DNA of 60,049 nucleotides, counting the filler, from Sphacelaria rigidula (taxonomy: Eukaryota), in the NCBI GenBank assembly GCA_964200075.2. It is 8 parts of 8 records of this genome, joined end to end, with 100 filler letters (N's around TTAATTAATTAA, not from the genome) between each part and the next. Parts side by side here need not be neighbours in the genome. Positions count along the whole stretch, not along the records: positions 52,632 to 60,049 come from CAXNAA020015014.1; 7 more parts are not named here. One strand, written 5' to 3'. Below the pieces are notes generated by a model. It was not told the DNA's origin, made no database searches, and was given only the letters and a program-made list of their open reading frames with translations. This document shows positions 1-60,049 of the stretch, one piece after another; within the stretch, counting starts at the first letter, position 1, and every line of letters starts with the position of its first letter. A program made the position numbers and the translations under genes.

Positions 1-1899
1 GGCTTAACAAGATACTCGACTGTCAATCAGGCTCGCCTAATGGGGGAGAGGTGGATAGCTCCGCAGGGGATAGTAATAACATAATCGTCAGCGTCGATTT
101 TCGGGTTAGCCTGATTAATAGTATGTAATGGTTGATGAGTTGATGGGGACAAAAAATGCACCGAGTGCATACCGCATTGAGTTCCATTTGTTTTTGGTTG
201 CAGGCATTTTAATTTGCGGTAATTCTAGTGAGACACTGCCGTACGTAGAAACGGGACAACACATAATACCAGAATTCTTGAGCCGAAGCAAACCTGCATG
301 CGCGATTGTGCACCTGAAAACTCTTCGCAGTGAATGATATGCTCCGAAGATATAGGGGTAGAACGGTGCATCACAAAAACCGAGACAGGTGGATTCATCC
401 CCAGGTCCGCTACAATCTACTCATGGTTGACCCACTTTTATAAATGACGCTAACCCCTAATTGACCCTGACCCCAACCCAAGGCATACCGAGAACCCTCA
501 GGCAACGGGGGTGCAAAAGGTTTTTTTGGTAAAAAAAATTGTGTGTTGGCAGGCCTCAAATCAGCGCCTGATTCCGACAACGACGTGTTTTGCGCACCCT
601 AGAACCACTGGGGACTGTCAGCATCATCAAAGATCCCAATCTCGGTATTCGCACATATAACCACGGGTATATTGTAGGAGAACCGGGGTAAACGGTACTG
701 ACCCGGGACCGCAGAGAGTGAACGTGCAAATGTCTAACCCCATTGCGGTGAGGGTGAGCGTGTGTGTAAAAGAATCGAGTGAAGCACAGGCGCGGGAAGC
801 CGATACAGTAGGGGACGGAAATATATCGACAATCTCGGCATACGTGTCTGTGAAAGCCTTCTGAAGTTTTCATCCGTCCTGCGAGACAACAGACCACCAA
901 TATAGATCAAGATTTTTTACTTCAGTGCTGCTGAACACATCAGGACGATCTGTTCAGTAGGGTACAAAGGCATTGATTTTGATTTTGCACCAACAAATAG
1001 AGGGCGATGACCCCAGGTTGCTCCCTCTCTGTGGTGCACTGAATCAGGGATTGTCTTCGGCGGTGACGAATTTATACCGTCCACCAGACTACAGTCACGT
1101 CGAATAGCACCACTCCCTCAGCCTTGGTCCATGAGGACATTTACTGCACATGTACAGTATACCTTTGACAGCACACCGTCGCAAGCAAAACGCCGTAAAA
1201 CGTTTTTTCGTAGAGTTGTGTTTACGTCAAAATAATAAATAAATTGATGTCTAGTCGCAACAGCTACAAAATAGTGTTTTGCGTCAGCTTTTCGGAAGGC
1301 ACCTTAGGGGAGGGGGCACAACACGGGGGGAGTTATGTCATATCACCCCTGCCGCCCAGACTTTGCTCCCAGGAATAGACCACTTTTTGGATAAATAACC
1401 ACGGCCGATGTGTTTCCATTGATCACGCACAACTCTCAAGGTAGAATTTAGTTCAAGGCAGCACCACCTGCGTCGATACACAGAAGCTACAGGCTTGTTC
1501 CGCTTCACGTTGGGCGTGCTTCCACGTTCATATTGGGGCGTATGCCCCAGGCTGTTCACTTGAATCGTAACTCAAGCACATATCGCTTCGCTTCATCGTG
1601 TTGGGCGCGTTGAAGACGTCATTCCGACTGAGGCACTAGAGTAGACACCACACCCTAGACAGTAGGCAACATTCTCAAACAGTGTACTGCGTATATATGT
1701 ATATACTTCGAATTTTTGTCTACGGGCAACAGAAATTAGATTCGATACTGTACGCAGCACACTTTTGTCAGTGTAATTTGCTGTCCAGGGTATGATAGAT
1801 ACACAGAGTTCGTTCCGGTTCACGGTATTATAGTAGGCGTGTCTACACCGCTTTATCGTGACATAATGTATCGCCCCTTCATCTGTTTTCCATCATCTT

Positions 1900-4800
1900 T
1901 CACACCTCAGGAATGGCAGGCGGTGGCGGTGCGCCCCGGCGAAGGCCGACATCTTGAATACCCACTTCCTCCAGCACCTCCTTCATCATGCACACCGCCC
2001 TCTGGATATCTTGCGTAGAAACCTGGTGATAGGCCGCACACCACAGATCGTGCGGCCAGCGGAGTCAAAAATGCAACCCGTATGGTGCAGCACAGCGATG
2101 GGATTCGGCACACCACCGACGGGAAAAAAAAGAAAAAAAAATCATCGAATCCCTCCGTGAACTGAATAATCAACATGCAGTACAACATTATGGAATTTTA
2201 TGGTCAACATGACATATACTCAACAATGTCGAGCCAGTCTCTCGACATCGACATGCGACGCAGTACAGTTGTTGGAGACCCACACAAGACGAGGAACGGG
2301 CAATCAATCCAGCACAGCGACACATGTATTAATACATTCCGTCTCGTGAAGTCGGGTCCCCGTATGGGCGTCTCGAGTATCACTCAGGCGGTGTCAGCAC
2401 GTGTTCCCAACATCTAGATCTTCCTACAGCTGTCGCAAACAACCGCGGCAAACCCTCACACAACGTCACTCCACCAGCATGCCATTTCATCAGTGAACGA
2501 CGAACACATGCACGACCTTTGAAGAAGCAAAACATCAGAACAAACCCTACGAAGAAGGCGGTAAACACGGAACAAACGTTGACGAACCTGGCTGTGTGTC
2601 ACGAACCGAATGGTACCCGGCATGGTGGCCATTGCTAGCACGCCCTTCTCCCGCAACCTGTCGCACACCGCCGACGCCGACATGCCCACCTCGGAATCCG
2701 TCAAATCCGGCCCTATATGAGCCAACACTACGTTGGTCTGCACAGATGCAGGATCTACACCAACCGCGTTCGGTACGCCCAGATCTTCCAACCCCTGTGG
2801 TGTTTTTTTGTTGTTGGGGATTTGCACGTGCATTTTGGGGTCGCTTGTATGTGAGCGGAAAGAATGGGGGGCCAAGAAGATGTGCATTAATGTGTACTCG
2901 ATGAACTCATGTGTGGAGTGGTTCATTAATTTTTATCTGATGAAGAAAAAATAAAAAAATAATCCTTCGGATCCTTGAGGCGCCCGCAGAATGTGACGTT
3001 TTTTCTTCAGGTAAAACCGACGCCAATTCAACACATCGATACACCTGGGCGTCCAGAGGGCTAGTAATGGATGGATGATTCACGTGGTCGGTTTTAATCA
3101 TGCATATTGTATCCCAAATCTCGAGATGTCTACCCCAATATATCGTGGATATATCGTATCGATATCGGCTAAAATTGGGAGATTCTTAGATATCGTATCG
3201 TATCTCGTATCCCGCAAAACATCCTGAGTTTCCTGCGATATATTGTGCGATATCATCTACAGGACATTTTGCGGGGTATAAAATACGATATGTGCAGTCC
3301 CATGTTTGAAAACCAGGTTGATTCTAGTTTTTAGAGGATTTTGTTCGAGTTTGGGGGCGAGTATCCAGATATCGTGCCCGATATCATGTGACCTCACGCG
3401 ATATTACATCGGATGTTGTATCGATATCGCCAATCTTTTACAGCAGATATCGGATATCGTACCGCTTGAATTTTTTCCTTGATACCTCTGGCTAGCCGGT
3501 TGGTTCCGTACAGATGAAAAAAATGCGGCGGGATTTGGTTTGAGGTCGTCGACATACCAATGAAGGACGCTCGAGCGAGTCAGCACAAACTCTGACCTTG
3601 TTCGAATTTTTCTGTACCCTTCAAAATATCAACCTTGTTTTGCGGATCACATCACCAACACGCAACACCCTGACCGCAAGCACGGCCTCCATGTGGTACA
3701 CTCGCGAGATTTCGAAGCCGTAGATTCTACTCATGCTGCTGAATCCATGGACTTGGCTGATCAAATGTTCCCACTCAGCTATGTGTGGAGACGCTGGGAG
3801 TGTTTTCTGTGATCAATATGAATGACTTGTATCCTCTCAGCGAAAAAGTCGCATGCATAAAATGACATATGCATGGTTCGCACGATTTTTATTTCCAATC
3901 TACAAAAAAGAAAAAAGAGAGACAACACGAACGATACTCGATAATTTCGATCCGATATTCCGTTGCTTCTGTATCGGTCAGGGTATGCGACTGTATTAAG
4001 CGTTCAACACAAGAAAACGGCAGTACAGTAAAAGATCGTAGACAGACTAGTCCAGGTTCCAGGACACACCGAACATATACCACAAAAACTATGCCTCGAC
4101 AACGGGCATAAACAGTACTGCCTGTGTCTGCTACATGAAATACTCGTGGCCCAACAGCTTCATCTGAGCGGGACGAGGCACGTGGTTGTTACACACAAGG
4201 CAGCATTTGGTACCCTGGCGCTCATTCCCCACTACAGCAGACACTAGCCCACTACATGAAAGCAGATCAGGCTCCACACCCCACACCTTCCTGAACCTGC
4301 AACATGCGCATACTGCGGAAAAAACACCAAGCTCCCCGAAAGCAAGTTGGTTCAACTGCTGTAGTTACTCATTTAGACGAACGCTGTGATTTCTTGAAGA
4401 TTTGCGGGTCAGAGTCGTCCACGTTCCACGCGACCCTGTGGCACCCGCGTAGGACACGGACTTGCTGACCAACTCGGCCCCCCACCTGTTCCACTTCCTT
4501 TTCACCACGTTCCCCGCGGTGGAGAAGCCACGCTCCAAGGGGTTTGCGCATTGTGTGTTGTCAGAGGTGTGAAGGGTGTGTGGGTGAATTTGACAACAGA
4601 TGGGCCCCGGGGTGGCTGGAATGACCACCTCTCACATGTTCTTGGACAACGGGACCGAATATCCAACTGGATCGAGAATCGAAACTTGGTTCTCGATACT
4701 GACCCGAACCTCCAAATATCCGCTGTCAGCCAGCAATTTCGTTTCTCAGGATCGCCGATGTCAGATCGCGATCTTTGTTTTGAACTCTATATGGATCTTC

Positions 4801-6608
4801 CAACACTCCTTCCGATGCTGAACATGCAGCACTCATGCTCACCACTCGGCCGTATCGACGGTGGCCGCGAAAAGGTGAAGCAGCGACCGAACTAAGGTAC
4901 CAGCAGTGGCTAGAATCGGCAAATTATGTCCGGAACAACAAGACGCCCGAGTAGAGACCAACAAGTGTACCTTAACGCAGATCTCTCAAGGGTACAGGAC
5001 AGCTCTGCTGGATTGCGCAAAACCTTGTAACCAGCTATCAAAACATCTCGGCGGTGTTTCTCGTCTTCTTGCACCAACACGGCACTAGGACAGCATGTAT
5101 ACAAAGGAAGAGACACGAGAATCGAGCCAAGTCCACGTATATTTGCGCCGCAAGAAAACTTCGCTCACCACCGCACCCTAGATTATGTGTTGGTAGAGAG
5201 GATATACCTCTCTTTGGTCACCTCCGAAACACACACTCGAGGTGCCATGCACAAACGCACACAACAGAGGAAAAATCAAAATAGAAAATACCAAAAATAC
5301 TCAATTTATTGAGCAAAAAACACAAATCCTCCTTTACCCCCCTCCCTCCCTCCCTCCCCTCCCTCTGCGCCGTCTCGAAAGGGATGTGTGGCCAACAGTC
5401 AAACGATGAAGACAAGCAACATTTGAGTACGCCCTCCGCCCCTCCGTCCTCTCCCCGTACCAGAAACGAAACAAAAGTAGGGGGAAGAAAACTCGCGCGC
5501 CGAGGAATACGCACCTGTGCGAGCCTTCTAGCGTTGGCGTGGTCGTCGCTCAATCTCGGGAGCTGCTTCCTGAGCCCCTCCATTGCCGCGGCGGCTACCA
5601 CCCCCGACTGCCTCATCCCTCCCCCAAGCGCCTTGCGTACCCGGTGCGCTCGGCTGATGAAATCAGCAGACCCCACCACCGCGGAGCCAACTGGCGCACC
5701 TAGCCCTGCCGTTTTGTTGTTTGGTGGGTAGGTCGGTCGGCCGTGTGTTCGGGTTTGTTGTTGTTTTTTTCGACGAGTCCATCGACCGGTCGAGAGCATA
5801 GCATGGCGGTATCCAGTCCCCAGCAACATACATATATTCAAGTCATGCTCTACTCAGATACCTCTCGTTTCGCTGGATCTATCAGTCATGAAGTATAGTA
5901 CCATAACATCCAGTCTCCCAAAGCACACCAGTATATATACATACATACATGCCATGCTTTATTCACAGACAATCCATAGTACACCATGATTAACACCACC
6001 ACGGGTGTTCATCCACCCCATAAGCACACTAGAGCACCCCCCCCCCTACCCCCTACCCCACTCCTTCCTGCAGTGCACTGCTCATGCGCGTGATTTCTTC
6101 CTGCTGCTTCCTGACTGCCTGACAAAAAAGGACACGTACACGAGTGTTTCGACCCTGTAGCGACAGCATAATGTGGCGAGCACACCAAACATCCGCACTG
6201 TCCGCACAGGCATGGCGGGGCATTTATTTCGGCGCTCCTTTCCACCCTCTACCCCGCTCCACGTGTCCAGGCTATCAGTTGTTGTTTCAAACCTCCATGT
6301 CCTTGCCGAAAAAAAGGTAGTCAACCCGGCAATGTCAAATGCTAAACCACAAGTATGCTGCCGTGTGTTTGGTACAAGGGAGCGTAGCAGCCAATACTTG
6401 CTCACGAACACGCACTGGCATGATACGCATGTTCTGGTGTTGCTCCGGCCCATCTGAGGAGCAGCCCTCCTACTTTTCCCCCTTCACCTTTGGAGTAGCA
6501 CACGGAGACACTATCCACGCCGGACACGATGGAAGCAGGAGACCGCCGAGTAGCAGCAGCAGCGTTCCATAAGCGAGCGCCGTCCATGTGCACCCTCAGT
6601 CCTTCCTC
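1900..6608 (-). CDS. ltaE: Low-specificity L-threonine aldolase (PLP-dependent), 3' four exons; 5' part is outside the contig
   Basis: Exons 6608-6488, 5705-5515, 2794-2588 and 2022-1900 splice in frame at GT-AG sites. They give [18 protein letters not shown]...[17 protein letters not shown]...[17 protein letters not shown]...[16 protein letters not shown]...VQTNVV...[18 protein letters not shown]...PEV*. HxDGARLx[12 protein letters not shown] (PLP lysine) and GGGMRQ are diagnostic family motifs. Confidence 0.95.
3105..3462. repeat. Dense array of GATATC/CGATAT motifs (intronic low-complexity element)
   Basis: Many copies of ATATCG/CGATAT/GATATC in both orientations within ~350 bp. Confidence 0.5.
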
Positions 6609-6647
6609 CTGGATCCCCACAAGCAAAAAACGCACACACAACCGTTC

Positions 6648-6998
6648 GCCCCGGTGGCTCAGTTGGTAACCTCGAAACCTTCTGGCGCTTGGGATGTGAG
6701 TTCGAATCTCGGTAAAGCCACACAATCTGAGATATTTCTCATATCACTATTCCAGCAGTGGAGAGCGACCATGTCCTGAGTACACAAAGGTCGACCTCAC
6801 CGTCGACGGGGGTAAGGGACGGCCGAACATTTCTTTCGATAAAAATGAAGGCAAGCACCGCAGAAGCAAGGTGGAGTAGAAGAAACAAAGAAACTCCTGC
6901 GTGTGGCCTTCCTCCTGCGTGACCCCGGCTGGTGCACCCACATATATTGAAAGGTGCAGACTGGCGTCCAGAATAGATGCGATGACAACACACACACA
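6648..6998 (+). mobile_element. tRNA-derived SINE (intronic, antisense to the threonine aldolase gene)
   Basis: The head has a Pol III A box TGGCTCAGTTGG (6655-6666) and B box GTTCGAATC (6700-6708), followed by a ~280-bp body and a (CA)n tail. A second diverged copy is at 18560-19032. Confidence 0.8.
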
Positions 6999-7344
6999 AG
7001 AGCGCCGTCAAATTTCATCTTTACCAGCAACCCCACCCCCCCGCGCTCCACCGCAGCACAATAGTGCAGTGAATTTTCAGCCATCAACAGCGGAGAAAAC
7101 AGTGACAAGCACGAAACGTTCGACGCAGCCAACCGAATAAAACTATTCATACGAACCGCGAAAAGTAACGGGGGCGTCAAGGAAGAACGCCGCCGATCAC
7201 AGCATCGCCGAGGACATGCACCGAAAAGACGCGAGCGCATTTCAGGCCCCCGCGATATGAACACACAGGATAAATTAGATTTGGAGCATACATGAAGAAG
7301 AGGGGAGGATCTTCCGTGACTCGCAGAAACGGGAGCGCTCGCCG

Positions 7345-7420
7345 AGCGGGGGTTGGGGGGTTAGGGGCGGGGGGGGGCGTACTCATTTGTTGCTTGCCTT
7401 AGTCGTTTGACCATTGACCA
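7345..7420 (+). repeat. Short G-run-flanked dispersed repeat (7 copies in window)
   Basis: Core GGGGGCGTACTCATTTGTTGCTTGCCTTAGTCGTTTGACCATTGACCACGCATCCCTTTCGAGACG. Also at ~5335-5445(-), ~23680-23745, ~29870-29977(-), ~37700-37790, ~42757-42870 and ~44943-45013. Confidence 0.85.
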
Positions 7421-7520
7421 NNNNNNNNNNNNNNNNNNNNNNNNNNNNNNNNNNNNNNNNNNNNTTAATTAATTAANNNNNNNNNNNNNNNNNNNNNNNN
7501 NNNNNNNNNNNNNNNNNNNN
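7421..7520. other. Artificial contig spacer N44-TTAATTAATTAA-N44 (first of seven)
   Basis: Identical 100-bp spacers are at 7421-7520, 14940-15039, 22459-22558, 29978-30077, 37496-37595, 45014-45113 and 52532-52631. The 12-mer puts stops in all six frames. Confidence 0.98.
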
Positions 7521-8316
7521 TTAGCTGCTCTATTCCATGTCCATGTCTGGACTGTGTTATGGTGAGATAAATAAATTGTGTTCCCGGGGAGAAACCATTG
7601 GATTGTTTAATTTCTATCCTGTCGTGTATGTCGGTCCGGAACGTTTTGTAGTGGCGGTCCCCGGTATATGTACGGCGGCAGTCTGTACATTTGTCTAGGT
7701 TTGGTGGCTTGTTTTACAGCGTCGTTGCCACTCGACGGCAACCCAAGAGTCTAGAGGCGAGGGGGAGCGGTGGGGGGGGGGGTGCTAGTTCAAAGTTTGC
7801 GTGACGGCGACAGGGCTGCTATTTCTTTATTTCTCTGTTTTTTCTGCGACCAGCGGGGCATCTTCTTGCCTCTGGCATTGTGTTTTCCCGTACCATAATA
7901 TGTAGTCGCGATAAGGGGTCATGCACGGGGAAATACCTGCTTCATTCTTTCTTGAGACAAATGGACCGAAATCGATCACTCCTCACCCGAACGTTGTCCT
8001 GAAAATGTGCTTAGATTGATCATATGCTTTTGCTCTAGTGAAGTCAACTCGCGTGAGACAATGCCTTCGGCGGGACCCCCTCACCAGCCAGGGGGGGCGG
8101 TGGTTGCGGCCGCCCCACAACCGCGCAGCTTCGCCGTAGACTCAAAGTACTGGCAAATTAGAGTATATTGGCTACCAACGCAGCCAGTATGAAATATTTT
8201 GACCGGCTGCATCAGTACCCCAACCCTAGCATTTTTCGATACCATTGCTTTGAATCTCCGCCGGTAGCATCCCGTGCACTGGCCGTAACACGCTCCGTGT
8301 GTTATTTATCAAGCAG

Positions 8317-11300
8317 GCATCGACTGTAATCCAGAGAGGGGTACGCTATGCGTGGGATCGACGAGCTACTGCCCGACGTCTCCGATTGCACGCCTCCGCC
8401 AGGCCAATTCAGGCGTCGATCAGAATGTTCACCAAGAGACAGCAGTACATGCGCCTGCTGCGACTTAGAAGAGAGTTGTTCGCTTGCTGCAAGGTGATCA
8501 TGGGAGGGAGGGGAAGTCGAGAGAGAGCACATGCGTTTAGTTATTTTCTACCGGGCAGGAGAGATGACAGTCACTTTCGTCGGGCAAGACCAGCATGACA
8601 AGATAACTAAACATTATCTCCTATCCGGTTTTATAGTGTTCGCAGGACCTCTTGATCGTGGTGTATACATGATTTAGGAATACCCACGTAAAAAGCATTT
8701 TGGCTGATTTTGTGGTAAATCACACTATGTGCTAGTATAACATACCGCGGAAAGTCTTTCAGCTGAGGGTTTCAGGGCAACTCCCCGTAGGCAACAATGA
8801 TGATGTCGCGATTTCACTACGCCAGGCCTGCCGTAAATACTCCTCGTTGTACAGCTCCAGAGGGTGTGTCGAGGTATGAAGGGACGGCGCAGAGCGGCTG
8901 CTCGGCGCAGCATGATCGCAGCTGCCACAAAGGCGACGCACTGGGTGTCATTGAACAACCTACAGCCGAAACATTTGAAAGAGCTAGCACAAGCCATTCA
9001 TGGAGCTCTCTTGGACCCTCTGGTACGTTCTTGTTGCAAAAACGTCTGTGAATGGACACGTGCCAAACTTTCGGAAGACCTAGGTGGTTAGATGTGCTTC
9101 ATGACGTTAGAAAAAACTATAACGTCTCTGTCGTCGAGAGTTTGCCGTGGATCATGTCGACGAGGCGGGAGCATAGACAGCCCGTATGAAATAGCTAGCC
9201 GCTTCTGAGTGACGCTCTTGCTACCTTTTCACGAGAGCTCCTTGCTCAGTGTCTGCTATTCATCGATTCTGCTGTACACGTGAGTCGTGCTCGTGACCAA
9301 GTATCCCACACAAGCGGAGCCGACGTCCCAGCACCCTCTCATATCGCATGCCACGGTGTCCCCCGCCGCACACTCCTTGGCTATCCTGCCATGTCAACTT
9401 GACACATATGCTGACGCCCAGCGTCCGCTACCGCCTCCTGCAGTGCTTGGGGCCCTTCGTACAGCACTAGCTATCCTCGACTGCACAGAGGCAGAGGACG
9501 GGGAAGGCAATGCGGGCGATACGGTAACCTTCCAGACGGCTCTGGGGCGCACGGTTCGTGGCGCTGTGTTGGCGCCCGAGCTAACGTGGGAGATGGCCGC
9601 GAGAGTACTGGGAAGACCATTCAGGTGACTAATGCGGCCATGCTCAACGCGTGCCATTCGCTTAACGATGAGTGCTAAACATTCAAGCAGAGAAGAAGCG
9701 CGTGTCTCACTTCAGGGAGACACCGATCCCGGAGTGCTCTTCGGAAGAGTCGACCTAAAGTTTTGGTCGTATATCTATGGTTGATATTTTCGAACAAACT
9801 AACAATAATGCTAACCCTAACCCCGACCCAAGGCGTACGAGACCGTCGGGCAAGGGGGGTGTATAGGCAAAGTGTGCGTTGGCAGACCTGAAATCGACGC
9901 CGCAGGTGCCGCTTTAGACAAAAACACGTTCTGGACGAGCTGGGTTCGCTGCTCACCTGCCCCAAACCATAATTTTTCTCAGAACTTTCTCAAGCCTAAA
10001 ATGAAGTAGTCATGTTATTAATTAACCATAGATATTCGACCATAGCTTGAGGTCTCCTGCTTTCGGAAACGTAGCCATGACAGTAACGGCCGACATGTCG
10101 TGTAGATCAGTCGCACGCCGTGGTTTGAATGGCGGAGAGCTAAATTTGCGCGGCATCTCTGCACGTCTCGGCAGGCTTCTTCGCCGAATGAGAGCTTTCG
10201 CATCTGGCCTTGGCGCTATTTCCGACCCTGCGCCGGTTCGTCTCTTGCGCCTACCACGTCGAGCTGTCCAGCTGTTGGAGGCTTATCGTCAAGACCCGGC
10301 GTGGTCCGACGAGGCCTTGGCCTCGGTTTCGGCTGGCGCAAAGACAGCGATGGCATTTGTGGGCTGGACGAGAGAACTTGGACGGGTGTACGAAGAACAA
10401 CCGCATGTGCAAGATTTTCTCCGGCAAGATGGCATGCAGTAGGGTTTTACTTTAAAGGTACACGGCACTCGTTGTGATGAAAACGACATGATGGACACAG
10501 AAAGCTGGCACCATGGCAGGTATCGCACCTCACGAACGAGTTGACAGGTACGCGAGTTTTTTTCGTGTAGCTCAGGAGAGAAGAGGCGCACAAACCCGCC
10601 ATGAGCACGTGGGGGCAGACGTCGGTAGATTCACGCTGCGGTGGACTGTCGTGTGATGTTGTGGTTACGACAAAAGAGGGCGTGTACACATCAAACGACC
10701 AGTGTTCCAAAAGTGCACTTAGGATAGTCTCCATGTCGTCACTAGAGCAGTTTGCCTTCCTCGCGATGAACATCGATCCCTCTATCGCCGCTGCGTGCAC
10801 ATTCGCTTCCATGTACAGCGATGCACAGCCTGCCTGGCTACGCAAGAGTAGATCCCTCCAGCGACGGCGCCGGTCCCTTGAACTCCGTGCCGAATGCTGC
10901 CGATCTGCGGTATACGTCGCGAGCAACCGCGTCGACAAGTTCAAAGATGGGGGCCGTGCATATGGCGTCCCTTTGCGAGCGCTCGGCGTGCTGAACGAGC
11001 GGCTTAAGAACGCAGAAAATGAGCTTTTGGTGTTGACGAACAAACGCAAAGCATTCCTCGAAAAGCAGGCCGCAGAGGAGGTAATACAACGCAATTTTCT
11101 CCACCAAAGCTCGATTCAGAATCATCTTCCTGGGAGTCAAACCTGAGATTTGTAGTCATCACCCTCCATCGATTGACGGCGTTGCACTATGTGGTGCTGA
11201 TTCAGCAGCGACAGTCACCAGGTCTTGTGGGCATGCACACCAAAGGTGGCTTCACTGTACTATTCTAGATATATATCTCAACTCACTGCACACAATTCTG

Positions 11301-14300
11301 AACCCAGGCCGCGGATGGAAGGGTGCGAGTAGAAAACGCGGAGTTTGCTGAACGGGAAGCCTCCGTTGCGGCAAGGGCGGAGCGTATGACTCGGCGAACG
11401 GGTCTGGGGGGACCGCATGTTTTGGCTGAGTGTGAACGAAAAACTCGGGACTGTGAGGTCGTCTTGAGGTGACCGTCGGGTGCTGCGAGACGAGAAAATG
11501 ATTATCAACGGCGATTCTTGTGCCTTCGGAAATCAGATCCGACAATATATGTAGCGCTTGGATAATCGTAGCGTCGGTTGTCCACAAGTGCGTTTTTTTG
11601 CGCGCATATGCGCTTCTCCTTTAACATACTCGACGCCCGAATCTCTGTACGCTCTGATACAAAATATGCTTCGTTTGTGGCGGCGCTTGGCAACAGAGAG
11701 ATGAAGCGGCTTGTGCGCGTGTGGGAGAGAAGATGCCGCGAAGATAGCGGACCATTGTTGGGCGAATGGGCTCCCCCGACGGAGCAGCATTTCAGCCTAT
11801 CACGATCGTTGGGCACGGCCCGAGCTTGGGTTGAGATCCTTCTCGCCCAGAAAGCGAGGTAGAGCTGGGGATGGTCGATACGAAGGTAGTATATTTTGCT
11901 GCAGTCATACATTTCGTGCTGGTGCAGAGCATGATGGAGGATTGGGATCATGTAAGAATGCGACAGGCGCAAAAATACAGCACGCCAACAAATGTGATAT
12001 AGGGGCTCACAAATACGCGGTTGGCGGTTAACCACCGCCAGGCGAAGCAACTATGAGGTCACCTATAGCGACGAATTCAACAGCTACTCATCTCAGTGCT
12101 TGTAGCTCAACATATCCCCTTCATTTGACGCTGAACTATGCGTTTCAATGAGACATGCGGTTGTTCCTGGCGCATGCAAAAACCCACCTCGCTCTCGATG
12201 CAGAATTGTGGAAGAAGCTGGCGGACCCCGTTTCTTGAAGGGGCTTACCGGAAAGAAGTCGGGAGAGTGGACGCGTGTGACCGAAGGCTTACAGGCATGC
12301 CGGGCTGATGTGGAGGCGGGAGAAGCGAGGATGGCGGACTTCGTTCGGCGATTCGAAGTCGATGTGGCCACGACGAACTTCGAAGCGTCTGCGAAAAAGG
12401 TGAAATGATGCCGAGGTATAAGTGTACAGTAAACTGTGAGAATGCATGGACTAGCAATGGCAGCACGCTCGGCCGTCGTGCTTGGGTAGCAACCAAGAGG
12501 CGATCTTTTGTTCACGCTTCCCACCCATTCCACGAGATCTTACCCGGTGGCGCTGAAGGTATCACCAACTCAATGCCTCCGGCCACACCGCAGAGGCAAA
12601 CATTTCATCACTTATGCCGTATGTATAATGGACGGCGATCACTTGCTCGTTTTTGGAAATAGGTATGCTATGCGTCGTGGGACAATGCCACAGATGAAAC
12701 GAAGCACGAAGAACGCGCGGAAGACCGAGAGGCAGCTTTGGAAGAACGCCGAACCGCTATGGGCGCAACTCTGCCCCCAGGATTCCTTGACAATTCCCAC
12801 GAGCCCTCGAGGAGACCGACGCTCGTGCTTCTCGGCCTGGATCTACCGACAGCTGTTCGTTGTGCGATCAGGGCAAAACTTGATAGCGATGTGCCTGAAA
12901 TGTTTGGCTTGCATTTGAGTGGAAGCAACGCACTATCGTCGCTCGCTGAGTCTCTTAGGCGCCGTGGTCGCGGGTTTCTGGGGCCCTCGCTAGAGCCAGG
13001 ATCGACTTCTACGTGGTCCCAGCAGGAGGCAATGACTTTACGGGGTAGTAACATTGTCATGGAGGCACGAAAGAAAGAGCTCCGTGCAAGTGGTGGAACA
13101 TTTTGCGATCGAAACGATGCCGGATACGCAGGTACCGGACGAAGGCCACTCGCGGGGAGAGGATCCAAGGACAACAGAACTAGCCGTGTGCAGGCTGCCT
13201 TGGCCGCTGGACGGAACGTTTCCGTGGAGGTTCTGCCCGGACCAGGGCTATGGGCTCGTGGTCGATTCCTCCGCGACCTGGAGGCGCTACTTGAGGGCAT
13301 AGACGGATACAGCGGCCATAAAGGCAGCACCGGCGGCAACGTAGGCATGGGTCCCGCCGTGATCCTTGTTCGTGGACACACAGGGAATCGTTCCGGCGGT
13401 GGCGCAGATATTGGGCTCGGTACGAAAGCTGCGGTAGTGGGTAAGATGACGCACGTGAACGCCTCGAAGCTCGAAACCAGTGAGGCAGAAGCTGTGGCGG
13501 CAACGGGGACGAGAAGAGTGAAACGTCATTTAGAGGAGGCAGCTCAGTACCTCCATGATCTGTATGTTACGCATGGGAAGAACATCAATCCTCTTGCGGA
13601 GTCGTCGGCGTGGCAACCTACTGTCGTGAGAGAGTCAGCACTTGACAAAAAGGAAGCTACCCCATACGTCCCAGGAAGTGCGCGAATTTCCACTTGCGAT
13701 ACGACAGGCAATGTTGCAAAGTGTCCTCAGACTCCAGGCCTTGAGATGCTCCTGGCAGCGTGCCAGATGCTCCTCAATCCAACTAGACTCTACCCATCAA
13801 CGGAGGAAGAGCGGCTGAACAACCGGTGGGTGTCCGCTGGCCCTAGGCGTTTGAAAAAGACAGCTGTCACGGCGGAGTTACTCCCCAGAGCCCCTCGGAT
13901 GCCGTCGTATATTTCAGATCTGGCAGCAGCATGTAGGGAACAGTTGGCGAAGGTCCATTCTGTAGTGCAAGTGGCTGATGTGCTTCACAGGGTCGACCTC
14001 ACCATGGTGCCATTTGCAACCGCCCTAGCACTTCGAGAGCTCTCGAGACATCCGAATTGGCCCTCGGTATCTCCCCGCCCGTTATTCGCCGGATGCTGTG
14101 CCCTGGAAGCTTTTTCTGGATGGATAGTTGCTGCTGTGAATGCAGCTACGGCGTTGTCTCTTGCTGGGGGCGGAGGCGACGACAGCTACCATAACCTACA
14201 AGCGAAACGAGACAATATACCCGGGCTAGATTCGGGCAGCATGGAGATCAACGCGTCGAGGTTGGCAACACCAAGGGCTGTGGCAAGTAGCATGCCGTCT

Positions 14301-14540
14301 CCGGAGGCTGATGGATCTGCGCAGCTCAGGGAGTGGAAGCTCCTACACAAGATGAAACAATTTCTGGTTCATGACGATATCAGCGTCGTTGATGACGACA
14401 GTCCTTGGCTCCCCTTTTGTAAGGAAGAAGAGAGCCGAGGTCCCGCCAACACTGTTCGCCACTGCCGTGCCTCGCAGGCGTTCGATACTATAATGGCCGT
14501 CGCACTCCGACCTTTCCAGGCGAGTCGAATAGATCGATAG
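8317..14540 (+). CDS. Large multi-exon protein with N-terminal IQ motifs and two dynein-stalk microtubule-binding-domain (MTBD)-like regions; probably flagellar or cytoskeletal
   Basis: Approximate exons are 8317-8493, 8855-9022, ~9302-9624, ~10106-10438, ~10576-11080, 11308-~11468, ~11589-11858, ~12204-12399 and 12663-14519/14540; a first exon may start at ATG 8061. IQ-like motifs: IQRGVR, IQASIRMFTKRQQY, LQRVCRGMKGRRR. MTBD-like motifs: SLNNLQPKHLKELA...PPPAVLGALRTALAIL...LTWEMAARVL...LLRRMRAF...LLEAYRQDPAWSDEAL...AKTAMAFVGWTREL, and later PGLEMLLAACQMLL...VDLTMVP...RHPNW...ALEAFSGWIVAAV. Domain calls are by eye and some boundaries are uncertain. Confidence 0.75.
9805..9905 (+). repeat. Dispersed repeat starting with CCCTAA-like motifs
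   Basis: CTAACCCTAACCCC..CCCAAGGC...GGGCAAGG.GGGTG...TGTG.GTTGG.AGACCT.AAATC. Also at ~449-570 and ~17428-17535. Confidence 0.7.
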
Positions 14541-14665
14541 GTTGTTTCCAAAATGGAATTGCTAGTCGGTACGTGTTAAATGCGGCATCCCCTACCTACA
14601 AGATTGTTGACAGGGTGTACATATTTGATCGCCCACGCCGTACTTCTTTCAGCTTCATATTTGAG

Positions 14666-14939
14666 CTATCAAATGAATCATCCTACGATAGGGAGGGGGG
14701 GGTATTTTGGGCCACTTCTTGCACGAAATTTCAAGTCAAATCACCTTTGAAAGGAGCAAGAGTTACTCGAGCGAGCTTGTTATAGATGAATAGTGCTCAT
14801 TCATACCGATTGACACCGTTTTGAATCAAATACAAGCGCACCGCGGGTGTGGCAGGTCGTCTGACACACTTTCGAGCCTCTTTTTTCGGGCAATCAACCC
14901 CCCCCCCCCCCCCCTATCGTAGGATGACTCAAATGATAG
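14666..14939. mobile_element. MITE with G/C-run subterminal TIRs (copy 1)
   Basis: CTATCAAATGAATCATCCTACGATAGGGAGGGG ... CCCCTATCGTAGGATGACTCAAATGATAG. A homologous copy is at ~38452-38708. Confidence 0.7.
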
Positions 14940-16374
14940 NNNNNNNNNNNNNNNNNNNNNNNNNNNNNNNNNNNNNNNNNNNNTTAATTAATTAANNNNN
15001 NNNNNNNNNNNNNNNNNNNNNNNNNNNNNNNNNNNNNNNTCTACTGCAATAGACAATAGATTCCATACTGTACGCAGTACATTTTTTGACCGTGTATTCT
15101 ATTGTCCAGGGTATGCGTGACTTGCACATCACAGGAGGAACATACATACTGTCGGTTTCAGCGTCGTTCGTAGTGGTGCAGTGCATTGCAGTGCTGTCCA
15201 ATGCAGTACACCACAGTACACCACTTTGTTTTTCCTTGGCGGAAGGAGGAAACCCGACCCAAGACTTACCTCGCAAGCGAGTTCGTGCCGCGATTACCCG
15301 AAGGCTCGGCTAGACTGCCTGGCGGCAGTCATGTGGGGAAGGCGCCTCGTGCGCTCGTAAGCTTTGCTCGAGGCAGTGTGGGGGGTGCTCCAACTAAAAC
15401 TCTCTATCACCTTGGCGCATTACACGCACCGCCATGCCCTTATGAGCTTCGGCCCTGGTGTCGCTGCAAAGGGGCAGTAGCCGTCAGGTCGGAAGTGTCC
15501 CCATCTTTTTAACGGTACTGCTATACTACGTGGAACGAGATGCCGATATATTACTGTCGCATGTAAGGCGCGCGAAAGCTGCGCGGTATAGAGACGGAGA
15601 AAATGGCTCTGTGCATCTGCGGCGTCGGTTGTCGCAGATGCCAAGCGGAGTTCGGGCACTTAGCACTCGCCACTTTTCAGGTATTCTCTGAGGTTCAGGT
15701 ATAGCCAGGGGAAGAGATGTAGACGGTTTGAGGTACAAGTTCTGGGTGTGCAGTCTTCATTGGATACTCTACAACATCGGCCAGTCGGATGACCGTGTTT
15801 GGGGGCAGTGTATATTTCAGCGGGAGCTGTACCTAGAACTGTCGAAAAATGGTCTCAGGTATACTCGAACGTGACAGTTCCACTTGAAATGTTCATTCAC
15901 ATCTCGTAAACAGTCGCCCCAACAGTTAACACCTAATCGTGCAAAAATTATGCTTCGAAGCATTGTTCTTGCCGTCCATTTATAGAACGTTTTCAATGCA
16001 TACTGGCCAGGAGACGTGTGTTTTCATCTGCGCATGTGCACAATAGGTCGACGTGTGTCTCCTTGTGTAAGTGTCGATTAAGAACACGCAGCACGAGGTA
16101 TGACGGCAGCAGAAAACAAAATTGACAGGAGCGATTCATCTAGCCGTTGCCCTGTGGACAGCAAACACCGGATATTTGCCGGATGTCCCCGTATCAAGTG
16201 GATGGAACCATATTAATCACTGCGGGAGTCCTGAACACCTCGAACCGCCGCGGACATTGGGACGCACGCGAAGGATTCTGACAACTGTAAGCACCGTCCT
16301 GTTTGACGGACGCCGAAGACCAAAATGAAAACCCACGCTCACGTCTTGCTTTGATGAACCGTTGGCTTTGGCAG

Positions 16375-19300
16375 ATCCCCTTTGCAGAGGTGTACACGGA
16401 TGCCCAGCGCAACCTCATCATGGCGATGATAATGGCTGCCAACCAGGAAATCCCCGAAGTGTGCATCTTCTTCAGCGATCGCCTGCTGCGCGCCAATCGG
16501 ACCGTCAAGGTGGACAGGTGTGTCGACGAAACGTTTCGCGGTCGACGGCGACGCGAGATACTTGCATCCTTTTGGAACTAACTGTACCCTGCCATCCCCG
16601 CGCCAGAGACCTCGTAATTCGCAGAACTCCATGGCTGAATAACCAGGACGAAGGAAGCATTCACAACCATGTGAGATGCGTGTCCAAAAACAGGCACCTC
16701 GGTGTCGTCTTGGCAGTTTCATCGAACAGTCGTCCTTCTAAAGTGAAGTGGGGACAACTGTGTTGATGAACGCCAGCTATCACTTTCGTGTCTGAGAGAT
16801 TTTAGTCGCTGGTCTAGTTTTGTCCCCGAAGTTACCGACATTTTCGGACAGTTGCTACTTTCTCCGAGAAATGTCAGAGCGGCTTTCTTGAGCCAGTTCA
16901 GGCAATAGATCAGTGTTAGACTGACCACACATTTCCGGAATAGTTGAGAGAAAATTCCAACCGGTCGGGAAATGTTGCAAAAACACTGAAAAATGCCAAG
17001 TTAATAACTAATAATAATTATCATTATTATCATTATTATCATTATTATCATTATTATTATATCCGTCACATTAGCTCGATCTCTCGAACCCAACGATAAT
17101 ACGTATCATCAATTCTCGATGGTGTTCGTTCCCTGGCGCAGCACTCCACATCTGTTCCATGAATGTACGGTCACGCCATATGTCATTGGGTGCGACGCCC
17201 CAAACCCCCTGGTACTGAACTGTGCTGTACTGGACGGAGGACAATGCATGGGAGCAACGACCATATAAGCAATCGCCCAACTCTTCGACGTGCGACGCGC
17301 CCACAGCATGTCATGTTATGCAACTTGCGGCCTCTCGTCATATGGAGGTGATTCGCGCAAGGAGGAGGATTTACCTCACTAGGGCTATAAGTTACCCATG
17401 TTTGACACGTTTTACAATTATCGCTGCCCCTAACCCTAACCCCAACCCGAGGCATATCGACAATCCTTGGGCAAGGAGGGTGCATAGGGTTTCCCAAAAC
17501 AATTGTGTGTTGGTAGACCTCAAATCGGAGCCGATGGCACCGAACTGAACGAACATGCGCTCTACCCACGCTAGGAGCATACGGGACTGCCAAGCCCCAC
17601 TAAAGATCCGATTCTCGCTGTTCGCGCCCAAATCAAGTAATGTCAACCATGGGGACGCTGTAGCCACAACTGGGGTCAATTTTACTGCGCGAAAGGATAT
17701 GTTGTGCTTTTCTACACGTCCAGCAGTACCATCAACGAAGTCAACACCCAATCTTCCATTTAGGTTGGGTTTTTTTCGGGTATGAGAGAAATGGTGCTCA
17801 TGGCCGCTTGGATAAATGATGCTCATGATGCGATTCATGTGGTTGTTTGTGCATGAACGTTTCGGCCTGCTGGAGGGTAACCTCTGGTCTTTGACGGCAA
17901 GTACTATGCAAAATACGTTCCGGGTCATGTGCACATCTTGTGGTTGTGTGGTGTATGACATCGCCCGGGCAAAGGTGAAGGCGTCGTAGATGGCACCAGC
18001 AAGCGGTTCTTAGCGCGTTCGAAGAAACTCTTCCGACAAAAAAGGAGAAGAACTTGTCCGCAGCTGCGGCATATCGGAGGTATACCACGAGGCACCAAAA
18101 GCAGCATCACGGCTGTATGAAAGCGCCGTTTACCTGTATATTGTGCTCACGGCTGCAGTTGCACGGTGTGTACAACGCTGTTGCTTCGTGCTGATGACGG
18201 TAGGGATCCTGTGCGACTGAACAAGACTACTGGCTGGGGCTGTACTACTGTCTGGACGTCTGTCTGCAGTACTGGTGTGCAACCACAGGTTTCATCGGAA
18301 GCACCCACTGCGAATGTCATAGCCACTTCTTCCGCGCGTGCACGGGCCTGACGATTCCGCGTTTGGGCGAAACTATGTGATGAGCTATACAAGAATGTCA
18401 GGCATACCCGCAGGACAAAATAAGTCGGTTGAAAGTCTTCACTGTACGAGCTGCGCCAGCTCAAAAACGGGTCGGGCTCTAAATCTGGATTACTCACTCC
18501 AGTTTGAGAGTCGCGTGCGTGCGTGCGTGCGTGCGTGCGTGTGTGTATGTGTCTGTGTGTCTGTGTGTCTGTGTGTGCTGCCATCCCATCTATTCTGGAC
18601 GCTAGGCTACACCTTTCGGTGTATCTGGGCGCATCAGCCGGGGTCACACAGGCGAAGGTCAACGCAGAAGTTTTCTGTTCTCATTTAGTCCCCCATAGTC
18701 CTCCCGCAGTGGCTGCCTCACCTTTCTATTCTGGACGCTAGTCTACACCCTTCGATATATGTGGGCGCATCAGCCGGGTTCACACGGACGCAGGTCAACG
18801 CAGAAGTTTTCTGTTTTTATGTAGTCCCCCATTTTCCTCCTGCGGTGCTTTCCTTTCCTTTTTGGCGAGAAGGGTTCGGTGGTTCCTGTCCCTCGTCGAC
18901 CGTGAAGCCGGGCTGTGTGTACACAAGAGAAGTCGCTCTCCAGTGTTGGGCATGGTGTGAAAACAAATCCCAGATCGTGTGACTTCACCGAGATTCGAAT
19001 CCGCTTCCCAACCGTTACAAGGTTTCGAGGTTTGTTGTGCTCTGAATTTTTGGCATGGAGCATTGCAAGGGCAAAACAAGAAACCAACTTGCGGCACATT
19101 GAAATTTGTCGTTCACGAGTGAAAAGAAAATTTTGTGGCACATGTTTATTATACATTTATTTTGGCCTTGCGATATTCGGTGTCAAATTTAAAACCATAA
19201 GCCTCATGAGTGGAGCGATAAATCCAGATGTGGTGCATGTAGTTCTCTTCTTGTAATTTAATTTAGTATGGAATATTATGCGCGCTATATCTTCCGATGG

Positions 19301-20932
19301 GAAACGAATTAAGGTGAAGGTGAGGGTATCGATCGTTTCCCGTGCCCCGAGGAATGTTCGACTAAAACCGGCGTCATCTGCTGTGCAAATCTTTGGGGCT
19401 TCGTCTCGACTCTAGCCTCGAGATATCTCCGTAGGTCTCGGGTTTACTCAACATGACGCGTAATCAGCGAAAACGTAGTTGACCGGGTTTGTTGAGTGCG
19501 TAGGCATGTGCCTCTTGATTAGATTAATAACAAGATGTGCCGACCACTGCCCCCTTCGTCTGCGTCGATGAGGTATGGCTGTGACAGCTCAAGCCCAATT
19601 TTTCGTCGGGTTCAACTCCTTGAGATTCATCATCGACAACGTTTACGACATTTTATCCTGACTTAGCCGTGATAAAACACCAGATACAGTGAGTGGTACA
19701 AGGAATGTCTCCAGCACAGTTGGAGCACTGACCTGCATCGCCTGTATAATAGTATGAATGGATGCACTATTTTGGTGTTTTATTTTTGTGCGCATTCCCT
19801 CCGAACCCCGGAATAGAATGTAGCACCACACGTACAGCCCCTCCCACCCACGCCCGCTCCTTTCACCAGTGAAACGGTACCCTATCCTTCCACCCCTGCC
19901 CCCCTGCGCATCCTGATTTGCCGATTCGTGCCCTGCTTGCTTTCGGTTGGACTCGCCAAAACGCGGCCGTACGCCGCGGAAACTTCATCAACCAGTTTGG
20001 CGTTAACGGCGTTCGAATCCCCGAACTTTCCCGCCTTGGGACGGCTTGGCGTCAGCATGTGGTACAGACGGGACCTGGTATTGCCCCCGCCACGAGGACC
20101 GTTTCGTGTACACACCAGGATGGATTCCCGCGTTGTAAGTGACAGCTCTGTATACAAGTATGCCCAAGTGTTGATATATGTATATATACACGTATGGGTA
20201 GCGCCATTCAGCTGGCGTGTGATGGAGGGACATGTGTACCTTCACGACTTTAGCCGAAGGCACCCGTAAAATCAGTCTCCGCGTGGAAAAACGAGAAGAA
20301 AGTGCGCGCCCCTCACTGGCAACAGAGGAGGCGACGGCGATCTGCATACGCTTATCAGCGGATATACTTGTATGCACTAGTTGTTTTTCAAGATAGGCTT
20401 GCTTTGTGAAGAAGTCACCGTAACACTCAACCGCAAGTGTCGGGCTGCACGCCCGTACTTTCTCTGTCGTGTTATGCAGCACTTGCCGTCATGGCAAATC
20501 CACTTCGCTTTTTCCTCGGCTACGCACTCGAGGTTCGGAAACGTTCTGACTTGCCTCGATCAATCCCCTTCTACGCAGAATTTAGTGAGACGTTTACTCT
20601 AAGTACAAGTGAGACGAGGAGCAGATATTTTAGTGACACGTCGGTGCGGAGAAAATGTGTTGATCAGTCACACCCAGAAATGGCTCTGGCCACCGCATGG
20701 AAGGGCGACATAATTCATTACCCCCCTGAACGTCAGACGACTCTTTGCGTCGCTCGTTCTCCGTGGTTTCACTTCTTAAACAAAGGTGGTGATCAAGCTG
20801 ATCCCTGGATTCGACGATGAGGTATTGTTGGCGATTTCGCTGCACAGTACCACGGTCAAGGCAATGGTTCTGGAGCTGTACGGCACGGGTAACAGCCCAA
20901 GTCGACGGGAAACATTCATCAAGTTCGTCCAG
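16375..20932 (+). CDS. ansA: L-asparaginase type I (cytosolic), three internal exons; partial gene
   Basis: Exons 16375-16517, 19996-20134 and 20786-20932 splice in frame at GT-AG sites. They give IPFAEVYTDAQRNLIMAMIMAANQEIPEVCIFFSDRLLRANRTVKVDS|LALTAFESPNFPALGRLGV...DSRV|VVIKLIPGFDDE...AMVLELYGTGNSP. These match the type I asparaginase motifs IPEV-F-L-R-NR-K, AFxSPN, L-PG and YGxGN. Confidence 0.93.
17008..17060. repeat. (ATTATC)n microsatellite
   Basis: Read directly from the sequence. Confidence 0.9.
18513..19032 (-). mobile_element. tRNA-derived SINE, second copy; 5'-truncated, with tandemly duplicated 3' body
   Basis: The reverse complement aligns to 6668-6990 (AACCTCGAAACCTT...TTCGAATCTCGGTGAAGTCACACGATCTG). 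The 3' segment TCTATTCTGGACGCTAG...CAACGCAGAAGTTTTCTGTT occurs twice (~18589-18724 and ~18725-18860). The tail is (TGCG)n/(TG)n at 18513-18578. Confidence 0.8.
19255..19620 (+). repeat. Dispersed repeat (second copy at ~55403-55765)
   Basis: Shared TTTAGTATGGAA.ATTATG.GCGC.ATAT...AACGAATTA.GGTGAAGGT.AGG.TATCGATCGT.TCCCGTGC.CC.AGG.AATGT and downstream blocks. Confidence 0.7.
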
Positions 20933-22407
20933 GTAAACCCTCCTACGCTCCGGCTCGTGACAAGAATTTGGGTTTTCTACGGTGGACTGTCATTGTCGGT
21001 GTTCAAACTCGTGATTCATCGCGCAGCGCTCAACAAAGTTGATAGTCCGTACGCTGACTGCACTGTACCCTGGGCTGGCGACACGCGTGTAGGGGTTATT
21101 TTTCAAGACCCCTTCCACATGACACTGAGATGATTTTCCCTGTGTCAAGCGGATATGATTTTGTGTGGTGATTCGCCGTTGATGTTCCTCTTCATCGGTT
21201 CGTTCCAAGATCTGGACGGATTTGAGCGCACGGCGATTTTGTTTTCGAAACGTGTTGACTTCGTTCATAGTGAGGGCATTTTCCCTAATCACACCAGGTT
21301 GAAATTGAAAATAATCTCCCGCCCCCGCCCTGGACTTGAGAAGGTGTCCGCTGAACTAGGCCACCAGGTGCTGCCGAAGTGTGCCGGTTTGAAATCGAAA
21401 AACATTAGCCACCTACGAGCACGTGTACAGCGCAGGTCTACTTGAATATAACCTAGGACCGTAGCATACCGTGAGCTCAATCCCACACCCCATCGGGAAG
21501 TCGGCGTCGGTCGGGCGAGCTTCAACCCTTGTGCCCAACACTGCACCTCCCATGCTCGAGGTAGTACCCACTTCGATTTTTCAACCCAATATCTGCTTAC
21601 TACAGTTGCGGAAAAGGCGGTGGCCTGGAGAGGGCCTCCGAACGTACAGGTTTTATTCTCCATCCAGTTTGGCGCATCTATGCCCAACCCCAACGTGAAT
21701 ACAGCAACTTCAGGCAGGCAGCTTCTGAGCTTTTCACGCAACGTAACGAAGGCGACAACGACGTGTGCGCGCACAAATTGCCATGATATGAGCGCGTCTG
21801 CAGCAACACATGCCCGATGTCCGGTCATCTAACGTTCAGGTAGCCACGGGTTATGACAGATCTGAATGATCGTCAAGAGCAAACTTGCCAAAGTATGCTG
21901 CAATGCTGCAATGCTGCACGCGTCGTCGGTTTTCTTTCGTATTTCTTCAGAAAAGTGTCACGATGTTCAGGTAAAGATGAGCACGTTTGGAACAGCTTCA
22001 GATCTGGCTGCGATGGCAGCATAAACTGCCCCAAATATGGTCATCTGGTTGGTCGAGACAGCGGGATAATTGGTCTCATGACCGTACATACAGCAGGTGT
22101 ACTTGAATTTGCCGTTTCCCCTAGACTCCACCTGAATCTCAAAGGGGGCCTGAGGGTGGCGAGCAACGAGCAAGGGAATGTCACTTGGCAACTGTGACCA
22201 TGAACTCCGCAGAAGCAGCGAATCATTCCGCCTGCCTCTCTACATAGTGCAAGTGAGTGCCTGCGGGCAGTGGCCTTTCCGAACTGATGACGTTGCGTAC
22301 ATCATGACACCGCTAACTCATTCTGTATCCATAGGGTGCTGTTGTCACTGCGAGTGTTCTTGTGCCGTGACATGGAGAGCACTTGCTTTACCGCGATGTC
22401 CTAGTAG

Positions 22408-22409
<2 letters not shown>

Positions 22410-22458
<49 letters not shown>
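22410..22458. repeat. (TG)n microsatellite at contig end
   Basis: Read directly from the sequence. Confidence 0.95.
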
Positions 22459-25400
22459 NNNNNNNNNNNNNNNNNNNNNNNNNNNNNNNNNNNNNNNNNN
22501 NNTTAATTAATTAANNNNNNNNNNNNNNNNNNNNNNNNNNNNNNNNNNNNNNNNNNNNAGTTTAGCAGGGAGAGTCTGGAAAACTAGTGATTAGCTTCGG
22601 GCACAGGGCTTCACGGACGCGTGAGGAGGCTTCAAGCTGAGGCAGCTGCAAAGGCGGCTGGCCCGTGATTGATCCAGACTGGAGACTCCTGCGCCGCGCG
22701 CGCTTTAGGGGTGCTGTGGCGAAATCACGCCGTCACGGTTGAGTATATAGTGGATCCTGGATGATGACCAGGGGGCAAGTGCATCCTGTGGATGATGACC
22801 CTTGCTGTGCAGCCCAGGATTGTGGCACGGGGCTGCAGATGTTTACTCCGAATAATGATAAGGTGTTATAAAGGGTGACAACTGAGACTTTGAGGCCAGT
22901 GGAGCTGGGGAGTCCCTCAACAGCATTCAGACGCTGCAGTACTAGCAACCTGCTAGCGTCACAGGGCACGTGCATGCATCGGAGGCACAGTGACGAGGTA
23001 TATTGATGACATGTTCGAATGGTACAATTACAGCTTCCCCCCTAACGTGCACCATGTTGCGACGGTGCGTTCAAACGCCTGATCGTTTACCATTTGTTGT
23101 TATAGAGGTCTCTACAACTTCTCGGTAGACGGCAATTCTACTTTTTTGGAAGCTGTTTATGGGAGCTACGTTCCAATGTGAAAATATGGATAGTATAGAG
23201 CATCTGCGAGCCCTTTTCGATTCTGTACGAAGTGACGACGCCAAGAAAGTAGCCTAGGACACACTAAAAGCCGCAGACAAGGTCTTTCATCCTCATCAAT
23301 GTCATCTGCGCCAAACGACGAGGGTTATACCGTACGTTTATTGGTCGTGCAGTCGGGTAGGAGATATAATTTCACATATTTATTACGGTCACCCTGTGCG
23401 CGGGGGAACAAAAGATGGTGGGAGATATTTGATATTTTCGTCACCACAACACCGGGGTAGGGGGGAGGGGGGGGGCTACGCGGTATTTCTACAGAATAAA
23501 CTAACAATAAACAAGACACCTTCGCCGAAACGCCATGTCCCAAATGTTTATAGACGCAAATATTCAAGGGGAAAAGGTGTAGGGGAAAGTAATTAGACCC
23601 CGCGTGCTTATGCCGAACATTATCAAAGAGGCACCGGAAACATTTGCCTGCCACAGATAGTAGTGCCTTATATGGCAGGTGGGGGGGGGAGGCGTACCCA
23701 TTTGTTGCTTAGTCGTGTGACCATTGACATATGGCAGGGGGGGTCGACAGTAGAGAAGCGGTCGACAGAGGAACCTTGACGGGAGAGTAGAGGGAAATCC
23801 AGAGCAGCAAAGGGCACCAGAAAGTAACTCCAAGGCAGAGAAGAAAAACCTCTACACGAGGACAGCTGCCCCTATGCACGCCCGCCAAACTACTGCACGT
23901 CACACAGCACCTCTGCGCTGTGAGGGGTTCTAGGCACGCGCTTTTGAGGCAACCCATCTCTCTCCTTCTGTTGATCCCGTGATCCATCCGCACGCTCTGC
24001 GAGGGCAATAAGCTACAGTGGAAGACGCAACCGCATGTACTACTGCCGAGCTATATATATATATATATATATATGTACGCGGGAAAAACTGGTGCTGCTG
24101 TACTTGCGCACATCACGTCCGGCCAGGGATTGAAAATGAAAATAAAGTAAACCCGTCTTCCATACCAACCATATAAGACCGTCCCTACATGCCCCAACAC
24201 GCACGCATAGTCGACTGCGGGATAACGGTAACGTCAGCTAAAACGTTTGATGAAATACTCATATATCATGGGGGACAGGATGCTTGCACGGGGTGGACTT
24301 TTTTCACGACGTCAGGGTCCATGGCCAGGAGGAACGCCACCAGGCTGCTCTCCGGGTACACGAAGGAGCAGAACGATGCCCGCATTCCGGTTGGACAATA
24401 CCCCCATCTGACTCTTCCTCGCTAATGGACGATGGCTCTCCGTGTATATGACGCCGCTTCACATCCTCAGGATCTTCGAAACAGTAAGAACAAGATGCGG
24501 AGGGATGAAACTAGGGCGATTATGATCGGGGATCAATTTTTCAAGCGTTTGAGACAAGATCATACAAAACCGGATATCTACGATGACACGTCCGAACGTT
24601 TCTGACAACCTAGAGGCGGCAAAAACCGTCCAAGGCTAACTTTCAGCACAGTGTGACAATGAGTCCCACTTCCTGGAATTGTTGGACAGTACTTACCCCG
24701 GTCGGGCTCCAGAGCTCTGTGTGCCCCGTAGATGCTTGGCAGAGTTGGAAAGTTGGTAGGTGCTGAGATTTGCAATTTGGCATAAGAGCATCGGGGGCAA
24801 AGAAGTCGTAGCAGGATCTTCCTTTCGACGCTTTATTTGATGATTTGAAACCGGATCGTGATGCCATACGACGGTACATTTACCGTGGTAAACATTTTCC
24901 CATTCACGTGGTGCACACCTAGCCATTTGCCTCGCCCCAAAACTCCCTCGAGAGGAAAATTTCCCCCTCTAGAGATAAAAAAACACCCTCTACAGGACCT
25001 GTGGAGGGGCAAAAAGTGGTAGAGGGGTCCATTTTCTACCATTCTAGAGGGTGTGTCAGCCCATACATCAATAGCCCACTGGAAACACTCTGGATGGAGG
25101 ACCTTGACCTCCCCCTAGCGGGGTGGCGTGCATTCTGCGGAGGCTCTACAACAAAATGAAACCCTCCAGAAGGATGTGTCGACTGCTGAAACTCTACAGC
25201 GATGGCCCGGCCCCCAGAGGTCATTCTGGTTTCATGCCTTTCTGTTCGTTGTTTCACCCTCTGGATAAATGAAATAGGCGTGTCGCATTTGTTTCTTTCG
25301 AAAGAATGCGGTCGATGTCTTTTTGCCGATCTGACAGGTCCATCGCATTTATGTTCCTAGATGGCTCCCACTCGAAAGTATAGTTAGTGGCGCGCGGAGA

Positions 25401-26279
25401 AGAATTGCTCGAGGTTAAAAACAACCATTTTCGATCGAAAACATGCTGTCGAAAGGCACGAAGCGATACTTATTCACTTCTATCTTAGAGACCACCACGT
25501 CAGATGACACCTGTTCACAGGACCGTGCAAACTCTACCCAACTCATTCTCAGCTGCCACCACAACCCTGCAGCATAGAGCACGAGTTGAGCCCAGGGATA
25601 CAAACACCGCAGTAATCGAGTGTTCTTTTTTATTTTTTGTTGGCGAAAACCTGCGCGTCTTCCCTGATCTCTGATGGTAGGGATTAGCGACGGAACTGCC
25701 TGGTACGGTGGGCAATCGAGTTGCGTTCACGCTCATGGAGACAACAGTACAGTCAGTACAAAGCTGCACGTTGCTGAAGTATTTTTCACATCGCATTGTA
25801 AGCAGGGATGACTGATGGTTCTGGGCTGTCTGCACTGCATTTTGCCCGCTCCTCTTTTATACCCTCTTGTACGAAACACGCACCCACGAAACTCAAGACA
25901 CTGCTGGCAAGCAGTGCAGATACTACAGACTGTTGTTGTACCGTTTGATGATTTAAGAGTGGGCAACCTTGTCATTTTCCCCACCTTTTTCGTTGTCTTA
26001 CTACAGCATAAAAGGTACATAATGGGAAGCCGCTTGTGGCCTATCACGCATAGTCAAGGCCGAGTGTTCGTTGCAGCATGTCTTCAAAGCGGGATGGAGC
26101 ACGCCGGGCTTTCGACGGACCAGGCTCGCAATTCGTCATCAAGCACGAAGCACCGTGATGTACGTTCGGCCAGTCGCATGAACGGTGAGCTGCATCTTGC
26201 TAAGTTTGTTTTGCTCAAAGCCTTGTGATATGTACTTTTCGGGTCACAGCTGAACCGAGCAGAAATACATGCAGCCATG

Positions 26280-26494
26280 TGTAATGCGTGCGAGGACCGC
26301 GTGCTTCGAGGACCGCATCAGAATTTGAACATCCCTATGGTTTGAGTTAGGGTTAGGATTAGTGTTGGGGTTAGGGTCAGGAGAGGGGTCTCTGCAGGGA
26401 CTTGCCCGATGTGTATTGAAACACGCCGATCCCGAGGTGTTCCCAGCAACGAGGCGGTCCCCTGAGCCCGCGGTCGATCGTCTCACGCATTACA
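26280..26494. mobile_element. ~210-bp MITE with internal telomere-like (TTAGGG) motifs
   Basis: TIR TGTAATGCGTG(C/A)GA ... TCTCACGCATTACA. Homologous copies are at 37035-37237 and, truncated, at ~33596-33730. Confidence 0.7.
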
Positions 26495-39028: not shown

Positions 39029-42000
39029 CCATGCTGATCTGCTCGACAGCCTGATTGGCCTGTAGGTCGAAGGTTACGCTGCAGTTCACGCCGGAGCAAG
39101 ACCATGACGACGCTCCTCCGATGACACCATCCTGCTAGGCGAATAATCAATAGCACCGCCATGGACGTGTCATGAGTAGTGCTTCCTGTGCCGAGTATTG
39201 GTGCCGAATAGGTCTTGACCTCTGCACGTTGTTGTCCCCACAGGCGCAACATTAGTAGCTCAAGACACTCGAATGTGTCTCCGGGATGATGCTAAATGCT
39301 TCGGAGCTACAACGAGGAGTGGACCGACAGTTCGGAGGCCTTCGGTATGACATATATATATATATATATTCAAGATGATCAGTCGTCTCCGACTAAACCT
39401 TAGATCCAAAGATCCCGCCTTTCGGGTCCCATCGCACAAAATGAAGACAACAGCTGGCGTAGTCAAGGCCGTCACAAGGTCGTTGCGAGCTTGTCCTTCA
39501 AGCCCAGGTCCCATCTCTTAAAACTCAAAGGAAAACTTCAATGTATGAACATTCCTGCGAGCATCGAAACAAAATACATCTCTGGATAACTTTTCCTCCG
39601 ATAGATGTCTTTGTCATAGCTGGTGCACAGCGTCGAGTTGACAATCAAGACAGGTATCATCGCTTCCACCTAGATACCAGTAAAGCGTACAGTATCTGAG
39701 AGGAGAATTCAGCAAATATTCGAAGCTCTCCCCCAACTGCCGCCAGCGGGCCGTGTTTGTGTTCGAGCACAGTGCGACACGATTAAAGCCCCCGAATAAT
39801 CGATCGTAGGATCAGAGCCCGCGTTTCGGGGTTGATTACACCATCGCACCATACCTACGTTTCGCGTTACGTTTGCTGCTGGTTGTTCTATGTGACCCGG
39901 AGACACCGCATCGTCTTTTCCCTTTGTGTCAGCATACAGCACGACACAAACGCAAAATGTGTGGAAAATAATCAACAGCGGGTATGGCATCTCAAAGACG
40001 TCGAGCTCACGTCGGCATCTCGAATACGATCAACACCAAGCTCTGACCGGGGCGGGTTCACACACTGCATTTGCAGACTACAGAAAAACACAAATAGGCA
40101 CGACTATATACGGGTACCAGTCCATGCGGCAAACCCTCGACGAGAACGAACTTGTCGCCACCGAGTTCGTGCGGTGCTATCTTTTCTTCACCTTTGCGTT
40201 TCTCCTACTCTTGGGGTGAGCTAGATCATGCGCAAAACAGCGTCGGTCACGAAGTATAACACCCCCGCGTGATGAAAGATCCTTGACCTTAATCCACCCC
40301 CAACCCTGACGGAGATTGCATATGAGAGAATGCCGATAAAACCTTCCCAAATGAAACAATCTGGGTGCCGTGGCCATGGTAGTTTGCGCAGAGAAACGAG
40401 GGTAAACATGAGGGTGTCATATTCCACAGTCTGCGGTACGTGCAAACGAGACCAACCGCCAACTTCGCCGTGGCTTTGGATGCACCTGCAAGGCACTTGG
40501 GTCGCCCGCGCTTGTCGCCGTAACGGTCGGCGTGATTCTGTCCAGGGCACTGACTCCAACGATCGGGACATCGTCGACAATGATGTCAATCTCCACCTGG
40601 GCACAAACGATTGCGGTGCGCGGGTAATCGTTCGTGTAAGAGATGCAATCCCGAGATTGTGATGTGCCCCACAATATCTCGAAAGACGAGTCCGCTGGAT
40701 TTGCTTATTGCACGATGCCTCGACGTCCAACCGTCGGGTCCGTTCAAATTTTTCGTAGCTTCACACCCAGATGAGGACGAGGTTTCGACCGGGCGCAAGG
40801 CGAGGGCTCAAACGCCTCCGCCTAGCACAGATTTCCGTAACTGTACGTAGTTCGTGAGAAATGAGCCAGTCTTTGGGTGAATGCTCACGGGCTGCATATG
40901 AAAGCGCCTTCGACTACTCCGAGGCAGTCGTATGTCTTCGTCTTCACTCCGCTGCATCTGCTTATCCTTCGGAGCCTCGAACTTTCTCACGAAAAAAACG
41001 TTCTCGTAGGATATCGATAGAGTTTGTGGCCTATAAAGCAGTAGTATGATAAAATACGAAACAGGCATATTTCTGTCGCAATTCGAACGTATAAGCGGGT
41101 ACATGTACCGCGAGATCAGCCTATGTGGACTTCGATATCCCAGTCGTCAGCACTCATTGTACAACGTGCTTGCTTTTGTTGCCCTGATGACACCGCGTAA
41201 TCCGTCTGTTCACGCGGTTTAGAGAACATCGGTTCTTCAGGAGTTGATGTCGTCCAGATCCTTTACGCACATAGCGTTCCTACTTCTCGATGATGAACTT
41301 TATATAGCCACGACTCATGGCCAAAGCTACTACTGGCTGCATAGTGAATGCAGCAAATACCACGTGCGCGGTACGAGCTGTAATACCTAATAGGTTACGT
41401 GGAGTTTCTAGTACATCAACTTATCTTCTGAAGGATATTATTTCGATGTGCTGAACCGGCCGAACAATACGGTAAATGCTGCTTCGGGCACAGTCTCGCT
41501 CCTCTCGTCATAGCCTCACCGAAAATATGCATACGTTTTATCCGATATGTAGAAACTAGGGCCAAAAGAGAGCCTAATTTCTTGGGTCTCAATATTTACC
41601 CAGACCGGAATATTTAGCCTGAATTTGGTCACAACAGGGGGATCCCCCATCGCGGACCCGTTCTGTACCTCGTTTTGTACTTTACCGCAAACGAGTACTT
41701 CGTGACACGTACCTCCGTGATGCCAATCCACTCGCCATCGTCGAGAAGTGCGGTCAGAGCGATGTTTTCGCCGGAAAACCCGTACAATGGGATGCTCTGA
41801 AAGTCTAAAGTGTCGCCTGATGACGTCCACTGTTCCACGACGAGAACATCGTCCACGTACACCGCCAAAGATTTGGTGCTTGTATCGCCTTCGTAGAATG
41901 CTGCAACGAGAAGCGGGAAGACAAAGGGGGCCATGATAGTGTTACCAAGCGGGCGATGAGCTTCAGGAGCAAGCATCAACTGGTTTATGAAAAACAAACA

Positions 42001-44645
42001 ATACGCCACATCATAGGAGTTGTTGGATCTCGAAGACCTGTTTTCCACTTACCCTGGGCCACTGACTTTTTTTATACCGCTACAAAACACCGCAAACGTG
42101 TGACCATGACGTACAATGTGGGCTGAGAGAATGGTTTACCGCGAACACCTCCCCAGCCGTGGTTTTTACGTGATGTAGTTCGATGCGCCACTGCAATCGA
42201 TGCGGTGGTAACATGTTTTTACTACAGTTTCTCAAGCATGTTCTCTGCGTCCCGCGTGTCATTCTACCATGTAGAAACCGTCTGTCCGCCCACCCTTACA
42301 ACCTTCAAGCCAAAACTCTCTGCTCGAAACTGCTAGAGGAGCAGTGTGGGCTTGACACATGACGATGGTGCCCCCAATATGTTTTCGAGGTTGTGCAACC
42401 CGTGCATACCAAAGATGTCGTACCCACGCCTCTCGCCAAACCATCTAAGGTGCACCGTTTTTCTTCATAAAAGCTACCCAAAAATCGTGTTGCATAGAAG
42501 TACTGGTACGGCATCTCACCGACTCTAAGCGCATCCAGGTCCCTGGCTTCGTCGAGGCTGTAGGCAACCCTGCACATCCAGTCAATACCGAAGTCGAAGT
42601 CACGGGCTTCATACTGGCAAGCCCAGCGGGAGTTGGGATCCAGGGAACCATCCTGATGATTGTGTACGGCAAGCATCGGAAACGAGACGCGATGAAAATG
42701 CACGCAGTAGCACAAAAGAGGATGGAAGATGATGGAAAAATCAGCAAACATAGGCCGGGGGGGGTGGGGGGGATCGTACCCATTTGTTGCTTGCCCTAGT
42801 CGTTTGACCAGAGCACGTATCCCTTTCGAGACGGAGAACCGTTCCTGACGGTGAGGGGGGGGAAGGGGGGAAGACATGTGGGTGCGGGCGGAGGATAGAC
42901 ACAGTCGTTTCAGAGCGTTTTGACCCACTGGTTATTTACCGTGTCGTATATGAAGATTTCCTCGTGTGGCCTACACCGCATGGGGCACCAACGGGCTAGA
43001 ACCAGGTTTGGTGAACGCCTGACGTACACCGGCGGTTGTTTTCAAGCCCGGGTAACAGTGGCGTCTAGGTGCAAGCAAGCACGCGCGACCATTATCTGAC
43101 ACCTATCCAAGATATTATACAGTACCAGAGCAAGCAAGGCGTGTCCGCGGCGGAATACTCTCCAAATGTCAAGTCGAATCAGGCGCGTATTTCAAGCAAA
43201 AGACCCGACTCACACGCCGAGGGAGCTACCTTACACGCGAAACACATCACGTCGCTACTCTGAATCGATATCCCTCAAGCATGCCTCTCTGGGAACCCTC
43301 CGGCTATTAACAACCGCCGCTTGTCGACGGTTCGAAATCGCTTTGACATGATGACTACCCCACTCGATTTCTCCCCGACCTGCTTTGTCCTTTTTTCAAT
43401 GTGTACATATGTCCTTCCCTTTCTCCCCTCTCCCCTCTCCCGTCTATTCCCCCTCCCTCCCTTCCATTCTCTGACAGCTTACCCTCGTGTTGACCCGATC
43501 ACACCCCCTGGGATCGCACCCACCATCGGCGGTTGGGCGGGTGTCGTGACTGATCGTATGCACGTGAGTCCAGTCTACCCACGCTATCTCGCCGGCCTCC
43601 ACCACCAGCCTGCCGTCCTCGGCTGTGCGAGTCACCGGCACTGTTCCCGACGATGAATCATCAGCGCTCGTCGGCGGCGGATCGGAATAGTTACCTGCGG
43701 GTGCGGGCGTCACGCTGTCTACTTCTGGTGGCGGTATCACCATTATCTCCACCTGTGCCCGTCATGAACGTTTGCGAGAAACAGAACGGTTTGGAGCATT
43801 TTTCAGGGAGCATCTTGGAGAAGTTTGGTGAATGTGTGGGAATGAACGAGTCCATGAAGGGTTCGTTACGGCGTGAGGGGGAGAGAGGTTGTTGTGGGTT
43901 CTACATGTGAAAACAGCAAGCTTTTCCCGCACCCAGATTCTATCGCGGTCGATGGGGGTGCCCTGAGGTGGTGTCACGATAACGTGCCTTGCCCCTCCCA
44001 AGCTCGTGTTGGACCAGTGTGGGCATTGAGTTGGGGGCGAAGTGGATTGTCAAACAGGAGCGGACACGTACAGAGAATATTCGTGTGCCTATCAGACGGG
44101 TGAAGGCAATGGAGGCATCCCTGGTTCTATCGCACACGTGATCGTGCGCTACAGTAGGTGAACTTGATACGACACTGCATGCATCGTAATGCCTAGGGTG
44201 CACGTACGGCAAACGTGTATCAGTTGTTACGACGGAACCAACCGGCATAATTCCACGAACACACTTCTGTTTTTTCACTGTAGTCGCTTATTTATGCTTC
44301 GCTCTCGTTCCCTCCCGTCATCACTCCCCTCCCGTGAGAAACGTACCTACTCCACCCACCGCTCGACCAAACGGTCATGTGTGACGAAAATATGCCATAC
44401 AGAGAAGACTTTGAAAGAGAAGACAAGCCAACCAAGGGATGGTGTGGCTGGAAGACGAACCTCGACGACGCTGGTCCACTGCCATGCGAGGAGCACGGCC
44501 TTGATGGAAATAACCTGGCCAGAGTTCTCCATGATGTTGATATTCTCAGGGCCATCAGTGGTCCCCGAGCTGGTCCATGTAGAGACTTTAAGGCCGTCCA
44601 CGTACACCTCGAATTCGCGCTTTCTCGTCGTACCTCGGTACATGT
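39029..44645 (-). CDS. Tandem F5/8 type C (discoidin)/CBM32-like repeat protein, six internal exons; partial gene
   Basis: Exons 44645-44461, 43752-43483, 42652-42520, 41900-41713, 40596-40486 and 39131-39029 splice in frame at GT-AG sites. The repeated module is DG(S/V)xxxxS(R/S)WxC...(F/Y)xL...(F/M)YxGxT...VYVD...WTSSGxT...SG..I...W..(I/V).E|VEI. One complete and two partial repeats are present. Fold assignment is by pattern recognition. Confidence 0.85.
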
Positions 44646-45689
44646 CTGCGTTACCGATTAAACGGACACCCAGCGGACATGAGAGTTGCCGGAGTGAACA
44701 CGGAAACCGAGAGGGGGGTAGTATATAAATGCACTTTTACAATGTCGTCCTGAAATGCTAACCCGTCTAGGTGATGACATGAGCGCGGAGGAGCGTTAGA
44801 GTGGGGAGATGAAGCTTGATCCTTGAACCCCAACCCGGAACGAGAACGTTCCCCGACCGTTTCATAATGATCACCGGTCGGTGAAGGTTCATCCGACCCA
44901 CGGTCTTATTCGTAAGTGCAGCACGTTCAAAGCATTCTCGCTGGGGGGGGGGCGTACTCATTTGTTGCTTGCCTTAGTCGTTTGACCATTGACCACGCAT
45001 CCCTTTCGAGACGNNNNNNNNNNNNNNNNNNNNNNNNNNNNNNNNNNNNNNNNNNNNTTAATTAATTAANNNNNNNNNNNNNNNNNNNNNNNNNNNNNNN
45101 NNNNNNNNNNNNNCTCACTTAAAGCGAATGATCAAAGCCGCTCTCAATCGTATCATCTACTCTCAATCTCACGAAAACACTGTTAAGTGCGATTCACCGC
45201 CCAATTTGACGAGTTTTTAGCTGAAATTCTACCACGATATTTTGGTCGTTGTTGCCTACAAAGTCGTTTGGGGTGCAGCCATATGTATCATTTTATCGTA
45301 AAGTGATGGCATTTTCCTCATTTTGCCGCAACTTTTGCTCGCTCTGTCTTTTTTCTTCTTTTTTCTGCGCTTCAAACAATCTTGGGGGGGCTGACCAAAC
45401 AAATGTCGGCGAAATTTCAGCGCCTAACTCTTCGATTTACTAAGTGGATAAACTATTGCCCATCACGTGGGATTGTCAGCTGGACCTGCTCGTATTGTGT
45501 TCGCTCACATCCTTATCCTCTCGACGGTGGAAATCAGAGGCTATAAAAACAAAAAACACTACGAACCCTCCTTCTCCCCACCGTCATCGCGATGGTCGGA
45601 CCATTACGCTACCGGGATTACTTCGCGGGGATGTCCAGTGCACCGCATTGAATACAAAATCATTCAGATACAACGGGAGAATGCTCAAG

Positions 45690-46230
45690 GAGATGGGGAG
45701 GGGCGGCGAACGAAAACAAATGTGTGACGAAATCCCGGAGGAAGTCGATGTAAGTGGGGGGAGATGGAACTGCAACACACCTCTAGTGCATGTTGTTCGG
45801 ATGCACACGTGAAGAAAACCATCGCGAAGGGTGAGGAACACGCTGCCAGGATGGACGTCATCCTCGGAGAGTCGTAAGTATACGCTAGGGTTACAACAAT
45901 TTTCGTGATCGACGTGCTTGTATCCAACGTGGAAAATGCGGGAGAGGTATGGGAGGGGACCGCGAAGTTGATGATGAAGTTGAAGAACAATTAAGTGGCG
46001 CCAGCAAGGAAAATGCTTCGATGCTGGAAAACGGTGAGTGATACATCATTGGGCGCAGATTTCGGAATGTACCTACTTAAGACGAGCTGCGAGGCATGAG
46101 GAAATAAAGCTTGCTGAATAGCGTCTAGAACAGGCAAAAAATGAGAATGCCAGGAACACGTTTTTGGGCTGCGTGCAAGGAAGATAGGAAGTGCAGGGTA
46201 GACAAGGGTGAGGCAGAGAAGTCGACGAAG
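45690..46230 (+). mobile_element. Degenerate non-LTR retrotransposon (LINE) remnant, C-terminal RT/thumb region
   Basis: The stop-riddled frame reads DAHVKKTIAKGEEHAARMDVILGES*...VLVSNVENAGEVWEGTAKLMMKL...ARKMLRCWKTVSDTSLGADFGMYLL. This matches the post-RT pattern of LINEs (P.LEYAGEVW...Q..A.R.ILGC...TSN..LR.ELG...L). Confidence 0.65.
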
Positions 46231-48199
46231 AATGGGAACAAATGTTAGGAAAGGAAGGCCTAAATATTGCTGAGGTGACCCCCTTGATTGTTACGGTAGA
46301 GGATTGAAGTTATGCCCAATCCATAACAATATATGGGCAGGGGCACAGAGATCGTATCCAACCCGCCCAGATTGTCGGTGAAATATTGACATCACACCCG
46401 TGCTATGTTTTCACCCGGATGTTGTGAAGAGCTCTTGCTAAAACCTCGGGTTTACGGGCGGTTTAGGTAATCCCCTGCATCCCAAAAGTGTGGGGTAGTA
46501 ATAAAATCGTACTCAGCGCCTCCGATTTTGGGTTGAGTATTGGCTTCAAACCTAAGCACTATCTGTGCCAATGTATTGCCGCGAGTGCTCACCGAGTGTT
46601 CGCGTAGAGAACATGATGTACTCCGACTAGTTACCTGCGGGTGGGTACTTGGGGAGGTGCGCAGTCTGCCCACACCTACGGTTGACTAAAAACGGTATCT
46701 TGCTCGAGCGTTAAGTGGTATGTGGTCCACTCAACGTGCCCTTCAAGTTAAGCGCTCCGGGAGTGTCGGCCTCGGTGCTCTCGCGATTGCGCGCCATTTC
46801 GTATTTAGACTGCCGCTTCTCCCTGATTCCCATGGTAGGCGGCGGTGTCAATAAACTCAGCGTATTGGTGCGGGCATTCTGCCAAAATTTTGAGCTTGAC
46901 CGAGAAGTGAGGTCACCCAGTCATAGATGGCGAGGGTTAGTAGTTAATCCGCCCCGTATTGTACACCCGGGGATTCCTGAAATGACATCCCCAAGTGTTC
47001 ATGTCGAGTGTTGGCTTCGAGTCCTATGTACCCCGCGTTCGGGGAGGGTAACAGGGTGAGGTATTCGGGGTACCCTACCTTTTCTACGGGTATTGTGATC
47101 ACACTTAGCTCAAGCTATATTCCCTTGTGATGCTGGGGGTGTTGATTTACACTTGGGTTCAGTCTTTGAGGACGCAACCTCTCTTCCCAATATGCGGGTA
47201 TATAAATCAGAGTCGTTCCCAGATTGCGTCGAATATGGTACTTTATTGAGATCGGATCAGAGTGCTGGTCCACAGCCGTGTATTGCCGACTTCGATTGTC
47301 CCGTACTTGGGTATGGTATGGGTGTCATGCATCATCCGCCCGAGATGTGGATATCTAGTGTTTGGCGTCGTGGCCGAACTGCCGAACATTTGGCTAGGGC
47401 GTTTGAGGTCGCACCCAATACACCGAATCATCGGGGATGGGGACTACCTGGGTATTTTTCGATGGGGCTGGAAAGTACATACCCTGCCTAACGTGCCCTC
47501 ATTGATGTCTGTCCGCCACGTACATTGGCTTCATATCGTCACGCCAATCTACGTACGATTGCGCGCCGGCCGATAGTTCCTGTTCTCGTCACTGCTATTT
47601 CCACTTTACCGCCTGCGCGTCGCCCCCGTGACGAAACAAGACCGCACATCTGTGTCCCTGAAACTCTCAATTATACACTGTGTGTTACAGAGGTATTAGC
47701 GTGGGGGTGTACTCATTATCATGCAAGCCATAATCATCAGACCATAGGCCTCGCATCCGTACAAAGCCGGGACGGAGCACGCTTGGTGTTCATTTACCGT
47801 ACCAGGCTCGCACTCCATCAACAAGCGCGAAGCGCCATTGTGTGTTCGGCGAGTCGGACGAAGGGTGAACTGCATCCTGCAAATACTGTTCGGCCCAAAG
47901 CCTGCTTATTATGTTGCATGGATGACAGCCCGCGATGAGTTCCTTCCTTCTCTGGTATTACTACCTCCAGGGACAGCCATGGCTTACACACTGCCTAATG
48001 GGTGTCTCACCATTCCAACACTACGTAGCACGATCCTCTCGAAAATGCGGACATAAAGTTCTCCCACGCCGCACAACAGGATGTAGCTGGACTACCATGT
48101 TCATCGCAAAAATATATATATATATGCAAGTGCGCAACAAAACATCGGTAACCTGGTTGCCATAGCTTACGTAGTGAGAGACGTGCTTCACAGCGTCAT

Positions 48200-51100
48200 C
48201 GCCAACCGACGCCAATCGCTTTAGGGTCCGTCGCTACAAAGGCGACACGGATCACGCCGGTTTTTCGCCGGACCAGGCTTCGTATTGTATTCGCGTGGGG
48301 TAGGGAGGACAAACGTTTTTCAGATACCCTCCCTTGTACGAAATATGAAACAGCCGTCTGGCCTACCTCTGGACCCGCCCTTGACTTTATCCGGGTTTGA
48401 GTTTTGCGCGTAACCCATGCGTCTTCACGTGACAGAGCGCGCTGGGACGGACACCACTGTGTTCGGCGTCGCGCGACTACCATTCGTACTCAGGGGCTCG
48501 CGGAAGACCAGTAGCATTATCGACGCCAGCTCCCACTTGTGCGATGCTGTATAAGATGCGTAGTTCCTGACAGGATCCTTCACAGGCACCGCGACGGCCG
48601 CGTACAGTCCCCCACTGCGCTGACGGATGAAACTGCTCACCCATTCTCGTCCACGTTCGTTCAACATCGATAGAAGCCACGGCTGGACCAAACCTAAGTG
48701 ATTCTGTCGTCACCATCGGCGGCCGAGAGGGACAGCAAGCATGGGGCGGGAAGGTGACGTGTGGGTGAAATGTTGGACGTCGGTTTCGGACTGCGCATGT
48801 GGTGGGGTCATGGCCCAATAGACGTGGATGATCCAGGCGGCCGTGATGTGACTCTCACCAGGGCGTCAGCGTGCAATGCTTTCGGTGGTATTCGCCTCAG
48901 TATCTCGCTCCCTCGCACTAGGTCGTACATCGGGTGCGGCAGACCCTCCCGCCTGGGTACAACCCCGAGTTCCTTCGACAAGTTCACTCTTGCTGTCGAT
49001 CCCGGTGGCAGCTTCTCCACGTGGGCGAATACCTCTTCGTATTCTTGTCGACAGTGATTTGTGTTTGTAATGTCAAAACCGTGCCGGCCCAATGGGCAGT
49101 CGTGCTCTCCCGTCTGCTTGACCCGGCAGTACGGGCAGGGGAACAGCGTAGATCCATCCGGATGTTTCGCGTTCGTCAGAACTGCTCTTTGCGGACTATC
49201 TGCAATGATCACGAAGAGGCCTCCACGGAACAAAACCTGATTTTGTCGGAGCGGAGTCGTCGAGGGCGGGGTAGAGTGGGTATGAGATGGGACTCATTCC
49301 AGACGGGGGTCTCATTCCAGACGGGAGTCTGTGTCATTGCGTAAGCACGAGCGCTAAGTGAGCCGGTGCCGCTTCCGTAGACGTTTCTCTCGCGTCTCGT
49401 GACCAAAAGACTTCAATCTACAGCGGACGCTGCGACCCGACTATGTCAGGTTGGCGAATCAGTAGTACTCCAGTAGTCACCGCCACAAGTTTTCAAATTC
49501 CGTGGCTTCGTGGTTCATTGGAGACTTTCCGAATGTCGTTCGCTTGCCACCTCTCATCATAGTGAAGGCTGGATGCCAAAAATGGGCATCTTGATACATG
49601 ACAGTCCTCTTCACAACTATCCAAAGAAACAAAAATGCGATCTACGTTGAATGACATACGGGCTTGATCGATCTTCGGGGGTGCTGCGAATGTGCTACCC
49701 CAGGTTCTACATGTTCGGAATTTTCGGTTGACCTACTTCATCCTGATCACAGAAATGAATCCCCCAAAAGGATTAGTTTCTTCGAAATTCCACTTTCCAC
49801 TGCGCGAGACACGGAAAGCTATGTTTCTTGGACAACGCACGGTCAATAACGCCGTCGTGCTAATCGGGGTCTTGACTCTCTGTATCGCCCCTACGACACC
49901 CCTTTGGGCATCGTGATTCGAGTACGATCTGCTTCTTTTGCCACAAGAAGCGACGCTCGCGGTTTCGAGTACTCATGGAGAAATTATGGCGAAAAAGCTC
50001 GAAAAATGGCCACTCACGGGACATGCTTCATTCAGGTCCCTGGGGTTGAGGAGGGAAAGACTACCTTGATCTTAATCCTCCAAGAATTGATTCCTTTTTT
50101 GTTCAGATGATGAAATACGGTGTCGTCACGAAAGAGCCGGGGGACTGTTGTTTTCCGACCAGAACGGTCAATAACATTCTCCTGGAAAACGGAATATCAA
50201 GTCCATATGGCCCAAAAAACATGACCTTGGGCATTGTGGTTTGAGTTCAGCATACGCTTTCCCCCTCAATCTCCCGACGCTAGCGCGTTCAAGTAGCTCC
50301 AAATAATATCACTCGAGAAAAAAGTAAACAACTGCAACAACTACGCATTCTGCAGACTTCTGGCGGTGACTACCATATGCAGTACTTGCCTTGACGAGAA
50401 CCCGGACGCCTGCGGCGTTTCGAATCCAACATTCAGCGATGCATCCACTCTCCGTTGCACCTATGACGCCGGCGACCATGGACAGTTCCCCTTCCACCAT
50501 CGCTCCTGCCTCTGCCACAGTAGTTACGTGGAGGTGCCTCTGCGATCGCTGAAGTTTTCGGGTGGTGGTTGCGACGGTGGCGTATGTCCCGCCCTCGGAT
50601 AGCTGTTACGTTAGCATGGGGTTGAGCGGTAGTACGGCGTCAATGTGCGCCGCGAGGGGTCACGGTTCCGGCAGAGGGCGTGAGTTTCTGCCGCGTTCTC
50701 GCGCATCATCCAAGGAAAACATGTCACAACATGAGCAGATGCGGCGCTGATCCAGACACGTCTGTGTCCATATCTTCGCTTCGCAAAATGCATTGCATAT
50801 CGCTTCGGCGAGAGATGAATCTGCACCCAGCCCTGGTGCTTCACTTCGCCAACCATTTCTGTCGCACATCTTCCTCATAGCGTGGAGGTGCATATGTTTG
50901 TGCGACCTCAACTTGTTGTTCGTGCCCGTGCGCATCGTTTCGCAAGGTGTAGCGCTCAACTTCAATACCTGGCGACTGCACCCTGGAAAAAAACCCATCG
51001 ACGTCACGCTCGCTCGGTGTTCATCAGGGTGAGCAGGCATGCGGCGTCGGAGGTGCACCAGCTTACAGTGGCGGGGCGAGCAGACAATTTGAGATCGGGC

Positions 51101-52497
51101 TCTACCTATCCCACATTCGGCCCGTTTACTTGGGGTCATGCTCAACCCAACCAAAGTTTTTAGTCGAGTATTTGAGGTTATACCCACCGCACACATTGGA
51201 CCTGAGTGTTCAAGTTCGTACCCGAACAGCTCGAAATTGAGTTGAGGACTTTACGCCGTGTTCAGGCTGCTCAAGAATTGAGCCCACTATGCGAGACCCT
51301 TCTCAATCTGATCAGTCTTTGAGTCGAGGTTTTGAGGCCGCACTTGGTCTACTCCAACCTTTAACATTTTGTATTTTGCCCGAGTAGTGAAAAGAAAGAC
51401 CTGTACTCGACCCGCATTCGTAACCATACTCCCACCTGCGTCATCATCCCGTGCACGTTGACGGCGTCGATATGCAGCACAGTGCCTATACCACAGAAGG
51501 GAAGGTTACTCGTGTTGTGGTGGACGCCAGGGGCTCTCATGTCCGGGAATTATTCTCCTGCATCCCCCGTTCGACGCCATTCGCCACTAACCTCGAATCG
51601 GTCGCCCGACCGATGCCGCTGACGCGTCTGTCGGACGAACCCCTTACAGCACAACGTCCATTCCGACGAAGGCCGGACTCCCATCGCCCACGGCTTCTGC
51701 GGCGTCCACGTCTCTCGCTCGGTCATCGTCAGCATCTCACACAGATCCACCAAATCGAATGACAGATCCACCAAAGCGGATGGTTCGACATCGAACAGGA
51801 CCTCAGCTCCCTGCGCCTCCCAAACCCTTCTGATACCCCCACAAACCGCTTTCTCCCGTGACGTTCGACCGAATACCTCCGGGTCGTAGTGGAAGCGCCT
51901 CAGCTGCACGCGAAGGGCCCGCGAGGAGTCATCCCAGAATATGCTCACTCTCCGACAGGGCCGTTCCTCCTCGCCGTCACCACGCGCCGTTGGGACTGTA
52001 CAGATCAATATTTCTCCGATGTACACTCTTCGTCGCTTGCGGCAAGTGATACCGTCATAGCCCAGGAATGGTGACCCGCGAGCCAGCCCTCCGTGCATCA
52101 TGGAACGTCTTCTACCGTGGACCGGTTCCGTCGGACCGGCCATAACGTGATCACTTCCCAGACCGGTATCTGACACCTCCATCCCTCTGCATACATGACC
52201 CCCGGGGTTTGCATCGACCTCCTCCATCAAACGCCTGGACTTGAGGAATCGCGCGTATTGAAGGATCAAGGGTATGTCATAGACGTCAGCGGTCACCCCG
52301 TCTGTTATCGTGGGCACCTCCCTCCTTATTACCGGAAGGAGAGGTAGGTATTTCCTCAACCTATGAATGAAATTGTGTGCATTATCCGGCACATCCCGCG
52401 CATCGAATGCGCGTCCCTCGCCCACCTCGTCTCCTTCCTCGCCGTCCACGCAACGGAGCAGACTAATGCCGAGATAGCCCCCCCACAAAAAGTGCAC
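48200..52497 (-). pseudogene. Decayed intron-containing DDE transposase of Plavaka/CACTA (EnSpm) type with a BAH-like domain
   Basis: Segment 52497-51436 reads through one in-frame TAA (51550-51552) to NLPFCGIGTVLHIDAVNVHG, the putative first catalytic D. Exon 49236-48859 has GGLFVIIADSPQRAVLTNAKH...FPCPYC (second D plus CxxC) and IPPKALHADAL. It splices to an exon at 48703 (NHLGLVQPWLLSML...) that then frameshifts. About 2.2 kb of unrelated sequence lies between 49237 and 51435. Confidence 0.7.
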
Positions 52498-53817
52498 CGG
52501 AGACCATCCAACGAACCGGCTACGATCCCACNNNNNNNNNNNNNNNNNNNNNNNNNNNNNNNNNNNNNNNNNNNNTTAATTAATTAANNNNNNNNNNNNN
52601 NNNNNNNNNNNNNNNNNNNNNNNNNNNNNNNGCTGACCCAATCCGCGGGACCAAAATGTAAGGCGCGTACTGGGGGAGAGATGGGTTGATCCCTTGAGAC
52701 CACGGACTCATCCCGAGGAAGGGGAGAGGTTCAAAGTGCGAGGGAGAAAAACAAACAAACTATGCAACGATTGTTGAGTATGAAGCACACTTACGCCGGA
52801 GAACGTCATGTGTGAGAAATTCTAGGAGTGATAATACAAGCTCCGTGATTGTCTCAAGTATCAGCGGCAGTGAAGGTTGAAGGTATTATGGCTCGCATCG
52901 TATTTTGGATAGAGTAACCACGCAGCATCAAGCCAGTGTCACGCACTCGCTTTTCGTCAACCCCTAGTTTAACCATCACCCTACCCGAACCCTCAAGCCA
53001 AGGTGGACTGAAAATCTCAAGCAAGAGGAGCGGCTACGTATGCATCGGCAGATCTCAGATCGACGTCTGGGGGGTTCGAGTGGAGCTGTAACTAAACGCG
53101 CGTTGCGCTCTCTTACGAGCGATCAAGACTGCCACCCCCCCCAAGATCCCACCGAAGGTACCGAAGATAGAAGACGACGATACCCCAGGTCCTTCGGGTT
53201 TCCAGAGTTTTGTCAACACTCGGTAGTCCGGAGTGCTTGGAGTATCGACCGCCGAAAATACCAAGTATTCCAGAGTACCTGGAGTATCGACACCTCAAAT
53301 CATTCGTACCCTATCCTAAGCATCTTCGGAAGATTCGAAAGTCGAAAACTTGCTACTGTCTCTAGCTGTCTGGATACAGTAAGACCGATCACGCTTCACA
53401 CTTTGAGGATTGGCTGCGAGCTTTAGGACTCGTATTCGAAAAAATTGAGTCCAACAAGTCCTATTGCTCGAACACATGCATGCTGATGAGCGGCACGGGG
53501 GGCCAACCGCGCATTCAGCTGAGGGGGATTGATGATCTCAGGAGTTCCTACTTCTGTGATGACAAACCCATCTACCGTTTGTCCGTGTGCCATAAAAGTC
53601 GGATCCGAAGACTACCGTGAGTACTTTACCGTTCGACTCCGCAGCTTTTAATCCTGGGCTCTTTCAGGGGTGCGCCCAAAGTTGTGGTGTTAACCGCACT
53701 GTCACGAGACCCCAGACCCTGCACTTTCTAGAAAATCGTACTGTGGTGAGACCCCCGCTGTATCAGGAGTACAAATAACCACTCAGCCAACAGTCAGCGC
53801 TGACTCTTGGCTATATC

Positions 53818-54158
53818 CTCAGTGGTTATGTGTACTCCCAACAAAAAAGTACAATCCAGGGTGCGAATCTCCCGATCACAAGCCTACGAGTGTCACCATC
53901 TTCGCCGCGCGTTTTTCTTTTTAGATGGAGATTAATTGCGAAAATACACACCAGGTTCAAATAACACACATGTCCAGGCAGCAAAAATGGATAACAAACG
54001 ACCGCAACACATACCGGGCATGTGGAGTGGCGCTGATTACAGGGATGATAACCTCGGGGGGGAACCCATGATCTACCAGCATGACGGCTGAGCGATCCTC
54101 GGGTGTACTCCCAACATGGATTGTACTTTTGTTGGGAATATACAAAATAATCACTGAG
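53818..54158. mobile_element. MITE with ~40-bp TIRs; additional TIR-like copies flank it
   Basis: CTCAGTGGTTATGTGTACTCCCAACAAAAAAGTACAATCC ... GGATTGTACTTTTGTTGGGAATATACAAAATAATCACTGAG. Related ends occur at ~53765-53786 and ~54186-54208. Confidence 0.65.
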
Positions 54159-55044
54159 CAAACAGTCAGCCCTGCCGACTGCTAGCTCAGTGGTTGTATG
54201 TACTCCTATCACGCTGTACTATGGACACCCACTTCCACTGGAGTACGGTTCTCATAATACTTCCAAGCGGCACACAGTATACCGCGGATATCACCACCCC
54301 AGAAAACATCCACCGATTTTCAAATTTGGAGGCCAACGAACGAGCTGGGCCAGCCTAGAAGCGGGTTCAGAGTTTGCACGCCCATTCGCAATTCAATGCT
54401 TCGAGTTGAACCCTAAACGTTTGTATGGACAATCAATAGTACAAAAAAAAAAAAAAGTATGCATAGGCCCGAAGATTTTTATTTCACGATTTCACGGCAT
54501 TTTACTGAAATCAATCTGAAAATTGCCTTTAACTCATGAAATAAAAATCGTTGGGTCCATGCACACTCTTTTTTTATATGCCCTCCTCGTTGTCCATACC
54601 CAATATTAGGGTCCAACTCGAAAGCATTAAGTTGCGACTGGGCTCTCTGAAAACCGGGCTGGTGAAAATTCGGAGTGTATTGCAGCCCACTTACCGGCCC
54701 ACGTTTGGTATTTCAGTATTGGAATTTTGTGTGGGACCTCGCTAGGCCATAATGAACCCAAAAAAGTGGGAGCGGTTGATTTTTTTTGAAAACTTGTTTT
54801 GGACGTTTTAGTAGAGTAAGTATCATATTTTCACGAGAACGCCCATACTCCTCCAAAAACAGAAATTGAAGGCCCATTTCTTTCCTTCGGCATGCCTTCG
54901 CGATTCTGCATGATAAGCTTTTTTTTTTTCTTTAGAGCGTGTTTGAATTCCGTTTTTCTTGAGTACGTCTGTCACGAGACCACGGCTGGACCCCCGGGGG
55001 GTCAGTTAAAGTGCGACAATCAATCAATCATCAATCAAGTTTAA

Positions 55045-55162
55045 CCCTTTCGGAACCTGTCGATGATTTTGGTTTTTGTGAATCGGCATCATTTTCAGTC
55101 ATTTTCAAGTAAAAATGATGCCGATTCACAAAAACAAAAATCGTCAATGGGTTCCAAAAGGG
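55045..55162. mobile_element. Tiny palindromic piggyBac-type MITE (118 bp)
   Basis: TTAA|CCCTTTCGGAACC...TTTTTGTGAATCGGCATCATTTT-loop-AAAATGATGCCGATTCACAAAAA...GGTTCCAAAAGGG|TTAG. A related core occurs at ~31903-31958. Confidence 0.7.
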
Positions 55163-56849
55163 TTAGGTTTCGAATCACAATTCTTAAAATTGAGCTGAAG
55201 AAGTGAGATGAGATCCGAGAGCACTCTCCAGTTTCCCTCAGAATTCGCTTAAAGTTTTTTGAAAAAATGAAGGATTTTTTTTTTTTCCCCATCACCATGC
55301 AGTAGCGATTTTCCTTGCGAAATTTCAATCACAACTCTCGAAAACGGAGACGCGATATCCAGATTTAGTGTATTTATTTAGTGCCTCTGCTCGTAATATA
55401 TCGATTTTAGTATGGAAAATTATGTGCGCCATATTTCGAGATGAATAACGAATTAGGTGAAGGTAAGGATATCGATCGTCTCCCCGTGCTCCAGGTAATG
55501 TCCACACCAAAAGTCGTCATCCTTCGCTGTATAAATCGTTCGGGGTTTCACATGGACTTTGTATGGACGCTGTTTCTGTATGGTATAGGAATTACTAGAC
55601 ATGGGGTTTCATCAACGAGAAAGAAATGGCCCAGACTTTTGAGCAGATGCGCACTTTCCTCTTGAACAGACGATTAATACGATATGCGGATCACGGCCCA
55701 GCTCGTCTGTTTCGATGAGATATTGCTGTGAGAGCTGAAATCTGCGTCTAGGCCGGCCCAGTTCGTATGTTGTTTGCTTGGTCTGCTGGTGTCCCCATAT
55801 TCCTCTTGTTATTTTCTGCTTTCTCTCTCGCTCGCTCTCTTCTCTCATTCCCTTCCCCCCTCATTTATATTTTTCCCATGTAATAATTTTTTTATTCTAA
55901 CACGAGCTTGTACAAATTGCAAATGCATTTTTCTAGTATGAGCCTTGGGAACCATCATGAGCATCCAAATATTATTTTCTAAAAAGAAATGCAAAATGCA
56001 CTTTCCGGCCGTGATGGTGTGTAGCCTCGCTTGTCCTCAGAACAAAACCCATCCGCAATTTGTATAATCCCGTGTTAACGGGGCACTATGGCAAATAAGA
56101 GCAAGTTTCTAGTTCGGGAGAGAACGGAGATCCGCTTTGTCGGATACAGACGCGGGATTTTACAAGTTGTGGATGTACTTGGGGGGGATCAGCGAGGCCA
56201 CACATCACGACTGGTGAGCGCATTTTTGCTTTTCTTTCGAGGCCATTTATTGGATGCTTGTCAAGGTGCCCCAGGCTCATCCTCAAGAAAATCCACTCCC
56301 ATTTTTTTACCCCGCGTTCTTCGCTGTTTCTTGTCTCTTTCGTCTCGATTTCTTCTCTGTTCACTTTTTTCTTTTGTCTTTATTATTTTCGCCGAGACCA
56401 GTTATTCGTGTTATTTTTCTCCTTTCCTTTCCATTCCCTTCCGTTCCTCCTCTACTTCGCTTTACTTTCCCCTTCTTTTCTTCTCTTGTACTTTTCCTTC
56501 TGTTCTTTTCGTCTCTCGTTTTTGTCCACTTTTTGACTTCTTCTGTAATATTTCCGTTTATTTCCTCGTATCCTCCCTTTCTGGAGTTTGCTTTGGCGTT
56601 TGTTTTCCATGGGTACGTCTATCCTGTGGATAATGATCACTATCGCGGCTGGATCCATCGGGTATCAGATAGAGCTAATGATTTGCGAGAAGTAATGAAA
56701 TAATGAATTAATATCAACAGCAATATATATGTCATGCGAAAAGTTTAAATGCGAGTGAGTATACATTCATTAATTTTTCCCGGCTTTTGTCGCCTAATTG
56801 ATGGTGCTGAGTAAAACTAACTCGACAACCGGGAGATGACGACAAGACG

Positions 56850-57080
56850 GCTCGTTGAAGTCATATGACACGTAAAAGCTGGTAGCCTCTGCTGCCCACC
56901 CGTCCAGGTCAAAGCCGACTTGTCCATCCAATGTGGGAAGTCCCTCGAGTGCATTCAGTTTGTCAGATGGACTGGATGCACTCAAGAGACTTCCCACATT
57001 GGATGGACAAGTCGGCTTTGACCTGGACGGGTGGGCAGCAGAGGCTGCCAGCTTTTACGTGTCCTATGACTTCGACGAGC
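56850..57080 (+). ncRNA. Long near-perfect hairpin 1 (candidate pre-miRNA/hpRNA); the 3' arm is a candidate exon
   Basis: Ungapped inverted repeat of ~110 bp (56850-56959 vs 56971-57080) with 6 non-Watson-Crick positions and a 59-bp perfect run. The loop is tiny, and there are no TIR/TSD hallmarks of a MITE. Strand is inferred from splice signals only. Confidence 0.55.
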
Positions 57081-58078
57081 GGGATGCTGATTCGAACGGT
57101 AAGTATAGCATCGTCTTTTTGTAGCCATAGTATACGGATCCGTTTTCATTGTGTTGTTCCTTTTTTTTTGTAGTTTTATACGGTAGCCGTGTTTGTATCG
57201 CGTTCCTGCAGTCCATAGCTCATGGGTGAGTGAGATTGTCATGCCCAAACAATGGGGGACCTGACCGGTAGCTAAGCCGTACCCTGCTCGCACAGCATTT
57301 ATGTTTCGTTCTGGTTTGTCTGCTTGTTGTGTGTCTGAGTTAGATTGTTTTGTTCAATTTTCCACGCGCGGCTAGCTTCACCTTAATTAAGCCATGCTAC
57401 AGGGGCCGGCCATTTTATTGCCACTCATTTATTGGTGTCATTGCGGGATCTGTTTTCTACAATATCTCCTCCTTTCCCTCTCTTGGATTACGCCGTTCGT
57501 TATGTCCTTGTCTATATCTTTCTCCCCCCTCGGGTCTTGGTTCCCGAGAGCTACAGTAGTAGTGTTTTTGTTCTGTTCATCTCGATCACGCCTATGTCTT
57601 GTTACCACGACTGAACCCCGATGTCTCGAAGGAGTTTATTGTCCGAGTTGTAGAACGGTAATGGGTCATGATCAGGACGTATCAACGTGCAGCTACTCTC
57701 CGGATATTCTGCTGTACGCGAGTCGTACGCTCTGTACACATATCCAGATGATCTCGGCAGTGCATGCTTTGCTTGCACTTGAACTATTATTGCTACGTAT
57801 TACTCCTGTATATATCCGACTTTAACCGCGAGGTGTTGTTTCCATGGGATAACACATGTCGTGGATGTGTACAGGCTGCCTAAGCATGAATCTCGATGGT
57901 ACATCGCATATTGACTACATGATGGCACTTCCAACACACTTGTGTATATATATGTAGCTGCTGAGTGCTATAAATATTGAAGACTTGCGTATTCGACCGC
58001 AAGAACCGATCTGGATTCGACCACATGTTGTCCAATTGCGAGAGCTATTTGTGTTGTACAAGTGTATCCTGTAGATAA

Positions 58079-58285
58079 GCCCTACCCCCGGTCTCGCTGG
58101 CAGGCCCTCCACCAATTGGAGTAACACCTGTTCGAGATCATCCTCCCGTGCATCGAGTGGCGCTTCGCCGTCTGTTCCGCCCGGCACATATGAAGAAGCG
58201 CCATTCGGTGCACGGCATAAGGATGATCTCGGGTAGATGTTTCTCCAATTGATGGAGGGCCTGCCAGCGAGACCGGAGGTAAGGC
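58079..58285 (+). ncRNA. Long imperfect hairpin 2 (candidate pre-miRNA)
   Basis: Arms 58079-58166 and 58195-58285 pair with G-U wobbles, a few mismatches and one asymmetric bulge; the loop is ~28 nt. The hairpin is bracketed by acceptor TCCTGTAG (58074) and donor AG|GTAAGG (58279). Confidence 0.55.
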
Positions 58286-58846
58286 ATAACCTACGAACAA
58301 AAAAAACACTCCTGCATGTGTCCAGCTCCGATCGATTGCATTTGTTCATTGTTCCCGTGTGCCGTAACGGGCTCAGGTCTTGTCAACGAGAGCCGTTCAG
58401 GACGATGAGAAACAAGGAGACGTCTGTTCGACTGTTTTCCGCTTTTGTAACGTTTCCGTACATGGCTTCTGTTGTATTTGTGTTCATTGGTGTACCCACC
58501 TGTGTCTTCAACGTGCACATCAATTTTCTCAGGGTCATGTCAGTTTCCGTTTCGGTTTGGAAAATGTACACGGCCCCAAAAATGAGCATGGCTGCGCGAC
58601 TCACGCAACCTGGTGCAGGTATTGCTCCGAAACTGCATTGCAGTGCAGATGTGATTCCGCTGGTTTTGTGGATGACAATGACGGTGTTGGACGCTCGAGG
58701 GGGCGTTGTTACATATCATTGAGAAGCGATTCCAAATGTGTATCAGATGGGCCGAAGCCTGTATTTGTCAAACTGTCGTTTTTTCATCAGCTATTGCAGA
58801 AGACTCGAAACCGACGAAGAAAAACTCCGATTCATTGCCACCTTTA

Positions 58847-59320
58847 GACCAACTCTAATGGGAGCCGTTCGAAATCCTGTTGAAAACTGCCTTTTGAGCA
58901 CTTCTCCGTCGTTTTACGCCCGAAAAGAGAGCTTGGCGGATGTTGACACCTTGGAATGAGTTGCTCTCCTCGCTGAGACCGTTCCAGAGCAACTTTGCAC
59001 TTCCCGCAGGCCGCAGTTTTAATTTTGGCCAAACTTTCGTTTTCAATAAAAAACGGTCACGTGATCAAAATACTGGCAATGTCCCCTCTGTTTTTTTATA
59101 ACTTGACCGTTTTTTATTGATAATGCAAGTTTGGCCAAAAATAAAACTGGGGCCTGCGAGAAATACAAAGTTGCCCTGGAACGGTCTCAACGAGTTGTGC
59201 AAGTCATTTCAAGGCGTCAACCTCCGCCTACGTAGCTCTCTTATCGGACATAAAACGACGGAGAAGGGCCGAAAAGCCGTTTTCAATAGGAGTTTTGAAC
59301 GACTCCCATTAGAGTTGGCC
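58847..59320. mobile_element. Foldback MITE with ~220-bp inverted arms, PIF/Harbinger-like ends
   Basis: TTA|GACCAACTCTAATGGGAG ... CTCCCATTAGAGTTGGCC|TCA. The arms are alignable over their full length, with 3-bp TNA flanks. Confidence 0.7.
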
Positions 59321-59729
59321 TCAAAACGGTTCTAGGAAAGTACTAGACAATCTGAAGAAACTGTAGTACTGATGTAAATAAATTTGTGTCTTGTTTTCGC
59401 ATCCAAGCTCAGCACGGAGAGCAAAAACACACGGAAGAATCGGAGAACACGGCGACATTTGTGCTTCACTAAGATGTGTTGTAGTACAACAAAAACACTG
59501 GCAAGGCATTTCGCGTTCGACGGAATACACGACCCTAGCTAGTACTGTTGATGCTTTTTTCCAGGTCGATTTTTTCTCGAAGCCTGTTGCTTTCGAGAGT
59601 TTGCACGGTCGTGATGAAACAGTTGTGTAGTTTGAGGAATACACAGTCAAAACCTCCGTCTCATAACGTCTGTTATGGCTGGAATTGCCAGATTTCCTGT
59701 AAATATTGCAAGGGTAGGTCGAGTGGGGT

Positions 59730-60005
59730 ATACTCAATACTCAGTATTTTTGAAGAGCCATACTTTTAGTACTCAAAATTTGAGTAGAATATTTGGGGCC
59801 GTACTCGACGTACTCAAAGTTTGAGTAGAAAATTGAGGTCATACTCAAGTAATACTGAGAGTATTTACTCCATATTTGAGTAGAGTATTTGAGACCATAC
59901 TCAACGTACTCAAAATTCGAGTAGAGTATCTGAGGCCGTACTCGACGTACTCAAAATTCGAGTAGAGTATTGAGGTCGTACTGAAGTGATACTCTATACT
60001 CAAGA
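59730..60005. repeat. Minisatellite-like array of ~41-bp units with an internal palindrome
   Basis: Unit GTACTCAAAATT(C/T)GAGTAGAGTAT(C/T)TGAGGCCGTACTCGAC is repeated about 5 times with degeneration. It contains TACTCAAAATTTGAGTA. Confidence 0.75.
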
Positions 60006-60049
60006 ACGTTGTGATTCTTAGTTTTTTGGTTGGCGGTATTTGGGGCATT

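Follow-up and report, generated by a model that had tools for sequence, protein, structure and literature searches.

Two long foldbacks in the brown alga Sphacelaria rigidula, HP1 and HP2, are on balance probably independent, single-copy local inverted duplications of the kind called genomic hairpins, lying in repeat-rich non-coding DNA and decaying neutrally. The window, that is, the whole stretch of DNA analysed (60,049 nt), consists of eight pieces of ~7.42 kb whose joints are N/TTAATTAATTAA/N linkers, and both hairpins fall in the piece at 52632–60049 (7.4 kb). The preliminary description had placed them within one contig, which holds for this piece and fails for the window as a whole. The features of the piece are collected in Table 1.

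Table 1. Positions along the window and main properties of the features in the 7.4-kb piece.
Feature	Position	Strand	Properties
Upstream transcribed exon	52709–53158	+	Contigs of two RNA-like runs end at 53158; GT next
HP4	54395–54628	.	AT-rich decayed foldback, ~74%; moderately repeated, depth 1130 / 1545
HP5	55042–55165	.	124-nt foldback; high-copy MITE-like repeat, depth ~1e5
HP6	55929–56291	.	Older foldback; arms 55929–56075 / 56150–56291, 71–78%, z −12.26
Candidate first exon	56088–56213	+	42-codon ORF from ATG 56088, ends at GTGAG 56214
CT-rich low-complexity tract	56300–56600	+	AT skew −0.73 to −0.77
HP1	56850–57080	.	Single-copy foldback; 110-nt arms 95% complementary, 11-nt spacer
GTAAGT donor-like motif (G/GTAAGT)	57099–57104	+	19 nt past HP1 3′ arm
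HP2	58071–58294	.	Single-copy foldback; arms ~110 nt, ~83% identical, 6 gap columns
GTAAGG donor-like motif (AG/GTAAGG)	58279–58284	+	Inside HP2 3′ arm
HP3	58843–59324	.	482-nt foldback, z −31.55; very high-copy repeat, MITE/foldback-like

Both foldbacks had been proposed in the preliminary description, and both are borne out by folding. HP1 occupies exactly the proposed interval, with its arms at 56850–56959 and 56971–57080, and its RNA has a minimum free energy (MFE) of −225.7 kcal/mol, compared with −85.1 ± 4.8 for shuffles (n = 200; z = −29.05; 0 of 200 as good). In the MFE fold the terminal loop measures 3 nt; the arms themselves are 11 nt apart. For HP2, proposed at 58079–58285, pairing was seen over a slightly wider interval and is divided between outer arms (58076–58144 and 58220–58288; 69 nt, 87%) and inner arms (58137–58179 and 58182–58224; 43 nt, 74%); the MFE is −165.7, compared with −75.5 ± 4.8 for shuffles (n = 200; z = −18.69; 0 of 200 as good). 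The 965-nt interval between the hairpins folds unremarkably (z = −0.83; 4 of 20 shuffles as good). The two hairpins share no sequence and neither recurs in the window, as had been claimed, since each matches its own other arm only (blastn, word size 9, E < 0.01). Strand-specific RNA constraint is absent from both: the stem mismatches show no G–U bias, and the two strands fold about equally. The mismatches that are G–U on the plus strand, G–U on the minus strand and neither stand at 3:2:1 in HP1 (loop excluded) and at 6:5:7 in HP2, and the plus- and minus-strand MFE values are −225.7 and −215.3 for HP1 and −165.7 and −173.1 for HP2.

Both hairpins are present in the DNA of two studies, each as a single copy. 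These are represented by runs X1 and X3, the latter ~1% different from the window. On a depth-based count restricted to copies ≥ 90% identical, HP1, whose arms map on each other, has depths of 58.9 and 60.6 (X1 and X3) and HP2 has depths of 34 and 42.1, compared with a baseline of 30–60 and with 30–66 in unique neighbour bins; HP3 and HP5, at depths of 1e4–1e5, provide the positive contrast. HP2 is spanned by 834-nt contigs (57626–58459) that carry 0 differences in X1 and 9 in X3. X3 also has both HP1 arms, arm-specific letters included, joined to their own unique flanks. The HP1 contigs break at 56913/57017 in X1 and at 56920/57010 in X3, 30 nt inward of the innermost difference between the arms, where breaks are to be expected when an inverted repeat is assembled with 31-letter words. 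The 5′ arm of HP1 is polymorphic, X3 differing at 56856 and 56890, which are two of the three listed differences (6 in 372 nt); judging from the positions of the X3 contig breaks, the difference at 56890 looks uncompensated. From the single-copy depth, together with the run from a second study that spans HP2, it follows that the hairpins are not artefacts and that they are not foldback transposons of the ordinary, multi-copy sort. The preliminary description had itself named high-copy foldback transposons as a refutation of its proposal; with both hairpins at single-copy depth, that refutation fails. Its statement that target-site duplications are lacking also stands, since no flanking direct repeat was seen by eye at 56850/57080 or 58071/58294. 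An exact-word scan of metagenome contigs, with one word per hairpin, gave 0 and 0 matches.

The region is probably a long intron, or some other non-coding portion, of a unit transcribed from the plus strand. The contigs of the upstream transcribed exon have depths of 11.9 and 28.3, the latter contig being 847 nt long with only 377 nt on the stretch. The plus strand is T-rich over 55800–58800, and together with the upstream plus-strand exon and its donor at ~53158 this makes plus-strand transcription plausible. Low-depth RNA-like contigs cover 55686–56018 and 56633–56851, the second of which reaches the base of HP1. In the RNA-like runs X6 and X7, contig depth is zero or near zero over 56848–58583, a depth that carries no weight on expression.

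The preliminary description had looked to a parent or target gene, and protein and Pfam searches of the tested frames detected none for the arms of either hairpin. Two plus-strand ORFs of HP1 were compared with proteins longer than ~130 aa only: residues 29–74 of P0001 gave 140 candidates, 0 scored, and P0123 gave 6 candidates, 0 scored. A phmmer search with a 155-aa ORF of HP2 returned 0 hits at E ≤ 0.001 among 1.84 billion representatives. The protein database includes brown-alga proteomes; a parent search at the protein level, here of two of the three plus frames of HP1 and one frame of HP2, is blind to a non-coding or unannotated parent. In Pfam, 70 ORFs of at least 55 aa in the 7.4-kb piece gave nothing above the cut-off and one sub-threshold chance hit, and the sole match among 12 long ORFs of the window was a threonine-aldolase exon in piece 1. 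Rfam 15 gave 0 matches at the gathering threshold over the whole window. The 30 sub-threshold matches in the piece, which are to assorted miRNA models (an HP1 example scores 37.5 bits where the threshold is 70), are generic hairpin matching.

Short-spacer DNA palindromes of this type could arise by replication template switching or fold-back repair. Under such an origin HP1 would be young, with ~5% arm divergence, and HP2 older, with ~17%, and the decay of both appears neutral. Since gene conversion from arm to arm may maintain the identity of the arms, the low divergence of HP1 need not reflect youth. The two hairpins would then be part of the reservoir of genomic hairpins that, in place of genes or transposons, is presumed to be the source of brown-alga microRNA loci. 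Transcription of either one would yield a duplex of ~105–110 bp, which Dicer would be expected to cut into heterogeneous siRNA-like 21-mers rather than into one precise miRNA. The GGTAAG motifs are most simply read as belonging to the duplicated unit or to its flank, perhaps as the remains of exon ends, and need not be a processing device. Should small RNAs prove to be processed from the locus, it would offer a convenient natural series on the birth of miRNA loci, since HP6, HP2 and HP1 are graded in age, are single- or low-copy, and lie next to high-copy foldback repeats and downstream of a transcribed exon. Until then it ranks as an ordinary case of inverted duplication within non-coding, repeat-rich DNA.

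Several observations count against our preferred reading, among them the acceptor-like loop motif, the open frames and the codon phase of HP1 described below. The hairpins are islands with a GC content of 0.51–0.59 in T-rich flanks of 0.30–0.48, which gives them an exon-like look. The presence of GGTAAG at both 3′ stem bases is not a pattern to be expected under pure neutrality. Both donors named in the preliminary description were found on the plus strand, with GT at 57099–57100 and 58279–58280, each motif lying within 20 nt of its 3′ stem base. GGTAAG occurs at five plus-strand sites in the 59-kb window (0.11 per kb per strand), and the HP1 and HP2 sites are two of these. By hand estimates made post hoc, the chance of this placement is ~1e-5 for the exact motif and ~0.002 when any GTRAG within a 30-nt zone is allowed, and pure chance is unlikely. 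The HP2 donor is mirrored in the 5′ arm by a decayed copy with the minus-strand sequence GTAGGG; a donor situated in an inverted repeat with such a mirror was evidently inherited along with the duplicated unit.

These observations bear most directly on an exon-derived origin, which we regard as unlikely. Here the 3′ arms correspond to the 3′ ends of present or former exons in a plus-strand gene that is non-coding or poorly conserved, and each was copied in reverse orientation immediately upstream, so that pseudo-exons came to lie locked in duplexes. Such an origin would account for GGTAAG at both 3′ ends and for the GC-rich islands, and the HP2 repeat continues ~16 nt beyond the donor, as it would if an exon–intron boundary had been copied. 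In HP1, the terminal loop carries an acceptor-like motif, TTTGTCAG/A, open frames extend to the donor, and five of the six arm differences fall in one codon phase, a bias (p ~0.05, estimated by hand) too weak to call coding. However, none of the tested frames gave a protein or Pfam relative. In HP2, the mismatches are spread over the codon phases as 7/6/5 and every plus frame of the 3′ arm is interrupted by stops. We know of no mechanism that targets exon ends twice.

Descent from transposons is distinctly improbable. HP1 and HP2 would in this case be relics of low-copy foldback or MITE-like elements whose relatives have fallen below 90% identity and whose arms have been kept alike by gene conversion. 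The piece is a nest of foldbacks, a setting that also counts in favour of local inverted duplication: HP3, HP4, HP5 and HP6 are additional to the two foldbacks first described and lie within 5 kb, giving six foldbacks, compared with one long inverted repeat in the remaining 52 kb, and every one has a short spacer. Two of the four are very high-copy and two are moderately or slightly repeated. HP3 has depths of 89035 + 22273 in X1 and 114808 + 27238 in X3, numerous contigs diverge at the HP5 edges (55030 and 55164/55165), and HP6 has depths of 234 / 191 in X1, a few-fold over baseline. HP1 and HP2 differ from these neighbours in their single-copy depth and in the lack of another copy in the window, where HP5 has one at 31900–31960 (92%). 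Their flanks show no target-site duplication, and their arms are GC-rich, whereas HP4 and HP5 are AT-rich.

We give little credence to the proposal of a single spliced plus-strand non-coding transcript, in which HP1 and HP2 occupy successive exons before active 5′ splice sites and act as a small-RNA precursor or a splicing switch. It draws on the strong same-strand donor motifs at both 3′ bases, the single-copy state of the hairpins in a brown-alga host, the T-rich plus strand, and an upstream plus-strand transcribed exon with a donor, followed by the RNA-like contig that ends at HP1. The stems are also in the upper size range of brown-alga foldbacks, as far as the excerpted survey reports it (PMC5381526). 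On the other side, the stem mismatches lack strand bias, the strands fold about equally, and the length and near-perfect pairing of the stems go far beyond the needs of a precise miRNA precursor. The terminal loop of HP1 is 3 nt by the MFE fold, or 11 nt by the distance from arm to arm. In HP2, the donor falls within the repeat and is base-paired in the stem, and no plus-strand open frame longer than ~55 nt reaches it. Neither arm found a target in the window or in the protein searches, and ordinary high-copy foldback repeats occur in the same piece. In brown algae, unrelated miRNAs seldom cluster: they make up one of six clusters in Saccharina in the excerpted survey (PMC5381526). The first exon of the proposed transcript fares no better. 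Its ATG 56088 frame, the GTGAG at 56214 and the CT-rich tract that follows are all in place, but the interval falls within HP6, in its loop and 3′ arm, exon status is unsupported, and a Pfam search of 56088–56213 gave no match.

An extension of this proposal, to which we attach even less probability, makes a non-coding plus-strand host transcript into a nursery, in which successive exon ends have become unrelated hairpins of graded age (HP6, HP2 and HP1), each retaining at its 3′ base a 5′ splice site through which splicing and Dicer processing are coupled. If this were true, unrelated hairpins would be clustered here in a way that published brown-alga miRNA surveys scarcely record. Finally, tiny-loop palindromes are a known artefact in some long-read libraries, and an assembly or sequencing artefact from chimeric palindromic reads is hardly credible here, given that short-read-derived contigs of two studies carry the hairpins, that X3, ~1% different, spans HP2, and that both HP1 arms keep their own letters and are attached to their own unique flanks.

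The microRNAs of brown algae have an independent evolutionary origin. Local inverted duplication, our preferred explanation for HP1 and HP2, sets the two hairpins closest to the genomic hairpins and extended-hairpin loci of this lineage. According to the excerpted surveys of Tarver et al. (2015; PMC4513859) and Cock et al. (2017; PMC5381526), brown-alga miRNA foldbacks have a mean length of 170–183 nt, 75% of them are in genes, mostly in host-strand introns, genomic hairpins are the main source of the loci, and many extended-hairpin candidates were rejected as non-miRNA. HP1 and HP2 are similarly long foldbacks, non-coding and probably intronic, without a recognizable transposon or protein-gene source, and their size is at or above the mean in these excerpts (PMC4513859; PMC5381526). 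By form, their stems of 105–110 bp are extended hairpins. Compared with the accepted miRNA loci described in the same excerpts (PMC4513859; PMC5381526), however, the stems are longer and more perfect, and the occurrence of two unrelated hairpins within 1.2 kb differs from surveys in which clusters are rare. At least 15 nt of a 21-mer should pair with the opposite arm of a miRNA foldback (as excerpted from PMC5381526), and both stems are nearly fully paired; the loop of at least 8 nt specified there lies between miRNA and miRNA*, and is thus a different loop from the 3- or 11-nt tip of HP1. A search of the literature from 2018 on returned no paper on small-RNA inverted-repeat hairpins in Phaeophyceae. 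Searching titles and the starts of abstracts likewise returned none on splice-site-coupled hairpin clusters in brown algae, although the supplementary locus lists of the two miRNA surveys may hold comparable loci.

Other known systems match HP1 and HP2 in part. Like the hpRNA (endo-siRNA) loci of LIRBase, they are near-perfect inverted repeats with a short loop that would, if transcribed, give a long duplex and heterogeneous siRNAs; their arms of ~105–110 nt nevertheless place them outside that definition, which in the excerpted source calls for arms of more than 400 nt (PMC8728187). Like MITE and foldback transposons, they consist throughout of an inverted repeat interrupted by a short spacer, and HP3 and HP5 are genuine high-copy neighbours of this class; HP1 and HP2 are distinguished from it by their single-copy depth, by flanks in which no target-site duplication was seen and by the lack of a second copy in the window. 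They resemble a proto-MIRNA, formed by inverted duplication of a target gene, in being young, near-perfect and single-copy, but the protein searches gave no parent or target gene. A mirtron was considered and rejected, as the donor motifs are at the 3′ and not the 5′ stem base. In plants, a downstream 5′ splice site reportedly promotes miRNA biogenesis. For this arrangement of an exonic hairpin followed by a 5′ splice site, 57099 and 58279 offer candidate motifs: judged by sequence, a strong putative donor lies within 20 nt of each 3′ stem base, although, unlike in the plant pri-miRNAs, the HP2 motif is itself paired within the stem.

The two hairpins of the preliminary description, HP1 and HP2, are present in the window's last piece, 52632–60049, and fold far beyond shuffled sequences: HP1 gives −225.7 kcal/mol where its shuffles average −85.1 ± 4.8 (z −29), and HP2 gives −165.7 kcal/mol (z −18.7). 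The 965 nt separating them show no folding advantage over shuffled sequence (z −0.83). They had been called unrelated and non-recurring, and our within-window comparison agrees, since no sequence is common to the two, nor to either and the remaining window. No direct repeats were seen when their flanks were read by eye. The observation is thus confirmed and extended by four further foldbacks (HP3–HP6), overlooked before, in the same piece, which gives six in 7.4 kb versus one long inverted repeat in the other 52 kb.

Coordinates of features in the window
Feature	Position	Strand	Description
HP1	56850–56959 / 56971–57080		arms 110 nt, 95% complementary, 11 nt between
HP2	58071–58294		outer arms 69 nt, 87%; inner arms 43 nt, 74%
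HP3	58843–59324		482 nt; arms 139 + 91 nt; z −31.6; just downstream of HP1/HP2
HP4	54395–54628		decayed, ~74% identity
HP5	55042–55165		124 nt, MITE-like
HP6	55929–56075 / 56150–56291		arms 71–78%; z −12.3
Inverted repeat outside the last piece	31442–31547 / 31729–31834		106-nt arms, 78%, 181-nt spacer; adjoins second HP5-like copy
Threonine aldolase exons (PF01212)	2456–2932, 5221–5853	minus	Pfam match, first piece
Linkers	7421–7520, 14940–15039, 22459–22558, 29978–30077, 37496–37595, 45014–45113, 52532–52631		100 bases each, N44-TTAATTAATTAA-N44
Gap	34427–34436		10 N

We compared the contigs of four coded public sequencing runs with the last piece, counting copies at at least 90% identity. 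Run X1, which may be the source sample, shows 0 differences from the window; X3, from another study, is ~1% different. Contig depths add up to ~30–66 in the unique bins surrounding both hairpins (57096–58335). The HP2 bin has depths of 34 (X1) and 42.1 (X3), and the whole hairpin is spanned by one 834-nt contig in X1 and one in X3. The HP1 bin stands at 58.9 and 60.6; because its arms map on each other, about double the baseline is expected there. The HP1 contigs break at 56913/57017 in X1 and 56920/57010 in X3. These points fall inward of the innermost arm difference by 30 nt, the pattern that a 31-letter-word assembly gives for a true inverted repeat. Both hairpins are therefore real DNA, single-copy at that identity.

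Regarding splice sites, the donor-like motifs claimed for the hairpins are found, G/GTAAGT at 57099 (HP1) and AG/GTAAGG at 58279 (HP2), as are the ATG (56088) and GTGAG (56214) of the proposed first exon and the CT-rich tract after it. This exon is enclosed by HP6, situated in its loop and 3′ arm. The whole window has only five GGTAAG on its plus strand, two of them at these donor sites; post hoc hand estimates from these counts put the chance at ~1e-5 for the exact motif at both bases, and at ~0.002 if any GTRAG within a 30-nt zone at each base is allowed. The last piece holds 15 GTRAG on the plus strand versus 4 on the minus strand. The HP2 repeat takes in GGTAAGG, with a decayed mirror (GGTAGGG, minus strand) in the other arm; thus, the motif is part of the duplicated unit, and it base-pairs in the stem. 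The HP1 repeat ends 18 nt before the donor. Just downstream, at 57125, the window has C and T occupies 141.6 of 163.2 of the X1 contig depth (2 contigs) and all X3 depth, possibly an assembly or allele difference.

The most likely reading, which we hold with modest confidence, is that HP1 and HP2 arose recently and independently of each other by local inverted duplication, within non-coding DNA rich in foldbacks. They would then be raw material belonging to the known class of 'genomic hairpins', and their transcripts, if made, would give siRNA-like products. Sorted by whether they would be G–U on the plus strand, on the minus strand or on neither, stem mismatches count 3:2:1 for HP1 without its loop and 6:5:7 for HP2, and the strands fold about equally well (minus strand, −215.3 for HP1 and −173.1 for HP2). 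Within the 5′ arm of HP1, X3 has differences from the window at 56856 and 56890, and the latter change appears uncompensated, judging from contig breaks. None of these three comparisons carries a sign of selection for a one-strand RNA structure, and the pattern fits neutrally decaying DNA palindromes.

The donor association is the sole feature that local inverted duplication does not predict, and it keeps two alternatives alive. The first, that the hairpins derive from exons, is unlikely. The 70 ORFs of at least 55 aa in the last piece contain no Pfam domain, the HP1 frames have no relative among longer proteins, and the 155-aa ORF across HP2 has none among 1.84 billion representatives. Thus, the earlier suggestion of inverted duplication of a gene fragment is without support, although any parent sequence might be non-coding or unannotated.

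Transposon relics are less likely still. HP3 and HP5, in contrast to HP1 and HP2, are ordinary high-copy repeats, both foldback/MITE-like: X1 contig depth in the HP3 bins is 89,035 and 22,273, about three orders of magnitude above single-copy flanks, and ~1e5 in the HP5 region. The boundaries of HP5 are marked by 55030 and 55164/55165, the exact points of divergence of many contigs. A second HP5 copy lies in another piece (31900–31960); HP4 has depths of ~1,100–1,500. At 59757–60049, a tandem array of a partly palindromic 41-nt unit has depth 5e4–1.8e5 and units skipped or repeated in many contigs, and is therefore a high-copy satellite-like repeat.

The second alternative kept by the donors, the spliced multi-hairpin precursor originally proposed, is improbable. 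An artefact is scarcely credible, with HP2 spanned in two studies and HP1 broken as a true inverted repeat.

PMC4513859 and PMC5381526 give brown-alga miRNA foldbacks mean lengths of 170 nt (Ectocarpus) and 183 nt (Saccharina), place 75% of loci in genes, mostly intronic on the host strand, and describe clusters as rare, with unrelated miRNAs in only one of six Saccharina clusters. They attribute the loci to genomic hairpins, not transposons or genes, and dismiss many extended-hairpin candidates as non-miRNA. In PMC8728187, catalogued long inverted repeats yielding hairpin siRNAs have arms > 400 nt. HP1 and HP2 fall between these classes, being longer and more perfect than suits a precise miRNA, yet shorter than catalogued hpRNA loci.

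Contigs of two RNA-like runs cover 52709–53158 and 52782–53158 (depths 11.9 and 28.3); both end at 53158, with GT next on the plus strand, and one is 847 nt long with only 377 nt matching the stretch. A plus-strand exon joined by splicing to sequence outside the piece's unique parts would fit this pattern, 53158 likely being an exon end of a transcript without a Pfam-recognisable ORF. The piece's most abundant repeat (52632–52879, X1 depth ~4.5e5) abuts this exon. The plus strand is strongly T-rich at 55800–58800 (AT skew to −0.77), with HP1 and HP2 as GC-rich islands. Our unproven inference is that a plus-strand transcription unit harbours both hairpins in a long intron or non-coding portion.

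Features are not readable across the joins of the eight pieces (~7.42 kb each) that make up the 60,049-base window. In the first piece, a threonine aldolase exon shows 85–89% identity to proteins named for Scytosiphon, Ectocarpus and Ascophyllum, in a protein collection that includes brown-alga proteomes. Provided that all the pieces share one genome, that genome is therefore a brown alga's, in line with the assumption of the preliminary description. The best brown-alga matches are ~890–960 aa, unusually long for this enzyme.

Follow-up and report, generated by a model that had tools for sequence, protein, structure and literature searches.

The window, the whole stretch of DNA analysed here (60,049 nucleotides from Sphacelaria rigidula), is a chain of eight pieces, each of ~7.4 kb, with N44-TTAATTAATTAA-N44 spacers between them (7421-7520, 14940-15039, 22459-22558, 29978-30077, 37496-37595, 45014-45113 and 52532-52631). 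In the last piece (52632-60049), a spacer-less palindrome of 231 nt is found at 56850-57080 with its axis at base 56965, and its genuine context is limited to ~4.2 kb on the upstream side and ~3 kb on the downstream side. By read depth, the surrounding sequence is a unique block (~55856-58831) bracketed by high-copy repeats, several of which are themselves hairpins. The 'palindromes' that appear at the seven spacers were discarded as spacer artefacts, and a 10-N gap is present at 34427-34436.

An inverted-repeat search returns arms at 56850-56959 and 56971-57080 (110 nt each, 95% complementary, 11 nt between them), and base-by-base comparison adds three G-U pairs (56960-56962), with which the pairing reaches the centre. 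The non-Watson-Crick positions within the 110-nt arms are three G-U (56856, 56883, 56955), two C-A (56943, 56946) and one U-C (56866), so that the whole duplex of 115 pairs has 6 G-U pairs and 3 mismatches. These nine differences between the arms (7.8%) comprise eight transitions and one transversion. They are not evenly spread: by our arithmetic ~0.8 would be expected within 10 nt of the axis, and four are found there, all of them transitions, which turn a symmetric tCCAtc-type sequence on the + strand into a T-richer TTTGTC before CAG. Read on the + strand, six of the eight transitions give G-U and two give A-C, a lean that is non-significant (one-sided binomial ~0.14, our calculation). The RNA fold of 56840-57100 has an energy of -225.7 kcal/mol versus -85.09 +/- 4.84 for dinucleotide shuffles (z -29.05), with none of 200 shuffles as good, and its sole loop is an acceptor-like trinucleotide of 3 nt.

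Table 1. Features of the palindrome and of the exon-like stretch that begins at its axis (positions along the whole window).
Feature	Position	Strand	Remarks
Palindrome left arm	56850..56964		Inverted copy; - strand reading gives DKLNALEGLPTLDGQVGFDLDGWAAEATSFYVSYDFNE
TAA in the exon frame	56873..56875	+	Would end any exon spanning the whole hairpin from AG 56845-56846
Clustered arm differences (4 of 9)	56955..56962		From base-by-base comparison of the arms
Apex triloop CAG	56964..56966	+	Axis base 56965; AG is the acceptor-like dinucleotide
Palindrome right arm	56966..57080		Template for the left arm, or copied from it
Exon-like stretch	56967..57098	+	44 codons (132 nt, phase 1-1); of the six frames, only this one looks coding by codon usage
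Stretch with a second copy	57015..57100		One extra contig each in X1, X3 and X7; 57049 C>T, 57059 G>C, 57064 C>A
Donor-like motif GTAAGT	57099..57104	+	Read in the sequence

Several other features of the last piece were recorded. A second, older palindrome, nearly without spacer, is found 1.1 kb downstream (58076-58288, centre ~58181). Its RNA fold has -170.7 kcal/mol (z -17.4), its inner and outer arms are offset by a register shift of 3 nt, and it is at single-copy depth, with one 834-nt contig bridging it in run X1 and another in run X3 (read sets described below). Its right end is donor-like (GGAG/GTAAGG), and its - strand reads as protein-like ...GEAPLDAREDDLEQVLLQLVEGLPARPGVG. The two palindromes are unrelated at the DNA level, the best local scores (17 and 22) staying below the highest score of the shuffles (25). 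Three further hairpins (58843-59324, 55042-55165 and 54400-54622) fall where binned read depth is very high, reaching ~7e5 in X1, and are presumably MITE-like or foldback repeats. Part of one of them (55073-55133) has a 92% copy in another piece, at 31900-31960. Units of ~99 nt at 59758-59856 and 59895-59993, tandem or dispersed and 85% identical, lie in a high-copy region with many alternative read joints. A dispersed repeat is common to pieces 8 and 3 (55352-55739 versus 19215-19592, 69% identity over 395 nt). Just upstream of the 231-nt palindrome, the + strand is strongly CT-rich over 56230-56620 (GC skew to -0.44, AT skew to -0.65), and several variant contigs map onto this tract. In another piece, an ORF fragment on the - strand (5218-5853) matches residues 50-113 of the Pfam family Beta_elim_lyase (E 2.6e-18) and is probably one exon of a threonine-aldolase-type gene.

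The exon-like stretch has the boundaries ttgtcag/A at 56967 and G/gtaagt after 57098. It combines AG and GT flanks, an open frame and a length divisible by three, as a cassette exon would. All three frames of the + strand are largely open over the hairpin, so openness alone is weak evidence for coding. Codon usage was therefore scored with a log-odds model trained on one verified ORF of 625 codons (12663-14540) and cross-validated in windows of 44 codons. As a control, in-frame windows of this ORF score 0.047 +/- 0.118 (n=50) and windows in other frames -0.188 +/- 0.141 (n=250). The frame of the exon-like stretch scores 0.247 bits per codon, which exceeds every one of the 250 out-of-frame windows and 94% of the 50 in-frame windows; it is the best of the six frames, the runner-up scoring 0.003. 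Comparison with non-coding windows of the same piece gives the same picture for this frame. Thus, there is moderate support, from a model of one gene, that the right arm is coding-derived, and a coding origin is suggested by this model together with the splice-like motifs and three variant sites in a second copy (see below). By our codon reading in the exon frame, seven of the arm differences change an amino acid and two are silent.

The ORF on which the model was trained lies on the + strand of piece 2. It is uninterrupted and matches no Pfam family. Of its 28 relatives (E up to 1e-5), nearly all are unnamed ORFs predicted on public assemblies, among which there is a 99% match; a single one carries a name, an 'expressed unknown protein' of Ectocarpus siliculosus with 35% identity. 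By these matches the ORF looks like a member of a lineage-restricted gene family. The Ectocarpus match and the algal and marine labels of the runs described below agree with a brown alga other than Ectocarpus itself.

No other coding exon was detectable in the 7.4-kb piece (52632-60049), and none of its 70 ORFs of at least 55 aa reaches the Pfam cut-off. An Asp-rich loop continuation of the peptide was found after none of the downstream acceptors in the piece. Continuation as an EF-hand was rejected as well, as in any frame of the piece there is neither an acceptor followed by G.[ILV]...E nor a loop of the D.D.DG type.

A preliminary description of the locus had presented the hairpin as an intact exon paired to its own inverted copy. 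Its six non-Watson-Crick positions are reproduced exactly, the fold places its CAG acceptor as the only loop, and the coordinates, length, phase and 44-aa peptide of its candidate exon all agree with the sequence, as do a branch-like CTAAC at 56817-56821 and an AG at 56845-56846. An alternative exon that it had proposed, including the whole hairpin from this AG, would start at 56847 and meet the in-frame TAA listed in Table 1. Of the 'intact exon', the coding-like frame stands, while an exon of a gene at this locus would be conjectural: the searches made gave no neighbouring exon, Pfam family or close homologue.

To place the peptide in a protein family, it was compared with several databases. 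Neither the 44-aa peptide nor an 82-aa ORF matches any Pfam family at E up to 1, and Pfam gave nothing either for both arm ORFs and for the ORF of the second palindrome. A word-indexed protein search returned nothing for the 44-aa peptide against longer proteins, nor for the 82-aa ORF at near lengths, and the ESM Atlas search gave no usable match. In the PDB, the top match is to glutamine-binding proteins (E 0.89). The one locus returned by a scan of metagenome contigs (L001) was rejected as a chance match of 8 residues in an unrelated ORF, probably a phage gene of the thymidylate-synthase type. A full HMMER search of 1.84 billion representative sequences gave 17 hits at E up to 1e-3 (12 FG-GAP, 4 Flg_new, 1 other), each of them the sum of many 9-12-bit matches to repeat units; an E-value of 4.8e-12, for example, adds up 19-21 units of ~9 bits each. 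These E-values overstate the similarity, because repeat proteins multiply one weak match.

The peptide does resemble FG-GAP beta-propeller proteins in that its L.TLDG..GF.LDG.AA aligns with blade starts in 12 of the 17 HMMER hits, and in that a strand is followed by a D.D.NG-type loop which closes the exon. Unlike in members of the family, its single stretches reach only 9-12 bits, there is no Pfam hit, and the Flg_new and glutamine-binding matches are equally weak. A blade profile matches only the two arms among the 2290 ORFs of the whole window, the profile being circular for residues 1-30, and the maximum over 200 shuffles was 17 bits, in a control that is biased in that the 17 targets had been picked by the real peptide. 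Membership of FG-GAP (PF01839) is thus unproven, given the repeat-summed E-values, the rival weak matches and the missing Pfam hit, and the resemblance of the motif to the start of an integrin-type propeller blade is treated as a lead. Integrin-like FG-GAP genes do exist in brown algae, according to the accessible portions of PMC3192720 and bioRxiv 10.1101/2024.02.19.579948.

The palindrome was compared with independent sequence data by matching the whole 52632-60049 piece to short-read contigs (Logan) of four runs, including X1, X3, X6 and X7. The labels of the runs that match the stretch include 'algae metagenome' and 'marine metagenome', and X3 comes from a different study from X1. In X1, possibly the sample from which the window derives, contigs at 56429-56913 and 57017-57654 have 0 differences from the window. 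In X3, contigs at 56549-56920 and 57010-57655 have 6 and 8 differences, which sum to 14 of 1018 bases (1.4%). Each of these arm contigs joins unique flank to 64-71 nt of one arm and carries the variant letters of that arm. The depths of the arm contigs in X1 (62.6 and 71.3) are like those of other single-copy contigs (56.7-79). Among the contigs listed, none bridges the centre (56914-57016), which leaves the axis without independent confirmation; k-mer assembly behaves in this way inside palindromes. The palindrome is a genuine inverted duplication, and an assembly chimera is unlikely, since the arms differ at nine sites and two studies agree. As the arms are 7.8% apart versus 1.4% between X3 and the window, and as X3 carries both arms, the palindrome predates the split from the X3 strain.

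A second copy of part of the exon-like stretch was also found in the reads (Table 1). The extra contigs have depths of 87.8 (X1), 38.2 (X3) and 11.3 (X7), which is single-copy-like or somewhat above in X1 and X3. In the exon frame, the changes at 57049, 57059 and 57064 are silent, V>L and silent, although three sites prove little. The extra contig is read as another locus, not as an allele, because the variant recurs in three studies and is the only version in X7. The depth is roughly twice that of single-copy sequence in X1 (56848 to ~57839) and in X3 (56848-57591). Both runs have contig breaks at 57626-57655, and additional variants lie at 57125 and 57610. Taken together, these observations suggest that the two loci have several hundred further bases in common on the downstream side of the exon. 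The pattern fits a segmental fragment, consisting of the exon and part of an intron, that is present twice, with the axis of the palindrome as the left end of the fragment here.

An interpretation of the X7 variant contig, which ends near 57100, as an expressed and spliced paralogue was dropped, as its length of ~86 nt is close to that of a k-mer branch around three clustered variants. None of the runs listed is recorded as RNA; that X6 and X7 are RNA is a guess, and both were used in contig form only. Their contigs in the unique region are thin, scattered and 151 nt long, with no cover over the hairpin in X6, and are uninformative on expression.

With respect to the preliminary description, the read data and the nine arm differences go against the chimera that it had named as a possible refutation. 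The inverted duplication holds, while 'recent' applies loosely, the arms being 7.8% apart versus the ~1.4% that separates the window from the X3 strain. The search for a parent gene by protein that it had proposed retrieved no parent, yet the reads reveal the near-identical second copy.

The explanation that we favour, and to which we give about an even chance, is that the locus carries a neutral inverted duplication, formed by fold-back at one end of an exon-derived fragment that is itself duplicated, in other words a pseudo-exon, at a single nuclear locus of a brown-alga-like stramenopile. Snap-back or hairpin-end synthesis would have copied the first 115 nt of the fragment backwards onto the same fragment; replication of a hairpin-capped end is an alternative route to the same shape. 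The axis would then mark the 5' end of the fragment, which is within one base of the acceptor AG. The exon-like stretch, probably with several hundred downstream bases, would be present twice in near-identical form, and the fragment here would be one of these copies, lying between high-copy repeats with no other recognisable coding sequence around it. Neutral persistence would since have allowed the arms to diverge by ~8%, with changes concentrated centrally. We infer fold-back synthesis from an inverted copy that directly abuts its template, with no spacer or target-site duplication, from the single-copy depth of the arms and from the position of the axis at the apparent end of the fragment. 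The seven replacement and two silent changes between the arms are counted for this reading, as what may be neutral divergence.

In a + strand transcript, the exon would be paired with the 115 nt that directly precede the acceptor, so that the branch region and pyrimidine tract would lie inside the duplex of 115 pairs and only CAG would be exposed. Splicing and normal inclusion of the exon would thus be unlikely, because the branch region and pyrimidine tract would be double-stranded. The duplex may be a substrate for a Dicer-type enzyme, in which case the products would match the other copy.

The pile-up of transitions at the centre fits the general view that asymmetry there stabilises palindromes and that bases in the loop are exposed, although selection for a T-richer tract could also have produced it. 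Several observations weigh against a relic. The position of the axis at an exon-like boundary, together with the T-richer tract, could indicate selection for splicing. The G-U lean, non-significant as it is, is towards keeping the + strand RNA paired. Finally, the presence of two spacer-less hairpins within 1.4 kb hints at something more systematic than one repair accident. Templated insertions of polymerase-theta-type repair are typically shorter than 115 nt. The copy here is much longer than such insertions, and its mechanism is read from its shape. It does resemble the snap-back products of alternative end-joining and the quasi-palindromes described in the available sections of PMC5728401, PMC2943611 and PMC9303309, in that the inverted copy lies directly against its template, the axis is at the apparent end of the fragment and hallmarks of a transposon are missing.

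Of the other explanations, the one that survives best is a young hairpin-RNA or proto-microRNA gene, in which the inverted exon duplication would be diced to si/miRNAs that silence the other copy or its family, following the route known from plant MIRNA genes. This appears possible but rather unlikely. Young plant MIRNA genes reportedly arise through inverted duplication of a target sequence, according to a study from 2004 that PMC4513859 cites as reference 68. As at such loci, there is a long and near-perfect foldback (a stem of 115 pairs, nine of them G-U or mismatched, closed by a triloop) whose arms appear to resemble coding sequence elsewhere in the genome: the foldback is confirmed, codon usage makes the arms look coding-derived, and the near-identical copy of 57015-57100 in the reads is a potential target, although the protein and contig searches retrieved no parent gene. 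The survival of the palindrome beyond the split from the X3 strain and the G-U lean of the + strand also favour this explanation, the latter being non-significant. The palindrome differs from young plant MIRNA loci in lacking a spacer and in belonging to a brown-alga-like lineage, and it is known as DNA. The stem is also far longer than canonical miRNA precursors, and all 30 Rfam matches in the piece are generic and below the gathering threshold, the top one over the hairpin being mir-1420 (37.5 bits versus 70).

Together with young plant MIRNA genes, the hpRNA loci of Drosophila are the closest analogues with a known function. In the parts of PMC4513859 available, genomic hairpins, often intronic, are given as the likely source of Ectocarpus miRNAs, which speaks for a hairpin-RNA gene; the same text reports that Ectocarpus pre-miRNAs have no BLAST similarity to protein-coding genes, and thus no sign of the plant-type route, which speaks against it. 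Drosophila hpRNA loci, as described in sections of PMC10317233, are likewise gene-derived inverted repeats with potential siRNAs against the parent, but those loci are transcribed, diced and usually longer, whereas the palindrome here is known as DNA. A fuller version, to which we give somewhat less credence still, is that of a hairpin-RNA gene of the brown-alga lineage soon after its birth by inverted duplication of a target exon, with siRNAs against the second copy and the older palindrome at 58076-58288 as a second member of the cluster. An exon-derived silencing hairpin would be new in the brown-algal lineage.

It is improbable that the palindrome is a low-copy foldback transposon or MITE like the high-copy hairpins nearby, with a protein-like frame that is accidental or captured. 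The last piece is certainly hairpin-rich: of the window's 11 genuine inverted-repeat pairs, 9 are found here, read depth shows three of the hairpins to be high-copy, and 55073-55133 has its 92% copy in another piece. The palindrome shares with MITEs and foldback elements, including its neighbours at 55042-55165 and 58843-59324, the hairpin-forming inverted repeats and the repeat-rich setting. It differs from them in that its arms are single-copy: the arm contigs in X1 have the depth of their single-copy neighbours, contrary to the many copies expected of a MITE, and there is no other copy of the palindrome in the window. There are also no distinct terminal repeats at 56849/57081 and no target-site duplication, the flanks 56840-56849 and 57081-57090 sharing no direct repeat by eye, and codon usage points to coding in a single frame.

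A functional, frame-neutral cassette exon, with its inclusion governed by a hairpin that masks the acceptor region, seems very improbable. The AG and GTAAGT flanks, the length of 132 nt, the phase of 1-1 and the coding-like codons would all suit such an exon, and the central substitutions raise the T-richness of the tract ahead of the AG. Against this, the 7.4-kb piece has no further detectable exon or domain, a duplex of -225 kcal/mol would enclose the branch and pyrimidine region, and the arms have diverged by seven replacement and two silent changes. A weak point against it is that no splice joint at 56966/57098 is found among the joints listed, in runs that are contig-only.

Least credible of all, and extremely so, is an artefact of sequencing or assembly, for instance a chimeric read that folded back or an adapter that was missed. 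Such errors typically have the shape of a spacer-less palindrome, and none of the independent contigs listed bridges the centre. On the other hand, the arms are not identical (nine sites differ), the variants of each arm are joined to its own flank in contigs from two studies (X1 and X3), and the palindrome is only 231 nt long, inside a contig and with unique sequence on both sides.

Taken as a neutral fold-back duplication, the palindrome is of an ordinary kind and of modest interest. If it were transcribed and diced, it would mean that brown algae, in which microRNAs evolved independently, also make silencing hairpins from copies of target genes, and the locus would be a datable early stage of that process. 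If it is a relic of repair, it provides a clean natural case of a palindrome persisting without a spacer in a eukaryotic genome, and its substitutions, piled up at the centre, would be useful for thinking about palindrome stability without being surprising.
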